Virus record (IMG/VR): IMGVR_UViG_2882504083_000001
Location: 1 to 64,000 of that record
Reading direction: 5' to 3' (one strand)
Origin: a virus
Taxonomy: Duplodnaviria > Caudoviricetes
Length of the DNA: 64,000 nucleotides
The position numbers and the translations under genes are program-made. Within the stretch, counting starts at the first letter, position 1, and every line of letters starts with the position of its first letter. Positions 1 to 64,000 of the stretch are shown one piece after another. Under the pieces are notes generated by a model. It was not told the origin of the DNA. It saw only the letters and a program-made list of their open reading frames with translations, and did no database searches.

Positions 1-4
1 AATC

Positions 5-129
5 TATAGCAAAGAATAGAAAGTCTCGATCTCGTTGCTTTTGAGTTAAAGCGTTAAGATTTTTCTAGTGTGATAACCCTTTCTCCACAATGGCTCGTTA
101 CAACAATTTTTGGAAACCAAAGAAATGGA
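5..129 (+). repeat. 125-bp direct repeat, copy 1 (last codons of a lipoprotein gene, intergenic region, start of next unit)
   Basis: Near-identical to 418-542 (offset 413 bp); begins TATAGCAAAGAATAG (YSKE*). Confidence 0.95.
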
Positions 130-153
130 GATTATGAAAGGAGTGTGGGAATT

Positions 154-432
154 ATGAAACTGAAAATCTTGACATTGCTTTTACTGAGTTTGCTGAGCAT
201 TGATTGCCAGATCGGAACGCGTGTAGATGCTTGCAAATCAGATTTAAAAAGAGATTATTCGGCTAGTTTTTGTGAAATATTAAACATAGCACCACTTGCA
301 AGGAGCAGTGATGGAACGAACACTGATGGAATAAATAATCTTATTATTGGATGCTTATTATACCATGTTAAGGTAAAGGAGTGCGAAAAGGAAGGGAATC
401 AATACGTACCTGCTTTGTATAGCAAAGAATAG
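154..432 (+). CDS. small Cys-rich exported protein/lipoprotein, paralog 1 of tandem array
   Basis: MKLKILTLLLLSLLSIDC signal peptide; RxDAC...C...C..Y...KEC...Y.PA.YSKE pattern shared with neighbours. ATG 154 preferred over track start 70, which lies in the repeat. Confidence 0.75.
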   Translation: MKLKILTLLLLSLLSIDCQIGTRVDACKSDLKRDYSASFCEILNIAPLARSSDGTNTDGINNLIIGCLLYHVKVKECEKEGNQYVPALYSKE

Positions 433-542
433 AAAGTCTCGATCTCGTTGCTTTTGAGTTAAAGCGTTAAGATTTTTCTAGTGTGATAACACTTTCTCCA
501 CAATGGCTCGTTACAATAATTTTTGGAAACCAAAGAAATGGA
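418..542 (+). repeat. 125-bp direct repeat, copy 2
   Basis: Matches 5-129 with two substitutions seen. Confidence 0.95.
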
Positions 543-867
543 TATGAGAGTATATTTCGTAAAATTGATAGTAATAAGTTTAATTTACTTGGTTTTTTCA
601 AATTGTTCTATTGGATCCGCTAGAGATGCATGTAAGAATAATTTGAAAAAAAGAAGCTTGTTCGAGCCAAGTGATGACAGTTGTGAGTTTGTTGTCGTTG
701 TAAGTCCATTGACTGCCGAAGGCTCAACGATTCCCGAAAGTTTTGATGCACGAAAAAATGCGTTATTGACGACATCCATGCTCAACTGTTATCAATATTA
801 CGAAAAACTTCAAGAGTGCAATAAAGTGGAGAAGAAATATCTTCCCGCAATATATAGTAAAGAATGA
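523..867 (+). CDS. small Cys-rich lipoprotein, paralog 2
   Basis: Hydrophobic stretch then FSNC lipobox; RDAC, CYQYYEKLQEC, YLPAIYSKE; true start may be a later Met. Confidence 0.8.
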   Translation: METKEMDMRVYFVKLIVISLIYLVFSNCSIGSARDACKNNLKKRSLFEPSDDSCEFVVVVSPLTAEGSTIPESFDARKNALLTTSMLNCYQYYEKLQECNKVEKKYLPAIYSKE

Positions 868-1211
868 TTGGCTCTGAAAAAGCACTGAGATCTTCATATT
901 ACATACTTTGCATATTTATGGCTTTGTTTATGAGCTGTTTTATAGGTTCAAGGCGAGATGCCTGCAGATATAATTTAAAGGAATCCTCAGGTGCGGCGGA
1001 TTGCGAATTGTTGACAATATCGGCTTTTGTCCCATCGCAAGAGGCTACCAATTCGAATGTGCTTTCTGCACTGATGCTAAGTTGCTATCAATACTATGAA
1101 AAACTTCAAGAGTGTGAGAAGGAAGAATATAAATACATGCCTGCTATTTACGGAATCAATTCTAATCCTACGTCGGACGCAATTGCTGAAAGGATAGTTA
1201 GGGAAAAATGA
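864..1211 (+). CDS. small Cys-rich lipoprotein, paralog 3
   Basis: FMSC lipobox; RDAC, CYQYYEKLQEC, YMPAIY; ATGA overlap with paralog 2. Confidence 0.8.
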   Translation: MIGSEKALRSSYYILCIFMALFMSCFIGSRRDACRYNLKESSGAADCELLTISAFVPSQEATNSNVLSALMLSCYQYYEKLQECEKEEYKYMPAIYGINSNPTSDAIAERIVREK

Positions 1212-1215
1212 TCCC

Positions 1216-1515
1216 ATGAAATTAAAAATATTACCTTTGATTCTTTTGCTTTTGGTTTCTTGCATTGCTGACTCAGAGAGGGTAAATTGTCGAGAGGATT
1301 TAGATAGTATTACTTTTGAAAGGGATATGATCTTAACCTTGTTGCTATCGGAGGCAGGAAAGGACAAGGTAAGTGAAGAGTAATATGCAGCAAACAAGTC
1401 ATTGAATTTCGCATATTACTATTTATTAAATGAGAAATCGCTTGAAAAGGAGCGAAGATGTGAGGGTGACTTTTTCCTTAAGCTTTTTTCCCCAGAATCA
1501 AAGGATTTAAAATAA
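1216..1515 (+). pseudogene. small lipoprotein gene with in-frame TAA at 1381-1383
   Basis: MKLKILPLILLLLVSC lipobox; frame continues after the stop as YAANKSLNFAYYYLLNEKSLEKERRCEGDFF...LK*. Confidence 0.6.
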
Positions 1516-1760
1516 GATTCAGCTTCCGCGTTAAGGATCGATGCGTGGTCAAGTTATTGCTTCGACTAAAGAGCAATGAGTTTAAAAAAACTCTAATAAC
1601 TTGACCGAAGCGGAGAGCCTGTGCCGCGTTCAGCGGCAACGCCCCAGTTTTTTCTCTTAGCGATGGGATCGAACTTAGCATCAGGAGTTCCGAATGCGCT
1701 TAAAATTTCAGAAGTATATGATTATGGCTCTTTTACTTCGAAAAATGTAAATGGTAGTTT

Positions 1761-2378
1761 GTGAAAAAGTATTTACTCATCTTTAGTTTCTGTTTTATAA
1801 ACTGCTGGACTTATAATACTTATAAGTTTTCAGAAATTACGATTCATCCTGTTTGCTTAGGATTAGAAGAAAAGAAAAAAGTAGTATTAGTTGTGAACTA
1901 TGATATTTATAGGAATGGCGAGTTAGGTAAATATGCAAATCTCTTTTCAAAAATGCACAATTCAAATTTCTTTAAGGAAATTAAAGAATTAATAGAGGAT
2001 ACCGGATATTTCGTCGTAATTGGATCTGATCCGTCAACAAAGGATTACGATTTTAAGATCGAGGCGCGATATTATGAAAATGCTGAAGGAGGTTATAGGG
2101 AAGTAAATTTCTTCGGATTTTCTCAGACGAGGGCTTCAACTAAAGTTGGAGGGACACGGAGCGTGAATATTCGCATAGAGGATGAGGAAGGTAAGGAGAT
2201 AATTCATTCTGAAAAGTATGATAAATACGGGCTAATCAATCCAATTCTTTTTAATTTAGCTTTTTTAATCGAATTACCTCCAGCGATAGCACGGGAAAGG
2301 ATAAACATTGCGAATATGAAAAAGGCGGCCGTTTATGAAGTCGTCACTGAATTAAAAAATAAGAATTTGGTCCCTTGA
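1761..2378 (+). CDS. putative lipoprotein
   Basis: MKKYLLIFSFCFINC spirochaete-type lipobox; 205-aa ORF. Confidence 0.7.
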   Translation: MKKYLLIFSFCFINCWTYNTYKFSEITIHPVCLGLEEKKKVVLVVNYDIYRNGELGKYANLFSKMHNSNFFKEIKELIEDTGYFVVIGSDPSTKDYDFKIEARYYENAEGGYREVNFFGFSQTRASTKVGGTRSVNIRIEDEEGKEIIHSEKYDKYGLINPILFNLAFLIELPPAIARERINIANMKKAAVYEVVTELKNKNLVP

Positions 2379-2386
2379 ATTTTCAA

Positions 2387-2686
2387 ATGATGTATTTAAG
2401 GTATTCCATTCTAAAGTTTAATTTTGCATTTGGAGCGGTTGCGATTTTATTTATACCAGCCACCTCTTTTTAGTTTAGATATTCGTGAGATTACCGTTTT
2501 ACGAATTATGAAATAAGTGAAGAATCTAAGCTATGTTTTAAAAAGTTAGACGAATGTAAATCTGAATGTTTGCGTTCCTATCCAAATAGAAGTGATTTAA
2601 GACAGTCGAAATGTCGTTATTATTGTGTGATCGATATTAAAGAGAAGTGCGAAGCGCCCGTATATTATAAGTCAAATCGAATATAG
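2387..2686 (+). pseudogene. degenerate small Cys-rich secreted protein
   Basis: Signal-like N-terminus and C-terminal Cys-rich segment (LCFKKLDECKSECLRS...KCRYYC...EKCE) in one frame, separated by stops at 2471 and 2486. Confidence 0.4.
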
Positions 2687-2715
2687 AATTCTTTTTTTAT
2701 TTTGGATAACCCCAT

Positions 2716-2904
2716 TTACTCGGACGGCCCCAAGAGATTGTAGACGGATATTGTAGTCCCTTTATGGCGTTTCTTTATGAATTCTACAGCATTTCGAAGT
2801 CCTGTTGAATTCTTAATTGCATGAATTTCCGAGGGTGTGAAAAATCTTTTAAGTTTCTTTTCCACTTCCCGAATTTCTTCGTCAGTAAGTTCGGGCGGCG
2901 TCAT
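2716..2904 (-). CDS. small hypothetical protein
   Basis: ORF; ATG 2904 (MTPPELTDEE) preferred over track start 3027. Confidence 0.5.
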   Translation of the reverse strand: MTPPELTDEEIREVEKKLKRFFTPSEIHAIKNSTGLRNAVEFIKKRHKGTTISVYNLLGPSE

Positions 2905-3039
2905 GTTTTTAAAGTTTGAAGACAAAAAATCCTCCACAGGTCTTAAAGATAAGATTGTAAAAAAGTAAATAGGAATAAGAAGCCCAATTCTACTAATTCT
3001 CCTTTGAAAAATGCTAATAAGGCACATTTACCAATTCAT

Positions 3040-3438
3040 TTAACTTCGCTTATATTGCTTACTATCTCTTTCAGAAGGCCTTCCTTTTTTCTTTGCTGAA
3101 CGATTGTGTTTAATTCCGAGACTAGAAAGATATTCGAATGTCGGTGGGTTAAAAATGTCTCCGTGAAACGCGAGATAAACAGAAGTGTAGCAGATACAAA
3201 GTCCTTTTTTCTCTAAAGCCTTATGAACATGAGCGATTGGTTTTTTTATTCCAATGGCGCGTATCGCATCTATAAGTTCCTGGCCATGCAAGGGTTTGTC
3301 GCTCGCCAAATTCGAGTTTGTTTCCATGTTTTTGTTATTTTCCACATAAGCATTTCGTTCGAAAAAGACGGGAATTCCGTTTTGAATGCGTTTTATGATC
3401 CGAATTGGGATTCGAAGGTTAAGACTTTTAGATTGCAT
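3040..3438 (-). CDS. small basic putative DNA-binding (Cro-like) protein
   Basis: Divergent from XRE gene; helical core and basic tail KKKGRPS; alternative start ATG 3327. Confidence 0.45.
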   Translation of the reverse strand: MQSKSLNLRIPIRIIKRIQNGIPVFFERNAYVENNKNMETNSNLASDKPLHGQELIDAIRAIGIKKPIAHVHKALEKKGLCICYTSVYLAFHGDIFNPPTFEYLSSLGIKHNRSAKKKGRPSERDSKQYKRS

Positions 3439-3504
3439 AATTATACTTTTAAAATTTACTTACCCTGAATTTAAGAAACGACTCTTATGTTTATAAAAGC
3501 ATAA

Positions 3505-3520
3505 TATGCGTTAACGCATA
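3505..3520. promoter_or_regulatory. perfect 16-bp palindrome TATGCGTTAACGCATA, candidate operator
   Basis: Lies between divergent genes; GCATAA half-sites also at 3435, 3499, 3516, 3546. Confidence 0.6.
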
Positions 3521-3543
3521 AATCAACAAAAAAATATCCGCAG

Positions 3544-3924
3544 ATGCATAATTTTGACATTTCAATTCAGCTCCGAAAATTGATGAAAATCAGAGGTTGG
3601 ACACAGGAAGAACTCGCGAAAATTGGAGGAGTAAACCAGTCGTCGATTAGTCGATATATGCAAGGCGCTCTTCCGGCCTTGGATTTTATTATAAATTTAT
3701 ATAAGAATAAAAGAGTCGATCCGATTATCTTCGTTCGAGATTTCGAGGAAGATACCGTAAAATTTGATGTTATTGGTGAGCGATTGGTTGAGGATGTCTC
3801 GCAGTTCCTTCGTTTTTTGAAAAACTCACCGGATGCTTTGGAGTTATTTTGGAAAATTTATAATCTGGATGAAGTAGGGAGAAAAGCTGTTATTGCTTTC
3901 GTAGATAGAATCCTAGAGGAATAA
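3544..3924 (+). CDS. XRE-family HTH transcriptional regulator
   Basis: LRKLMKIRGWTQEELAKIGGVNQSSISRYMQG is a classic HTH_3 pattern. Confidence 0.9.
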   Translation: MHNFDISIQLRKLMKIRGWTQEELAKIGGVNQSSISRYMQGALPALDFIINLYKNKRVDPIIFVRDFEEDTVKFDVIGERLVEDVSQFLRFLKNSPDALELFWKIYNLDEVGRKAVIAFVDRILEE

Positions 3925-4807
3925 AGGACTTCTCGCTGTTTGCAAGATAGCAATAAATCTCATCTGTTGTTAGTTCGGAGTTTATTTGTAAGTGAGTGAA
4001 GTTTTGAATAATTCTCGCGACAACATTTTTTCTCAACCGAAAAAGGGCTCTTTGGTAGCTAACGGAATCAACTTTTCTGTAAATGAAAATATTCGTTTTT
4101 GCAACAATTGAATTTGTTTGAATTAAGTTCTCGAAGCCTGAGGTTTCAAAAAGATTGATTCGTGTGATCCCTATAGACCATATTGCAGTAGCGATTGTGC
4201 ATCCGATCGGTGCAATGAAATTATACTCTGGAAGGCCGTAGAATTTTAACAAAACTGAAAAAACTCCAATAAAGCAAAGCCACAGGAAAACTCCGACGGA
4301 AATATAAACAATACGAACTCGATCCAGTCCTCTTCTTCTTTTAAATCCTAAACATAACACAAAAACTGAATATAAGAGACTCAAGACTCCACCAATTACG
4401 AAATAATCGTAGAGGAACCCGGATTCAAAAAATAATTTTGATTCGGAGATTTTCGCGTTTTTTATATAGTAATCGGAAAAACTAAATGTTACAAGCGGGA
4501 GGATATATCCTAAAAGAATCAAATAATTGCATACTTTTGAGAGTTCTTTATCAAACACATAGGGGTAGATGAATCGAACGAGGAGTAAGGGGCATGCGAT
4601 CATCGGCAAAGTCATAGCCCGTGCCCAAAGTAAAGTATTGCCGGGGAAAACAAATGGAATCGCGAATAACGTATCCCAAACACCTATTAAGACGCAAAGC
4701 GCGCCAAAATCGCTGAACTCGCGTCTTTGGCGGACCGCAAAGAGGATGTATAACCCCAAAGAAAAATTAAATACTGAAGTGCTAAATAAAATTGCAGATG
4801 TTTCCAA
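3890..4807 (-). CDS. HisKA_7TM-like membrane sensor domain protein without kinase domain
   Basis: About seven hydrophobic segments with the typical N-terminal pattern (FNFSLGLYIL...FGALC...W); short cytoplasmic tail with no H-box or ATPase motifs. Confidence 0.75.
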   Translation of the reverse strand: METSAILFSTSVFNFSLGLYILFAVRQRREFSDFGALCVLIGVWDTLFAIPFVFPGNTLLWARAMTLPMIACPLLLVRFIYPYVFDKELSKVCNYLILLGYILPLVTFSFSDYYIKNAKISESKLFFESGFLYDYFVIGGVLSLLYSVFVLCLGFKRRRGLDRVRIVYISVGVFLWLCFIGVFSVLLKFYGLPEYNFIAPIGCTIATAIWSIGITRINLFETSGFENLIQTNSIVAKTNIFIYRKVDSVSYQRALFRLRKNVVARIIQNFTHLQINSELTTDEIYCYLANSEKSFIPLGFYLRKQ

Positions 4808-4831
4808 GGTTTTTCCCTGGAAAACATTAAC

Positions 4832-5476
4832 TTAACTCTGACGTATTTTTGCAATAATTTTCGCATAATCCGACACTTGTATTGCCCATTCGGTCGGTCG
4901 AATTTCTCCCGCTTCCAATTTGCCATAGTTTGGGTAGTAAATTGTATATGGATGATCCTTTGATTCGACCGTTCCGAAACGATTGTAGAGCCTACCTACG
5001 GACGGCCTTTCAATATCATAAAGACCAAATGTCGCGTCAAAGTTTTGTTGGACTGTATATTCAGCGCTCATAACCAAAACTCTTAATCCTGCGGTCATGT
5101 TTGAAGCAGCAAACGAATTCATTTCAGAAATATTTCCGTTGCCCAAATCTACTTTTTCTTCAGAATCTTTTCTTATTGCATATTCGATTGGAAGTCCTTC
5201 TGGACCTCGCACTAAGACGCGTGACGTTGCTACTATATTTTGTTCATCGTCAATTCCAATGAAATACTGGCTCAGGCCGTTTAAATCAAATCTTCGATCA
5301 AAATCGGCATCATAGCCTACATAACCGAGCTTTGAATACTGGTCTTGTACGAATGTTCGTGCCTTCTCAACTAATCGTGCGTTCGTTTCGTAATTGCACA
5401 TTAGAAAGAGGGTTGCTTGCTTTTCGGGGTTTTGATGTTTCGTTGTTTGTGGTTCTTTGAGTTTAATATGTGACAT
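4832..5476 (-). CDS. GNAT-fold acyltransferase, FeeM (N-acyl amino acid synthase)/LuxI-like
   Basis: FVQDQYSKLGY, IVATSRVLVRGPEGLPIE, ISEMNSFA and RLYNRFG motifs resemble the FeeM/acyl-HSL synthase fold. Confidence 0.6.
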   Translation of the reverse strand: MSHIKLKEPQTTKHQNPEKQATLFLMCNYETNARLVEKARTFVQDQYSKLGYVGYDADFDRRFDLNGLSQYFIGIDDEQNIVATSRVLVRGPEGLPIEYAIRKDSEEKVDLGNGNISEMNSFAASNMTAGLRVLVMSAEYTVQQNFDATFGLYDIERPSVGRLYNRFGTVESKDHPYTIYYPNYGKLEAGEIRPTEWAIQVSDYAKIIAKIRQS

Positions 5477-5494
5477 AATATAAATATGTCACAT
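5468..5494. promoter_or_regulatory. inverted repeat ATGTGACATA-N7-TATGTCACAT over the acyltransferase start codon
   Basis: Perfect 10-bp arms read directly. Confidence 0.65.
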
Positions 5495-5675
5495 TATTTT
5501 CATAATTCAAGCTTTTGGTAAATCCTTTCTATATTTTTTCTTAAAGGGTTTTGCGGGTATTTAAGGAATTTCGAATATTTGGTTTATGTAAGGCGCTGAC
5601 GCCGACGTTTTCCATGTTATGTTCTCCTAACCGCTAAAAAAATCGATAGTTTGCCGGACTAATTTGATTCCCGAA

Positions 5676-5704
5676 TTGACAATGCTCGATACCTAAACTA
5701 ATGT
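5676..5704 (+). promoter_or_regulatory. sigma70-type promoter for umuD-umuC-SRAP
   Basis: TTGACA-N17-TAATGT just upstream of GTG 5711. Confidence 0.5.
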
Positions 5705-5710
5705 GTAGGA

Positions 5711-6166
5711 GTGAAATTCGACGAGAATCAGCCATTCCGATCTAAGATATTATCCGATCGAGTATACCCTTTTATAAATCCAGTCCGCGCGGGGTTCCCA
5801 TCGCCCGCAGCGGAATATATCGAAAGCGAGCTTAACCCTATCGATCTTCTCGTACCGAATCCGGATTCCTCTTTTTTCGGCAAGGTTCTTGGAAATTCAA
5901 TGGAGGATGTTTTCGTTCGAAATGGCGACCTTATCATCGTAGACAGATCGATAGAACCGCGTAACGGACACGTCGTGGTCGGCACATACGAAGGAGCGTT
6001 TCTTACGAAAATCCTCCAAATCGAAGGAAAAAGACGAACACTCGTTTCCGGAAATCCGCTCTATCCCCCGATTCCAATCACGAACGAAAACGAATTCCAA
6101 CTTTGGGGAGTAGTTAGGTGCAGTTGTCACGATTTACTTGGAGGGTGGGGTGTACGCCCTCGTTGA
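5711..6166 (+). CDS. umuD: UmuD-like S24 autopeptidase
   Basis: VRAGFPSPA cleavage region, GNSM catalytic Ser, FLTK catalytic Lys. Confidence 0.92.
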   Translation: MKFDENQPFRSKILSDRVYPFINPVRAGFPSPAAEYIESELNPIDLLVPNPDSSFFGKVLGNSMEDVFVRNGDLIIVDRSIEPRNGHVVVGTYEGAFLTKILQIEGKRRTLVSGNPLYPPIPITNENEFQLWGVVRCSCHDLLGGWGVRPR

Positions 6167-7412
6167 TTGTAATTCGTTTTACTGTTCGTGCGAGCGTCTT
6201 TTCCGTCCGGAACTTCGAGACCGTCCGGTCATCGTGCTTTCAAACAACGATGGTTGCGTAATTTCGCGAAGTTCCGAAGCGAAAGCGATCGGAGTTAAAA
6301 TGGGTGAACCTGCGTTTATGCGAAGAGAATTCTTTGCCGCGAATAACATTCACGTTTTTTCTTCGAACTACGCGTTGTATGGCGACCTCTCGCGACGCGT
6401 GATGAACCAATTGCGCGACTTTTCTCCGGAAATTGAGGTCTACTCGATCGACGAAGCGTTTTTAGGACTTAGCGGTTTCCCAAAAATTACGTTACCCGCG
6501 ATCGCGAATAACATTTTTCAAAGAATCCCGCGAAACACCGGAATTCCGGTAAGCGTCGGCATCGGACCAACGAAAACTCTTTCGAAGATCGCGAACCACC
6601 TCGCGAAGAAGAGAGAAGAATACGGCGGCGTTTTTATAATCGATTCCGAAGCCGCGCGAGAAACAGCGCTCAAACAAGTTTCCGTCGCAGACATTTGGGG
6701 AATCGGTCCCGCATTCTCGCGCAAACTCGAAGCGGTCGGGATTATGAACGCTTGGGAATTTGCGAACGCGAACAAGCATTGGATCAGAAAACATTTAACG
6801 GTCGTCGGTGCGAGAATCGCGTATGAGCTAAACGCGATTGAATGTTCTACACTCGTAACGATTGACCCTGCAAAAAAGACGATCGCGATCGCCCGGTCGT
6901 TCAGCTCAATGCGTGACTCGCTGGAGTCTTTGGAGGGTGCAGTCGCAACGTTTGCGACGCGCGCAGCATTTAATCTTCGAAAACAAGACGGTTACGCGAA
7001 TTTAGTCCGCGTCTTTATACATACGAACGCTCACAGACCGGATCTGGATCAATACGCGACAAACATCCCGATTCCGTTGCCCGTACAAATGCAAGATACA
7101 ATGAAAATCGTCCGCTATGCGCTGCTTGGCCTACGGCGGATCTACAGACCGGGACTTCAATACAAAAAAGCGGGCGTGATCCTGGACCAAATCCGAACGA
7201 AGGGCGATCAGCAAGACGACCTCTTTAGCGACTTTGATCGAAGTCGTGATGAGCAAATTTCGAGCGCGATGGATCGGATAAACGGAAAGTTCGGAAAAGA
7301 TAAAATCAAACTCGCGGTCGCAAGCAAGCAGAACGCGTGGTCGCTCCGCCAAGAAAACCTTTCTCCGCGATATACAACAAGATGGGAGGACATTCCGCTT
7401 GTGCTATCATAA
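6138..7412 (+). CDS. umuC: Y-family DNA polymerase V subunit
   Basis: ALVDCNSFYCSCE, VLSNNDGC, YSIDEAF and C-terminal LSPRYTTRW. Confidence 0.95.
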   Translation: MEGGVYALVDCNSFYCSCERLFRPELRDRPVIVLSNNDGCVISRSSEAKAIGVKMGEPAFMRREFFAANNIHVFSSNYALYGDLSRRVMNQLRDFSPEIEVYSIDEAFLGLSGFPKITLPAIANNIFQRIPRNTGIPVSVGIGPTKTLSKIANHLAKKREEYGGVFIIDSEAARETALKQVSVADIWGIGPAFSRKLEAVGIMNAWEFANANKHWIRKHLTVVGARIAYELNAIECSTLVTIDPAKKTIAIARSFSSMRDSLESLEGAVATFATRAAFNLRKQDGYANLVRVFIHTNAHRPDLDQYATNIPIPLPVQMQDTMKIVRYALLGLRRIYRPGLQYKKAGVILDQIRTKGDQQDDLFSDFDRSRDEQISSAMDRINGKFGKDKIKLAVASKQNAWSLRQENLSPRYTTRWEDIPLVLS

Positions 7413-8115
7413 CTCGCTTACCGCTTCTTCGCAGAAGTTGTCTGCGCGATTTAGCGCAGGACTGATCGAACCAGCGGATTTTAAACCGATCTTTCACGAA
7501 CATGGTTACGAACATAAACCGCGCCCTCTTGTAATTCGTGAAGATGAAAATCGATTTTTAGGGGCAGGCTGGGGACTGATCCCCAAATGGGTGAAAAGTG
7601 TTGAAGAAGCGAAACTGTCGCAAAATCGAACATTGAACGCAAAATCAGAAACGATTTTTGAACTACCTTCCTTTCGCGAAGCAATTCTATATAGAAGATG
7701 CCTGATTCCTTCGACTGGATTTTACGACAGCCAAGAGGTTCACCAAAAAACGTATCCCTATCGAGTTTTTTTAAAACATGAAGAGATCTTTTCTTTGGCG
7801 GGGATCTGGGAAGAATGGGAAAATCCGGAGACTGGCGAAATAAAAAAAACGTATTCTATGCTCACAACTCCGCCGAATCGGAAATTCTCGCAAATTCATA
7901 CACGAATGCCTTTGATTCTTCCGCGAGAAAAAGAAGAGATTTGGATCGATTCGGCAATGAAAAGTCGAAAGGATATTGAACCTCTTCTCAAGATATATCC
8001 AGAAGAAAACTTAGATTTCTATACAATCCGGAAATTCCGTCCAGGTGACAACTACGACGAAGACATCCTAAAAAAAGTAGCATACGAAGAACTTAGCCAG
8101 CAGGAGCTTTTTTGA
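7399..8115 (+). CDS. SOS response-associated peptidase (SRAP/YedK family)
   Basis: MC N-terminus, WGLIPKW, TLNAKSE, RRCLIPSTGFY, IHTRMPLIL. Confidence 0.92.
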   Translation: MCYHNSLTASSQKLSARFSAGLIEPADFKPIFHEHGYEHKPRPLVIREDENRFLGAGWGLIPKWVKSVEEAKLSQNRTLNAKSETIFELPSFREAILYRRCLIPSTGFYDSQEVHQKTYPYRVFLKHEEIFSLAGIWEEWENPETGEIKKTYSMLTTPPNRKFSQIHTRMPLILPREKEEIWIDSAMKSRKDIEPLLKIYPEENLDFYTIRKFRPGDNYDEDILKKVAYEELSQQELF

Positions 8116-8146
8116 AAAAATCACCCTTCCCGAAAACGGGAGGGGG
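8115..8146. terminator. GC-rich hairpin CCCTTCCCG-AAAA-CGGGAGGGG
   Basis: Directly after the SRAP stop; A-run on the left gives a U-tract on the minus strand. Confidence 0.5.
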
Positions 8147-8398
8147 TTAAAAGCATGGATTTGGTTGATTAAAGACTGCATTTCGGCAAAACGTCGCATT
8201 TAATCAATAAATTATTATTTCCTAAATGAATATTCCAGTATTTTAATTGAATACTTAATAATATACTTTACTCTCTTTAATCTCAAAAGCCGGTATTCGG
8301 TTAATTCTACCAATTTTAGGCACGTGAGATAGTTCCAGAAATGAAAGACTTTCCTTTCGATCTTGAAATGGGTTGGAAATTTGGATTGGAGAAATGAA

Positions 8399-9532
8399 AT
8401 GAAAATTCTGAAAAGATTGTTCGTATACCATCTTTGTTTTGGGATGCTTGCGTGTGCGACTGTGTACAAAACAGGAAGTTCTTCAGGTTATGCCCATAGC
8501 CAAGGATTCGATCATAACGCCGAGCTTTCAAAGGAGCTGGCAGAATTAAAGTATCCAATGAGTACCGGGCTTTCTATCTCAAAACCGGAAATCAAAGAGA
8601 AGGAATTTTTGGCGTGGCTACGAGCGAATAAAACCAAATTCAATTCCGTTCTCGCAGCAATGGATTCCAATTACCAAATATATACATATATTCATTCGAT
8701 CGAAGGGGTTAAGTCTGAAGTCCTGAAAAAATATTGCGATGAAGTAAAAGAACAGGTAAATAATGGATTCAGAAAAGAGGGCTTCCCCGTAAATCGATTT
8801 GGAACGCTCTGCCGAGGATGGAAAGAGACAATCGCTAATATTGACGCAAGGAATATTCTAAACAATCGAATTACTTTTCAAGTTAGATCTCCGGACAATT
8901 CGTTCGAAAGCCGGGCATTTGAAATCGAGACAAATGTGTTAGAAGCATTAGGAAAAAACGAGAACGTTTCCGTTGTAATCGAAGGTCACGTTGAAGTTAC
9001 TGGTTCATTAGATGCAATAGGACCAGACGAACTGAAACTTGTATATGGTTGTACTGCTTCGATAGATGGAAGCAATTCAATCCGGTATGAAAGTGAAGTT
9101 ATAGATTTAACCGTGAAAAAGAAAGACTTTGCCTTGAACACGATTAACGTAAGCAAAGAGATTTCCACAATTAAATGTTCAATGCGTGTATATGATGAGG
9201 ACGGGTTCTCTCGAAGCGAAAAAGAGACGCTGATCGAATTTACAAACGGAATGGACGGGTTCGTGAAAAATTTAAAAAATCCCTCAAAGGGATTGGAATA
9301 TTTCAAGACTGAAATCGCTCCGTGGATTATTGGAGTGCCTTTGTTCCTTAAACTCTTTGATCTAATCGACCCTAATGATTCCGGGGATATGACCTCCATA
9401 GAATTGGGTAAGAGTCGTGGATTTACTCCTACGATTTATCAAGTTTCCGAACCGGATCGCAACGTAAAACCGATTCGACTCTGGTTTACGGTAAACATAG
9501 AACATACGAACTTCGATAATCCAGCAAAATAG
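8399..9532 (+). CDS. putative lipoprotein
   Basis: MKILKRLFVYHLCFGMLAC lipobox; ATG 8399 preferred over 8363. Confidence 0.7.
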   Translation: MKILKRLFVYHLCFGMLACATVYKTGSSSGYAHSQGFDHNAELSKELAELKYPMSTGLSISKPEIKEKEFLAWLRANKTKFNSVLAAMDSNYQIYTYIHSIEGVKSEVLKKYCDEVKEQVNNGFRKEGFPVNRFGTLCRGWKETIANIDARNILNNRITFQVRSPDNSFESRAFEIETNVLEALGKNENVSVVIEGHVEVTGSLDAIGPDELKLVYGCTASIDGSNSIRYESEVIDLTVKKKDFALNTINVSKEISTIKCSMRVYDEDGFSRSEKETLIEFTNGMDGFVKNLKNPSKGLEYFKTEIAPWIIGVPLFLKLFDLIDPNDSGDMTSIELGKSRGFTPTIYQVSEPDRNVKPIRLWFTVNIEHTNFDNPAK

Positions 9533-9683
9533 GGATCGTAGGTAGATAACTGAATTATAATCGTATAGAATCAAAATAAGTTTAGTATCAAAACTTGTTT
9601 CAGAGAATCAAAAAAAACTTGCGGACGCTCCGGCATCGACGTCATGCTATATACAAAATCTTTAATTCTTTTAAAGGGGAATA

Positions 9684-10289
9684 ATGAAAAGAATCGTATG
9701 TGTGGCAGGGATGTTGTTTTCGATCTTGCTGGTTTCTTCCAATTGCGCGTTTTCGGAAGGAACGATTAGAGCTGACTATCCAAATCCAATTCTAAACGAA
9801 AAAACCAAAAAGAACGTCACTTTGATTTTTCAAAAATCGGATGATTCACCTGTTTCGATCGTAGACGGATTCAACAGGGAAGGAATTCGTAAGAATAGTT
9901 TAGGATTCGAGACCGCGCACATGTTCACCGATCCGAAAGGGCCGCAGATGTTGAAAGAGATTTTAACAATGGAGTTAAAGAACTCTGGAATCGATGTAGT
10001 AGAAAGCTCAGATTCAGCTAAAGCACCTCAATTGGAATTAGAATTACTCCATTTATTTATGGAGGTAGAAGTCGGAATATTCGCAGGCGATATTGTAACG
10101 ATCATCGATGCAGATATTATAATGAAGACGAATGGGAAGGTATATAAAAGGAGATTCAAAGGGATAGGGGAATCGAGGACAATTCTCTGGATAGATCATT
10201 TTTATAAGAAATCACTTAAAAGATCCCTCGAAGACTTTGTAAAGAAGTCTGTCCCGGAAATTATCACTCTTATTAACGAGAAATCTTAA
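9684..10289 (+). CDS. YajG-like lipoprotein
   Basis: SSNC lipobox; GIRKNSLGFETA and ELKNSG segments resemble YajG/Lipoprotein_16. Confidence 0.55.
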   Translation: MKRIVCVAGMLFSILLVSSNCAFSEGTIRADYPNPILNEKTKKNVTLIFQKSDDSPVSIVDGFNREGIRKNSLGFETAHMFTDPKGPQMLKEILTMELKNSGIDVVESSDSAKAPQLELELLHLFMEVEVGIFAGDIVTIIDADIIMKTNGKVYKRRFKGIGESRTILWIDHFYKKSLKRSLEDFVKKSVPEIITLINEKS

Positions 10290-10462
10290 TGCGCGGAGTT
10301 ATGAAAATGAAACTTAGAAATCTGATACTGTTACTTTTGTTATCTTTCTTTTTTGGTAACTGTTTTTATCAATTGATATACATTGATCGTGTGGACCGGA
10401 CGGAGCCGCAGTGGAAAGTTACGGAAGAAGAGAAGAAAGAACTGAAGAAGGTGACTAAGTAG
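10289..10462 (+). CDS. 57-aa lipoprotein-like peptide, absent from ORF track
   Basis: MRGVMKMKLRNLILLLLLSFFFGNC...VTK*; TAATG coupling to upstream gene; possibly truncated. Confidence 0.55.
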   Translation: MRGVMKMKLRNLILLLLLSFFFGNCFYQLIYIDRVDRTEPQWKVTEEEKKELKKVTK

Positions 10463-10607
10463 AGTTCCTCGCTTCGTTGGGGATCGTTAATGCGACCCTA
10501 ACTCTGGAGTAAAGCCGCATCGCGCATGTGCGCTTGCGACCGCAATGTCAAGGAGGCTCTTTCGTTATGCGCAAATTTACAAAAGATAATTAACAACAAG
10601 GATTATA

Positions 10608-11447
10608 ATGAAGAAGGCTTTTTTGATATTTTACACACTTATAGTAACCTCAAATACAATTTCTGCTGAATCAGATTCTAAGAGGGGGAATTTATTTATT
10701 GAGGCTACTTATTCGGAAGGGTTTAAATACCCGAAGGCGAAATTAAATAGAATTGATGATAGCGTAATGGATAAGGAAAATAATTTATATACGCAACCTG
10801 ATGTAATTGGATATTATACTTACAATTACGGAACCACTGCAGAAAAGGTTGCTAGCGTATATGTCTTTGACCATTCTCCAAAGCCAAAGTTATTTGGACA
10901 AACTACAAGCCTTCTCTTTGAATATGTTATGAAATCTACTTTTGGAATCGGGCTTAGTCTAAATAGTTCAAATTTTCAAGCTTCTCACCTTAGCTATCCA
11001 AAGTTCGATTCGTTATTCGATTTAGGTCTTATTAAGAATGCAACGCCAGGATTTGCCGGCTTTTCCGTTGACCAGCTTATCGGTTACGAGATTTTGCTTC
11101 CATATCAGACTCACCATGACAACGAGTTTTTAAAAATAAGAACTGCGAATATAAACTTCTCATATCACTTCTTAAAGGAATCCAATTTCGATCCGTACAT
11201 TAGAATAGCTTTCGGCTATGGAAAAGAAGGCGTCACTGATTCGAAAATATATCAAAGTAGCCTTATAATCGGAACACGTTATTTTATGAATAATAGACTT
11301 TACTTACTCTGCGAAGTTGTCGGTAATAACTATGATGCGTATAGGGTGACTAACGGGACTTTAAAAAATATACTAAACGAAAAAAATAGGCATGTTTGGT
11401 CGTTACAAGAATATTCCGCAAAAGTCGGTTTAGGTATCAATTTCTAA
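10608..11447 (+). CDS. putative outer-membrane beta-barrel protein
   Basis: Signal peptide, alternating aromatic beta-strands, C-terminal KVGLGINF with terminal Phe. Confidence 0.65.
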   Translation: MKKAFLIFYTLIVTSNTISAESDSKRGNLFIEATYSEGFKYPKAKLNRIDDSVMDKENNLYTQPDVIGYYTYNYGTTAEKVASVYVFDHSPKPKLFGQTTSLLFEYVMKSTFGIGLSLNSSNFQASHLSYPKFDSLFDLGLIKNATPGFAGFSVDQLIGYEILLPYQTHHDNEFLKIRTANINFSYHFLKESNFDPYIRIAFGYGKEGVTDSKIYQSSLIIGTRYFMNNRLYLLCEVVGNNYDAYRVTNGTLKNILNEKNRHVWSLQEYSAKVGLGINF

Positions 11448-11468
11448 CAATTTGCAATTCAGCGTATA

Positions 11469-11681
11469 ATATCATTTGGCTCTTATTTGATTGGCGAGCG
11501 GGTCGGGTTTGATGAATTCTCAAGGCGTTTGTGTAAGTTATATTTTACCAACGCAGTAGTGAGTACGTTAGATTTATTTACAGGAAAAGTATTGAAATAC
11601 GAAACACCTGTGTACAACTACAACGAATAAGTATAACCCATGTCTCCGGTCTAGAGTGTTACCGATGTGCCAGAACATACA
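11469..11681 (+). mobile_element. right-end remnant of an IS481-like element
   Basis: Transposase-like tail YLIGERVGFDE...KLYF...LD to TAA 11630, then tandem GTRTWACC.ATGT repeats ending in ACA. Confidence 0.55.
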
Positions 11682-11945
11682 AAAGGGTAGGGGAAAAAGG
11701 GCGACAGAATTACATATTATCGGAAGTAGGTGGGACCACAAAGTCCTTGATTGTTAAAGAAAAGTAAAATACGCAATTGTATTTTTTCTTAATAAATAAA
11801 TGAAATTACTCTTGAACCAATGGGACGCATTATTTTAAGTTAGTTAGAACTAATTGATATACGAATATATGGAATAAGTCATGTATTTATATAAAGTCGG
11901 AAATGAGAATTTAATCAAAATATCATAATGCTATTCTTTTAGAAA

Positions 11946-13031
11946 ATGAAAACAATATATCTAGATAACAATGTTTATGATGCTGTGCTTAGAGAAGAAG
12001 TTAACGCTAAAAAATTATGGGCAGACCTGCTTAGCCTAAGTAATGGAGGCAATGCTCGCGTTTTGTATTCTTTAGCCAATATTTCGGAGGCTCCCAAGGA
12101 TGGGAAAGTTATAGCTTTAATGCGAACCTTATGCAAAAATAACTATCTAAACGAGAAATATCAGATAGTTGAAAGAGATCCTCAAGAGCTTCATCGAACT
12201 TTGCATGAAAATTCACTTGAAAGTGATAAACTTATAATGACTGAAAGTTTGTCAATAGCAGCTCCGCCATTTGATCTGAGGCCTTACTTAAATACATTAG
12301 GATTTGGACCACAAAGACTTAACAATATTTCCGAAGAAGAAATTTTTCCTGTTTTAACGGATTTGTTTGATAAATTACTTTCAAATGGAACCGCAAATGT
12401 AGCCGGAGGTCCTTATGCGAATTTTGACATGGATAAGTTCGTGAAAGAAAGGCAAGCGCAAAGTATAGATCTGATTGAAAAACAAGAGAAGTCAACTGTA
12501 GCCGAACTTATAAAAATCAAAGATGATTTAATATCATCAACTGAGCAATACTCAAAATTATTCGACCTTGATATTGCATTATCAAGGGAAATTATAGCTC
12601 CTAAATTAGCTGAGATAGATTCACAATTAAACGTCTTTCGAATGCAGGTAGCCGATACAAAACGGAAACTCAAAGAACAAAAAAAATCCGATGGTGTTCA
12701 AATTAAAAATTTTAAAGATTTCTTGGAATTTCTATATTATGCAGTGGATCCCCCGATTACTACATTATTTGGTAAGATTCAGTTACATTTTAGTTTACTT
12801 GATTCTTTTGGCTATTATCCAGATACTAAAAAGAAGAAAAGGAAAGAACGGGATGGAGGATACTGGGTTGAGATATGGGATACAAATCATCTTTTATTTG
12901 CTTTGAACTGCGACTATTTTATTACTAAAGATTTCGGATTTTATTCGCGAGCAAATGCAATTATAAAATACCACAACTTGAATTTAAGAATACTTTCTAT
13001 TGAACAATGTGAAAAAGAATGGTTCGATTGA
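11946..13031 (+). CDS. PIN-like domain protein with large helical insertion
   Basis: IYLDNNVY at N-terminus; WDTNHLLFALNCDYFITKD at C-terminus; coiled-coil-like middle. Confidence 0.6.
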   Translation: MKTIYLDNNVYDAVLREEVNAKKLWADLLSLSNGGNARVLYSLANISEAPKDGKVIALMRTLCKNNYLNEKYQIVERDPQELHRTLHENSLESDKLIMTESLSIAAPPFDLRPYLNTLGFGPQRLNNISEEEIFPVLTDLFDKLLSNGTANVAGGPYANFDMDKFVKERQAQSIDLIEKQEKSTVAELIKIKDDLISSTEQYSKLFDLDIALSREIIAPKLAEIDSQLNVFRMQVADTKRKLKEQKKSDGVQIKNFKDFLEFLYYAVDPPITTLFGKIQLHFSLLDSFGYYPDTKKKKRKERDGGYWVEIWDTNHLLFALNCDYFITKDFGFYSRANAIIKYHNLNLRILSIEQCEKEWFD

Positions 13032-13152
13032 TTTCATGTTACATCGTAAAGTTTCGTCTCCTCGCTTTGTTAGTGCAAAAACGCTTGTGAGCGTAAAGTC
13101 GAGAGGGCTCTTTCATTAAATGGCATGCTAAAAGATATTCTGGAATACTATT

Positions 13153-13938
13153 ATGATGCTCTATAAATACAGATCAATAAATGAATTTACTTTTAAACTG
13201 ATATTGGACAACGAACTTTATTTCGCAAAGCCATCTGAATTTAATGATCCTTTTGATTCTAGGACAAAGACCATTTACCACGGAACATTTAATGAATGGT
13301 ATACTTTATTTCGTAGGAATGGAATGAATCATGATGAGTCAAAGCAAAAAGCTGAAGAATGGGAAGGGAAGGTAATTGATGATTCAATGTTGGGGGATAG
13401 GCAGGCCTCGGATGACGAAAACAGAATATTATGTCTTTCACAGGTTCGGGATAATATTCTAATGTGGGCTCACTATGCAGATCAGCATAGAGGTATTTGT
13501 CTGGGATTTGAAGTTACTGAATTGAAAAAAAGTAGAGGATTGGAACTTGAAGAAGACGATTTCGAACTTCCAAATCCCAATTATCCGAAAGGTTATCTGT
13601 CAATACTCGATGTCAACTATAATAATGTAATGCCGCCGCCATTAAATTTACTCAAGGAATCTCCTTCTGAGATATTTCGGTTCTTACTAAGGAAAAATGA
13701 AGACTGGAAATATGAATATGAATCACGTTTATTTTTGGTAAATGATTGGATAAAAAGAAATCCAGTTCGTTTTAAGAAAAAAATACTTAAAGAGATTATT
13801 TTTGGATTAAGAATGTCGGAGACTGATAAAAAAATAATCCGAGATATTATTACTAAAAATTACGTAGAGAATGGCTTCGATGTTCGAATTTTTCAATGTC
13901 ATGAAAGCGATGTTAATTATCAGCTTTCCATCAATTAA
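13153..13938 (+). CDS. DUF2971 domain protein
   Basis: LYKYRS, LYFAKPSEFNDPFD, LCLS..DNILMWAHYA..HRGICLGF, WKYEYESR. Confidence 0.88.
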   Translation: MMLYKYRSINEFTFKLILDNELYFAKPSEFNDPFDSRTKTIYHGTFNEWYTLFRRNGMNHDESKQKAEEWEGKVIDDSMLGDRQASDDENRILCLSQVRDNILMWAHYADQHRGICLGFEVTELKKSRGLELEEDDFELPNPNYPKGYLSILDVNYNNVMPPPLNLLKESPSEIFRFLLRKNEDWKYEYESRLFLVNDWIKRNPVRFKKKILKEIIFGLRMSETDKKIIRDIITKNYVENGFDVRIFQCHESDVNYQLSIN

Positions 13939-14894
13939 TTTAGCACGTCGAAAAATTGCGCTTACGAGACTTTTTCTATGCCTCATTCAACTCTTTCGCA
14001 CATAATTGATAGAGGATGTAACGTCGAAGGACTTCGTTAGTGCAAAAATTTGTAATTATGAAATATTCAGAAAAAGTTAATCAATTTCTAAGTGAATATA
14101 TACCAGGTCCTAAAATATATTCTCAGACCTACTATCATTATACGAAACTTTCTACTCTTATTGAAATTCTAAAAAATCGGGAAGTATGGTTCACCGATAT
14201 ATCGTTTCAAAATGATACAACTGAGTTCAGCTACGGTTTAGAAAGAGCAAAGAAAGTATTTTCTATTGTAAAGACGAGTATGGATCTATCTGACTTTTCA
14301 AATAAGGTTGCTGATTCATTTGAGAAAGAGATCGATAACATGGGCAGAAATTTTCGTATTTTCACTTTTTCATTAACGTTGAATCGAGATAACCTCGTTC
14401 ATTGGTCTCGATATGCACGATCAAATCAAGGGGTATCTATTGGTTTTGATATTTACCAGCTCGGCCTTGCTGAAAGAGAAGGAGAGCTCCCGGCTTCATT
14501 CATACCGTATCAAGTAATCTATGATAATGACGCTCAAGCAAAAGCATTTGAAAAATTATTTAAATGCTATCTAGATCATGTTCAGACGACCCAGGGTCTG
14601 ACTAATGTAGATGTTCGTCAAATCGGTAGCTTAACAATTGCAATGGCAACTCATTTATGTTCTTTTTTTAAAAATGAGCATTTCGTAGATGAGAATGAAT
14701 TACGATTCATAAAATCTGTCGACGTCAGAGAACCTAAAAAGGTCCAATTCCGATTCCAAAATGAGACTATGATACCCTATATCATTTGTGATCTGGCAAA
14801 CGAAAAAGTAACACCAGCAAATCTGATTAAGGAATTGATACTTGCCCGCGGTGCGAAAATAAATAAAGTAGCAATGGAAATATTTTGTAACCGC

Positions 14895-16472
<1,578 letters not shown>

Positions 16473-16512
16473 TCGGATTCAGTCTTAATACTTTCTTTTC
16501 TTGAGTCAAACA

Positions 16513-16853
<341 letters not shown>

Positions 16854-16863
<10 letters not shown>

Positions 16864-17144
16864 CGTCCTAAACTAAACTGAACGTTTACTTGGAGCGATG
16901 CCTTCCCCGACGTATCTATCTTTAGGGTCAAAAATTCGGCTTCTACCAATGACTGAGAATTTGTCGAGGAAGGAGGAATTTCTACAAAGTCGTTCTTCTC
17001 TGAATGCTTAGAACGTCTCTCCCAATGATATCGAAACGTCGTGTATTTGAGGTGTCTTTCTTTACAATACTGAGGCTGGGAAAGTCCACTCTTTGAAAAG
17101 TCATCAAACTCTTTGGGCCAATCTATTTTCGTTTTTTTCATCAA
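16854..17144 (-). CDS. tnpA: IS66 accessory HTH protein
   Basis: SGLSQPQYC...LKYTTFRYHW; first ORF of the IS. Confidence 0.85.
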
Positions 17145-17396
17145 AGACAGTTTACAACATTTATACGATTAGAAAAAGGTGCGGTTGTTTAGGCGCTTAC
17201 AATATTTTGCAAGCAGTACGACCTTGATCATAATATAATTCACGACTCCAAGGTTCCTTACAGAGCTGAATACGGCGGTTAACTCAGAATTTCACTCTTC
17301 ACTTTGCATCCGGATTAATATAATTCTTAGAAAATTGTCCTGATCAAATGAGACATAATCCTGATGTGACAGAACATACATTCAAGGAAGTTAGGG

Positions 17397-17705
17397 CTAC
17401 GCATGGACTTTCGGAACATGGTAGAGTTCTTTATTGCCTTTCTTGAATACTATTTCGGCCCCGAGTGCTTCGATTACACTTATTAAGCTATTGAAAGTAG
17501 GGTTGTCTCTTTTTCCTGACTTAATATCTTGAATTACGGTTGGGGATAGATTGGTCTTTTCCGCAAGCTCTCGCACGGATATATGCTCTTGTTCCATAAG
17601 TTCGCTTATCATTTCAGAAAGATAAAACTCGTTATACTTTTTTTCAAAGGATTTTCGCCTTTGAGGGTTTTGCATAATTCTATCGAAAGTGGATTTACTT
17701 TTCAT
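17397..17705 (-). CDS. XRE-HTH antitoxin (HigA-like)
   Basis: ISVRELAEKTNLSPTVIQDIKSG..NPTF HTH; downstream of toxin. Confidence 0.85.
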   Translation of the reverse strand: MKSKSTFDRIMQNPQRRKSFEKKYNEFYLSEMISELMEQEHISVRELAEKTNLSPTVIQDIKSGKRDNPTFNSLISVIEALGAEIVFKKGNKELYHVPKVHA

Positions 17706-18093
17706 AATATGCCCCTGCCTCTGTCCTTTCTAAATAATCTTTCCGAAATGCTACTGCTCTAGCTTTTTCGTTAGCTGGTAACTTGTCTTGCCTCTTTGGA
17801 AATCCATTCGTGATTATTATCTTTTTCCCCACGGTGAAAAAACAAAGAAACCTGTTTGGTTTAGGTTTAAAGGCGAAAATTTTATCACCTTCATTCCGGA
17901 ACTTTTGTTCATTGAATATTTTTCCTGTATCAGCCATCTTTTTCACGAGTACAAGAAAGTCATCTTGCTCATCTATTGAAAGACCTTCAAAGAATTCTAA
18001 AGAGACAGATTTAGAATTTTTATCAAAGAACCATTCGATTTGAAACACCGGACCTTGATAAACTAAATATTCAGGTTTTTTTACTTTTCGCAT
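17695..18093 (-). CDS. RelE/ParE-superfamily toxin (HigB/Gp49-like)
   Basis: KIFAFKPKPNRFLCFF...IIITNGFPKRQDKLP..E..RA. Confidence 0.88.
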   Translation of the reverse strand: MRKVKKPEYLVYQGPVFQIEWFFDKNSKSVSLEFFEGLSIDEQDDFLVLVKKMADTGKIFNEQKFRNEGDKIFAFKPKPNRFLCFFTVGKKIIITNGFPKRQDKLPANEKARAVAFRKDYLERTEAGAYYEK

Positions 18094-18099
18094 TGTAAC

Positions 18100-18127
18100 A
18101 ATATAGTGGTACGGACGTGATTGTCAA
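18100..18127 (-). promoter_or_regulatory. sigma70 promoter for the TA operon, probably leaderless
   Basis: TTGACA-N16-TATATT ending 6 nt before ATG 18093. Confidence 0.65.
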
Positions 18128-18262
18128 CAGGGAAATCTCGAGGCGGAGCAAAAGCACAACAAGTGTATGCTTACTATATGACTACCGATAATGTACATTA
18201 TGTCACATAGAATTATGTCCTTTAATAAATGAGTAGAAAATGGCATTATCGGAAGTTGCCTG

Positions 18263-18470
18263 TTGCATCACATAATAATCTACTCCAAATCTTAGAAGAA
18301 TCAATATAGTGCATTCTTTCGTTAGATGGTTGAGGTGCATTATGAAACTGAATCTACAGGAGAGACACATGGTCACGAAGATCTTCAAGGAGAGAGACCG
18401 TTGGGCTTTCAAGAAAGAAAAAAGTCTGATTCTCGATGAATTCGTAGAAGTCACCGGGTATAATCGATCC
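18263..18470 (+). mobile_element. 5' remnant of an ISNCY/integrase-type transposase element
   Basis: ATG 18342 MKLNLQERHMVTKIF...KKEKSLILDEFVEVTGYNRS resembles the N-terminus of this transposase type; left limit approximate. Confidence 0.55.
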
Positions 18471-18657
18471 TCTTACGAGTTCGCTTAAGTCTTTCTTGAG
18501 CTGGGTCTCATCCACTTTGATTACTTTCAAGTGCGTTTTTTCTTCTTCTGCCTTCATTGGGGGTTCTCCTTTTTTTGAATTTGATCGTTACAAACTCAAT
18601 CGGCAAGGAGAGCCTTCTCATTCTTTCTTAAATCTGAGAAATATTTAGGACGTTATC
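18465..18657 (-). mobile_element. 5' remnant of an IS256-family element
   Basis: MKAEEEKTHLKVIKVDETQLKKDLSELVRGS N-terminus; end GATAACGTCC resembles the IS256 terminal IR. Confidence 0.6.
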
Positions 18658-18787
18658 TAAATCTTCTACTCCATTTTTCAAAGCAATTCACAATTGCCGT
18701 GAGCCTAAAAAAACAGAATTAAAAACGGCGATCGAAATTTTAGATAGCACATTTAATTTCATAGATATGCAGAAGTTTAATTTAGCA

Positions 18788-19342
18788 TTATAAATATTTA
18801 TTTTTTATATTAAGACTCGTGTAAGGAACAGTTGTACGAAAATTGTATTTGAATATTCGCCGGTAAGATTTCTTTACAAATGCCAATTTTCTATTTTCTA
18901 TTTGTTTTAACCTAAATAATTCTGTTTTATCAATAAGCGTAAATTTAATTTCATTGGGTTGTTGGGTAAGTTTTTTTTCTATACTGGCAAAAGGGACTAT
19001 AATTTGAACAAATGTAAATCTTTTTGTATTTGTTGATTTAGCATTGTGCGTACCTGAATTACTGACAATATTGAATTTTAATTTTTTCATGCCTTCAACA
19101 AATACTTGGAAACTGTCACCGCTTAAAGTTTCACCAAGATTTAATTTTGAGTGAACGCAAATAATTGCTTTCTTCGGATTCAGTTCTTTTTTATTTTTTG
19201 CCCAACTATTCCTATCTGTTTTATATTTTAAACATTTCCCTTTTTTAGGAATTTCAACCACTGATGAGATATTCCATTTTCTAGATGTAATATCTGCCGA
19301 ATCGCATTCCATCGAAACGTACTGTGTAATGTATTCAGACAA
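18788..19342 (-). CDS. hypothetical protein, gene 3 of AT-rich operon
   Basis: 184-aa basic ORF, 9 nt after gene 2. Confidence 0.6.
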   Translation of the reverse strand: MSEYITQYVSMECDSADITSRKWNISSVVEIPKKGKCLKYKTDRNSWAKNKKELNPKKAIICVHSKLNLGETLSGDSFQVFVEGMKKLKFNIVSNSGTHNAKSTNTKRFTFVQIIVPFASIEKKLTQQPNEIKFTLIDKTELFRLKQIENRKLAFVKKSYRRIFKYNFRTTVPYTSLNIKNKYL

Positions 19343-19351
19343 AATTCTTAC

Positions 19352-19828
19352 CTATAAATTTTTAAGAAGTTCACCATAGTTTTCAGGTGTTATCGAAAAC
19401 ATTTCTTCTACTTGGTCAGTATCTAATTCCATTTCAATATCTTTAACAATCTTAGCTATAAGCCTTAAATCTCTTTCGGTTATTTTTGAGTCTAATGAAA
19501 TTACATATTTGTTCCCATTATTGTTGATTTCGGATTCAAACTCTTCTTCGGAAATGGATTCACTTTCTAAATCATTTAATAATTTTAAGAAATTATTCTT
19601 TTTTAACAAATTTCGAATTGCTAACGTTTTAAATTTATCTAAATCAGAAATATCTCCAAGCCTCTCGCGAAATTTAGACAGCATAGCTTCAAATTCGCTA
19701 TGTCTAAATTCGAATTTTATAATTCTGTTATACGTATTTAAGTTATCTATTGTTACCTTTTTAGCAGAAGACATTGATTTCTCTTGTGTCGCTGGAAAGT
19801 TTAATAAATCTTCTATTTCGACGCCCAT
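19352..19828 (-). CDS. hypothetical acidic helical protein, gene 2 of AT-rich operon
   Basis: 158-aa ORF overlapping gene 1 stop, with SD GGAGG. Confidence 0.65.
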   Translation of the reverse strand: MGVEIEDLLNFPATQEKSMSSAKKVTIDNLNTYNRIIKFEFRHSEFEAMLSKFRERLGDISDLDKFKTLAIRNLLKKNNFLKLLNDLESESISEEEFESEINNNGNKYVISLDSKITERDLRLIAKIVKDIEMELDTDQVEEMFSITPENYGELLKNL

Positions 19829-20379
19829 CTGTTTACCTCCTCTATGTTTTTATTTATTGTCTCTTTAACAGAAACTTTAATAAATGTTTCTCTATTAAAG
19901 CGGTTTAAAAATTGTACTTGAAGTTTATTGTTAACCAATGAAACGAGCATCTCTTTGTTTAAAATTCCAGGTTCGGTTTTTATAAATTTAAAAGCCGAAA
20001 GTTGATAGCCCGCAACATTCATTTTATTTAATATTTCGATTGCATTTTTCTCTGATTTTTCCGAATCAATAGAAAAAGTCAATTCGATGACTGCCGAAGA
20101 AACAGGGGTATGCTGTAGATTTCCTAAAATTTTATCGGCAATAATTTTAGCATTAACTAATGTATCTTTTTTAATGTCGTTACATACAATCTTAATTGTT
20201 GAAGCGGACGGATAAATAGAAATATTATTAAGGGAATAACCAAATTCAATATCTTTTACGCTAAACAATACATCAAATGAATCTTGCGACTCAAACAAAA
20301 ATTGTTGGACCCAGGGAGGAGTGAAAATCTTTGGATTCCAAGCACCGTTTAATATTAATTGTAATTTTATAGGCTCCAC
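19813..20379 (-). CDS. hypothetical protein, gene 1 of AT-rich operon (TIGR04255-like pattern)
   Basis: LNGAWNPKIFTPPW and ILGNLQHTPV motifs. Confidence 0.55.
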   Translation of the reverse strand: MEPIKLQLILNGAWNPKIFTPPWVQQFLFESQDSFDVLFSVKDIEFGYSLNNISIYPSASTIKIVCNDIKKDTLVNAKIIADKILGNLQHTPVSSAVIELTFSIDSEKSEKNAIEILNKMNVAGYQLSAFKFIKTEPGILNKEMLVSLVNNKLQVQFLNRFNRETFIKVSVKETINKNIEEVNRWASK

Positions 20380-20540
20380 AATTACAAGTTTCCTAAGATA
20401 TAATAATCAGCTACTTTTATTATCGAATTGGCCGGTTCAAATTTTTGCGTTTTTTAAAATTACTTATAAAATTTGCAATGAAAATTTCAAAATTGACAAA
20501 ATTGTCTATTATAAAAATAAGTATTAAAGTATCTTTTTTG

Positions 20541-22229
20541 CTATTTTGACCGAATCAATAGCCCATTTGGATTCGAAAACATCGCCGCCATTTTCATAAA
20601 ACTCCCCGAAATCGTTTGAAGATCGCTTACAATCGCGGAAATCCCTGTCGATACTACGGGAAGAAGAGCCTTCTCTATCCCACCTACCACCTGAATAAGT
20701 GCCTTCATAGCCCCCTGATTTTCCTTGAAAAGATCGAGCATCGCTTTGTTTAACTCGTATCCGACCTGAGCCGCGTCCGCGCCAACATCAGACGCAAACG
20801 TCTCTTTTTTCAGGTTATCCAGCTCAAGACCTTTGTTGTAACCGGCTTTGATTGCAGAATTATCCGAACCGAAATCCTTGTAGCCGAATTTTAGATCCGA
20901 CATTTCCGTAAAACTTCCACCGGACATTTTTTGAATGATCCCGCGTGTGTTTCCATCGAGACCGGATAACGCGGAAGTCATAAATTTTCCGGGATTTTTT
21001 TCCGAATCGCGGATCGCTTTGAAAACATCCCCGCTGTTTGCTTTCAAAGATTCCGCCATAGAAAGAGAACCAAAAACGCCGCCACCAAAGGCTCCACTTC
21101 TTCCTTGATCGGTAAGCTGTTCTGCGAGAGCCATTTTCCGGGTCGGGTCCATTTTGGATCCGTCTCCGCGAACGATACCGGCGGAGAATTTGGCGTAGTC
21201 TGAAATATCTCCGGAGTAGCCTTTCGATCGAAGATTTTCAGAGATACTTGCAAGTTTTGAAATATACTCTGATTGGCGTAGCTCTCCAAATCCGGAGGCG
21301 TTAGCCCCACCTCTCAAATATCCTAAACTAGCATTCTTTGATTCTTTTCGAATCGTCTCGAGCTCGCGGACAACCTCTGAAAGACTTTTTCCTTGAGAGG
21401 ATGCAAACTGAATTGTTTCGGAATCGATTTGATTTCCTTTTCCATAAACGGAATCGCCGGTCACTCGACCGCGCATAACGTTCGCTTGTGCGAGTTCCGC
21501 GTTTGAGAAATAACCGCCTCCCCCGCCGAGATAACCGCCGGTCGCTCCGATCGTCGTGGCTTGCGACTGCATAGCGGCGTGATACTGTTCGCCAATCGCT
21601 GAAATTGTTTTTAAAACTCCTCCCGCGATCGCAAATGCAGCACCGACAAAAGGAAGTGATCCGGCCGCAGAGGATAATGTCTGACCCTTAACTGATCCTC
21701 CGTCCGATCCACCCCCTCCCCCACCGGCTCCGGGAAGATTTCCTAAACCACCCTTGTCAAAATTCGCGGATTGAATTTTTAACTCAGCTTTCTGGATAGA
21801 GAATTGTTTTGCGCCGTTAGGATTCGAAAGTCCTTGAGATGGACTTTCACCCGTACCATCTTCTTCACCGGAAGAATTCTTTTTTTTCTTCTTTGAAAGA
21901 AGATCCTTCGCGGCTGAGATTTTTTTGTCTAAGGTATAGTAGAATCCACCGTGACCGGTTTCGTCAAGATCTGAACCGTCTGCTCCAATCTTGTTCGCGG
22001 TTACACTTCCGTTTCCGTATTTGGAAGCAGATTCTTTGAATCGTTTTTTGTAATTCTTAGGATACCAGGATTCATCTTTTCCGCTGTTTCCTCCTCCCCC
22101 ACCTCCGGGAGATTTCGGAAACCTAACACCTCTCTTTGCTTTTCGCGCAACCCTTTCGAGTTCCTTTTCAACATCTTTGAAATCGGGTGTTGCGTGAACC
22201 GAAATGTCAATATGTTCGCCACTAGACAT
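20541..22229 (-). CDS. tail tape measure-like protein
   Basis: Follows tube and chaperone genes; Gly/Ala/Ser-rich helical, amphipathic segment AGSLPFVGAAFAIAGGVL. Confidence 0.7.
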   Translation of the reverse strand: MSSGEHIDISVHATPDFKDVEKELERVARKAKRGVRFPKSPGGGGGGNSGKDESWYPKNYKKRFKESASKYGNGSVTANKIGADGSDLDETGHGGFYYTLDKKISAAKDLLSKKKKKNSSGEEDGTGESPSQGLSNPNGAKQFSIQKAELKIQSANFDKGGLGNLPGAGGGGGGSDGGSVKGQTLSSAAGSLPFVGAAFAIAGGVLKTISAIGEQYHAAMQSQATTIGATGGYLGGGGGYFSNAELAQANVMRGRVTGDSVYGKGNQIDSETIQFASSQGKSLSEVVRELETIRKESKNASLGYLRGGANASGFGELRQSEYISKLASISENLRSKGYSGDISDYAKFSAGIVRGDGSKMDPTRKMALAEQLTDQGRSGAFGGGVFGSLSMAESLKANSGDVFKAIRDSEKNPGKFMTSALSGLDGNTRGIIQKMSGGSFTEMSDLKFGYKDFGSDNSAIKAGYNKGLELDNLKKETFASDVGADAAQVGYELNKAMLDLFKENQGAMKALIQVVGGIEKALLPVVSTGISAIVSDLQTISGSFMKMAAMFSNPNGLLIRSK

Positions 22230-22533
22230 TTTTTAGCTCGGAATCGATTCGATTTAGAATTTCTTTTTTCTTAATTTCCGCTTCCCGCGTAAGCATCTCT
22301 TTTGAATACCCGGCTTCCGTTTCCAGGATAGTTTTGATTGTCGGCGACAAATCCGTTAGGAATTGCTCTGGTTCGGTTTTCTTCACCTGACGTCTTTGGG
22401 AAAGAAGATTGATCCGTTTGAGTATTTTCTGAGTGTCCACTCTCGAAATCGCTTCGATCAGGAATCGTTTCTGTTCCGGGAAGAGATTTCCGAGGTGATT
22501 CACTCTCCTGGGGAAGATTTGAAACTTCGTCAT
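22222..22533 (-). CDS. downstream (T-like) frame of the tail assembly chaperone
   Basis: Open back to the A9 run at 22587-22595 in the +1/-2 frame; ends overlapping the tape measure start. Confidence 0.65.
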   Translation of the reverse strand: MTKFQIFPRRVNHLGNLFPEQKRFLIEAISRVDTQKILKRINLLSQRRQVKKTEPEQFLTDLSPTIKTILETEAGYSKEMLTREAEIKKKEILNRIDSELKNV

Positions 22534-22930
22534 TAGAAGAAGGTCGTAAAGATTCTCCTCGTTTGAAATTGCGTCGAGCGTCCCGATTTTTTTTTAACTC
22601 TGATCTAAACCAGCTCTCTTTCTTTTCGTATTCTTTGAAAAGATGAATCACAAACTCTTTGTCCCGTATCTTCTCGAAGTTATCTAATTCCTCGATCGGG
22701 AAGTTCTCCGGGATTTCTTTGATAACGTGATTTAGGGTTGTCGTTGCCCGGATATATCCGTAAGTATAGTTTCGAATCGATTCGAGGTATGCTCCGTTTA
22801 GACGTTTTGCGATCGCAATGTCTATGTCTATCTCTAAGGAAGGATCAGCAATTTCCGCTTCAAACTGATACGATTCTCCTTCGTATTTAGCGGACAAAGT
22901 TACTCGTGTATTCGGATCTAAAATTCTCAT
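22271..22930 (-). CDS. tail assembly chaperone (G-like)
   Basis: Between tube and tape measure; ELKKN encoded by TTA AAA AAA AAT. Confidence 0.7.
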   Translation of the reverse strand: MRILDPNTRVTLSAKYEGESYQFEAEIADPSLEIDIDIAIAKRLNGAYLESIRNYTYGYIRATTTLNHVIKEIPENFPIEELDNFEKIRDKEFVIHLFKEYEKKESWFRSELKKNRDARRNFKRGESLRPSSNDEVSNLPQESESPRKSLPGTETIPDRSDFESGHSENTQTDQSSFPKTSGEENRTRAIPNGFVADNQNYPGNGSRVFKRDAYAGSGN

Positions 22931-22975
22931 AAGAAAAGATTAATCCGAACACACGAGAATCGGAGAAAAGAAAGG

Positions 22976-23413
22976 TTAGTTAAACGCTTCCATTGGTTCC
23001 CAATCGACAAGTTCGAATTCGATTTCGCGGCCAGAGAGTTCGTTATTTGAAATTCCGAATCCTTCCGTATTGACTGCACCCGTAAGAAGACCGACACGCT
23101 TTCCAGAAATCTTGTCGATTACCAAAATGTCGTAGAGATCGTCCGCGTGTTCATCGTGATACGTATCGATTTGAACGACTCCTTCGAGAGCGGTTTTAAG
23201 AATATGAAACTCGCCGGATGCTGTCCCCTGCCAATCTAACGATTTAAGTCCTTTGGGTTTTCTCGTTCCGATTGCTTGAATTCTCTCTTGGTGATTGTTT
23301 ATATTCACGCGGAGGGACTTCATAAATCCCACCGCTTGCCCATTTATTTTTACTACCGCGTCATTTCCTGTAAGAACTGCTGGATTTGGTCTAGCTGATT
23401 TTGCCACGATCAA
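22976..23413 (-). CDS. tail tube protein
   Basis: 145 aa after sheath; LTGNDAVVKINGQAVGFMKSL...IQAIG pattern. Confidence 0.8.
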   Translation of the reverse strand: MIVAKSARPNPAVLTGNDAVVKINGQAVGFMKSLRVNINNHQERIQAIGTRKPKGLKSLDWQGTASGEFHILKTALEGVVQIDTYHDEHADDLYDILVIDKISGKRVGLLTGAVNTEGFGISNNELSGREIEFELVDWEPMEAFN

Positions 23414-25218
23414 CCTCCGTTACTCGTGCCGCGCACGACATCGAGGTTGATTAGGAAAAACATATAATTGATCGGAGTTACGATCGTGCCATCAGGGAAG
23501 ACGAAGTAGATAACATCGCCGTCGCGCCGAATATCGAAGTCTTCTCGAAAGGCGGGTTCACCCGTGTAAATGTTTCTTGTAAGCCAGCCGTATTGACCAA
23601 CGTATACGTTTCGAAAACGCTGGATGACCGCGGTACGTATATCTGCGTCGGTAAGGTTCGAGCCAAGAGCGGAAGGGTCTGTTGGAACCTCACCGATAAA
23701 AGTGGAATCAAGCCACTCTCTGAAATCTTTTACAAGAGCGAGTGCCGTGCAGATCGTCGAGGCTTGATTCTTGATTAAGTTTTGATTTTGATACGAGGTG
23801 ACAGCGAATTCAATTTTGTAAGGACCACCGTTCGGTTTTCGAGTAATCACAAGTCCACCGGCGCGCAAAACTTTTTTTATATGCGTTTTTGTTAGCTTCT
23901 CCGGGGCATCGACAAGGTTTAAGTCTTTGTATGTGACTGTTTCGCGGACGTTCGCGCTAGCTTTGATTGCGTTGTGAAGAACCGCAGTCATCCAACCCGG
24001 ATACGTTTTAAGATTTATGCGATCGGATGCGTAACGCGTAACGGGTGAAAATCCTAATACTAAATATTCTGAGTTAGTCCCTTTTATATCATCGATTCTT
24101 TGATCGATGGATCGTGTTAGGTCAAGACCAGCACCTCCGAACCTTTCATCCGCTCCCTCGGGTGAGTTCGCGTTTGCAAGTTTGTCTGCAAGATACAATA
24201 CAACGCTTGGAAGTGATGTACAGACGTTGATGTAAAAGCCTTTACATAGCTCGGTATCGAAAACGGTATCTATCGCGTCGAGATAGGCTTGCGGTGTTAC
24301 GACTCCTGTATTTCCGCCCGAAAGATAGGCAAAAGCGGCCATATCCGCGAGAGGTTTTCTTACAGGACCGGATTGAATCTCGGCAAGACCGTTACCTAAA
24401 AAGAATTGTTCCTGTCCGTAAAGAAGTGACTTTAGAACAAAAGGAGATGATTTTACATCTACGTTCTCTGAAACTAGAAGGTGATCGAGTGTTTGAGTCT
24501 TCTTGTCCGGCGATGAAAGAAGAGTGATTTCGTATCCGGTTCTACTCGAAACAAAACCTACAACTTCTTGTAAAGTTTCGTAGTCTTTAACAGGAACGAC
24601 TAAATCGCTAGATCCGTCAGTTGGAGCGGAACCCGAAAGAGTAATTCTTAACTCGTTCCCATCAAAGGAAAGTGCAGCGTTTCCAGCATCTCCTGTGTAA
24701 CGAATTCTAAGTTCGTTTGCCTCAAGAGGAGTCGAGGTCTGAATTCCTACCGCGTCCCCGACCTGTAGAATCGTTCCACCGCTCGTAATACGAAATCGAA
24801 TTTGATTTCCTCTCGGACCCGGAATGATCCCTTGTACTACGGCAGTAGTCCCCGCGAGTGTGGTGTTTGCGGTGAATGACGCGCGAACGTTAGGCGAAAT
24901 ATTGATCGCCTTAATCGTTTGCGGACCCGAAGAAAATCTAGAATCTTTGGAGGGCGAAAAAGCGGCAATAACCGCATCTGCCAAATCTCCGGAGTAGAGA
25001 ACCGAGCGCGCTTCGTCGGCTCCGCTAAATTCAAGAATTCGTTTAGAAGTTTCTAGACTTGAATCGTTTACATCGAAACCGTTGTCAGCCGGTCCGATTA
25101 AAACGAGAGTATTAAGATCGGGAGAAATTCCCGCGCTTTGTGATTTTGTACGAAATGCGCCTCTTGCGCCCGGTTGAATAAATCCTCTACCAAGAAATTC
25201 AACGTCTCTTGTTCCCAA
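23410..25218 (-). CDS. contractile tail sheath protein
   Basis: About 600 aa; FIQPGARG..., LVLIG, GGNTG...AID, C-terminal TPINYMFF; TTG 25218 preceded by GGAGGG. Confidence 0.88.
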   Translation of the reverse strand: MGTRDVEFLGRGFIQPGARGAFRTKSQSAGISPDLNTLVLIGPADNGFDVNDSSLETSKRILEFSGADEARSVLYSGDLADAVIAAFSPSKDSRFSSGPQTIKAINISPNVRASFTANTTLAGTTAVVQGIIPGPRGNQIRFRITSGGTILQVGDAVGIQTSTPLEANELRIRYTGDAGNAALSFDGNELRITLSGSAPTDGSSDLVVPVKDYETLQEVVGFVSSRTGYEITLLSSPDKKTQTLDHLLVSENVDVKSSPFVLKSLLYGQEQFFLGNGLAEIQSGPVRKPLADMAAFAYLSGGNTGVVTPQAYLDAIDTVFDTELCKGFYINVCTSLPSVVLYLADKLANANSPEGADERFGGAGLDLTRSIDQRIDDIKGTNSEYLVLGFSPVTRYASDRINLKTYPGWMTAVLHNAIKASANVRETVTYKDLNLVDAPEKLTKTHIKKVLRAGGLVITRKPNGGPYKIEFAVTSYQNQNLIKNQASTICTALALVKDFREWLDSTFIGEVPTDPSALGSNLTDADIRTAVIQRFRNVYVGQYGWLTRNIYTGEPAFREDFDIRRDGDVIYFVFPDGTIVTPINYMFFLINLDVVRGTSNGG

Positions 25219-25426
25219 ACAACCCCCTCCAGACCTCTTCAAAAGGTCTGTTAGCGATTGCTTTTAGTTCCGATTTGAATCTCTCCCGGAAGCGGGGAGT
25301 AATTGCTTTCCCGAGTTCCTTTTCTTTTTGTAAAAGAAACTCGTTTGCGGTTTGAATTACCGTCGGTTTAGAATTATTTTTTGGATCCGCTTTTAATTTT
25401 TGAAACTGAAGTTCTTCGTCTTTCAA
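25199..25426 (-). CDS. small virion-module hypothetical protein
   Basis: 75-aa ORF coupled between neck and sheath genes. Confidence 0.55.
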   Translation of the reverse strand: MKDEELQFQKLKADPKNNSKPTVIQTANEFLLQKEKELGKAITPRFRERFKSELKAIANRPFEEVWRGLFGNKRR

Positions 25427-26199
25427 TGTTTCGTATCACCTAAATCAAAGCCTTCAAAACGAGTTCGGCTTTTCTTTAGGAATACATCGAACGACTTCGT
25501 ATCGGGAAATAACCAAGACGGTTTTATTCGAAAAATCGATTTTGTTTGAACAAGTTTTACTTTGATTTCAAATCCCCAGAAAGGTTCTGAAAAATCTGTA
25601 GTAGTTAAGTTTGGTTCTGTGTCCTCGGGTAGGAAGACGGTTAGTCCCGGAAAAAGAATTGGAAGATCATTTGCAAGAAGTAGAGTTACGGCGAGTGATG
25701 CGTCATACAAAAATTTGTTTGTGTTTCTTCCTGCGTTTCCTGTAGAAAATCCGGTTATATAGACATCGGACTCAACGCTTAACTGAATCTGTTGGAAATT
25801 TTTGTTTCTGGAAAATTCATCGATAAAAGCTTTTGTAGCAAGTCTTTGACTTTCGGGTAACTGCGAAATCTCTTCTAAATATCTCAAAAACTGTTCTGAG
25901 TTTTGAAAGTGAAGATCGTTTAGTCCTAAAAATTGAGTATGACGCTCGGAAGCGCATTCGATTCCGATTTTTGGAAATTTTGAATTCGGACCCGTTACGG
26001 AGATACCTTCTTGATAGAGCGGATGACCATGAACAACCGGAACATCCAGATTTCTTTTTGAAATCCCGGTCAAAGGAAGACATTCGCGAAAAAAATTCAC
26101 GACCGCATCCTCCGGGGGAGCGGGATACGTTATAAGAATCGATCCTTTGTCTCTTCCGTCCTCGCGGCGAATGCTTTCTTCTCTAAGACTTTGGTCCAT
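25423..26199 (-). CDS. putative neck/tail-completion protein
   Basis: Position before sheath; FPKIGI segment; 258 aa. Confidence 0.5.
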   Translation of the reverse strand: MDQSLREESIRREDGRDKGSILITYPAPPEDAVVNFFRECLPLTGISKRNLDVPVVHGHPLYQEGISVTGPNSKFPKIGIECASERHTQFLGLNDLHFQNSEQFLRYLEEISQLPESQRLATKAFIDEFSRNKNFQQIQLSVESDVYITGFSTGNAGRNTNKFLYDASLAVTLLLANDLPILFPGLTVFLPEDTEPNLTTTDFSEPFWGFEIKVKLVQTKSIFRIKPSWLFPDTKSFDVFLKKSRTRFEGFDLGDTKH

Positions 26200-26227
26200 T
26201 TAAAAAGTGAAGATAACACTCAAATAT

Positions 26228-26974
26228 TCAAATCGGTTTTTTTCTTTTTTTTAAAAGTTCGAGGATCAGACTTTTCGTATCCGATGCGACAGCTTGTTTT
26301 AGAATTTTGGATTTTAACGCTTTGCTCACGTCCTCTCTTACACCTGCGAATATTTTTTGAGCGGGAATCGCCGGTTGAAAAAAGTTTCTACTTTTTTCAT
26401 TCACGACAACAAACTTTAAATAGGAACGTTTCACATTGCCGTTTTTGTATTTTTGTTCCGCGACAAACGCATTTCCCTTACCGCTCATTCCAGGATCTAC
26501 GCGGTATTTATACTTGTTCCTTGTCACCATTTGACCGTGTGCGTTCTCTTCCTTAAAGGTTCCTATCTTTATAATCGCAGAATTGATTGAATTGTGTTTC
26601 GGACTTACAGGTGTACCATTTTCGTTTTTCTTAATCGGTACAATCACATACGGTCCATTCTCTCCCTGACGCGCGCGGCTTCCTCCGAGGAGTGCCGGTC
26701 TCATGTCGTAACGTCCCCTCCCCTTCTCAAGAACCGCAAGATAATTGTATTTTCCTTTGTTCGGATGATATACTTGAAACCCACCCGGAATCTTTCTAAG
26801 TAAGATCCCTCCCCCGCCTCCGGCTTTGTTCGACATCGCCATCCGTCCCCACCAACTCGGTTTTGCGGAAAGTGTGCTTGCGATTAAGGAATCTCTGGCC
26901 GCCGTTGCGATTTGGTGAAGGACTCTTTCGGTATCCGGGAATTTCCCTTTATTATAAAGCTGTTCGAAGTTCAT
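26228..26974 (-). CDS. putative head-tail/neck protein
   Basis: Directly after capsid gene; YLAVLEKGRGRYDMRPALL...PYVIVPI resembles Twort-like neck proteins. Confidence 0.55.
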   Translation of the reverse strand: MNFEQLYNKGKFPDTERVLHQIATAARDSLIASTLSAKPSWWGRMAMSNKAGGGGGILLRKIPGGFQVYHPNKGKYNYLAVLEKGRGRYDMRPALLGGSRARQGENGPYVIVPIKKNENGTPVSPKHNSINSAIIKIGTFKEENAHGQMVTRNKYKYRVDPGMSGKGNAFVAEQKYKNGNVKRSYLKFVVVNEKSRNFFQPAIPAQKIFAGVREDVSKALKSKILKQAVASDTKSLILELLKKRKKPI

Positions 26975-27001
26975 AAAAAAAGGGGCGATTCCTCACCCCT
27001 T
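26975..27001 (-). terminator. intrinsic terminator after major capsid gene
   Basis: AAGGGGTGA-GGAA-TCGCCCCTT stem with GNRA loop followed by a T-run. Confidence 0.8.
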
Positions 27002-27028
27002 AACCTTTATAAGAATTTGAAATTTAGT

Positions 27029-28477
27029 TTAGATTCGAACCGGAACGTTCGTAAAGACTCTGAATTTTTCTTCCGCTAAAATCTGTAGAACGCTATAGTT
27101 CTCAACGATTCCAAGTCTTGAACGAACCACTCCCCCGGCTCCGTAAGGAAATAGCGTTTTTGTATATCCGAGAAGTTCGGAAAGAATCAGAGTTCTTGTA
27201 TCATCCGAAGAAGATTTACTGTTAAAATCTCCCATGACCATAATGGTTGTTCCAGGCAAATCTTCGTTAAGATCTTGAACGATCGTCGTAGGTCCGGCGG
27301 TGTTTTTTCTCACCTCCCGCATATAGCGGATAAGATTCGAATTTGGTCCTGTTTCTCTAAAGATCGCGTAACGTGTCTCAGGTACACCACCCGTTCCCGG
27401 AGTAATCGTGAGTTCGGAGGCACCGTTTAGTGGAACCGAAATGGTTTGAGCGGAGGAAGCCTTAGACCAGTTCTTTAGATCACCGGCACAAACACGGTAT
27501 TTGTAGTCCCCGACATACGAACCCGTAAACAAAGATCCCGGTACGGAATTCAAAGTGGAAACGGTAAAGGAAGGCATCGCCGGAGAATGTGTATCGGAGG
27601 TCGGTCCTTCTACCCAATGTCCGTTTTGATCTCTTCGAAGTGGAACTCCCCACTCGTGACGATCCATCCAAATATCGTCGTCAAAAACGATTACGCCATC
27701 TTTTGCGTTAGAATCCGCAACTCCGCTGACAACGTTAGACATTGTTGTTGAACCAGGAGACTGATTGTTATTTTGGATAACAATTCCATTGCCGGAACGA
27801 TCATAAGTCTGGTCATACAGAGCCTTGGTCGCCGGGTGCATCTTCGCGTAATTCGTAAGTCCGAAGTGTCTGGTTCGGATTTGCGAAGAATAAAACTTCA
27901 TCTGATCGACCGCCGGAAGAGATCCGCGACAATCGGTATAGAAATCACTTCCTAACGCTTTGATTTGAGTTTCGAAACCGTCTTGTTCGAGTTTGTTTAG
28001 ATCCTTTTTCCCAAACCAAATCCGTCTCATTTGGGATTCCATTCCCCGCTTGAGTGCAGCGTTTGATTGTGCGAGTTCTGGATCTTGCGAGTTATTAACC
28101 GTATCTACAACTTTGTTATAACTAAAACCCTCAGCGATATAGTTCACTTCGTTGTAAAGACGTTCGAATACTGCGTCTCTGTAGGTTGGTTCGTCTGACT
28201 GACCAATATACGAAGAGTTGTACCAACCGCCGCCATGCGATTTGTTTCTGTTGTATTCAGCGATGACCTGATTGATATTTCGGCGAGGAGTTTCTTTCAA
28301 AAACTTAAAGTCTTTGTCCGTGGAAACGGTTGCGACAAACACCTTGTCAAGCGATTGCATCGAGAGAACCGCACCCGACGAATTGAAGTCGATGAAAGGT
28401 GAGGCTCCGTTTTGTGCGGTGTTTGCTTCAAAAGCTTTTTTAATTTCTACAAGTTGTTCAAATGTGTGTGGTCCCAC
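27029..28477 (-). CDS. major capsid protein, Twort/SPO1-like
   Basis: IKKA/F near N-terminus; SLD...DFKFLKETPRR...EY..HG, VNNSQDP, IWFG align by eye with phage K/A511-type capsid proteins. Confidence 0.85.
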   Translation of the reverse strand: MGPHTFEQLVEIKKAFEANTAQNGASPFIDFNSSGAVLSMQSLDKVFVATVSTDKDFKFLKETPRRNINQVIAEYNRNKSHGGGWYNSSYIGQSDEPTYRDAVFERLYNEVNYIAEGFSYNKVVDTVNNSQDPELAQSNAALKRGMESQMRRIWFGKKDLNKLEQDGFETQIKALGSDFYTDCRGSLPAVDQMKFYSSQIRTRHFGLTNYAKMHPATKALYDQTYDRSGNGIVIQNNNQSPGSTTMSNVVSGVADSNAKDGVIVFDDDIWMDRHEWGVPLRRDQNGHWVEGPTSDTHSPAMPSFTVSTLNSVPGSLFTGSYVGDYKYRVCAGDLKNWSKASSAQTISVPLNGASELTITPGTGGVPETRYAIFRETGPNSNLIRYMREVRKNTAGPTTIVQDLNEDLPGTTIMVMGDFNSKSSSDDTRTLILSELLGYTKTLFPYGAGGVVRSRLGIVENYSVLQILAEEKFRVFTNVPVRI

Positions 28478-29268
28478 TATTTTAGCACTTCCTTATACTC
28501 GTTAAGAAATGCTTGAGCGCGATCTGACAGTCTCCATGTAGACTCGAAGTACGCTACGTCTTCGAGTTGGCATTTCCCAAGTTCAACGCCTTTAATGATA
28601 TGATTACTAACTCTTTCGCGGTCAGGACCGGCGATCACGCCAGCTATAACGCCGTTTTTTCCATTTTGTGATCTGGTAACGGGATTTTTTTCTGAATTCG
28701 GTTTTTCGGAAATTGATCCAATTTCGGATTTAAGCTTTTGAACCGTTGCTGATAGTTCTTCGGTTTCTTCCGCGCGATCGAGTAAAAGTTCGATTGCGGC
28801 CGCAAGTGTCTCTTGACCGGATTTAAGAATCTCTAAAGTACTTTTAAACTCTTGAAAGAAAGCGAGTTTTGCTTTTTCGATTTCTTTCTCTTTTTCTGCT
28901 TCCTCTTTCTTCTTTTCCTTTTCTTTATTCTTTTTTTTCTCGCCCTCGCCTTCCTCCTCATCTTCGTTTTCTCTTTCAACCTCCGATCCTAATTCGGATT
29001 TATTCACCTCCGAATCCTCATCCTCGGAATCGTCGAAATACGCGCTGATTACATCCTCAGCAAAAGATCCAGCGTCGGAATCGGAGACTCCTTGAGCGAC
29101 CGCCCACTCTTTTACTTTGTCCGTTTCTGGAAGAACACTTCCCGAATCGAGAAGGGTAGTGACTTTGGAAGCTAAGGACTGAAGATCCGGTGAACCCGGA
29201 TTTTCGGACTTCCGTATTGGTTTCGAAGTTAGGCGCGAACGAAGCCTATCAATCGCATCGACTAGCAT
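28477..29268 (-). CDS. putative scaffolding protein
   Basis: Acidic/basic low-complexity coiled coil between protease and capsid genes. Confidence 0.65.
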   Translation of the reverse strand: MLVDAIDRLRSRLTSKPIRKSENPGSPDLQSLASKVTTLLDSGSVLPETDKVKEWAVAQGVSDSDAGSFAEDVISAYFDDSEDEDSEVNKSELGSEVERENEDEEEGEGEKKKNKEKEKKKEEAEKEKEIEKAKLAFFQEFKSTLEILKSGQETLAAAIELLLDRAEETEELSATVQKLKSEIGSISEKPNSEKNPVTRSQNGKNGVIAGVIAGPDRERVSNHIIKGVELGKCQLEDVAYFESTWRLSDRAQAFLNEYKEVLK

Positions 29269-30191
29269 ATTCTTTCTCCGTTTAATTTTAGAAAAAGAGC
29301 GTCGGTGAGATTTTCTAAGTCTTCTCCTTCAATGCTGTATTCCAAAGATAAAATGGAACGAATCAAGGATGAGCGACACTCCATCCCCTGATTTACTATG
29401 CGGTCGTCAATATCGGTGAAAATTAAATCGACGAAGCGGTCTTGCGCGACCGGGTCCGATTGAAAAAGTTTTGTAAGGAATGCAAGCTTTCGTTCAATGC
29501 GAGAAAGCCTATCGATTTCAATGTTTTCTTGGATAGAAGATGTACTGGGTAAAGAAGCGACACCTAATTCCGACTTTTCAATGTCTCTAAGAAATACGGC
29601 TCCTTTAATAAGCTGAACGCTTGTATCTGGATTGATAACCTCTTGAAGCGGAGCTAAGGCACATTTTTTAAGTTGGATCTTGCGTATCGTTTTTCCTTGA
29701 TAGTCTTGCGGTTTTGCGTATCCGCTGACCGATGCTCCCCAGCCGTTGAATCCAGCTTGTAACCCTTTTTTGATTTCTTCGGCAAAACTGTTACCGGGAA
29801 AAAGACGTCCTTGGATATAGAGTCCGTCGTTTTTGATTCCAAGACTGGTAGGAAAATCGTCTTTCGTTCCGATCTGTTCCGGTGCGCCGATGATTGCTTT
29901 TGTCTTCGCGTCTTGAAGAGAGACAAGGGTCGTTCCTGTAAGTTTACCTTCGGATTTAAGGTCACGAATCTCTTTATCGATTAGGTCTGTAAGATGGTTG
30001 TAGTCGAAATATCCTTGCGAAGTGAATTCGCTTCGCATTTCTTTATCTGCATACGCAGATTTAAGAATAACCTCGCCTTGTTTATCTTCGCGTTCGGAAG
30101 AAGCTCTGACTAAGATTTTGATCGCACCGGTCCTGTCTTCAGGACTGGCTTTTAAAATCTGAAATGGATGTAAAAACGTAGTCTCATTCAT
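29262..30191 (-). CDS. prohead protease
   Basis: ASSEREDKQGEVI, GYFDYNHL, IIG.P, GLYIQGRL, GWGASVSG, INPDT. Confidence 0.8.
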   Translation of the reverse strand: MNETTFLHPFQILKASPEDRTGAIKILVRASSEREDKQGEVILKSAYADKEMRSEFTSQGYFDYNHLTDLIDKEIRDLKSEGKLTGTTLVSLQDAKTKAIIGAPEQIGTKDDFPTSLGIKNDGLYIQGRLFPGNSFAEEIKKGLQAGFNGWGASVSGYAKPQDYQGKTIRKIQLKKCALAPLQEVINPDTSVQLIKGAVFLRDIEKSELGVASLPSTSSIQENIEIDRLSRIERKLAFLTKLFQSDPVAQDRFVDLIFTDIDDRIVNQGMECRSSLIRSILSLEYSIEGEDLENLTDALFLKLNGERIC

Positions 30192-30232
30192 GGAGACTAC
30201 GCCTATTCTATATTATGGAATCGGTGAACTGG

Positions 30233-30568
30233 TTAGTTCAGAAATGTGTGAATCAAAAATAAAATACTGATAAGTTCGGTTTGAAGTTGAAAATCAAAAT
30301 TAAACAAAAATAGAAACTTGTTCTCGGATTCCACAGCCTTTTCTACTTCTTTTTTAACAACATAATCGCCTCTTAAAAATCGAAAAAGGACGCGGAAATA
30401 ACTGCATTCATATATGATTATCATCCAGCCTTCCTGCGAAACTTTCAGATATTCCAAATATTTAGCAAAAAAACCGTCGAGAACCCAAATCCCGTCGTCT
30501 CCAATCCATCCGCGCATAGGAAGACCCATATAAAATATCTTGTGAATTTTTTTCTCTTTCAAATCCAT
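30233..30568 (-). CDS. hypothetical protein
   Basis: 111-aa ORF with TATAAT just upstream. Confidence 0.45.
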   Translation of the reverse strand: MDLKEKKIHKIFYMGLPMRGWIGDDGIWVLDGFFAKYLEYLKVSQEGWMIIIYECSYFRVLFRFLRGDYVVKKEVEKAVESENKFLFLFNFDFQLQTELISILFLIHTFLN

Positions 30569-30635
30569 TGCGCGAGTACATTATAAAACAGTTGAACGTT
30601 GTAATTTTTCAAATATTTAAAAGGGATCTATTTTC

Positions 30636-31025
30636 TTAGACTGCGCTCGAATAAAAGAATATTTTTACTTTCCCTTTCGAACAAATTTTCGGATTCCAAT
30701 AAACTTTCGCCTGAGTTGTCGATTGAATTTTCTCCAAAACGATTCCCGAATATATTCCGGATTCGGATAAATCCAAACCGCTCGCATCAAACCACTTATC
30801 CACGGTTATCGAATCCCCGATCGTAAGGGTCGGATTCCCATCAAACGGAATCACGACTTTTACGAATAAATGTGAGATTAAAGAATTGATCGCGAGGACG
30901 TCCCCCAGGTTGTAACTCCCGAGAGGGCTTGAAAAATCGATCTCTGATTCGGCGACGAATAAATTTTTCAATAAAGAATCCTCAAGGAAGTCATCGAACG
31001 TATATGGACCGAGGAAACTCGGCAT
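30636..31025 (-). CDS. hypothetical beta-rich protein, possible virion component
   Basis: 129-aa ORF; VKVVIPFDGNPTLTIGD. Confidence 0.5.
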   Translation of the reverse strand: MPSFLGPYTFDDFLEDSLLKNLFVAESEIDFSSPLGSYNLGDVLAINSLISHLFVKVVIPFDGNPTLTIGDSITVDKWFDASGLDLSESGIYSGIVLEKIQSTTQAKVYWNPKICSKGKVKIFFYSSAV

Positions 31026-31206
31026 TTAGGTTTTAGAAACTTGGTTACGATTTTCACATCGATCAGAATTAAAAAACATCGATCGAAAAAATCGTACAGT
31101 GTCATAAATCAATCGAGAGAAAAAACCGATAGCAAACCAGAAGAGTAGACTTGAAAAAAGTGTATAAAGAAAAATTCCTTCGAAGATTTCATAATTATTC
31201 ATATCT

Positions 31207-34200
31207 TCAAGTTTCTTCCTTATAGAATGAAATCGGGTTTTCTTTTTTACTTTCTTTCACAATATCGCTGATTGTTTTATAATTTTCTTCTTGGCTGGAA
31301 ATTCGCGGTGCAGCTTTATCAAACGGCTTTTCAAGTTGAAATTCTGATTTAAAGACCTTTATGAATTCGTCGAACGCTTTGACTATTCGTTTTCTTTCTT
31401 CTCCTTGAGGGTATTTCATCTCATTTTGATACGCTAGAAGCGGGTGCATATCTTCCGTTACCCTATTCGGCGCAACCAGATAAGTATTTTGCATTCCTTT
31501 CTCTGCGAGTTTGTCCTCGACAAATGCTTCAAAACCGCGCGCGAAAAACTCCACTCTTTCAGTGAGATCTTTGCTCCTCGTTGCGAGCGCGTTATTATAG
31601 AATTTCGTATTTGTGCCATCAGGATTTTTATAGATCGCAGAAATCAATTCTCGAATTGGTTTTACAAATTCACCTTTGGGATTCATAGAAATAAAGTGAC
31701 TTCGATCCCGTTTAGAATCTTTTCCGGTGCAGAAATGGTCAAAGAAATGTCCGAATTCGTGCGCCACTGACCCGTCCCCATTTGTTTTCGTTACATTGAT
31801 GATTCTAAAATTGGAACTGTAACTCGCGGATTGTCCCGGTTTACCCCGCGCACCGAAAGCCATATTCAGTCGTCCTTGAATATTTACTTTTTTTAAATCA
31901 ATCTCTAACGCGTCTTCTAAATCCTTCATGGAAGCAACAAATCGCGTTATATGGTCTTTGGATGACTTATCATCCATGTAATTTCCAAACTGGACGGACC
32001 TAAAGCCCCAATCTTCGGAAAGTGCTTTTGAAGAAATTTCACTCGATTGTATTGCTCGCCCGTTTTTTCTTAATATCACTCCTAATGGTAAACGTTTAAG
32101 ATTTTTTTGATTTGGATTTAATTGTTTTGTAGACTTCTTTTTCTCAGCCCAAGACCAATCTGAATCTCGAACATTATTAAGGGGATATTTTGACCATTCT
32201 TCTCTTGTGGGAATATCTTTCTCTTTCGTTCTTTCGAGGAAGATTTTTTTCGCATACTCTTCGCTAAACTGCGGATTTTTCCTTTGTAATTCTTTTGCAT
32301 TTGGATACATTTTTAAAAACGAATTTCTTTGAAGTTCAGAGTTTAATTCTAATTTCTCAACATAATCTTTGTATTTTTTGGAGGCTGTTTCTTCGCTGAG
32401 TGGATTGTATCTTAAAGCATCCCTCCAAACCATTATCGCGGGATCTGTTTTTGTGAATAAGAGGTTTGCAAATCGATCCCCCATAACCGAAGGAATGAGT
32501 CGTAGACCAGGCTTAGAATCATTCACATAATAATATTTGTTCAATAACGAATAAAGTTCTCGATCTATTTCGTAGGTTTGATTTATTTCACCGCTTACTA
32601 ACTTTTCAATGATCGTTTCTGTACCAGGAACCGTATTTCCGATGATCTTTTTGTATTTTTCGGCAATTGCATTTATAGAATCTTTTGTTTGGTCCGAATT
32701 TGAACATTCAGATTGGAATTCTGAAATCTCAGAGCGAATTTTACTCATAAAATCTCGGAGTGTTCTTCTCGAAAAGGAATTCGCGTAATCAGTAATTTCG
32801 GAAATTGTTTTCGCATTCAAGATCGGATCGAGGATTTCTTTTAAGTTTTGAACATACTCCTTTCGTGCATAATCAGAATCCGCAGGTTTCGAAGCGATCG
32901 CTTCATAAAGCTTCGATTTGAGAAAAACTAAACCACCATTCTCTCCTTTATTTTTGTACTCCGTATAATCAAACTGCGGAAGAACTCGATCTTTTTTTAC
33001 GACTCTTTCGGCTGTTGCAGAATCCAGTTTTTCTAAATCTGCATTCTTGAGTAATTTTGCGATCGCGGCCATCTCTTTTCGAGATCCCGGCACCCGATCA
33101 TTAAAATCTTTGAATTCTTTGTTTTTTTCTTTAACATCAAGTATGCTTTGAACTACATTATGTTCAATGTCGATATTTACGTCCGATTCCTCTTTTTTAA
33201 TTTCCTCTCTATCGGTATCGTTTGAGACTTGAGCGGCTTGGTTTTGTTCAATCCATTCATTTCCATGTGTGTCGTGTTTACCCTCTGCATTTTTGTTACC
33301 GCGCATCGCTTCGGAAAGAGCGGAAGTTTCCAAAGGAAGATTCGTAACCTTGGTTTCGAAATTACTTTCTTTATTTGCAGATGTCTCTTTAGGTTTATCA
33401 ATGACTACGATTCTTGTACTAACCCCTGTTTGTCTAAAAGAGTCGTTACCTTGAAATGATCCCGAAGGAAGTTGTTCCGCTTCGCCGCCGATCTCATCTA
33501 ACCAACTTCTAAAATTTTTTGATTTCGAATCCTCTCGGTAAAATGGACCTTCGGACATGATACTTACGAGTCGTCCGCCCGGTTTCAACAACGAATACGC
33601 GTGTTGAATGTGAGCCATATCTTGACCCTTTTCAAACGGAGGATTCATTATAATTCGATCGTAAAGTTTGTCTTTAAACTCTAAGAAGTCGCTACCAACT
33701 AAGTTGAATTCTTTTTTTTGGAGAATTTCTCGTAAGGAACCGAAATACTCGATCGTATCGGGCTTGATACCCGTTGAGCTTAATATTTCTTCGGAAAGAT
33801 CTCCTTTCCCTGCGGAGGGCTCCAGTACATCCATGCCGAGAGTAATTTGAGCTTCATTTACAAGTCTTTGTGCTAACGGTTTTGGGGTCGGGAAGAAACC
33901 TGGGATCTTGGCACCAATGAGATTTTCTTCTAATTTTTGGATTTCCCGTAATTTTGGATCCGGTCCTCTACCTTGATTCTTTTCAATAAGACCGCGTAAA
34001 TGTTTTCCCGCATCCTCGATCTTTTTATACGTATCAAGACCGAGGCGGAGCATACTTAATGTTTCTGTGTTGTATTGATTTACATCTGGTTTTCCCTTAA
34101 TAAAGATTTCGTATTTAACTTCTCCAATTTGAACCGTATTCTTTGATTTTTTGTCGGCGGGTTTCACATACAGATTTTCTTCGAGATTTTCTTTTAAATC

Positions 34201-35730
34201 AAAGATCCGTTTTAACTCTTCTATTTTTTCAAGATTGTTTATATGGATTGTTTCATGATTCGAATTTCTATCTCTTAGAGTGAATTTAAGAATTGTTTCA
34301 TAATCTGATTTCGAAAGGAGTCTATTTTTCAAAGCCCAGTCTAAACTATGATTATATACTCTGCCTTTTGATCCTATTTTTATATCATTCGATGATTCGG
34401 ATAAAAAAGAATTCCTATAAAATTTACGAAAACTCACAGAAACTTTTTCATCTAAGGCTTTCAATTCATTCGAATCAGGTATTTGTCTATATCTGTCCAG
34501 ATACTTTGAAGCCGATAAAATACCCTCAATATCTTTTTTACTTTTGATACTTTTAAGATACTCTGGAAGTCTTGCGTCTTCGACCTCGTTTGCGAGACCA
34601 TAGAGGGCAGCTTGAATGTTTCTCATCTTTACGGCGTCGTCTCTCATTGCGGAAGCGATTCCCGCCCTTCGTCGCGTCGGGTTTTGTTTAGAAATCGGAG
34701 GGTTTTCTCTGTGCTGAATTGCCTCTTCCATGTTGTCGGCGAGAAGTCTAAATTTAGAAGAGATTACTGATCTTTTTATGGGTGAGTCGTCATCGATCGG
34801 TTTAGGATTGTTTTTTTCGTTATATGTAAGAAGAGAATCGCTTACATAGGTTCTTAATATTTTTAAGACGATGGATGATTCTTTTATTTCAAGCCGCGAG
34901 ACCTCTTCGTTTATCTTCGATTTAATCGCAAGAGGTATCTGTTTTCTTTCGAGGGAGGTTTTCACTCGTTCAATGTAATTTTTATCCGATAGAGAGAGAC
35001 CCTCGTTACTCAGTTCTTTTACAATATCTTGTAAAAAGTTACTTTGAAGAGTTTTCGGTCCGCTCGCCTTAACATCATGTTCGCCCGATGCGTTGTCATT
35101 CCCAAGCATCGCTTCCGAACGCGATCGTTTCGTATCTTTAACTTTTTCGGAAACTAAGGACCGTAAGATTTTATTTACGTTTTCGGAAGTGACTCGAATA
35201 TATCGATATGAAAGATTGAGGATTTTATTTAGATCATTCTCTCCTTTGTAAGCAAGATCCAAGTATTCTTTTGCCCTAGATTCTAACCCCGCATCGAGAA
35301 GTGCGTTTTTGACCTCGGTAATTAGGGATCCTAAATCTTGGATTTTCCCCGGAGTATATACTGGTCTGAAAATTGCTTTCGATTGGTTTTTTAGATGAGG
35401 AAGGTTTGTAAAAAGAGACGGTTGGCGCGGATCGGATTCTTTTTTCGATTTTACCTGTTCTGATTCTAAACGGAAATCACCGTTCTCTTTCCCCTGCAAA
35501 ACATGTTCGTTAGTTTGCGGGTTATGAGTCGCGGTATGTTTTTGATTCTCATTTTTTACTCGGTGAAACGGGGGCTTTGGCGGGGCTTTGATTTGTCTCC
35601 AAGGGTGTTTGAGGTTTGGAAATTTTCTCCAAATAGATAAGTCTTTGTGTGTGGATATATCAAAGTTGTAATATTTTTTTCCTTTAAGAATCAGGAGAGT
35701 ATCGCGCACAACTTCTCGAATTTCAGTCAT
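31207..35730 (-). CDS. large polyvalent protein: adenine-MTase-like domain plus LPD1/zincin-like domain
   Basis: FFPTP, VLEPSAGKG, IIMNPPF; C-terminal VQFGNY, MAFGARG, AHEFGHFFD, EFFARGFEAFV, YPQGEER. Confidence 0.85.
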   Translation of the reverse strand: MTEIREVVRDTLLILKGKKYYNFDISTHKDLSIWRKFPNLKHPWRQIKAPPKPPFHRVKNENQKHTATHNPQTNEHVLQGKENGDFRLESEQVKSKKESDPRQPSLFTNLPHLKNQSKAIFRPVYTPGKIQDLGSLITEVKNALLDAGLESRAKEYLDLAYKGENDLNKILNLSYRYIRVTSENVNKILRSLVSEKVKDTKRSRSEAMLGNDNASGEHDVKASGPKTLQSNFLQDIVKELSNEGLSLSDKNYIERVKTSLERKQIPLAIKSKINEEVSRLEIKESSIVLKILRTYVSDSLLTYNEKNNPKPIDDDSPIKRSVISSKFRLLADNMEEAIQHRENPPISKQNPTRRRAGIASAMRDDAVKMRNIQAALYGLANEVEDARLPEYLKSIKSKKDIEGILSASKYLDRYRQIPDSNELKALDEKVSVSFRKFYRNSFLSESSNDIKIGSKGRVYNHSLDWALKNRLLSKSDYETILKFTLRDRNSNHETIHINNLEKIEELKRIFDLKENLEENLYVKPADKKSKNTVQIGEVKYEIFIKGKPDVNQYNTETLSMLRLGLDTYKKIEDAGKHLRGLIEKNQGRGPDPKLREIQKLEENLIGAKIPGFFPTPKPLAQRLVNEAQITLGMDVLEPSAGKGDLSEEILSSTGIKPDTIEYFGSLREILQKKEFNLVGSDFLEFKDKLYDRIIMNPPFEKGQDMAHIQHAYSLLKPGGRLVSIMSEGPFYREDSKSKNFRSWLDEIGGEAEQLPSGSFQGNDSFRQTGVSTRIVVIDKPKETSANKESNFETKVTNLPLETSALSEAMRGNKNAEGKHDTHGNEWIEQNQAAQVSNDTDREEIKKEESDVNIDIEHNVVQSILDVKEKNKEFKDFNDRVPGSRKEMAAIAKLLKNADLEKLDSATAERVVKKDRVLPQFDYTEYKNKGENGGLVFLKSKLYEAIASKPADSDYARKEYVQNLKEILDPILNAKTISEITDYANSFSRRTLRDFMSKIRSEISEFQSECSNSDQTKDSINAIAEKYKKIIGNTVPGTETIIEKLVSGEINQTYEIDRELYSLLNKYYYVNDSKPGLRLIPSVMGDRFANLLFTKTDPAIMVWRDALRYNPLSEETASKKYKDYVEKLELNSELQRNSFLKMYPNAKELQRKNPQFSEEYAKKIFLERTKEKDIPTREEWSKYPLNNVRDSDWSWAEKKKSTKQLNPNQKNLKRLPLGVILRKNGRAIQSSEISSKALSEDWGFRSVQFGNYMDDKSSKDHITRFVASMKDLEDALEIDLKKVNIQGRLNMAFGARGKPGQSASYSSNFRIINVTKTNGDGSVAHEFGHFFDHFCTGKDSKRDRSHFISMNPKGEFVKPIRELISAIYKNPDGTNTKFYNNALATRSKDLTERVEFFARGFEAFVEDKLAEKGMQNTYLVAPNRVTEDMHPLLAYQNEMKYPQGEERKRIVKAFDEFIKVFKSEFQLEKPFDKAAPRISSQEENYKTISDIVKESKKENPISFYKEET

Positions 35731-35883
35731 TTTGAAAAAGTTTAGTGCGGATCGAATAATCGGAGGTACAGAGCTTTTTTTGGTTAAGTCAATAATTCCT
35801 GGAAAGTCAATTTATAGTTTCTTGACAAAGAAATGAGAATTCATCTACAGTGATGCGATTTTTTTAGTTAAGGAGATTTTGAA

Positions 35884-36156
35884 GTGAGTGAAGAAACAAA
35901 TGATGCGATAATCCAAGCGGACAATGGACAACCGATAAAATGCAAAGTATTAACGGAATCGCTCTCAATAACGCTTCAAAGGTCAGAACTGTATGACCTT
36001 AAAGTTTCCTACCCGATCCATTTTATGATAACGACAAACGGTTTCCATTCACCCTTCCAAGAAATAAATTTAAGGGCATGGTATATCGGAATCGGACCTG
36101 ACAAAGGTGATAAAAAGGCAGAGCAGTTTGAAATAACCGAAATCATAGAAATGTAA
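35884..36156 (+). CDS. small moron-like hypothetical protein opposite to late genes
   Basis: Own TTGACA (35822)...TACAGT promoter and AAGGAG SD. Confidence 0.6.
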   Translation: MSEETNDAIIQADNGQPIKCKVLTESLSITLQRSELYDLKVSYPIHFMITTNGFHSPFQEINLRAWYIGIGPDKGDKKAEQFEITEIIEM

Positions 36157-37725
36157 TTAAGACTTTTCCCGGTGAACACTTTTCGATGGACTCCATTTGA
36201 AATTAAGATTCGTAGACGCCTTCGCTTGACCGGGAATAAAATCGTCGATTACATCCGTGATATATCCGAATTCGGAAACGTCTTCGATTGGAATTGGATA
36301 GGTCTTTGACGGATCGATAAAAATTTTAAAAGGCATGCCGGGTCTCAGAGGAACAAAACCGGTCTCAAAGGTGCCTGACGAAACTTTTAATTCATCGCGG
36401 TTGCAAAATATTTGAAAGAGAGTATCCCGGATTCTCGAAAGTTCACCTTTGTAGTTTTCCTTTTTCGAAGCCGTTAGGTTCTCTTCTTTAAAAACAAGTC
36501 CAGCGACTTTAACATGTAAAAGTTTAGGCCCAAAGACTGCGCGCAATTTGTCATCATACTTTGGTTCGGAAAGAATGGTTCCAAAACTTTGAAATGTGTT
36601 TTGGATAACGTGAACACCGACGACTACGGATTCTTCGGAGTCCTCAATTCTGTAATTTTTTAGATCGTCCAGGTCAAAAAGATAATACGCATCGATTCCG
36701 AAACTCTCTAAGTCTCTGAACCTTCCATCAGGTCCAAACATATAAAACGGAGTCGGTCTAAAAATAACTTTTGCTTCCGTATTCCCTACCTCGTATTCTT
36801 CGACGACCGAAGAACCGACCTCGCCAAAGGAAACACCTTTTCCATAAACACCGTCGAGGTCGAAAGTTTCTAACGGATCGACAAACAATTCATAAAGCGG
36901 TTCGGATACATACGAACGAAGGATCTCCCAAAAATTTACATAGGAACCGATCGTAAAGGAGGATAGGACTTGCGATTCGTACGCAAAAAACTCCGTATAC
37001 GCCTTCTTCGGTAGTAGGATCGAAAGTATCGCATCTGTGTTTTGGGAAGTTGTCGGTGAAAGGACGTTTTTGTCGGCGTACCGAGAAACGTTCATAAGTT
37101 TACAAAAGAACTCGTCCCAAAAGTTCCGTATCAAATCGGAAAGCTGGCCTTGTAAAAAAACCTGCGCGGCCTTCGTGATAACACCGGCGTACGAATCTTC
37201 GGAACGCGCCGCCGGTTCGCCGTCTTGTTTTTGATAGTCGATAAAAAAGTCGGTATCGGAAAGAATTGTCTCGATCGGTGAAATCGTAACGTTTACAAAA
37301 CTTTTTCCGTCCGCCGAATACTCTCGCGCAGCGTTTTTCACCTTCCCGACATTGAGCTTTCGAAATACTGGATTTTTTTCTTTCCCCTCCCCTACATCGA
37401 TGTAAAGAAAAACGATACTCCTGATCGAAAAGACCTCTCGAAATGGAATCTCCTCTCCTTCTTCAATTTGGTCTAACGGAAGCGCGGTATCTCCGCTTGT
37501 TTGAACGAAGTATTTTTCTTGATAGGGAATTGTTAGAAAGATTCCACCTTTTCCGGCGGAGATAGAGCGGTGAGACTTAATACTCGTAACATATTCAACC
37601 GGAAAGAAATGTTTCGAATCTTTTCCAGGAAGACGGATCTCTAGCGCGAAGCCCTTTGGGGGTAAAAAGAAAGAGTTACGAACCGATTTGAATTCTTTTT
37701 GTTTCGTATCACCGGCAGACGGCAT
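36157..37725 (-). CDS. baseplate hub protein (gp27-like)
   Basis: VTSIKSHRSIS...GGIFLTI, GKVK...R..SADG; follows spike gene. Confidence 0.65.
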   Translation of the reverse strand: MPSAGDTKQKEFKSVRNSFFLPPKGFALEIRLPGKDSKHFFPVEYVTSIKSHRSISAGKGGIFLTIPYQEKYFVQTSGDTALPLDQIEEGEEIPFREVFSIRSIVFLYIDVGEGKEKNPVFRKLNVGKVKNAAREYSADGKSFVNVTISPIETILSDTDFFIDYQKQDGEPAARSEDSYAGVITKAAQVFLQGQLSDLIRNFWDEFFCKLMNVSRYADKNVLSPTTSQNTDAILSILLPKKAYTEFFAYESQVLSSFTIGSYVNFWEILRSYVSEPLYELFVDPLETFDLDGVYGKGVSFGEVGSSVVEEYEVGNTEAKVIFRPTPFYMFGPDGRFRDLESFGIDAYYLFDLDDLKNYRIEDSEESVVVGVHVIQNTFQSFGTILSEPKYDDKLRAVFGPKLLHVKVAGLVFKEENLTASKKENYKGELSRIRDTLFQIFCNRDELKVSSGTFETGFVPLRPGMPFKIFIDPSKTYPIPIEDVSEFGYITDVIDDFIPGQAKASTNLNFKWSPSKSVHREKS

Positions 37726-37747
37726 TCCAAAACTATTTCTTATTTTT

Positions 37748-38449
37748 CTAAATCGGCGGTCCGGTTTTTGTAGGTGGTGACGGACCCGGTGAATACGTAT
37801 GTCCGTGGTTTTTGGCAGGAATTCCGTCGATGATTACATCCTCGCTAACCGTGATTTTTCCGGTCTGGTCCGTATCTCCTTCTATCGTTAAATCCCCTTC
37901 GAATTTTGTGTTTCCTTTGAATGTAGTCTCACCCTCAATTTCCAGAGTTTCGACTTTGAGTTTTGCTTTTTTGTTTTCGAAGTCGAGTGAGAATACAAGA
38001 ACTTGATTTTCGTTATAGATTTCGATTTTGTGTGTGGTTTTTCGTATGCAGTAACCGGATTCGTGAAAGTCGATAATGTCTTTTTCAGGATCGATAAAAC
38101 TAAACTTAGACCAAAAACTTTGAAGATTGGAAAGATCAGAATCCTTTGTAGCGAATGGAAAAACTTGTGTGATTACAGGTGCGCGGTAGGAACCTGCGAT
38201 AAACTCCAAAAGGACTAACTGGTCTTTTTTGATTCCAAACGCTCGTCCGTGTGCATTCCCATTTTGTTTTAAAAAAGGTCCGATGGTTCGAACCTTTTTA
38301 AACGGTTCTCCAAAGGTTGTTATCACGTTTACGCGAAACCGCGGTAGAACCTCGGTAACTGTCGCAAGTAGCGCGGAGGCAAACCTTGAGTCCGGGGACT
38401 GAGGTCGTTCTTGAAAGTCAAATGCGTCGTTTGAAAATCCAGACCTCAT
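37748..38449 (-). CDS. baseplate central spike (GpV/gp45-like)
   Basis: N-terminal OB-fold pattern, beta-helix repeats (LEIEGETTFKGNTKFEGDLTIEG), terminal HGH metal-binding motif. Confidence 0.85.
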   Translation of the reverse strand: MRSGFSNDAFDFQERPQSPDSRFASALLATVTEVLPRFRVNVITTFGEPFKKVRTIGPFLKQNGNAHGRAFGIKKDQLVLLEFIAGSYRAPVITQVFPFATKDSDLSNLQSFWSKFSFIDPEKDIIDFHESGYCIRKTTHKIEIYNENQVLVFSLDFENKKAKLKVETLEIEGETTFKGNTKFEGDLTIEGDTDQTGKITVSEDVIIDGIPAKNHGHTYSPGPSPPTKTGPPI

Positions 38450-40356
38450 ACGGAAATTATCGCGCTCCCTCCGCTCAACGATTCGATATAAAATAGAAAG
38501 TGAAGGGTGTCTGCGTCTTGAACAGTTCCGAAGAACTTCGCATCAAGAATACGTGGATTGGATTTAATCAGTCTTAGGAATTGAGGGATATATTTTTTTC
38601 TTTGAATTTCGTCGGGCAATTCTCCCGGAGGAATCGGATTTCCAATTTCAGGAGAACCGGGAATTGATCCTTGAATAATGTCAATGTGATCTAACGTTTC
38701 GTTAAATAGTGCATCGTCTCCCTCGACAAGTGCAAGATCGCCGGTCGGAGACACTTCAATTCCTCTGTTCGGCGTGAGCTTTATATCGCAACCGATGAGT
38801 GCGACCTCTAAATCTTTCGGAGAAGGATTCTCGGGAAGACTTGTGAAAATATTCGTTCTTGTTCCATACGGGATCTTGATTGCAAGTCGATCGAGGGTTG
38901 TATCTCTTTTACCGTTAAAAGATGCAAGGGCTTGTCCAAGGCTTGCGTCTCCGAGCTTTGTTTCTGCGATATTCTCCCAAGTATCATTTGCCGAAGTATG
39001 AAGTATGGAAAATTCGTTGTCAATACTTGCTACGTTAAGCGCGGCAAGGGTTTCAAGTAGTATCTCATCGGCGGATAAGGCGAACCTGTAAACGTCGTTG
39101 TCGACCCATACAGTAAAATCCGCACCGGGTTGTAGGCTCATGGCTTCATACGATCCCGAGTTATCCACTGGGATCACGAACTGACCTATCAGCGCAAAAA
39201 GCGCAGAGCAGTTGTGTCGAGTTTGGTCAATGTTTTGTCTAAATTCAGCTTCGTTCGCTCTCGACTTTTTGTAAGCTTCGTCGATTTTGTCTGATAATTC
39301 CTCTGCGTGAAATCCTCTTCTTTTTTTAGATATTCCCAAATCGGATTTTGCGGACTCAAACGTAACGCGAGCGAGCTTTCCTTGCGCGGTAAACTGATCT
39401 TTCATCCGGTCCCAAGAAGAAAGAAGTCTTTTTGCGGAACTTGTAAAAACTTGTACTCCGCGAGCGGCACCAAGTAATGCACCGGAAAGTTGTAAGGGTA
39501 CATTTACAAGATTCTCGAGCTCGTTCATAAGACCGGAAATGGTTCGAAACGCGTTGAAGTTACTCCTTACAAGCTGGCTCGCGATTTTAGAATTCAGTTC
39601 CTTTACGACGACAAGGTTTAGCGAATACTTGTAAGTGTTTGTGTCGCTGACTGACCGGGAAATCGTAAATCCATTCTGCGGAATCACAACCTCGACAGTA
39701 CGATTTCGATCGTAATCCCGAAAAACAAACGCATGCGTTTTCCATGTGAGTCGATTCTCTGAAAATAGTTTTGTGATCTTTTGTGCTTGTGGATCGTTTG
39801 AAGAATACTCAACCGCGTCAAGACTCCTTGCGTAGTGAAGAAAATACATAAAGTCTTGAAACTCTTGAAGCCCGGAACGAAACTCCCCTCCCCCAAGACT
39901 CAAGTAACTGCTTCGAATCTTGTCGTAGTAACTCCCAACTTTGTTTTTTACGATCGACTTCCCGGCGGAAAATGCGGACTGAACAAATCCACTCCCTGAG
40001 TCTCCTGGTATGGAAATTTTAGGTTTTGAAGGAAGACCCAAATGATAGATGTGAAACTCCCCTTCGAGTTTTATATCGTTGTTATCTTGTCCGTAATCGA
40101 CAACGATACAACTTCCAAAGGTTTTCTCGACTGAAGTTCTGTTTTTAAAATTTTCAGTGTAGCTAAGAGGGCCGTTTACAAAAAAGTATTCTGATTCATT
40201 TTGAAAAATAGAATACGTTCCGTTTGATTTCTTTTCATAGAAAGCAAACGAGAAAACATTTTGAGGCTCATAAGTCGGCGCAAGAGACCCGCTAAACGCT
40301 CCTCCCGTAACTGAATTAAATCCCGACGTTACTCCACTGACGACACTGGAAAGCAC
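38446..40356 (-). CDS. baseplate protein: tube-initiator-like region, LysM/tail-X-like motif and gp25-like C-terminus
   Basis: TWENIAETKLGDASLGQALASFN; GCDIKL...TGDLALVEG...NPRI. Confidence 0.6.
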   Translation of the reverse strand: MLSSVVSGVTSGFNSVTGGAFSGSLAPTYEPQNVFSFAFYEKKSNGTYSIFQNESEYFFVNGPLSYTENFKNRTSVEKTFGSCIVVDYGQDNNDIKLEGEFHIYHLGLPSKPKISIPGDSGSGFVQSAFSAGKSIVKNKVGSYYDKIRSSYLSLGGGEFRSGLQEFQDFMYFLHYARSLDAVEYSSNDPQAQKITKLFSENRLTWKTHAFVFRDYDRNRTVEVVIPQNGFTISRSVSDTNTYKYSLNLVVVKELNSKIASQLVRSNFNAFRTISGLMNELENLVNVPLQLSGALLGAARGVQVFTSSAKRLLSSWDRMKDQFTAQGKLARVTFESAKSDLGISKKRRGFHAEELSDKIDEAYKKSRANEAEFRQNIDQTRHNCSALFALIGQFVIPVDNSGSYEAMSLQPGADFTVWVDNDVYRFALSADEILLETLAALNVASIDNEFSILHTSANDTWENIAETKLGDASLGQALASFNGKRDTTLDRLAIKIPYGTRTNIFTSLPENPSPKDLEVALIGCDIKLTPNRGIEVSPTGDLALVEGDDALFNETLDHIDIIQGSIPGSPEIGNPIPPGELPDEIQRKKYIPQFLRLIKSNPRILDAKFFGTVQDADTLHFLFYIESLSGGSAIISV

Positions 40357-40382
40357 GAAAGAGAGAGTAGGGGAGGCTTTTT

Positions 40383-40400
40383 AATCGGAGTTTTCCGATT
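40383..40400. promoter_or_regulatory. palindrome AATCGGA-GTTT-TCCGATT between divergent baseplate genes
   Basis: Places TCCGATT 26 and 27 nt before the two divergent GTG starts. Confidence 0.65.
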
Positions 40401-40427
40401 TCAAATTTTCGAATACGGATCTTCTTT

Positions 40428-41618
40428 GTGGCCGCTCCGTATGTTCCAAAAATTTTCTTAGAATATGTTACCGCGATACAGAACTCGCTTCTTGCTTCCG
40501 GTTCACGTCTTTCAAATTTTAATCCAGGTTCAAGAATCTCAACATGGATTGCCGCGATCGCAACAGTCCTCGCAGAAGGGGATCTACGAACCCTTAACGG
40601 TTTTTACTACGCGATCAAAGAAGGCGTATACAACGCCTTCGGTTTTAAAAGACTCCCCGGACTTGTATCCGTTGGACTCGTTCGTATCGAACATTTAGGT
40701 CATACCGAACCGATCACAATTCCCGTTTTCAAACTCGACCTTTTCGGTCTTGAGTATGAATCGATCGCATCCGTTACTATACCGGTTGGACAAACCTTTA
40801 GCGAGATTGAAATCCGGGCAAAAAAGCCAGGAGTCGATTACAATATCCGTAGGCTTTCGATCAATACACTGGAAGGACTTGGTTCGGTAAATATCGAACT
40901 TCCGCCAAACATTCGAATATGGAATCCGGCAGACTTCGCTGGTGGAACAAATCTTGAATCCGAAGAAAACAGGTTAAAAAGATTCAGAAACTTTATCATT
41001 TCATTAGGTCGTTCGACAAAGCTTGGAATCTATACTGCGGCCACATCGATCCCCGGAATAGCAGGGGTTCAACTAACAACAAACTGCAATCCATATTCGG
41101 GTGCGTTCGAAATCGGTTGGATCAATTTGTATGTAAGCGACGGAACCTCAAACCCTCCACAAAGTCTTTTGGATTTGGTTCAAAAAACGATCGAAGGAGA
41201 CCTAAAAGATCCAGAGAATTATCCCGGATTTTCCGCCGCAGGTACCCAAGTTGCCGTTTTCCGAATTCCGGTCTTTGGTATCACGGTAAAGTTCAAGCTT
41301 CAAATCCAAAAAGAATCTCAGCTAAAAGATGAAGACGCGTTAAATATCGCGCAAAATCAAATCACCGTTTACCTGAATACGCTTCCTGTTGGTTACGATG
41401 TTCTTTTAAAACAAGTCGAGGGAACTATCCTTAAAGCGCACCCTGACTTTTATCGGGTCATTATCGAAGAATTCTACGGAAAACTTGCAAGTGATCCTGT
41501 TCCAAATCCAGTCCCGCTAAACTCTGATGTCGTGGTTCCATCGACGTATCTACCGCGCACAGGTGGAACCTCCGGCGGTTCCATCTCTGGAACGCTTGAA
41601 CGAGTGGAGCCAACCTAA
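40428..41618 (+). CDS. baseplate J/gp47-like wedge protein
   Basis: SNFNPGSRI, EIRAKKPG..YN, AGGTNLESEE..LKRF, GWINLYVSDG. Confidence 0.9.
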   Translation: MAAPYVPKIFLEYVTAIQNSLLASGSRLSNFNPGSRISTWIAAIATVLAEGDLRTLNGFYYAIKEGVYNAFGFKRLPGLVSVGLVRIEHLGHTEPITIPVFKLDLFGLEYESIASVTIPVGQTFSEIEIRAKKPGVDYNIRRLSINTLEGLGSVNIELPPNIRIWNPADFAGGTNLESEENRLKRFRNFIISLGRSTKLGIYTAATSIPGIAGVQLTTNCNPYSGAFEIGWINLYVSDGTSNPPQSLLDLVQKTIEGDLKDPENYPGFSAAGTQVAVFRIPVFGITVKFKLQIQKESQLKDEDALNIAQNQITVYLNTLPVGYDVLLKQVEGTILKAHPDFYRVIIEEFYGKLASDPVPNPVPLNSDVVVPSTYLPRTGGTSGGSISGTLERVEPT

Positions 41619-42215
41619 ATGTCTTTTAACAAACTCTTAGAATTGATTCCGCAGATAAACGCAACCGATCCTGTGTTTCGAGAACTCTTCGGAAATGAGG
41701 AGAGACCGGAGCTTAGTCCGGTTACGAATATAAACGACATTAACAAGGGTGCGCTTTTTAATTCGGTTGAGTGGCATTTGAGATACCAAGCCTTAGCCGC
41801 GCGTTCGGCGGAGCTTTCTAACGCGGAAGGATATTTTTTAAAACTTTGGGCAGAGTTTTTAGGAATCGAAAGACCTGTTGGAATGTCAGACGAGGAGTTT
41901 GTCGGATACATTATCGGATATGTTCTCTCTAATGAACCTACAATTCCAAAACTCGGCGAGGTCTTTCCTGCACCCGATTTTGTAGTTCTTCGGTGTGACG
42001 AGCTAGGATTTGCAACCGACATTTCCGCGAGTGATCTAGGACTTAACATTCCCGGTCCGGGAACAAAAGCCGTTTCAGGAATTATAACCCCCGATCGCGG
42101 CGCAAGTTATATCGTCGTAGATGATATGAGTCGTTTAACAAATCTTCAACTTACAGAAGCGACAAGGATTCTCGCCGCTGGAACTGCGGTGTTCGCGGGA
42201 GAAACCAATGTCTGA
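41619..42215 (+). CDS. baseplate wedge protein (gpI/gp48-like)
   Basis: After gpJ; AEGYFLKLWAEFLGIERPVGMSDEEF motif. Confidence 0.75.
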   Translation: MSFNKLLELIPQINATDPVFRELFGNEERPELSPVTNINDINKGALFNSVEWHLRYQALAARSAELSNAEGYFLKLWAEFLGIERPVGMSDEEFVGYIIGYVLSNEPTIPKLGEVFPAPDFVVLRCDELGFATDISASDLGLNIPGPGTKAVSGIITPDRGASYIVVDDMSRLTNLQLTEATRILAAGTAVFAGETNV

Positions 42216-42990
42216 GGTTCAAATTCCTTTAACAAACAACGAAGTTAAAATTTATTATCACAATCAATTTCAAAAACTTTCTTCCACAGATCTTAACCGT
42301 CTCTCCGGCGCGGAACCGCAAAACTCTAGTATCCCCGCGATTCTTACTTCAATACTTGCAACGATAGGAAGAACAACGGATACCGCGATCGGATTCGAGG
42401 TAAGTTCACCCGAAAATCATACAATTCTTGTCGGACCCGGACTTGTAATTCGACCCGATGCAGTTCATCTTTTTCCTTCTATAACGCTTACACCCTCCTT
42501 GGGTGCGCTTTGCGGGATTTACGAATTCTCACTTGATTCTCTTCTTTCCGATAACTCCGCGGTTCAGGTTTGGAATATTGAATCGGAAAGATTTCAACCG
42601 CAGGTAAGACCGACGCGAAAAACGTTTCAAACAAATCTTTTTGAACAGTGGAGTCCGACGACTCCCCTTCCCTCTTCTACTCCCGGAAGATTTTCACTCC
42701 TGTCGTATGAAAAAAGTTCACCTACCGGACCGATTACAAATCTGGTTCGTACACTTCCTGTCTATGATCCTGCACTGATCGGAATCGATGTGGAATTGAA
42801 TCCTGGGATTGAAGATAACGATTCGCTTGCGTCTGCGATAAACTGGCTTTTTGATTTCATCGAAGAAAAGGAATTTATAAGAACGACTCCCTCACCCGGA
42901 TTTAATTCCGCGAACTGGAGGGTACGAACACAAGGAAACCTTTCCTTTTGGAGTATAGACAACGGGGGTAGCTGGCACCCTTTCGCATAA
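42208..42990 (+). CDS. tail fibre proximal/adaptor protein
   Basis: After wedge genes; TILVGPGL; ends SIDNGGSWHPFA. Confidence 0.55.
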   Translation: MSEVQIPLTNNEVKIYYHNQFQKLSSTDLNRLSGAEPQNSSIPAILTSILATIGRTTDTAIGFEVSSPENHTILVGPGLVIRPDAVHLFPSITLTPSLGALCGIYEFSLDSLLSDNSAVQVWNIESERFQPQVRPTRKTFQTNLFEQWSPTTPLPSSTPGRFSLLSYEKSSPTGPITNLVRTLPVYDPALIGIDVELNPGIEDNDSLASAINWLFDFIEEKEFIRTTPSPGFNSANWRVRTQGNLSFWSIDNGGSWHPFA

Positions 42991-43430
42991 CCCCACCGAG
43001 CGGTCCTTCGTCTCCGGTTCCCGGAGCGGGTGGTCATTGGGTGGGGAATTACGGTTCGAATCGTTACGACGTGTTTCCTCAAGGTTCCTATTCAATCGGG
43101 GACTTTTGGCATGTCGTCGACGCGCATCTTGATTACGGTGTTCCCGTTACTGACTGCGGACAGTGTGGAGGTCAAAACGAATGTTTTCAAAAAGGGCCGT
43201 GGTTTGACTGCTTACCGTGTCCGGGCGGTTATTCAAGATCCATAAATGTCGGGCTTTGTTGGACCGGTGGCACCGTATTCGTTCCGTGTTGCACGACGAC
43301 TTGTTGTATAAACAACTGCAATACGTGCCATATTCCGAATTGGTATACGAGATACCGAGTCTATAAATATGAATTTCTTCAATGGACTCTCGTCACAACC
43401 TATTCTATCCCCGGAAGATTCTGGTCTTAA
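42972..43430 (+). CDS. Cys-rich putative tail fibre tip/receptor-binding protein
   Basis: 12 Cys in 58 residues; frame open back to CTG 42972 overlapping the upstream gene end (track start 43041). Confidence 0.55.
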   Translation: MAPFRITPPSGPSSPVPGAGGHWVGNYGSNRYDVFPQGSYSIGDFWHVVDAHLDYGVPVTDCGQCGGQNECFQKGPWFDCLPCPGGYSRSINVGLCWTGGTVFVPCCTTTCCINNCNTCHIPNWYTRYRVYKYEFLQWTLVTTYSIPGRFWS

Positions 43431-43433
43431 TCC

Positions 43434-43610
43434 ATGAAAGAAGAGTCCTTAACTTTTTCTGAATCCAGACTTGAGGTTTGTCTCTCCTGTCCATTCGTCG
43501 TAAAACGAATTTTCTCAGAACAATGCAGCGTTTGTTACTGCTTTGTTCGCCTCAAAACAAAACTAAAATCCGAGGCTTGTCCGATAGGGCGATGGAAAAG
43601 AGAATCCTAA
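43434..43610 (+). CDS. 58-aa Cys-rich protein (DUF6171-like), absent from ORF track
   Basis: RLEVCLSC...CSVCYCFV.LK......CPIGRW. Confidence 0.75.
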   Translation: MKEESLTFSESRLEVCLSCPFVVKRIFSEQCSVCYCFVRLKTKLKSEACPIGRWKRES

Positions 43611-43611
43611 T

Positions 43612-43935
43612 ATGAGTTGTTGTAGTGGAGGAAAAACTATGAATCAAGAACTGATATTCAATCAAATCGAACAGTTTTCGAATATCGAAACGAACTTAAA
43701 ACTAAAAGATAGCGTTGCGACTAAGATTGTCCGCGCCCTTCTTCAAAAAGCAAAAGAACTGCATGAAGAATTTAAAGAAAATAGTGAGGAACATATCTTT
43801 CACAGCCTTTCCCAAAAAGCACTTACCGCATTCTATACCAATCAAGATGTAAGTTCCCTTTTAGAAATGGTAAGTGAAAAGATTTTTCTAAGCCTTAGCG
43901 AAGCAAAAAAATTAGCGGAAGAGTTTAAGAAATAA
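43612..43935 (+). CDS. hypothetical protein with MSCC N-terminus
   Basis: 107-aa helical ORF coupled to upstream gene. Confidence 0.65.
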   Translation: MSCCSGGKTMNQELIFNQIEQFSNIETNLKLKDSVATKIVRALLQKAKELHEEFKENSEEHIFHSLSQKALTAFYTNQDVSSLLEMVSEKIFLSLSEAKKLAEEFKK

Positions 43936-43940
43936 AACCT

Positions 43941-44207
43941 ATGAAGCTAAAAAAGAAACTGAAATCCCTTCTCTTTTCACTCACGTTTCCGAGACTTTCA
44001 TCAAAGGTTCTTATAAACCGTTCCGGCTGGAATCTCATATTACGAAACCACTTCTCACCTTGGCTTTCCGTAACGGCGTTCCCAGTCTTCTCCCTGACCT
44101 ATGAAGGAAGGGAGAAAAACGGACACTACGTATCCTGGATTTTCGGAATCTTTGGAATCTCTTTTGTTTTTCTTTTCTATTCCAAATCTCCAAGTTCGGG
44201 GTGTTGA
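43941..44207 (+). CDS. small putative membrane protein
   Basis: C-terminal hydrophobic segment WIFGIFGISFVFLF. Confidence 0.5.
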   Translation: MKLKKKLKSLLFSLTFPRLSSKVLINRSGWNLILRNHFSPWLSVTAFPVFSLTYEGREKNGHYVSWIFGIFGISFVFLFYSKSPSSGC

Positions 44208-44428
44208 AGTTCCCTTTCGTAATCCCCTAAAAGATCGCGCTTTTTTAAAAACTCTAAAAGAACATCTCTTTCAAGTTTGAGCGCGTCTCTTTCTACAAAC
44301 GTAAAATCGATCGCGATAAAAAGATCATCAAATGCTTTTTGAGTGAGAGCTTGAAAGTAAAGTCCCTCGGTAAGAAGCGCACGGATTCGTAAAACATCGG
44401 GGTGATGTCGGAATGGTTTGTTTTGCAT
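44177..44428 (-). CDS. hypothetical protein
   Basis: 83-aa ORF downstream of the InPase-ParB gene. Confidence 0.55.
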   Translation of the reverse strand: MQNKPFRHHPDVLRIRALLTEGLYFQALTQKAFDDLFIAIDFTFVERDALKLERDVLLEFLKKRDLLGDYERELQHPELGDLE

Positions 44429-44444
44429 TCCGCATTCTAAAATT

Positions 44445-46784
44445 CTATGTGGCTATCGGGTTTGAATATTCCTGTTTTAGTTCGTTCAATTTTGTAATCG
44501 CTTCTTCCATTTCGAACATGTATGATTTCGAAAAAAGCATTCCTATACTTGAATCGTCTTCGATTTCTTTCAGTTTTGATTGTATCGAATCCTTGATTAT
44601 ATTAAGATCCTGAATAATCGCCCCAAGTCTTCCGATTACGGAAGCAGAACCGACACCTTTGTCTGCGGCTATGGCGATCGAAGCCGCAAGCTCCTTTGAA
44701 AATTCTTGGGAAAGTGCGTTTACATTATCCCCTAAAATTCGGTTATATGTTTTTTGGATTCCGTCAAGCATTGTATCCAGCATTTTTCTATTCGTCGCGG
44801 CCTTCTCCATTGAACCGACGGACCGCAGAGCTTCTTTTTGAATGTTTGTCGCTACCGAATCAAAATCAAAATTATCGAATTCCCCGCTTTGGAGTTCTTT
44901 GATATAGTTTTGAACTACTGCCGGACCTTTTCCCGGATACTTTGCTTTGTTCTCAACATACCATTTAAACGCTCTAATCTGAATCGTATGGTTTGGTTTC
45001 TCGTTTTTGTCTTTTCCAAACATTCCGATCACCTCGGCAACACCGAGAGGTAACGATTTATCCTTTTTTGAAATGAGAGCAAATAGATCCGGGCTAAGAT
45101 TTTTTAAAGCTAGACGCTTTTCGATTTCTCCGACTTTTTTTCCTAACTTTTCCGCGATCGTTTTCGAATCCCATCCGTTCTCTACCATTTCGAAATATGC
45201 GTTTGATTCGTCGGTTGGATTCACTGATCGCCTGTGATTTTCGCTAACTTGAGCGACGAGTCTTTCGTTCGTGGATTGAAAAGATTTCGGAACTACGTGA
45301 ATCTCAAAACTATTCGGAAGCTTTCCTTCTTCTACGAGTTCTTTGATTGCTTCGTAGCGGTGGTGTCCTGCGACGACAGTCCACTGGTTTTCTTTTAGAT
45401 CCACCGCCATCGGATACTGAGGATCATATCCGTTTTGTTTTATAAGGGCTTTCAGTGAATCGATTTGATCTCGATCGTAATTCTCTTTTGCTGTGTATTG
45501 TTTTATGACTCGAAGTTTGTTAAAAGGGAGTTTTGTCGGAACTGGATTTCCTGTTTTCGGAGTTTCTTCTTTTTTTTCATTCTTTTCAGTTTCCGGTTTT
45601 CGCTCCTTTCTTTCGCGACCGCTCGGTCGAAGTCTCCAACCTTTTTCCGTTTTAATTCGAGTTTTCCCGTCACTCCAAACCGAAGGCGAGTTCAGTGGTG
45701 CCGGCGGTCTTCCTACACCAATTTGCGCTTTCAGAATTTTTTCTAAACGCGGGATCGAATCTTTGATAAGGGTAAGCGAGGAATTTAAAATTTCATACGG
45801 GTTTTGTTCTTTTGATAATCTTTGATTCGGATCTTGAATTTTGTTATTAAAGATCGCTGTTTTGCGAACTTCGAAGAGTGGAGTATCTTCTAAAAAATCC
45901 GACTGTTCTGAATTCTGTTTTTTTAGAAGAGAAAGTTTTGATTTGAGAAATTCGATCTTTGGATTTTTTAATTCCTTCTTTGTGGAACCGGTTTTAAGCC
46001 ACTCTTTAAACTGATCTATTGTTAAGGAAATAATACTTCCAAAACCCTTCCAACCTTTTTCGTAATTGGAAAGATACGCTTGTTTTGCGGCTTTTTGATC
46101 GTGAAAACCGAACATAACTTTGTGTTCATCAAAGGAATGGTCTTTGTTTTTTTGATTGATAACGAATACGATTTCGGATTCGGTGTCAGGACCAAGGAAA
46201 ACGTCAACATGATCCCCGTCGGCACCGGAAGTTCTTTTAAGATACCCGTAATCGTTTCGAATCTTTATTTTCCACTTCTTGCCGTCTCTGTCTTCACCCG
46301 AACGATAGGTTCCTTTTTTGTTCTCGATCGCAATATCGAATCCTTGGATTCGAACATGATTCTTTTTGTAATTCCCCGCTTTTAACTGTGCGGGTGATGG
46401 ATTTGATTTCAAAACGTTCGAAACGAACCCAATACAGACAGACTTTTCTGTCTGTATTTTTAATTCCTCTTCTTCTCCTTCCTCTTCCCAAAAAAGAGCC
46501 TTCGCTTTTAAAAACTCACTCAGGAATTCGGCTCCCAGCGTTTTGAATTCCTTGGACAAAGAGACACATCCCTCTTTTGAAATCTCCTTATTAGAAGACT
46601 TAAAAACAGCGAGCAGTGCTTTTCTGGAAAGCTCGTTTAGTTGCGCTTCCATCCAAGGCTCTCCCTCTTCGTCCATTGCCCACTCTTGCCAGAGTGGGTT
46701 TTGTTTGGTCATAGAAAGATGAATCTTGTCGAGGATGGATTCTGCGAGTTCGAACGTAATATCTTCTTTTTGAAGAAGGGTCAA
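44445..46784 (-). CDS. polyvalent protein with InPase-like and ParB-like domains
   Basis: GNYKKNH..IQG..IAIEN.KG..RSG, YGYLKRT.GADGDHVDVFLG, FDEHKVMFGF; then VVAGHHRYEA, QVSEN.RR..NP.DE and HTH. Confidence 0.85.
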   Translation of the reverse strand: MTLLQKEDITFELAESILDKIHLSMTKQNPLWQEWAMDEEGEPWMEAQLNELSRKALLAVFKSSNKEISKEGCVSLSKEFKTLGAEFLSEFLKAKALFWEEEGEEEELKIQTEKSVCIGFVSNVLKSNPSPAQLKAGNYKKNHVRIQGFDIAIENKKGTYRSGEDRDGKKWKIKIRNDYGYLKRTSGADGDHVDVFLGPDTESEIVFVINQKNKDHSFDEHKVMFGFHDQKAAKQAYLSNYEKGWKGFGSIISLTIDQFKEWLKTGSTKKELKNPKIEFLKSKLSLLKKQNSEQSDFLEDTPLFEVRKTAIFNNKIQDPNQRLSKEQNPYEILNSSLTLIKDSIPRLEKILKAQIGVGRPPAPLNSPSVWSDGKTRIKTEKGWRLRPSGRERKERKPETEKNEKKEETPKTGNPVPTKLPFNKLRVIKQYTAKENYDRDQIDSLKALIKQNGYDPQYPMAVDLKENQWTVVAGHHRYEAIKELVEEGKLPNSFEIHVVPKSFQSTNERLVAQVSENHRRSVNPTDESNAYFEMVENGWDSKTIAEKLGKKVGEIEKRLALKNLSPDLFALISKKDKSLPLGVAEVIGMFGKDKNEKPNHTIQIRAFKWYVENKAKYPGKGPAVVQNYIKELQSGEFDNFDFDSVATNIQKEALRSVGSMEKAATNRKMLDTMLDGIQKTYNRILGDNVNALSQEFSKELAASIAIAADKGVGSASVIGRLGAIIQDLNIIKDSIQSKLKEIEDDSSIGMLFSKSYMFEMEEAITKLNELKQEYSNPIAT

Positions 46785-46790
46785 AGGGTT

Positions 46791-47303
46791 TTATGAACCT
46801 ACGATTTCTATTGAATTTTGTTTTTCTCTGAACTTACAGTATTCTTCCCAGAAAGTTTTTAGCTGATCGCGGTTTAGGGATCTTAACATACCTTGGATCG
46901 ATCCGGTTTGTAAAATCTCATCGTTTGGAAGGATGAGAATAATCGGTTCAAATTTGTAAAGTGTTTTGAACGGAATTGCAACGTAACGGGCCATCTTACT
47001 TGCAAGACCTTCGGGATTCTTATTGGTTCGGGGGTCGTAGTGTAGAACCATAATTTGACCGGGAGCTTTCGCGCTAAAACTGAAATTTAGCTTCCATGTA
47101 GCGAACGCAAGAGCAAGCATTTGAAGATGATACGAAACAAAAATTAGAATGAGCCTGATTCTATTTTTGTAAAGAGCCGAATAATGATAAATGTATTTGT
47201 AGGTGATTGTTCTTTCGATACGCAAAAACGCTTCTCTGAATCGTTTTGGAAAAAAGAATTCCTTAACGATTCCTTTTAGAAAAAAATTTAAAGCTGAACT
47301 CAT
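46791..47303 (-). CDS. hypothetical protein
   Basis: 170-aa ORF in late operon. Confidence 0.55.
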   Translation of the reverse strand: MSSALNFFLKGIVKEFFFPKRFREAFLRIERTITYKYIYHYSALYKNRIRLILIFVSYHLQMLALAFATWKLNFSFSAKAPGQIMVLHYDPRTNKNPEGLASKMARYVAIPFKTLYKFEPIILILPNDEILQTGSIQGMLRSLNRDQLKTFWEEYCKFREKQNSIEIVGS

Positions 47304-47318
47304 TGGTCTTCCTGATTG

Positions 47319-48446
47319 TTAGTTTAACGATCCTCTTCCGTTGAAGTTTGAAAGTGGTTTCATTTTGAAGATCCTTGGTTTTTCGCGGTCTTCTCCACTT
47401 CCACCCTCTACAAATCCCGTTATTCGAAATGTTGGATGATAATCGTAGATTATGGTGTAACCGTTTTTCGGTTTATCGGACAACCACTGGATTTTTGATC
47501 CTCCGTAAACGATATAGTCCTCGCCGCGTTTGTGCGTTTTGATTCCGTTTCGTTCTTTAGAAAGGATCTGATCGACAGATGCGATCGGGGAATAAGATAC
47601 AGTGTCGTATTTTGAATTTTGGAAGGATACGAATTCGGAGTGTCTTAGAGTCGTGACAAGAAGGGTTATAATATCTCCTTCCCCCATTTTGTAACCTCCA
47701 CCCATAACAGCCATGAGTTCGCCTTCTTGAAACGTGATCTGGCTTCTCTCGAATAGTTTTCTTGAATCGGGATCGTTTCTAAATGTCTTGTATGCAATTT
47801 TTACCGGGTTAAAGGTTTGAACCTTGACCCGGTATCGTCCGCTTACTCGTTTCGGGAAAACGATTGAGTTTAGGGAATGACCGCTGATTTCAACTTCAAA
47901 GGGAGATTCGTTTTCATCCTCCGGAACCTTAAAAACTTCTACGACTCCGACGATCGCCTCTTTGTTTAGTTCCGGGAAAAGTTCGTATTCGTTACGCCCG
48001 ATGACCTCAAAGAATTTCTCTTCGATTAGGCTTACATTGTATTTTAAAAGAACCGCGTTCCAGTATTTGAGATTTTCTAAAACCTCAAAAGAATCCTCAT
48101 TTGTATGTGTTACCGTAAGGGGAGTTTGTTTGCCTTGGGATTGAAGAACCGCGCTAACGATTTCCGTAATCGGTGCAAACCTCGTATATACCTTACTTCC
48201 TTGGATTTTGTAGGCAAACTCTTCTTGGATGGTAAGGGTTTCTTGAAAGGTTCGGATAAGCCCGTCTAAACAATACTTACAATCCGGAAGTCTTTCCTCT
48301 TGTGGGCAAGGACAAGGTGTAAGTCTGTACCAGAGTGCCGATTCACCTCTACGATCAAGAAGCTCCTCGTTTGTGAGCGGTGTTAAAACGTTTGGTTTTG
48401 TAGGAATGGAAAAGGGCGTTTGACCGCCCTGGCCGGATTTCCTCAA
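47319..48446 (-). CDS. virion structural protein with CPC-CxxC motif (neck/connector candidate)
   Basis: LLDRRGE..LWY...PCPC......DCKYCLDG, a motif seen in Twort/SPO1-like neck proteins. Confidence 0.55.
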   Translation of the reverse strand: MRKSGQGGQTPFSIPTKPNVLTPLTNEELLDRRGESALWYRLTPCPCPQEERLPDCKYCLDGLIRTFQETLTIQEEFAYKIQGSKVYTRFAPITEIVSAVLQSQGKQTPLTVTHTNEDSFEVLENLKYWNAVLLKYNVSLIEEKFFEVIGRNEYELFPELNKEAIVGVVEVFKVPEDENESPFEVEISGHSLNSIVFPKRVSGRYRVKVQTFNPVKIAYKTFRNDPDSRKLFERSQITFQEGELMAVMGGGYKMGEGDIITLLVTTLRHSEFVSFQNSKYDTVSYSPIASVDQILSKERNGIKTHKRGEDYIVYGGSKIQWLSDKPKNGYTIIYDYHPTFRITGFVEGGSGEDREKPRIFKMKPLSNFNGRGSLN

Positions 48447-48715
48447 ATCCTACGAACCCTTGTCGCTTGCGTTTCGAAAACACCTTTTACTTTGTCAAAG
48501 CCGCGTCTTGTTTCGAATTCAACGGGTGTTCCGTTTTGGATTTCATCCTCTCTGAGACTGGAATACTTCGCATTGAAGAAAAAACATCTTTGATTCTCTG
48601 TTTCGATGAATCCGTATCCGCCTTTATTGATGGATTGGTTCCAAGGAATGTAACGTCTGATTGTTCCGCTTAAAAGTTTTGATTTTGTTTCCAAGTGATA
48701 AATTCTGAGAGCCAT
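48443..48715 (-). CDS. cold-shock-domain (OB-fold) protein
   Basis: KGGYGFIETE...FFFN...G..VEFE..RG. Confidence 0.75.
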   Translation of the reverse strand: MALRIYHLETKSKLLSGTIRRYIPWNQSINKGGYGFIETENQRCFFFNAKYSSLREDEIQNGTPVEFETRRGFDKVKGVFETQATRVRRI

Positions 48716-50193
48716 TCCGATTCTTCTTCATGGCTGCACATGGGTTCCTCCCAGATCCCACTTCGGTATACATCACTCTTCCGAATCGGTCCAAAAATTC
48801 TTTCTAATCGAATCCGTTCCTCGTTCGCCTTCACCTCTTCTTCATATCTTGCGTCGGTCCTTAACCTTTCTTTTGCGTCACGGATGCGACCCTCTCGAAA
48901 TATTTCGTCAATCTCGTTCTCTTCTCTTTCTTCTTTCTCTTCTTCGACGACTTCGTATTCGCAACTGCAATTCGGGTGCATGGGACAACAGAACCAGTAT
49001 TCACCATATTTTCTTTCCGCGTTTGATTTTCCGGGCCAGACCGCTATTGTAGTTTTCGGGTCTCCATAGAACTGATCTTGTCCGAGATAGACAAGACCAA
49101 GACTTTTCATGTATCGTTTGTCTTTAAGGCTTTCTTTGGAAGGGAAGACTCTTGCAATTTCGTTTCGAAACCGCTTACACTCGTTACACCGGACCGGATT
49201 TGTGTGGCTGTGCGGGTTTCCGTAATTCCCGCCGGACATTCGAACATACGTCGCGGTCTCGCTTTCGTTTGCGAGCATGAGAAGTTTTCCGTTATTGAAA
49301 TTGATCGCGCACTCGGTAAACGCGAAACGAGCCATGTCTCTATTCAGATGATCGGTTACAAGTTCTTCGTATTCTTTTTCCCGGAGGGATCTCTCTTCCT
49401 CGGAAATCCCCTCTTCAAACATTCCAAGGGCATCTTTGATCTCCGTATCATCCGGCGAGATCATCAAGGATTCGATTTCTTCCTCGGTTGCATTCCTCGC
49501 CAATGCCTCGACGATTTGGCGGCGATACATGTTCGTTATGAGTTCAAACGCTTTCCCTTTTCTTTCTCCCCGGTTGTCATATATCGCAAGCCACTCGGCT
49601 CCTTTTGACTCAGTGTAAAGAAGCGCGTATGTTTGTTCTTTTGTGAGACCTACCTCTTCTCGTAAGACGTCAATATCTTCAAGACCGGGGAGATTGTGCG
49701 CGATCGCTTTTTCTGAGAATTCGGGTAAGGACAGACGTTTTAATTCGTCCGGGTCTTCTCCCTCTCCTATCATGTATTCGGCGACGTATCCTAGAATTGT
49801 CGCTTTGTCTCTTTCCTTTAAATACACTTCGTTCCAGTCGCGGGCAAGAAAATCGAAGATTTCCTGATCCTTCTCGTTTAGGTCTTCGCGGTATACAACC
49901 CCTTCCGGGAATTCTATTTTAGTTTGTCTTCGAAGCGGTGAATAGTCTTTGGAAGGATCGGGAGTTACCTGAATCGTTTTCGGGAAAAACGTTGGTCTTA
50001 TGAGAAGTTCGCCATAGAATTTCTTTCTTAGCGAATCCATTGCATCCGACCAAACGGATTTTCGAATCTCAAATTGCTTTTGATCCCGATTATTCCCGAG
50101 AAGAGCGGATTGAAGAGAAAGAAAATAATAAAGCCAAGCGTAAGTTAGTTCTCGTACGACTCTATATTCTGAAAATCTTGATTCTCTCTGCAT
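48670..50193 (-). CDS. head morphogenesis protein (MuF/SPP1 gp7-like)
   Basis: RFAFTE..INFNNG, CNEC, PMHPNCSC. Confidence 0.8.
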   Translation of the reverse strand: MQRESRFSEYRVVRELTYAWLYYFLSLQSALLGNNRDQKQFEIRKSVWSDAMDSLRKKFYGELLIRPTFFPKTIQVTPDPSKDYSPLRRQTKIEFPEGVVYREDLNEKDQEIFDFLARDWNEVYLKERDKATILGYVAEYMIGEGEDPDELKRLSLPEFSEKAIAHNLPGLEDIDVLREEVGLTKEQTYALLYTESKGAEWLAIYDNRGERKGKAFELITNMYRRQIVEALARNATEEEIESLMISPDDTEIKDALGMFEEGISEEERSLREKEYEELVTDHLNRDMARFAFTECAINFNNGKLLMLANESETATYVRMSGGNYGNPHSHTNPVRCNECKRFRNEIARVFPSKESLKDKRYMKSLGLVYLGQDQFYGDPKTTIAVWPGKSNAERKYGEYWFCCPMHPNCSCEYEVVEEEKEEREENEIDEIFREGRIRDAKERLRTDARYEEEVKANEERIRLERIFGPIRKSDVYRSGIWEEPMCSHEEESEWLSEFITWKQNQNF

Positions 50194-50205
50194 ATCGAGG
50201 AGGGG

Positions 50206-50712
50206 TTATTTTCTTTTTTGGTTTTGGAATTCACGAACAAGCTTTGAGGCTTTCCAAAAAAGAATATGAAGAACTGTCTCGCGCCCTTTGTGATTCTCGA
50301 TCGAGGAACATACGCTATCAAAAAGTACCTGCCTTTCGTTCTCAGGAAGTTTTCCAATCGCAATCGCGAAACTGGTATCTTTTTCAGGAGATCCTTCGAG
50401 AAGTCCCGATTCCCTAAGAACGCGAATCCCTTTAGTAAAAAGTAAATGAAGAACTGTATCGCGGGCTTGTTTGTTTACGACCGAGGATACTAGGCTGTCG
50501 AATAGATTTTGAATTTTGTCGGATTCAAGTTTCAATATTAGATTCGAAAGAAAGGTATCCGTTTCGTTGTCGTTTTTCTCTTCGTCTTTATCTAAGAATT
50601 CTATCGTTTCTTGTTCTTTTGATTGTTCTTCACTTTGCGCGGTCAGATTCGAGTTTTGCGAATCTTCTAATGTTAAGTTTTCGGTTTCTTGAGATTGTAT
50701 TTCTGCTTCCAA
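50206..50712 (-). CDS. hypothetical protein with internally duplicated helical domain
   Basis: LFDSLVSSVVNKQARDTVLHLLF versus LFDSVCSSIENHKGRETVLHILF. Confidence 0.7.
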   Translation of the reverse strand: MEAEIQSQETENLTLEDSQNSNLTAQSEEQSKEQETIEFLDKDEEKNDNETDTFLSNLILKLESDKIQNLFDSLVSSVVNKQARDTVLHLLFTKGIRVLRESGLLEGSPEKDTSFAIAIGKLPENERQVLFDSVCSSIENHKGRETVLHILFWKASKLVREFQNQKRK

Positions 50713-50772
50713 GATTTCATCCTTTCCAGGTTTATGAAATCACTTTGAAATATTTGAGAGAATCGGAGAAGG

Positions 50773-52209
50773 TTAGTTTCTTGAATGCTGAAAACCGGGT
50801 TGAAGTCCAAGCCTTGCAAGTCTTTGATTTTGAATGTCGGAAAGCCTTACAGGTCGGTCCTCAATTTCTTTTTTTACGGTTTCTTTTTCCCGAGTAATAA
50901 TCGAATTCTTTCTTCCGACAATCTTTAGCGCGAAGTATCTGAGACAGTCCATAGAATGATCGTGGTCCTTGCCGGGGACTTCCTTTGCATTCTTTCCGTC
51001 TTTTGCAGGAACCCAAGAGTAAATTGAAAATTCTTCGATCGTGTGAACACAGGTTCTAAAGATTCGAAGCTTGACGCCTTGTTTCGCGTCGAGGAGTTTC
51101 ATTAGGGCTTGAATACCCGTGGAAATGTCTTTGTCCGCGGCGATTGTCGCAAGTCCGCACTCGGCCATTGTCGCGCGGTCTTCCGCATCGTGATCGGCGA
51201 CTATAAAGAGGTTTGGTTTTCGGTTTTTCTTTATCTCTTCACAGTGTGTGCGAACTGTTTTTTCGCGTTCGTAGTGTTCATCCGCCAAATACCAGGTTTC
51301 GTTTGATTTGTCGAAGTAGAGCCAAAGAAAAACAAATGGATTCGTGTAACCAAAATCCACAGCACCAGCACAGTCCCAGGTTTCAGGAATTGTGAAAGGT
51401 TCGACAATCGCCTCTTCAAATTTGGGATAAACAAGTCCCTCTACATCGATCCACTGACCAAGAAAGAGCCGTTCGCGTTCAGCACCGGTAAGCTCCTCAA
51501 GCATCTGGACGTACTCTTTCGAAAGAAAAGGATTGTCTAAAGGAGTCCATGAACGTCTCGACATCCTTTGAAGTCTTGATGCGGATAACGCGTTTCCTGT
51601 TTCGGGATCTTGTCTTAAAACAAAATACTTAAAGATCCAATGGAAGCGGTTTCTGGGGTTACAGTCTACGATCAGTTTGTTTAATAGTTCTTCACGAACA
51701 AGAGAGAGACGGGTTTTGATTTTCTGGTAAGTCGCGTACGAGATTTGAGTCGCTTCATTGATAAAGATCGTACAAAACTCAGTCCCCATGATCTTTTCCA
51801 CGCGATCGGCATCGTCAAGACCCGCGCCGTATATCTCGGAACCGTTTGTGAATGTCAGAATGTGGAGTGATTCGTTGATTGTAAAATCACGGTCCTCGAC
51901 GAATCCCATTTCTTTGAGGCAAGGAATGAGAGTCTGTTTCCATACGGAGATTTTAAGATGATTGAGTCTGTAGCGTGCAATGAGGTGACGAGAGTTCGGA
52001 GAAATCCAAGCCCTTGATATGATAGCCTTTATAATCAGATAAGTTTTGCCGCTACGCGCTCCGCCGTCGTAGCAGATTTCCTGCACATAAGGCGCAGACC
52101 AATCCTCGTCTAAGGCGCGGGGTTGTTTTTCGGAGAAGACTTGATTTCGTTGGACATTTGTTGCGTTAGTTTTCTTCGGATCGATCTTTAGAAGAGATTT
52201 CTTCGACAA
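50773..52209 (-). CDS. terL: terminase large subunit
   Basis: Walker A GGARSGKT, FINEA, DCNP, VDFGYTNPF, DHSMDCLRY. Confidence 0.95.
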   Translation of the reverse strand: MSKKSLLKIDPKKTNATNVQRNQVFSEKQPRALDEDWSAPYVQEICYDGGARSGKTYLIIKAIISRAWISPNSRHLIARYRLNHLKISVWKQTLIPCLKEMGFVEDRDFTINESLHILTFTNGSEIYGAGLDDADRVEKIMGTEFCTIFINEATQISYATYQKIKTRLSLVREELLNKLIVDCNPRNRFHWIFKYFVLRQDPETGNALSASRLQRMSRRSWTPLDNPFLSKEYVQMLEELTGAERERLFLGQWIDVEGLVYPKFEEAIVEPFTIPETWDCAGAVDFGYTNPFVFLWLYFDKSNETWYLADEHYEREKTVRTHCEEIKKNRKPNLFIVADHDAEDRATMAECGLATIAADKDISTGIQALMKLLDAKQGVKLRIFRTCVHTIEEFSIYSWVPAKDGKNAKEVPGKDHDHSMDCLRYFALKIVGRKNSIITREKETVKKEIEDRPVRLSDIQNQRLARLGLQPGFQHSRN

Positions 52210-52774
52210 CTACCCGTTTCCCGCCGATTAACTTCTCAACCGCTCCGGGACGTTCACCGACCCCCGTTACAATTTGAATGTTTACCTGGCTTCTTTCTTC
52301 CGAGTTACCGGATTCGTGCCTGATAGTATCCGGTTGTCCAAGAGATCGGAGAAGTTCTTTGATAATAGTGTTGCGGGATTTAAAAAGAAATGAAAGGTCA
52401 AGGTTGGAAACCTCTTCGTCAAGGATGCGTGATCTAAGAAAATCCATGAATTCAACCGCTTCTTCATTCAGTCTTGCGAGTGTTTGGGCTAAATCGGCTA
52501 CAATCTTACCCCTCAATTCCTTCCTTAAATTTCCTGAAATTTCCTTACGCTCGACATTCCAGTCATTTACTTGGATAAGGTTATCTAACTTCTTATACGA
52601 AACTTTGAATTTCTTACAAATTGTCTCTCGTCCAACACCCCGGAGATAATGGACTCGAATCTCTTCTTTGATTTCCTCCGAAAGAACATCGTAGCCTTTC
52701 TTTACGGAATGTGTTTTCCTCCCTCCACTACTCTTTGTTTTCTTCTTTGGGGGAGGTTTCGTTTTCTTTTTCAT
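52166..52774 (-). CDS. terS: terminase small subunit
   Basis: Overlaps terL start; HTH-like YLRGVGRETICKKFKVSY...W, then helical region. Confidence 0.7.
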   Translation of the reverse strand: MKKKTKPPPKKKTKSSGGRKTHSVKKGYDVLSEEIKEEIRVHYLRGVGRETICKKFKVSYKKLDNLIQVNDWNVERKEISGNLRKELRGKIVADLAQTLARLNEEAVEFMDFLRSRILDEEVSNLDLSFLFKSRNTIIKELLRSLGQPDTIRHESGNSEERSQVNIQIVTGVGERPGAVEKLIGGKRVVVEEISSKDRSEEN

Positions 52775-52831
52775 CGAGTGATGAGAATCTTAAAGTCCAG
52801 CGCGGTATCGTAGTAGAGGTGAATGAAAAAT

Positions 52832-53806
52832 TCAAGACGCCTTTGGAAGAACTGAATCCAAATTTCTTTTTGCTTCCGAACAGGATCTTTCGTCCAGATC
52901 GATACCCACAAATCTTCGTTTGTTTTTGAGTGCAGTTTTACCGACAGTTCCCTCTCCAGCAAACGGATCTAGAACGGTTCCTCCTTCCGGACAACCCGCG
53001 AGTACACAAATCTCAAAAAGACGTTCCGGCCCGACTGCCGTGTGTCTATTTCTTGAATTCGGGGTTGGTATCTGCCAAACCGATCGTCGTCTTGCGGTGA
53101 AATTTCCTGACTTGATTTTATTTTCTAAGATCCGGTCACGAACGGAGGTAGGAGTTTCGGCCAAGTAAGATTTATATTCTTTTAGTGGGAATGTTTCCTC
53201 TTTTAAATGTTCGCAAGCTGTGGTTTCCTTTATTTTTAAAAAGCTGTGAATTTGATCGTGATGGATTTGAGAGATCGGAACCGAAACACTTTCAGCGTTA
53301 AAATAGTAAAGATCCATATCACGAACAAAGAACAAAACGTATTCGTGTGAGTTTGTGAATCTTCTCTTCGCCGATTCCGGCTTACACGATCCAACGTTAC
53401 CGGAGTCCGTTGAAATAGATTTCGCCCAGACGATTTCCTGAACAAAGTGGTATCCCTCTTCTTTCATAAAGTCAACGAACCCGGAAGGGATTCGGATCGC
53501 TTGTCCGTGTTGGAAGGTATCACCGATGTTTACGAACACCGTCGCGGAATCTTTTAAGTGTTTCGCGGCCTCCCTGAATACCAATGCGAGGTGAGAAAAA
53601 TACTGTTTTGTTTTTCTCTCTCGCCCTATCTCAAGTCCTACTGACGGATGAGTTACATCTAAGTATTTTCGTTTTTGGAAATACGGCGGCGAGGTCACGA
53701 GGCAATCGAACTTCGGATAGATCAGATTTTTTTCTCTGTAGTCCTTTAGAACCGTATCAGCGGAACCGCAAATAATTTCAAAACTCAAGCGATTCTCTCC
53801 TGACAA
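52832..53806 (-). CDS. beta-class N4-C/N6-A DNA methyltransferase
   Basis: VTSPPY precedes VLDPFAGEGT; TNSHEY, RRSVW. Confidence 0.92.
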   Translation of the reverse strand: MSGENRLSFEIICGSADTVLKDYREKNLIYPKFDCLVTSPPYFQKRKYLDVTHPSVGLEIGRERKTKQYFSHLALVFREAAKHLKDSATVFVNIGDTFQHGQAIRIPSGFVDFMKEEGYHFVQEIVWAKSISTDSGNVGSCKPESAKRRFTNSHEYVLFFVRDMDLYYFNAESVSVPISQIHHDQIHSFLKIKETTACEHLKEETFPLKEYKSYLAETPTSVRDRILENKIKSGNFTARRRSVWQIPTPNSRNRHTAVGPERLFEICVLAGCPEGGTVLDPFAGEGTVGKTALKNKRRFVGIDLDERSCSEAKRNLDSVLPKAS

Positions 53807-54702
53807 AAAAGAGCGATCTGTTCAAACAGTGCTTCCGAACACTCCCATTTCCCGCCTTCAAGTTCCGCGAAATAGCTTTGCGAGTAACCGAGTCCTTGAG
53901 CGAGCTGGAACTGAGTTAGTCCCGCCTCTTTTCGTAACGCCTTTATTCGAGAGGCCGTCTCTTCGTTTTCGGATTTAAAGTTTTTGTCAAAGTATTTGGA
54001 ACGGGCCGCCTTCGCGCACTCGCAAACCACTTCTTTAAACGCTCCGCGCCATTCATAATTCAAGTTCTTACCGTGGACTTTTAGAAGGAATTTTCCGTTT
54101 CCTTGATCCGCTAAGTTTATCCGAAGATTTCGAATCTTTTTCTTAGCCCAAAGTTCGTGCAGGATTTCAATCGAATCCTCTTTGTTTGAACCCTTTCTGA
54201 TTTTCTTTAGATCGCCTTTCAGTGTAGAGACAAGGATTCCCGTTTTCTTACTGATTTCATTGAGTTTTTCTAGGAAAATTTTTGTTCCGGTAAAAAACTC
54301 CGGACAAAACTCGCGATACGTTAAGAGCCTGTCTTTAAAATGATACTGACCTTTTCCGTAATTTTTTTCGGCAATATAGGAAACTGGATCATCAGGGGAA
54401 ACGATATACGCATCGATAGCCACCCATCCTAGGAGTTTGACCGCTTTGATTCTATGCTCGCCGGAGAGACAAAGATACAGATCTGAATCGGGGATCTTTT
54501 GAAGTGATATTGGTTCGTGTAATCCGTTTCGTTTTATATTCTCCGCTAATCGCCGGATGAACTCTTCCGTTTTAGGACGGAATATTTTTTCATTCTTTGG
54601 ATGAAATTGAATCTTCTCCAAAAGAACCTTTACACGTTCGAGTTTTATCTCGTCTTGATTGGTTACTGACTCTATTACGTTACTGGAATTTGTTTCAAAC
54701 AC
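53785..54702 (-). CDS. ParB N-terminal-like domain fused to C-terminal XRE HTH
   Basis: HPKNEKIF, NGLHEPI, LSGEHRIKA; C-terminal LRKEAGLTQFQLAQGLGYSQSYFAELEGG. Confidence 0.85.
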   Translation of the reverse strand: MFETNSSNVIESVTNQDEIKLERVKVLLEKIQFHPKNEKIFRPKTEEFIRRLAENIKRNGLHEPISLQKIPDSDLYLCLSGEHRIKAVKLLGWVAIDAYIVSPDDPVSYIAEKNYGKGQYHFKDRLLTYREFCPEFFTGTKIFLEKLNEISKKTGILVSTLKGDLKKIRKGSNKEDSIEILHELWAKKKIRNLRINLADQGNGKFLLKVHGKNLNYEWRGAFKEVVCECAKAARSKYFDKNFKSENEETASRIKALRKEAGLTQFQLAQGLGYSQSYFAELEGGKWECSEALFEQIALFCQERIA

Positions 54703-54812
54703 ATCTCACGAATATTTATTTTTACCGAGAGAGTCCTTTAATTTGGCTTTGTGATTAGGAAAAAGTTAAGGGATGGAATTTTGTGCGGTCCTTAATTTTT
54801 GTTACATTCAAT

Positions 54813-55760
54813 TCACATAAGGTTTTCCGATTTTAGTTTCAATAGAGCTCTCCATGCAAGACATACCACTGCCGGTACTTGTCCGTTTCCAATTGCTCGG
54901 AGCTGGTCCAACCGAGCGGCCATCCCATTAACCACTCGACCCACCGGGGGTTCAACTGCCCACCATTCACCTCGCTGTATTCGGGTCGCTTGCTCGAATG
55001 AAACTTGGCTTGAAATAAATCTCCTTCCGTTATCATCGAAGTCGTTGGAGTGGGATATTTCTTCACTGCGGTTGCAAGTCCTTCTCCTGAAGTTTTGCTT
55101 ACTCCCTTTCGATTGTAATTTCCGCATACGGTAGGCGTGGGCCACAACCTTTGATCTCTTACTTGATCTTGAAGCCGTAATTGTCTTCGGTGTCCCGAAG
55201 GTCTTACTTTTTTTTCGACAATCAAATCCAGTTGTTCCTGATTCAACGCTCCTCCGGTGCCCGTATCGGGTGTACGCCAGTATCCAGATTCGTTTTCGGA
55301 TATGCGGAGCCCCAACGTTATCAGCTCCCAACACTCCCCAGATTGCATCAAACCCCATCGAGGCCAAGTTTCCAAGAACTCGATCGATTCCACGCCTGGT
55401 AAGCAATGGGGAATTTTCCACGAAAGCGTAGCGTGGTCGAACTTCGCAAATGATTCGGAACATTTCTTTCCAAAGACCGGAACGTTCGCTGTCAATTCCT
55501 CCTCCCTTTCCGGCAATTGAAATGTCCTGGCAAGGAAAACCTCCCGCCACCACATCAATAAGTCCTTTCCAAGGTCGTCCATCAAAGGTACAAACATTAT
55601 CCCAAACGGGGAACGGTGGCAGGTGTCCTTCATTTTGTCGCTGGAGTAGTCGTCTGGCACAGTATGAGTTGAGTTCCACGGCACAGACGGTTTTCCATCC
55701 GAGCAACGCGCCGCCGAGTAAGCCTCCTCCAGCACCCGCGAAAAGTGCCAGCTCATTCAG
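54813..55760 (-). CDS. C5-cytosine DNA methyltransferase, alpha (catalytic) chain
   Basis: Motif I LFAGAGG (needs start at CTG 55760, upstream of track start), IV GGFPCQD, VI VENS, VIII HIRKRIW, X AIGNGQVP; motif IX not seen. Confidence 0.88.
   Translation of the reverse strand: MNELALFAGAGGGLLGGALLGWKTVCAVELNSYCARRLLQRQNEGHLPPFPVWDNVCTFDGRPWKGLIDVVAGGFPCQDISIAGKGGGIDSERSGLWKEMFRIICEVRPRYAFVENSPLLTRRGIDRVLGNLASMGFDAIWGVLGADNVGAPHIRKRIWILAYTRYGHRRSVESGTTGFDCRKKSKTFGTPKTITASRSSKRSKVVAHAYRMRKLQSKGSKQNFRRRTCNRSEEISHSNDFDDNGRRFISSQVSFEQATRIQRGEWWAVEPPVGRVVNGMAARLDQLRAIGNGQVPAVVCLAWRALLKLKSENLM
54839..55756 (-). CDS. overlapping alternative-frame ORF, putative beta chain of the C5-MTase
   Basis: 305 codons open inside the MTase gene; WRTP/WPTP/YPTP repeats and LNPRWVEWLMGWPLGWT (motif IX-like). 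Confidence 0.75.
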   Translation of the reverse strand: MSWHFSRVLEEAYSAARCSDGKPSVPWNSTHTVPDDYSSDKMKDTCHRSPFGIMFVPLMDDLGKDLLMWWREVFLARTFQLPEREEELTANVPVFGKKCSESFAKFDHATLSWKIPHCLPGVESIEFLETWPRWGLMQSGECWELITLGLRISENESGYWRTPDTGTGGALNQEQLDLIVEKKVRPSGHRRQLRLQDQVRDQRLWPTPTVCGNYNRKGVSKTSGEGLATAVKKYPTPTTSMITEGDLFQAKFHSSKRPEYSEVNGGQLNPRWVEWLMGWPLGWTSSEQLETDKYRQWYVLHGELY

Positions 55761-55974
55761 AAACTTTTATCCCTTTGAAAGAAAGAATTCCTTCAGAATA
55801 CCTAACTGAAGTATCAGGCGGCACTGCCGTTCGAAGTTTGTAAGATGGGTTTAAAGAAATTTCGTTTTTGAAATTTTGATTCAATACCGTGAAGAGTATT
55901 TAACTTCTTCGAATCGGTTAAAAAAGAATCCCTGGACTTTTAACATTTTCACATATAGAATCCAGGGATGTTCA

Positions 55975-56322
55975 CTATGCGACTTTTAAGAGAATTCCAT
56001 TTCTCCAAATTTTGGTTTTAGAGGGTCTGTTCTTTCGTGTGATCGAGTAAACGTATTTTTGAACGGAATACTCAATGCCAAGGGGCGCCAGCCTTTGAAG
56101 TTTCTCAGCTTCCAAAATAGCTACCTTGTCGCCGTCCTCTCCTATAAAGCACTGACCCGTTGAACCCCAAAGCCTTCTTTGGCCGGATTCTGGTTTAAAG
56201 TGCTTGTAAATATGAAACTCGATTCTTTCTTTATCCAACATTCTATTGTCCTCGTCTTTGTTACGCTGCGTCACCGCAAAGAATCTTCTGGCTTCTTCGC
56301 AAGTCCATGATTCGAAGCGCAT
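55975..56322 (-). CDS. hypothetical phage early protein
   Basis: 115-aa ORF coupled in early operon. Confidence 0.55.
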   Translation of the reverse strand: MRFESWTCEEARRFFAVTQRNKDEDNRMLDKERIEFHIYKHFKPESGQRRLWGSTGQCFIGEDGDKVAILEAEKLQRLAPLGIEYSVQKYVYSITRKNRPSKTKIWRNGILLKVA

Positions 56323-56539
56323 CCCTGTGGCTTAATTCCAAAAGCATTCCGTCCGCATCTTGAACAAAATAGTTCCCGTCAAAGGGCTTTGGAGCTTTTG
56401 AGAATTTCGGTTCTACAAAGCGATTCAATATCTTTCTTAAATTGGTCACTTTGTTTCTTAATTCTTCGATTTCTTTTTCTGAGATCTGGTTCATGCTGTT
56501 TTTTCCTCTGCATTTGCTGTGTAGGCATACAATTCGCAA
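56261..56539 (-). CDS. hypothetical phage early protein
   Basis: ORF; probable start at MNQISEKE (ATG 56494). Confidence 0.5.
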   Translation of the reverse strand: MRIVCLHSKCRGKNSMNQISEKEIEELRNKVTNLRKILNRFVEPKFSKAPKPFDGNYFVQDADGMLLELSHRDALRIMDLRRSQKILCGDAA

Positions 56540-57804
56540 GCTTTGACTCCTTTAGCAGTTCGAAACTGCGGTGGAGCAACTTCTGCGAAATATTTGTTGT
56601 ACATCAGTTGTTTTGATTCTTCGTAGAGGGAAGGATTTCTATTGTCTCTGTAATATTCGAAAGAGGTGAATGGCAACAATTCGATCGCCCACTTGAGAAA
56701 ACACTCATGAGGTGAATTCGGTACTGCTTCTATATTTTTTACTTCGTTTTTTTTGTTTTGGAACTCTTGCTTTTGGGGTGGTTTCGTTACGTACTCCTTT
56801 TTCTTTTTTTGATAGTTCGCTTTTGGTTTTTCGTATTTTACTTCTTCAACTTTTATCAACCGAGACCAAAATTTTAGGACTGTCTCGGGACTCACACATT
56901 GTCTTCTCCAAAAAAGTTCATATCCCTTTCGATATTCGATCAGGACTTCAATCTTTTCTTGTACCAATTCCCAAGATCCTTCTGTCATTTGGAATAGAGT
57001 CTCAAGACTATTCTTCTCGATCGGGGATTCCCCGAGGATGCTCTTGTGATTTTCGAAATAGATTTTTTTGAAGTTCTCAAGCCAAGTTTCAGGGTAACAT
57101 TCTGTTTGCTGTTTTTCCGAATCGCGAAGATCCGTTTTGTGCGGATTGTCTCCCCTACTCTCTCTAGAAGTTTGAATTTGTTTCTTTTTTTCTTCGTTTG
57201 AAAGTACTTCGTGATTCAGTATTTCTTTCTTAGTATTTAGTAGGTTGCGGCTTACCGAGTTCGGATCTTCCGAAACCGGATTCACCGGGACCGGAAAATC
57301 CAGGTTTTTTAAAATTTCCTGTGCGGGTTCGGAGTTCTCTTTTGTATCTTCAAAAAGTAAAAGATTTTTCGTATCTTGCTTTTTCTTTTTCGTACTTCTG
57401 ACGAACGGCGATTTCTCTTCCGGCTTTTTAGAAACCTCAGAAAAGCACCAATACTGTGACAAATGCCCCGTTTTCGGGTTTCTGATCCGAACGAGTTCCG
57501 CGTATCCGAAGTGAGCTAACTCTTTTAATCCAGAGAGAACCGCACTTTCTTCGTCTGAAGAATAGACACAAAGTTGTCTCGCACGAAATTTCCAATCATC
57601 AGGCATTCCAAGGATGATAAGGAACAGTCCTTTCGTCTTGTTACTAAGTCTTTGATCTCTGCTAAAGGAATTACTTGTTACGGTGAAGTTTGTAGTATGC
57701 GCGACTCGTTCGATAGTTTTAACGGACATCTTCTTAATCCCTAAACATGTTTTGAGCCATGAATTTATACGTTCGATTCGGAATATCGCGACCTTGAATT
57801 CCAT
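56491..57804 (-). CDS. phage replication initiator/replisome-organiser-like protein
   Basis: NFTVTSN....DQRLSNKTKGL...PDDWKF...D.ESAV.SGLKEL..FGY wHTH N-terminus. Confidence 0.75.
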   Translation of the reverse strand: MEFKVAIFRIERINSWLKTCLGIKKMSVKTIERVAHTTNFTVTSNSFSRDQRLSNKTKGLFLIILGMPDDWKFRARQLCVYSSDEESAVLSGLKELAHFGYAELVRIRNPKTGHLSQYWCFSEVSKKPEEKSPFVRSTKKKKQDTKNLLLFEDTKENSEPAQEILKNLDFPVPVNPVSEDPNSVSRNLLNTKKEILNHEVLSNEEKKKQIQTSRESRGDNPHKTDLRDSEKQQTECYPETWLENFKKIYFENHKSILGESPIEKNSLETLFQMTEGSWELVQEKIEVLIEYRKGYELFWRRQCVSPETVLKFWSRLIKVEEVKYEKPKANYQKKKKEYVTKPPQKQEFQNKKNEVKNIEAVPNSPHECFLKWAIELLPFTSFEYYRDNRNPSLYEESKQLMYNKYFAEVAPPQFRTAKGVKACELYAYTANAEEKTA

Positions 57805-58072
57805 GACCCGACATGTGACGAATGAACTTCAACACCGAACTAATTTCTTCGAGCTTGTCCGTAAAAAAGAAACACTGGTCGTATTTATCCTGAAATTCCA
57901 AATGGTCTTCACGTATTCTGATTTTTATCTGCGGTATGTCTCTTGACTCGAACTGAAAGTAATTATTATTCTCCCAACCGTGTTTGTTTAGAATCCTTTC
58001 TATTTCGTGTCTGTCCTCCTTTGCATTGATCTTTTCTCTATTTCGTTCTAATGTTGCCTGCGAATTATCCAA
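57734..58072 (-). CDS. hypothetical protein
   Basis: 112-aa ORF with AAGGA SD. Confidence 0.55.
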   Translation of the reverse strand: MDNSQATLERNREKINAKEDRHEIERILNKHGWENNNYFQFESRDIPQIKIRIREDHLEFQDKYDQCFFFTDKLEEISSVLKFIRHMSGHGIQGRDIPNRTYKFMAQNMFRD

Positions 58073-58252
58073 CTGAGTTTATTCCTTCGTTTTACTTCTC
58101 TAAATACGCTTGGTTTATTTCTTTTAAAATTTCCGCTTTCGACTGCTTACGGAAATATGGCCCGAATTTGATTATCAGAAAGCCGACAATTCCGAAAATT
58201 AGTGCTGAGTAATAAAAAATGTTCATTTTTCTCTAAGGTTCCTTTTTCCAAT

Positions 58253-58453
58253 TTACGCAGTTTTTGAAAGTTCACGGAATTTTACGTGACCGATATATCG
58301 AAGGTGTTGGTCGATAACCCACCCGGCGCAAATCGGACGGGAGAAACGGGAGTAAACGACCTCGTTCGTGAACCGATTGTACACTTCAAACAAGGGTTCT
58401 CCGTCCGGTCTTTCTCCGGCGGGCTGAATTCTATAAATTTCAAGCGGGTCCAT
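58253..58453 (-). CDS. small hypothetical protein
   Basis: 66-aa ORF in early leftward operon. Confidence 0.5.
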   Translation of the reverse strand: MDPLEIYRIQPAGERPDGEPLFEVYNRFTNEVVYSRFSRPICAGWVIDQHLRYIGHVKFRELSKTA

Positions 58454-58830
58454 CTTATACGACCCTTGGGATATAACGGGGAGTTTTCGAAATTAGTTTG
58501 AATAACCTTGAATTGTTAATTGAGAAGTTTTCGTATATTAGAATTTTTATATGTTGCGCGAGTGGCATTTCGCTGTAGTATCGCAAGAAATGGAGTTTCG
58601 AAAATGTCATTCGTACGAATTTTGAATTCATACCCACAACGAAAGCCTGACTCACATTTGGTTGCGCCGGAGTCGTTTTATGAAAAATATTCACGATCAA
58701 TATCCTATTTGGGAATATTTCTTGATTTCCCGAACTTTCCTGTAATTGACACAGGAAAAAACTATATTTACCGTATTTTATATTATATATAATTTGTATA
58801 GACTTTATTTTGTATTATCTATAAAACGTA

Positions 58831-59265
58831 ATGGACCGCATGAATTTAAAACTCGACCCTAATGTAGATTACTCTGATTCAAAAAATCGATATTTGTTTA
58901 TTGAGGAGGTTCTTGGATTCGATGAAGATGCAATGACTATCCTTCTAGGCAAAATTAGTAAGCCCACTTACCATTCATACAAATACGGCAAAACTCTTAT
59001 GCCTGTAGTTCGAGTCGAGATTCTAAAAAAAGAAGGCTTCAACGACAGATGGGTGAACCACAATGAAGGCGAACCATTCATTAAGGCAGGTAAAAATATA
59101 ATAGAAATGAAAAGAGACACGAACTTCATTAAGATGCTCGAAGCCGAGAATCTAAAGGATGTTCTAACTCAGTTCTTGGACTCAAACCCTTCCTCAGATC
59201 GGATAAATTGGCTTCGGACTGCAATTGAATTTGCGGCTCAAAATTCGAATAAAAATAATCCGTAA
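58831..59265 (+). CDS. CI-like HTH repressor candidate
   Basis: Divergent from early operon; HTH-like AMTILLGKISKPTYHSYKYG and the W..GEG-type segment RWVNHNEGEPF. Confidence 0.6.
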   Translation: MDRMNLKLDPNVDYSDSKNRYLFIEEVLGFDEDAMTILLGKISKPTYHSYKYGKTLMPVVRVEILKKEGFNDRWVNHNEGEPFIKAGKNIIEMKRDTNFIKMLEAENLKDVLTQFLDSNPSSDRINWLRTAIEFAAQNSNKNNP

Positions 59266-59383
59266 TATCCCTCGAAACTTGTTTCGCAACCGCCTCCAAG
59301 TCCAACTCCCCTCTTTTCGCCTCCTCGAAAATTTTATCGATCATTGCAAACACCGCCTGATCGCACTCTACTCTTGATTTCAT
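59129..59383 (-). CDS. small protein convergent with and overlapping the repressor
   Basis: Strong SD (GAGTAGGGG) before ATG 59383. Confidence 0.45.
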   Translation of the reverse strand: MKSRVECDQAVFAMIDKIFEEAKRGELDLEAVAKQVSRDITDYFYSNFEPQIQLQSEANLSDLRKGLSPRTELEHPLDSRLRAS

Positions 59384-59598
59384 AAGATCCCCTACTCTAC
59401 TACGACCGAATAAATTATTTCTTTTAGCAGGGTCAAGAAAGCTGAAAGAGACAGATAGTTCAGGATATAATTTGAAAGCTAAACAAAATGATTTTTTTTA
59501 TATTTCCCAGTAATTCCCATAGGAAAATAGACTAAAACACCATCCCGGTTTATGTAAGTTCCTCAAAAAAACTGAGGCTTTGAAATATATTATTAAAG

Positions 59599-59636
59599 AA
59601 TTTTCAAATGGGAACGCTCATTCCCATTTGAAAATT
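59599..59636. repeat. palindrome AATTTTCAAATGGGAA-N6-TTCCCATTTGAAAATT, candidate parS 1
   Basis: 16-bp perfect arms upstream of parA; core repeated at 61099. Confidence 0.75.
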
Positions 59637-59706
59637 TCAAAAAATATACCTGACATAATTTTTTACGCTTTCGCAAAAATTCTAAGATTTCTATTCTTTT
59701 AAAATC

Positions 59707-60456
59707 ATGAAAATAATTCCCATTTGTTCCGGGAAGGGTGGAGTCGGAAAAACCACTAACACCATATTCCTCGGTCAAACTTTGTCTTATTTAGGCTACA
59801 AGGTGTTACTTATTGACTTCGATTTTAATCGAAGCTTGAGCAAGTTCACACTTTCCCGCTTCGGAGTAAACGAGCAAGAGACAACTTTTAAAAACTCATT
59901 TAACATGCTTTTTGAGGCGGATGACTATTCAAAATACATATTCAAAACAGGCGAGAATTTTGATTTTATTCCAACCATCGAACGCCTCAAAAAGGTTGAT
60001 TTAGAATTTTATGATGACCCTAGGCTTAAATATAGATTCGAAAATCTGTTACGCAAACTCGATTACGACTTCATTTTACTTGATCTACATAACGTTGTAA
60101 ATGTTGTTCTTCTAGCTGCCATTCACAGCGCAGACCATATTATTTCTCCAATGGAATATGGGGATTGGGGACAAGAAGGAACCGATGCAATGTATAAAGT
60201 TTTTAAGGAAGTCGAATCAAGCTCATCCAAAAAAATCAAATTTACAGTCGTACCTTCAAGAGTATCTAAAAGGAGAATTGAAGACCTGATTGAAGTTTGC
60301 GAGCATAACGGTCTTTCTGTTAGTAAGTTTGCAAACTATAATGACGATATCGTTCATTCTGCTTCGAACTTAGGAGAATTTTTAAATCCCAAAAAACATT
60401 CCGCATTCGAGCGATTTTTAGTTTTGGCGCATGAGGTTTCAAATGGCACAAAATAA
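59707..60456 (+). CDS. parA: ParA family partition ATPase
   Basis: KGGVGKTT deviant Walker A, LLIDFD, FILLD. Confidence 0.95.
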   Translation: MKIIPICSGKGGVGKTTNTIFLGQTLSYLGYKVLLIDFDFNRSLSKFTLSRFGVNEQETTFKNSFNMLFEADDYSKYIFKTGENFDFIPTIERLKKVDLEFYDDPRLKYRFENLLRKLDYDFILLDLHNVVNVVLLAAIHSADHIISPMEYGDWGQEGTDAMYKVFKEVESSSSKKIKFTVVPSRVSKRRIEDLIEVCEHNGLSVSKFANYNDDIVHSASNLGEFLNPKKHSAFERFLVLAHEVSNGTK

Positions 60457-61096
60457 TATTCCCAACAGAAATGATCGGCTTAAAGAAAAGCTGAAAAACA
60501 AGAACTCAAAGCTAAAAGCTCAAGCATCGGACAATACTGAGCTGGATACGATTAGTTCAGTCACTTCTATTGACCCGCAACTAAAAGAACTTAAAGAACA
60601 CTACGAGTCCTTACTAAACGCACACCGAAGAACAATAAATGCCTCAATCGAATTCGGCGCATACCTCTCCAAAGTTAAGGACACCGTAGGACATGGCCAT
60701 TTCATAGATCATATAGAGAAGAATAAATCTTATTTGGGTTTTGATAGAAGAGCGGCTAGCAATTACTTGAGAATTTACAATGGCCAACATTTCATTAGAA
60801 AGGAATCTAAAACAATCCAAGATGCAATAAATGACATTAGAATCGCAACTGCCGGCCTGCCCGAACCCGAGTTCGAAAAGAAACTCGAAAGAGAAATCAA
60901 CCCCCTAGAGTATGATTCAACTAAAGCAAAGAAACTGTATAAACTTTTCATTAAAAACGGCAAAGTCAAAAAAGGCATAAAGAAGCCAGTAGCAGATTAT
61001 ATAAGAAAATTCATTGAAAACGAAATGGAAAAAGAAAAAAAGAAATACGAAAGTATAATCGCTGGATACCAAAATGACTTATCCATACTCAACTAA
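60431..61096 (+). CDS. ParB-position partition protein with DUF3102-like domain
   Basis: Coupled to parA; IEFGAYL..VK...GHG.F..H.E...GF.RRAASNYLRIY. Confidence 0.7.
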   Translation: MRFQMAQNNIPNRNDRLKEKLKNKNSKLKAQASDNTELDTISSVTSIDPQLKELKEHYESLLNAHRRTINASIEFGAYLSKVKDTVGHGHFIDHIEKNKSYLGFDRRAASNYLRIYNGQHFIRKESKTIQDAINDIRIATAGLPEPEFEKKLEREINPLEYDSTKAKKLYKLFIKNGKVKKGIKKPVADYIRKFIENEMEKEKKKYESIIAGYQNDLSILN

Positions 61097-61098
61097 CA

Positions 61099-61124
61099 CA
61101 AATGGGAATGCTCGTTCCCATTTG
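61099..61124. repeat. palindrome CAAATGGGAA-N6-TTCCCATTTG, candidate parS 2
   Basis: Same 10-bp arms as 59605-59630; immediately after the parB-like stop. Confidence 0.75.
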
Positions 61125-61274
61125 ATAGATATAGCAACCGCACCCTCATCCAAATAATGAAGTTTCATAGAAATCGAAAATTTTAAATTTTCTTAAAAAA
61201 AAGTCTTGTACTCGATTTTCAAATAGGTAAAGTTGTTTTGAATCTAAATCCAGATTCGTGTTCACAATATTCCA

Positions 61275-61302
61275 CCTGCAAGGAAGTGAGATACCTTGCA
61301 GG
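61275..61302. other. hairpin CCTGCAAGG-N10-CCTTGCAGG upstream of rep
   Basis: 9-bp perfect arms in the putative origin/control region. Confidence 0.5.
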
Positions 61303-61549
61303 GCGGAGCCCAAAAAACCTTTCTATTATGTCTCTTTTTTTAAATTATGTCCCATAAAATCCTTGACATTTATTTAGTACACGATTCTAGTCCAAACCAA
61401 TCTTAGGAGACATAACTAAGAGCGGCTTATCTCACATTTGCCGAATTGAACACGAATCGTGGACCTATCGCCAAGGCTCTAAACCCTTATCATAGTTCCC
61501 CGTTTCAAAATAGAGTAGGGTAATACCTTTACCGTGCCACGCCCAAACT

Positions 61550-62926
61550 ATGTCTGGCACTGTAGAACGGAAAAAAAATATGGTCGAGGACGTCAAACGA
61601 GCGACTGTGATCTCTTATGCCATCGCGTCATTAGAGTTATCTGGGAAGAAAGAAAAACTCCTAACGGTAATTACGAACTTAGATATACAAGCTCGTGCCG
61701 AAGGCCGGGCAGGATGCAACGCTAAAAATAAAACTCTTGGTAAAATGTGCGGTTTAGCGGAAACTTCAGTTTCTAAATATATCAGAGAGTTTCGAAGAGA
61801 GGGCTATCTTGAAGCTGGAACTTTCCACGGCCATAGTAGAATCTTGAATTCTAATTATCACGACGCCGTAATCAAAGAAAGGATCGAATATAAACTCTCT
61901 TCTTCTAGGACAAATGGACTAGGCGGCACCGAAAATGAGTACGGAGCAGCCCCGTACGATGGTACGGGGTCTAGTTCTTCTAACACTTGTACTAACCAAC
62001 CATCTAACAAAAAAGAGAATCTTTCACTTTTTAACGATTACTTTCAAAAACTTTCAGAGATGGCAAAGACTTTGATTTTGAAAGAGTATGGTGAATATAC
62101 GGCGACCTTGGATAAAGAGAAAGCAAAAACAAAACTCTGGTTCAAAGAAAGTCAAGATTCGGATATTGTTTTGGACGTTATTCGTAAGCTCATATACATT
62201 AAGTGTTCACCGGAGTTTAAAACAGACTTACGATTTTGGGGAACCATTTCGGTGAACATCGCATGTGCGTATAGTTACAAAGACACGATCCTAACTACTT
62301 ACCAAACGCTCATGAATAGCAGAAGTGAAAATGCAACTGTGGAAGCAGCGTCGAAAGAAAAAACCTACCAAGAATCGACATGGCGAGGACTTAGCAATTG
62401 GGCTTCGGAAAAACTCACGATTTCATCGAGAGAAATTTTGAATTCAGTCACGGCAAAAATAGAAAACAATGAAGTTCAGGTTTATGGGAATGTTCCAGAA
62501 TCAATCCGAATGATAATTACAAAATATTTTTTGGAAGAAACAAAAGAGAAAATGACAGTACGCTTTTTAGATACTCCGGGATATAGAGAAAACAATAAGC
62601 CAGCTTTGAACTCAGAAAATAAAACCCCGGAAAATAAAAGCGGTGAGACTGTTAAGAATCGAAAAGATGTCCAAGAAACGATCAACTATCGAAAGGGTAG
62701 TTATGAAGATTTCTTAGGAATCACAAAGCGACGAGTTTCGAAGGTGGATTTTCAGATATTGAAAGAAGCGAAATACACAATGGAAAGAGGAGTATTAAAA
62801 TTTCATACAGATATTCCAGAAAATCTGAAAATTCATATTCAACATTATTTCAAGGAGCTAGTTGAAATGCCCTATTATGTTTTGTTTGTTGATTCGGAAC
62901 TAAAACAAGATAAGGAAGTTGCATAA
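61550..62926 (+). CDS. rep: plasmid replication protein with N-terminal wHTH
   Basis: Follows parAB; NKTLGKMCGLAETSVSKYIREFRREGYL HTH; same arrangement as Leptospira plasmid/phage replicons. Confidence 0.7.
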   Translation: MSGTVERKKNMVEDVKRATVISYAIASLELSGKKEKLLTVITNLDIQARAEGRAGCNAKNKTLGKMCGLAETSVSKYIREFRREGYLEAGTFHGHSRILNSNYHDAVIKERIEYKLSSSRTNGLGGTENEYGAAPYDGTGSSSSNTCTNQPSNKKENLSLFNDYFQKLSEMAKTLILKEYGEYTATLDKEKAKTKLWFKESQDSDIVLDVIRKLIYIKCSPEFKTDLRFWGTISVNIACAYSYKDTILTTYQTLMNSRSENATVEAASKEKTYQESTWRGLSNWASEKLTISSREILNSVTAKIENNEVQVYGNVPESIRMIITKYFLEETKEKMTVRFLDTPGYRENNKPALNSENKTPENKSGETVKNRKDVQETINYRKGSYEDFLGITKRRVSKVDFQILKEAKYTMERGVLKFHTDIPENLKIHIQHYFKELVEMPYYVLFVDSELKQDKEVA

Positions 62927-63092
62927 AGGAAAAGACATGAAATCGTATTTTATGATATTCTAATGGTCAGCGCAAGAGATGGGACGAATAGTTGTTGATA
63001 ACATAATATCAATAACAGTATAGTTGAAGGTTTCCGTCCAATCCACAGGCTAAAGTTGACATATTCTAAAATAGGATAAAAAGGGGTTTTTT

Positions 63093-63548
63093 ATGGAAAT
63101 GGAATTTTTCGAAAGTGACGATTCTGTTCTTTTGAATGCTTTGAGTTCCATTGAGAAGTTGAAAAGTGAAAGTGATCTCGAATCTTTAAATGGTGAACAG
63201 CAAATTGTTTTACTTGTATGGAATCTTTACTATTCAGCTGTACGAGGGGAGCTAACTGGATACTTTCTTAGTTTAGATGAAATAAGTGTTCAGCAGACAT
63301 TATTCTCATTAAAAAGAATCAAGGCAGGATCGATCGCAGAAACCTTTAACGAGGCATTGTTGCTGAGTCCCGAAATTCAATGTGAATCCGACAAGGGGAT
63401 TGATTCATTATTAGGAGAAACAACAATCCAGTTTATTAGCTGCTTGGAGCTATTGGAGATGAGACTTGCGGAGTCGGATGCAAAAATATGCAATTTAATC
63501 TTAGAATTTATTTCCAATAATTCAGAATCCATTTATACTAAAAAATAA
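63093..63548 (+). CDS. DUF4375/DMP19-like acidic protein
   Basis: QQIVLLVW.L...V.GE..GYF and TL.SLKRI.A...AE.F..A. Confidence 0.6.
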   Translation: MEMEFFESDDSVLLNALSSIEKLKSESDLESLNGEQQIVLLVWNLYYSAVRGELTGYFLSLDEISVQQTLFSLKRIKAGSIAETFNEALLLSPEIQCESDKGIDSLLGETTIQFISCLELLEMRLAESDAKICNLILEFISNNSESIYTKK

Positions 63549-63614
63549 ACAATTTAGTGATTTAGATAGGTGCTTGAATCGAATCAATAATTCGGCAGGT
63601 GGCAGTTATTTTTC

Positions 63615-64000
63615 ATGTTGAAAGAAAAGAAAAATTTCGAGCAAATAGCACAAATTACTTTGCCAAATTATTTTAAAGAACTATCCGCTCGGTTAAAAAA
63701 TCCGCTTCCTATGAAGCTTTTTTCAAAAGAAGGACTCGGGGAAACTGCGATTTTCAGTTCGATTACGAATCACTTCGGATTAAAAAATTACGAAGATTTT
63801 CCTGGTTGTTATGTGTTCTCCGAAAGAGGAAATATCCAATACATCAGCGTAACAAAGAGCATTTCTACTCGGATCAGACAGCACTTAAAAGGCACGAACC
63901 ATTCCCCGCTGGCATATCAAATCGCTAAAAATAAATTGGATATGGGCTTGAGCAGAAATCTGTGTATGCAAAATGACAGATTTCTTGAAGAACACAGGAG
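63615..64000 (+). CDS. GIY-YIG nuclease-like protein, truncated by window end
   Basis: DFPGCYVF...QYISVTK...RIRQH. Confidence 0.65.
   Translation, partial: MLKEKKNFEQIAQITLPNYFKELSARLKNPLPMKLFSKEGLGETAIFSSITNHFGLKNYEDFPGCYVFSERGNIQYISVTKSISTRIRQHLKGTNHSPLAYQIAKNKLDMGLSRNLCMQNDRFLEEHR

Follow-up and report, generated by a model that had tools for sequence, protein, structure and literature searches.

A candidate acyl-signal cassette of FeeM-like synthase, kinase-less HisKA_7TM receptor and XRE regulator on a phage-plasmid of Leptospira

We analyzed a 64,000-nucleotide stretch of viral DNA (the window), in which four genes and the candidate regulatory sites between them form a compact cassette. 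The features are as follows.

4832..5476, minus strand, 214 aa: synthase, a FeeM-like GNAT-fold acyltransferase of the NCBIfam LBL_2463 family; proposed N-acyl amide synthase
3890..4807, minus strand, 305 aa: 7TM gene, a kinase-less seven-helix sensor of the HisKA_7TM type with a 90-residue basic tail
3544..3924, plus strand, 126 aa: XRE-type HTH regulator with a conserved helical C-terminal domain of ~50 residues
3040..3438, minus strand, 132 aa: small basic protein (pI 10.0), divergent from the XRE gene
3505..3520, no strand: perfect 16-bp palindrome TATGCGTTAACGCATA, candidate XRE operator
3485..3504, no strand: imperfect palindrome TTATGTTTAT/AAAAGCATAA, read from the sequence (8 of 10 positions complementary), candidate second operator
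5468..5494, no strand: inverted repeat ATGTGACATA-N7-TATGTCACAT over the synthase start codon
2716..3027, minus strand: 103-codon ORF (from the ORF list) that follows the small basic gene directly and may or may not belong to the cassette

The gene arrangement agreed with that described in an earlier note on this DNA. A 24-bp gap separates the stop codon of the synthase from the start of the 7TM gene, whose 3' end in turn shares 35 bp (3890–3924) with that of the convergent XRE gene, and the 105-bp spacer between the XRE gene and the divergent small basic gene holds the perfect palindrome. The 103-codon ORF gave no family match in Pfam, PHROG or PADLOC. The carrier, contig C1, is 74,771 bp long with a 77-bp terminal direct overlap and is probably circular. 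It encodes ParA, a large terminase and a tail tube initiator, which together with the overlap bears out its earlier description as a plasmid-prophage. The host of this phage-plasmid is a pathogenic-clade Leptospira. The neighbours of the cassette in the window are cargo genes (umuDC and lipoproteins), and the four-gene cassette is itself a self-contained mobile unit that travels here as cargo.

The synthase scored 150 bits against the NCBIfam family NF047533 (cut-off, 110 bits). Structure prediction, which had been suggested as a check on the GNAT, gave a confident AlphaFold model (pLDDT 92) with a GNAT alpha/beta fold; 223 of 48,161 PDB chains reached a VIA Z of at least 8, and the best 50 were all GNAT-fold proteins. 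FeeM (2G0B) was the top PDB structure in both Foldseek (E = 3.8e-8) and VIA, where it aligned over 172 residues with a Z of 16.6 and an rmsd of 3.0 (runner-up, Z 14.6), at an identity of only 12–14%. The LuxI-type structures aligned over residues 19–214 with Z values of 12.1–13.9, and TofI (13.9), LasI (13.8) and RpaI (13.4) were level with ordinary acetyltransferases (13–14.6). The Q/RxxGxG/A acetyl-CoA motif was absent from the beta4-alpha3 junction (residues 124–132). At the profile level, the synthase family aligned with a Pfam-positive FeeM domain (L060:1477-2031) in hhalign at 94.2% (E = 1e-7). The synthase itself did not match the Pfam FeeM model PF21926 (gathering score, 27 bits) at E values up to 1, nor the LuxI-type model Autoind_synth (PF00765); 8 of 54 synthase relatives matched the FeeM model weakly (best E, 3.9e-4). 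PDB sequence searches with two alignments (A1 and A3) returned nothing or just a short GNAT motif. Against BFVD, the model retrieved only generic GNATs; at rank 28 was a phage protein with an AHL synthase annotation. These results support an enzyme that is FeeM/LuxI-like in its predicted fold, with remote profile-level homology to FeeM. The label "FeeM/LuxI-like" therefore holds by fold and profile comparison but not by a direct Pfam match.

In regards to the 7TM protein, the family profile aligned over 222 columns with the HisKA_7TM domains encoded next to distant synthase relatives (hhalign 99.4%, E = 2e-21). In the Atlas fold comparison, TM values of 0.66–0.72 were obtained to HisKA_7TM domains fused to kinase, GAF, GGDEF, SpoIIE or HD modules. 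The protein has seven hydrophobic helices joined by short outer loops, is oriented N-out and C-in by the positive-inside rule, and stops at residue 305 after a basic cytoplasmic tail (residues 216–305). No HisKA or HATPase_c domain was found in it with Pfam. The window protein did not match the Pfam HisKA_7TM model PF16927 (cut-off, 28.6 bits); an orthologue with 76% identity (P0017) carries a precomputed match to this model, and one of its paralogues encoded alongside it in the genome of the window scored 37.4 bits. Profile and predicted fold agree that the protein is truly homologous to the HisKA_7TM sensor domain and has no kinase, as had been proposed, although it falls below the Pfam model itself. 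Two further kinships were considered and rejected. The tail was not retained as a degenerate DHp domain, as only the membrane part aligned when the 7TM family was compared by hhalign with a complete kinase (L067). Weak Foldseek rows to GPCRs in the PDB (E about 3e-3, TM 0.35–0.52) were read as a generic seven-helix bundle.

Among five metagenomic relatives of the synthase (about 20–29% identity), all five have a HisKA_7TM gene downstream. In two of the five this gene encodes a complete histidine kinase with response regulators nearby, and in one the triad of HTH, synthase and kinase-less 7TM genes recurs.

We surveyed the distribution of the cassette within Leptospira. Across 22 Leptospira genomes, 61 synthase genes were counted, and 55 of them have a full-length 7TM gene within 1.8 kb, nearly always directly downstream and on the same strand; an XRE regulator of one family, C-terminal domain included, accompanies nearly every module. 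Full-length 7TM genes number 83 in the genus, and an HTH gene adjoins most of them. Synthase matches occur in 19 of the 22 genomes (2–7 per genome in most genomes with any) and not in the other 3. The cassette is found mainly in the pathogenic clade: in a phylum-wide sample it was present in 15 of 18 pathogenic-clade genomes, and in 7 of 20 genomes of a second genus. It occupies many chromosomal sites, 22 plasmids and LE1-like prophage records, beside variable neighbours that include IS elements, umuDC and DUF1016. Searches of IMG/VR viral contigs with alignment A1 gave no relatives, and a tblastn search of phage records with the 7TM protein gave no match, although distant 7TM homologues adjoin the synthase in the LE1-like records. 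The synthase, 7TM and HTH proteins diverge together across 34 distinct triads (r = 0.80–0.90), although linked genes are expected to co-diverge from shared inheritance alone. The earlier note had suggested examining whether the genes co-occur and co-vary on Leptospira prophages, and both patterns were found across dozens of loci in the genus. The median identity across triads was 33% for the synthase, 22% for the 7TM protein and 19% for the HTH protein. Conservation is highest in the synthase, and this counts against pure diversification of signal specificity, from which diversity of the enzyme would be expected as well. At least 21 of 27 orphan 7TM receptors keep the regulator gene.

These distributions bear on two other readings of the enzyme and its membrane partner. 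FeeM-type synthases were discovered via antibacterial eDNA clones, the first of which made long-chain N-acyl amino acid antibiotics. The product could accordingly be such an antibiotic, with the 7TM protein serving self-protection or export under XRE control; carriage on plasmids and prophages and the many diverged paralogues would fit this, as with bacteriocin loci. However, all seven helices of the 7TM protein are homologous to a sensor module that is fused to signalling outputs, its counterpart in distant relatives is a complete kinase, and the orphan 7TM genes retain the regulator and not the enzyme. We consider an antibiotic with its immunity protein quite unlikely. Alternatively, an aminolipid-like product might stay in the cell, and the 7TM and XRE proteins might monitor the membrane or feed back on the enzyme with no communication between cells. 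This would fit the tendency of long-chain N-acyl amides to enter membranes, a sensor that is entirely embedded in the membrane and has short outer loops, and the kinship of FeeM with lipid N-acyltransferases of the OlsB type (Pfam Acetyltransf_5 on related clusters). Core lipid functions, however, are rarely multi-copy mobile cargo and are rarely missing from some species, as the synthase is from the three genomes above. Such private sensing is unlikely, if slightly less so than the antibiotic.

The XRE protein was identified as an XRE regulator, as claimed, by a Pfam HTH_3 (PF01381) match of 34.5 bits (cut-off, 23 bits). A resemblance of its C-terminal domain to an HTH-HisKA protein of a distant locus was discarded, the alignment being limited to the HTH region. 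The perfect palindrome at 3505–3520 is the single match in the 64-kb window at up to 3 mismatches; in shuffled controls, at least one match was seen in 14 of 100. At orthologous loci a palindrome occupies the same position with compensating changes, and these palindromes vary together with the recognition-helix residues of the XRE protein. These results suggest that the palindrome is probably the operator of an XRE dimer, and the imperfect palindrome beside it is possibly a second one. The small basic protein gave no family hit in profile searches that included Pfam, and 13 of its 14 genus-wide matches cluster around synthase/7TM modules, at distances of up to about 2.5 kb. It is the fourth conserved member of the cassette, DNA-binding-like and possibly a Cro-like or output regulator.

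Since GNAT toxins paired with HTH antitoxins exist, we also considered a type II toxin-antitoxin or abortive infection pair to which the membrane protein would be accessory. The XRE protein does match antitoxin-type HTH models and PADLOC HTH components weakly, but the antitoxin-model matches cover the HTH alone and lie far below the cut-offs. The synthase matched no toxin family in Pfam, NCBIfam or PADLOC, and PADLOC likewise gave no match for the 7TM and small basic proteins. Moreover, the best fold match of the enzyme is FeeM, it has no acetyl-CoA motif, and its constant partner is a 7TM gene, or a kinase in relatives. A toxin-antitoxin function is thus very improbable.

The earlier note had proposed a non-peptide analogue of arbitrium. 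On this reading the acyl signal would count lysogens, and the XRE and small basic proteins would form the lysis-lysogeny switch. The cassette indeed lies on a phage-plasmid that encodes terminase and tail proteins, as well as on LE1-like prophage records, the divergent HTH and small basic genes around a palindromic operator resemble the CI/Cro layout, and both proteins match PHROG families. As in arbitrium (AimP/AimR/AimX) and other phage-borne signalling genes, a temperate element carries a candidate signal producer, receptor and regulator. The cassette differs from arbitrium in having no secreted peptide, TPR receptor or aimX-like output and in not being phage-specific. Profile searches found no TPR or AimR match in any of the four proteins, no small secreted-peptide gene was seen at 3040–5494 in the ORF list, and no link from the cassette to lytic genes was found in the 64-kb window. 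Against a phage decision stand the many chromosomal sites, the 22 plasmids and the varied neighbours, the 8 of 34 triads in which the HTH gene instead precedes the synthase in the same orientation, an operator with no second copy in the window, a leftward transcription unit of two small genes only, distant relatives that are ordinary two-component loci, and an IMG/VR search that returned no relatives. A phage lysis-lysogeny role is rather improbable, and this part of the earlier interpretation was dropped; its FeeM/LuxI-like fold, kinase-less HisKA_7TM sensor and linked genes stood.

The linkage, the co-divergence and the kinase-paired relatives favour a cassette that would make and sense an acylated molecule and relay it to the XRE protein. 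We give this explanation of the four genes as a whole a probability of about one half. In this mechanism, the cytoplasmic FeeM-like enzyme would take a fatty acyl group, for which acyl-ACP is the probable donor, and attach it to an amine or amino acid, yielding a lipid-like N-acyl amide. The linkage and the kinase-fused relatives suggest that the co-transcribed 7TM protein would bind this membrane-partitioning amide inside its helix bundle. Because the 7TM protein has no kinase, the signal would be relayed via its 90-residue tail to the helical C-terminal domain of the XRE protein, which the receptor would hold at the membrane or release. Judging from the operator anatomy, an XRE dimer on the palindrome would set the balance of the two divergent promoters, and the small basic protein would be a likely downstream effector or counter-regulator. 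The diverged paralogous cassettes and the receptor-regulator pairs that have no synthase suggest several signal specificities and eavesdropping receptors. More tentatively, and with a probability clearly below even, we propose an undescribed system of pathogenic and intermediate Leptospira, in which a FeeM-like enzyme would make a lipid N-acyl amide autoinducer and a kinase-less, GPCR-shaped HisKA_7TM receptor would pass it to a dedicated XRE factor by tail-domain contact, with diverged cassettes and receptor-regulator "solos" spread by phage-plasmids.

We compared the cassette with known systems. The synthase shares its size, its closest fold and the lack of an acetyl-CoA motif with FeeM (PDB 2G0B; PF21926), but it sits in its own NCBIfam family, LBL_2463, and no 7TM sensor partner has been described for FeeM. 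As with the LuxI-type AHL synthases (LasI, TofI, RpaI, MesI), a putative signal enzyme with a GNAT-derived fold lies beside a receptor, which is here a membrane 7TM protein and not a cytoplasmic LuxR. In LuxM/LuxN, AinS/AinR and CqsA/CqsS a synthase gene likewise adjoins a multi-pass membrane receptor, whereas the enzyme and sensor families of LuxM/LuxN and CqsA/CqsS are not those of the cassette. In CPR bacteria, 18 LuxI homologues have a sensory kinase as neighbour (Bernard et al. 2020, PMC7567580), much as distant relatives of the synthase adjoin HisKA_7TM histidine kinases with response regulators. Synthase/sensor-kinase pairs were therefore known before from CPR bacteria, and it is the kinase-less Leptospira form that is new. 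Unlike those pairs and the membrane sensor-kinase quorum systems, the cassette has a receptor that lost or never had a kinase, adds an XRE-type regulator dedicated to it as well as a small basic protein, and is carried by a phage-plasmid in a pathogenic-clade spirochaete. N-acyl-cyclolysine signalling of Bacteroidota (cited in PMC13419125), in which an N-acyl amide other than an AHL has lately been recognised as a quorum signal, shows that such lipid amides can be signals; in the window, no ThiF-like cyclising enzyme lies beside the synthase.

To our knowledge, Leptospira has no LuxI, LuxM or LuxS. AHL-like activity was reported in a saprophytic Leptospira species in 2026, with no synthase gene identified (PMC13515436), and LIC10906, a paralogue in the receptor family, is listed as induced in a mammalian-host model (PMC8638967). 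HisKA_7TM is a widespread membrane sensor in kinases and in GGDEF, HD and SpoIIE proteins of bacteria and archaea, with no known ligand (PMC5847659, PMC6944256). Its conserved partnership with a FeeM-like synthase points to a concrete, testable ligand class. If true, the proposed system would provide the first ligand class for this orphan sensor family and the first genetically defined quorum-type circuit of Leptospira, and a kinase-free route from receptor to transcription factor would be unusual in bacterial signal transduction.

The inverted repeat at 5468–5494 has as its left arm an extended -10-like element of the TGnCATAAT type, placed 6–7 nt before the ATG. The motif GACATAAT-N-ATTATGTC is found at the synthase start in about 24 of 34 divergent Leptospira modules and is absent in the distant synthase relatives. 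It has only 3 sites genome-wide, 2 of which are at the two synthase starts. Folded as RNA, the repeat gives a hairpin that would hide the AUG (-12.3 kcal/mol, z = -3.6); transcription from the extended -10-like promoter, however, would yield a leaderless mRNA in which this hairpin could not form. The repeat is nearly constant among modules with very different regulators, and the module's own XRE protein may therefore not bind it. A conserved inverted repeat of its own, lying across the -10 region and the start codon, makes it probable that the synthase-receptor operon is controlled as well.

The cassette lies near one end of the window, with four genes and three palindromic elements in the following order.

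3040-3438, minus strand: small basic gene (132 aa, pI 10.0)
3485-3504: imperfect palindrome, read from the sequence, adjoining the perfect palindrome
3505-3520: perfect 16-bp palindrome TATGCGTTAACGCATA in the divergent spacer
3544-3924, plus strand: XRE-type gene (126 aa, HTH_3 34.5 bits)
3890-4807, minus strand: 7TM membrane protein gene (305 aa)
4832-5476, minus strand: FeeM/LuxI-like enzyme gene (214 aa)
5468-5494: inverted repeat ATGTGACATA-N7-TATGTCACAT spanning the enzyme start codon

The gap between the enzyme and 7TM genes is 24 bp, the XRE and 7TM genes overlap tail to tail by 35 bp, and the spacer between the divergent small basic and XRE genes is 105 bp. The gene content and arrangement described in the earlier note, including the palindrome in the divergent spacer, are all present. 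The contig holding the window (74,771 bp) has a terminal direct overlap of 77 bp and therefore probably closes into a circle of about 74.7 kb. It encodes ParA (59707-60456), a large terminase, a tail tube initiator, a polyvalent methylase protein, and an IS66 element. The replicon is thus a probable circular phage-plasmid, and the proposed plasmid-prophage agrees with the overlap, ParA, terminase, and tail gene. A umuD-like S24 peptidase, a umuC-type Y-family polymerase, and a SRAP (YedK-like) protein form one overlapping operon adjoining the cassette (5711-8115); umuDC likewise borders the orthologous cassettes of two other loci, L011 and L026.

NCBIfam assigns the enzyme to the LBL_2463 family, at 150 bits (cut-off 110). 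The only Pfam match of the enzyme is a sub-threshold one to DUF7270, and PHROGs contains a family for it. The AlphaFold model, built from an alignment of 54 relatives, was confident (pLDDT 92), and the top solved structure in Foldseek was FeeM (2G0B, E 3.8e-8), an N-acyl amino acid synthase. An exhaustive VIA search also ranked FeeM first (Z 16.6 over 172 residues, rmsd 3.0; next entry 14.6). The LuxI-type enzymes TofI, LasI, RpaI, and MesI covered the whole domain at Z 12.1–13.9, scores that ordinary acetyltransferases reached as well. In the ESM Atlas, the model of the enzyme fell among FeeM clusters (TM 0.65–0.67), the family profile matched the Pfam-positive FeeM domain of a saprophytic Leptospiraceae genome with 94% probability, and 8 of the 54 relatives gave weak FeeM matches. 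Classical GNATs carry a Q/RxxGxG/A acetyl-CoA motif, and the FeeM/LuxI branch uses acyl-ACP. The motif is absent at the β4-α3 junction of the enzyme (residues about 124–132, SNMTAGLRV), which would fit the acyl-ACP-using branch. The structure, profile, and relative matches make "FeeM/LuxI-like GNAT" a fair label; the proposed identity is borne out as fold and remote homology, below a threshold-level family assignment in Pfam.

In regards to the membrane protein, hydropathy gave seven helices with the N-terminus out and the C-terminus in, followed by a basic cytoplasmic tail of 90 residues (216–305). The window protein did not match the Pfam HisKA_7TM model; an orthologue with 76% identity has PF16927, the homologues of LE1 phage score 27 bits, and a paralogue within the same genome scores 37.4 bits. 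The 7TM-family profile matched the HisKA_7TM domains beside distant enzyme relatives with 99.4% probability over 222 columns. The Atlas clusters matching the structure model (pLDDT 76) at TM 0.66–0.72 contain HisKA_7TM fused to HisKA/HATPase_c, GAF, GGDEF, SpoIIE, or HD. In the tail, no domain was matched, and the kinase portion of a full-length relative did not align with it. These results indicate a HisKA_7TM-like protein that, as judged from its sequence, is without a kinase, as had been proposed. HisKA_7TM is described in the literature as a sensor domain without a known ligand (PMC5847659, PMC6944256).

We examined the linkage of the genes in 22 species genomes of the genus. Enzyme-family matches occurred in 19 of these, at 1 to 7 per genome and mostly two or more, and merged into 61 genes; for 55 of them, a full-length 7TM gene lay no more than 1.8 kb away. 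Wherever loci were fetched, this gene was directly downstream on the same strand. Among the six enzyme genes without a full-length 7TM gene, two lie beside 7TM fragments and one is at a contig end. An HTH gene of 126–150 aa accompanies nearly every fetched locus; in some it converges on the 7TM gene, as it does in the window, and in others it immediately precedes the enzyme gene. Iterated profiles placed these HTH proteins in a single family, in which a helical C-terminal domain is also conserved. The pairwise distances of enzyme, 7TM, and HTH in 34 non-identical triads were correlated (r 0.80–0.90); the three genes are therefore inherited as a unit, which does not as such imply co-adaptation. 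Small basic protein homologues numbered 14, with 13 within about 2.5 kb of a module. The genus has 83 full-length 7TM genes, and at least 21 of the 27 lacking an enzyme gene are beside an HTH gene of the module family (coordinate comparison), so the receptor-regulator pair is the tightest unit. Such pairing is what a direct 7TM-to-XRE relay would predict.

The window's own genome has a second full module, on contig C2 (L069:9452-14282). It is flanked by a 7TM copy broken by a TAG stop and by an additional receptor-regulator pair, a 7TM gene and an HTH gene without a synthase. Further upstream, genes encode an MHYT-PAS hybrid kinase (L069:6051-9083) and a possible amide hydrolase of the AAT family (acyl-CoA:6-APA acyltransferase-like; L069:2760-4544). 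LE1-like prophage records and plasmid pLiSL41 also encode, no more than about 1 kb from the cassette, an AraC-type (HTH_18) regulator of 307–399 aa (L001:7337-8536, L002:7224-8147, L071:6252-7418); the N-terminal half of the L001 copy is hydrophobic, and the regulator may be a further cassette member or target. A 71–93-aa protein with the motif ...YKLE.LK.SM.L.D..., assigned to no family, is encoded about 0.5–1 kb from the modules of L008, L013, L016, and L034.

Only 65 enzyme relatives emerged when 1.8 billion representatives were searched exhaustively with a profile. In all five with readable contigs, a HisKA_7TM gene follows the enzyme gene: HisKA_7TM (64.6 bits) in L035 and HisKA_7TM-GAF in L036, both cut by contig ends; a complete HisKA_7TM-HisKA-HATPase_c kinase in L067, close to response regulator and HTH genes; a HisKA_7TM-GAF-HisKA-HATPase_c kinase accompanied by a response regulator in another; and a kinase-less HisKA_7TM in L068, in the order HTH, enzyme, HisKA_7TM. 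The Leptospira regulator profile matched the whole length of the L068 HTH protein (E 3e-16). On the contig of a further relative, P0052, a 443-aa gene directly downstream of the enzyme runs into the contig end.

In orthologous loci, a palindrome of differing sequence occurs at an equal distance upstream of the XRE start. The recognition helix KQPTVSRY goes with AATATACAT-AA-ATGTATATT, SQGTISRY with TTATTCA-N4-TGAATAA, and NQSSISRY of the window with TATGCGTT/AACGCATA. A palindrome changing with the recognition helix at a fixed position is the pattern expected of a real XRE-dimer operator. Of 34 Leptospira modules that diverge strongly from one another, about 24 have the enzyme-start repeat, GACATAAT-N-ATTATGTC; it is absent from the distant relatives. 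It hardly varies between modules, while the XRE proteins do, so its binding partner may be other than the module's own XRE protein. The 4.4-Mb genome has three sites, two of them at the two enzyme starts; the third GACATA-N-TATGTC site is at C22:272926-272945. The left arm has a TTGAAA-like hexamer 16–17 bp upstream and an ATG 6–7 bp downstream. In the window (5468-5520), a TTGAAT hexamer, 16 bp, and an extended -10-like TGnCATATT precede the ATG by 6 bp, and this layout recurs in most Leptospira modules. It suggests that the left arm is an extended -10 promoter giving a leaderless enzyme mRNA. Alternatively, the repeat as RNA (predicted fold -12.3 kcal/mol, z -3.6) would hide the AUG.

Given the fold, the homology, the gene linkage, the layout of the operator, and the relatives that carry a fused kinase, the most economical reading is a make-and-sense circuit running from 7TM to the XRE partner, at a probability of about 0.5. 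The inferred chemistry is that the FeeM-like enzyme would make a lipid-like N-acyl amide, which the co-transcribed HisKA_7TM protein would sense as its ligand. In the kinase-less lineage, the signal would pass by a putative tail-to-regulator contact to the dedicated XRE-family partner, whose output may be control of a small divergent switch including the small basic protein. Private membrane-lipid sensing is a doubtful alternative, an antibiotic with its immunity is less likely again, and a toxin-antitoxin pair is very improbable. A phage lysis-lysogeny signal resembling arbitrium, as the earlier note proposed, is also unlikely: the cassette is mobile cargo that occurs on 22 Leptospira plasmids, in records of LE1-like prophages, and at numerous places in chromosomes, its neighbours and orientation vary, and no second copy of the 3505-3520 operator occurs in the 64-kb window. 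The arbitrium analogy is therefore weak and that part of the earlier interpretation is not supported, whereas the enzyme and receptor identities and their linkage are.

Enzyme/sensor pairing as such is not new, since 18 LuxI homologues adjacent to sensory kinases in CPR genomes have been reported as candidate complete quorum systems (Bernard et al. 2020, PMC7567580). In the Leptospira cassette, unlike those pairs, the receptor is kinase-less and is accompanied by an XRE-plus-domain regulator of its own and a small basic protein, and this combination is new. Also new are the family of many paralogues, which includes receptor-regulator solos, the putative promoter/operator element conserved at the start of the enzyme gene, and the concentration of the cassette in pathogenic-clade Leptospira, on phage-plasmids. 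We found no paper on LBL_2463 and, for the receptor-family paralogue LIC10906, an entry in an expression table only (PMC8638967).

Within Spirochaetota, the enzyme family was found only in Leptospiraceae: in 15 of 18 genomes of the window's genus in a phylum-wide sample and 7 of 20 of a second genus, with a third genus giving FeeM-cNMP fusion proteins only. C8-AHL-like activity was reported for L. meyeri in 2026, in a paper stating that the genus Leptospira is without a LuxI-type synthase (PMC13515436). This activity is tied only indirectly to the cassette, because L. meyeri belongs to the saprophytes, in which only the fusions were found; these are candidate producers of it. The fusion at L060:1477-2652 (third genus; also in L061–L063) is a 391-aa protein in which a cyclic-nucleotide-binding domain is fused with a true FeeM domain (44.5 bits); a SpoIIE phosphatase gene adjoins it.
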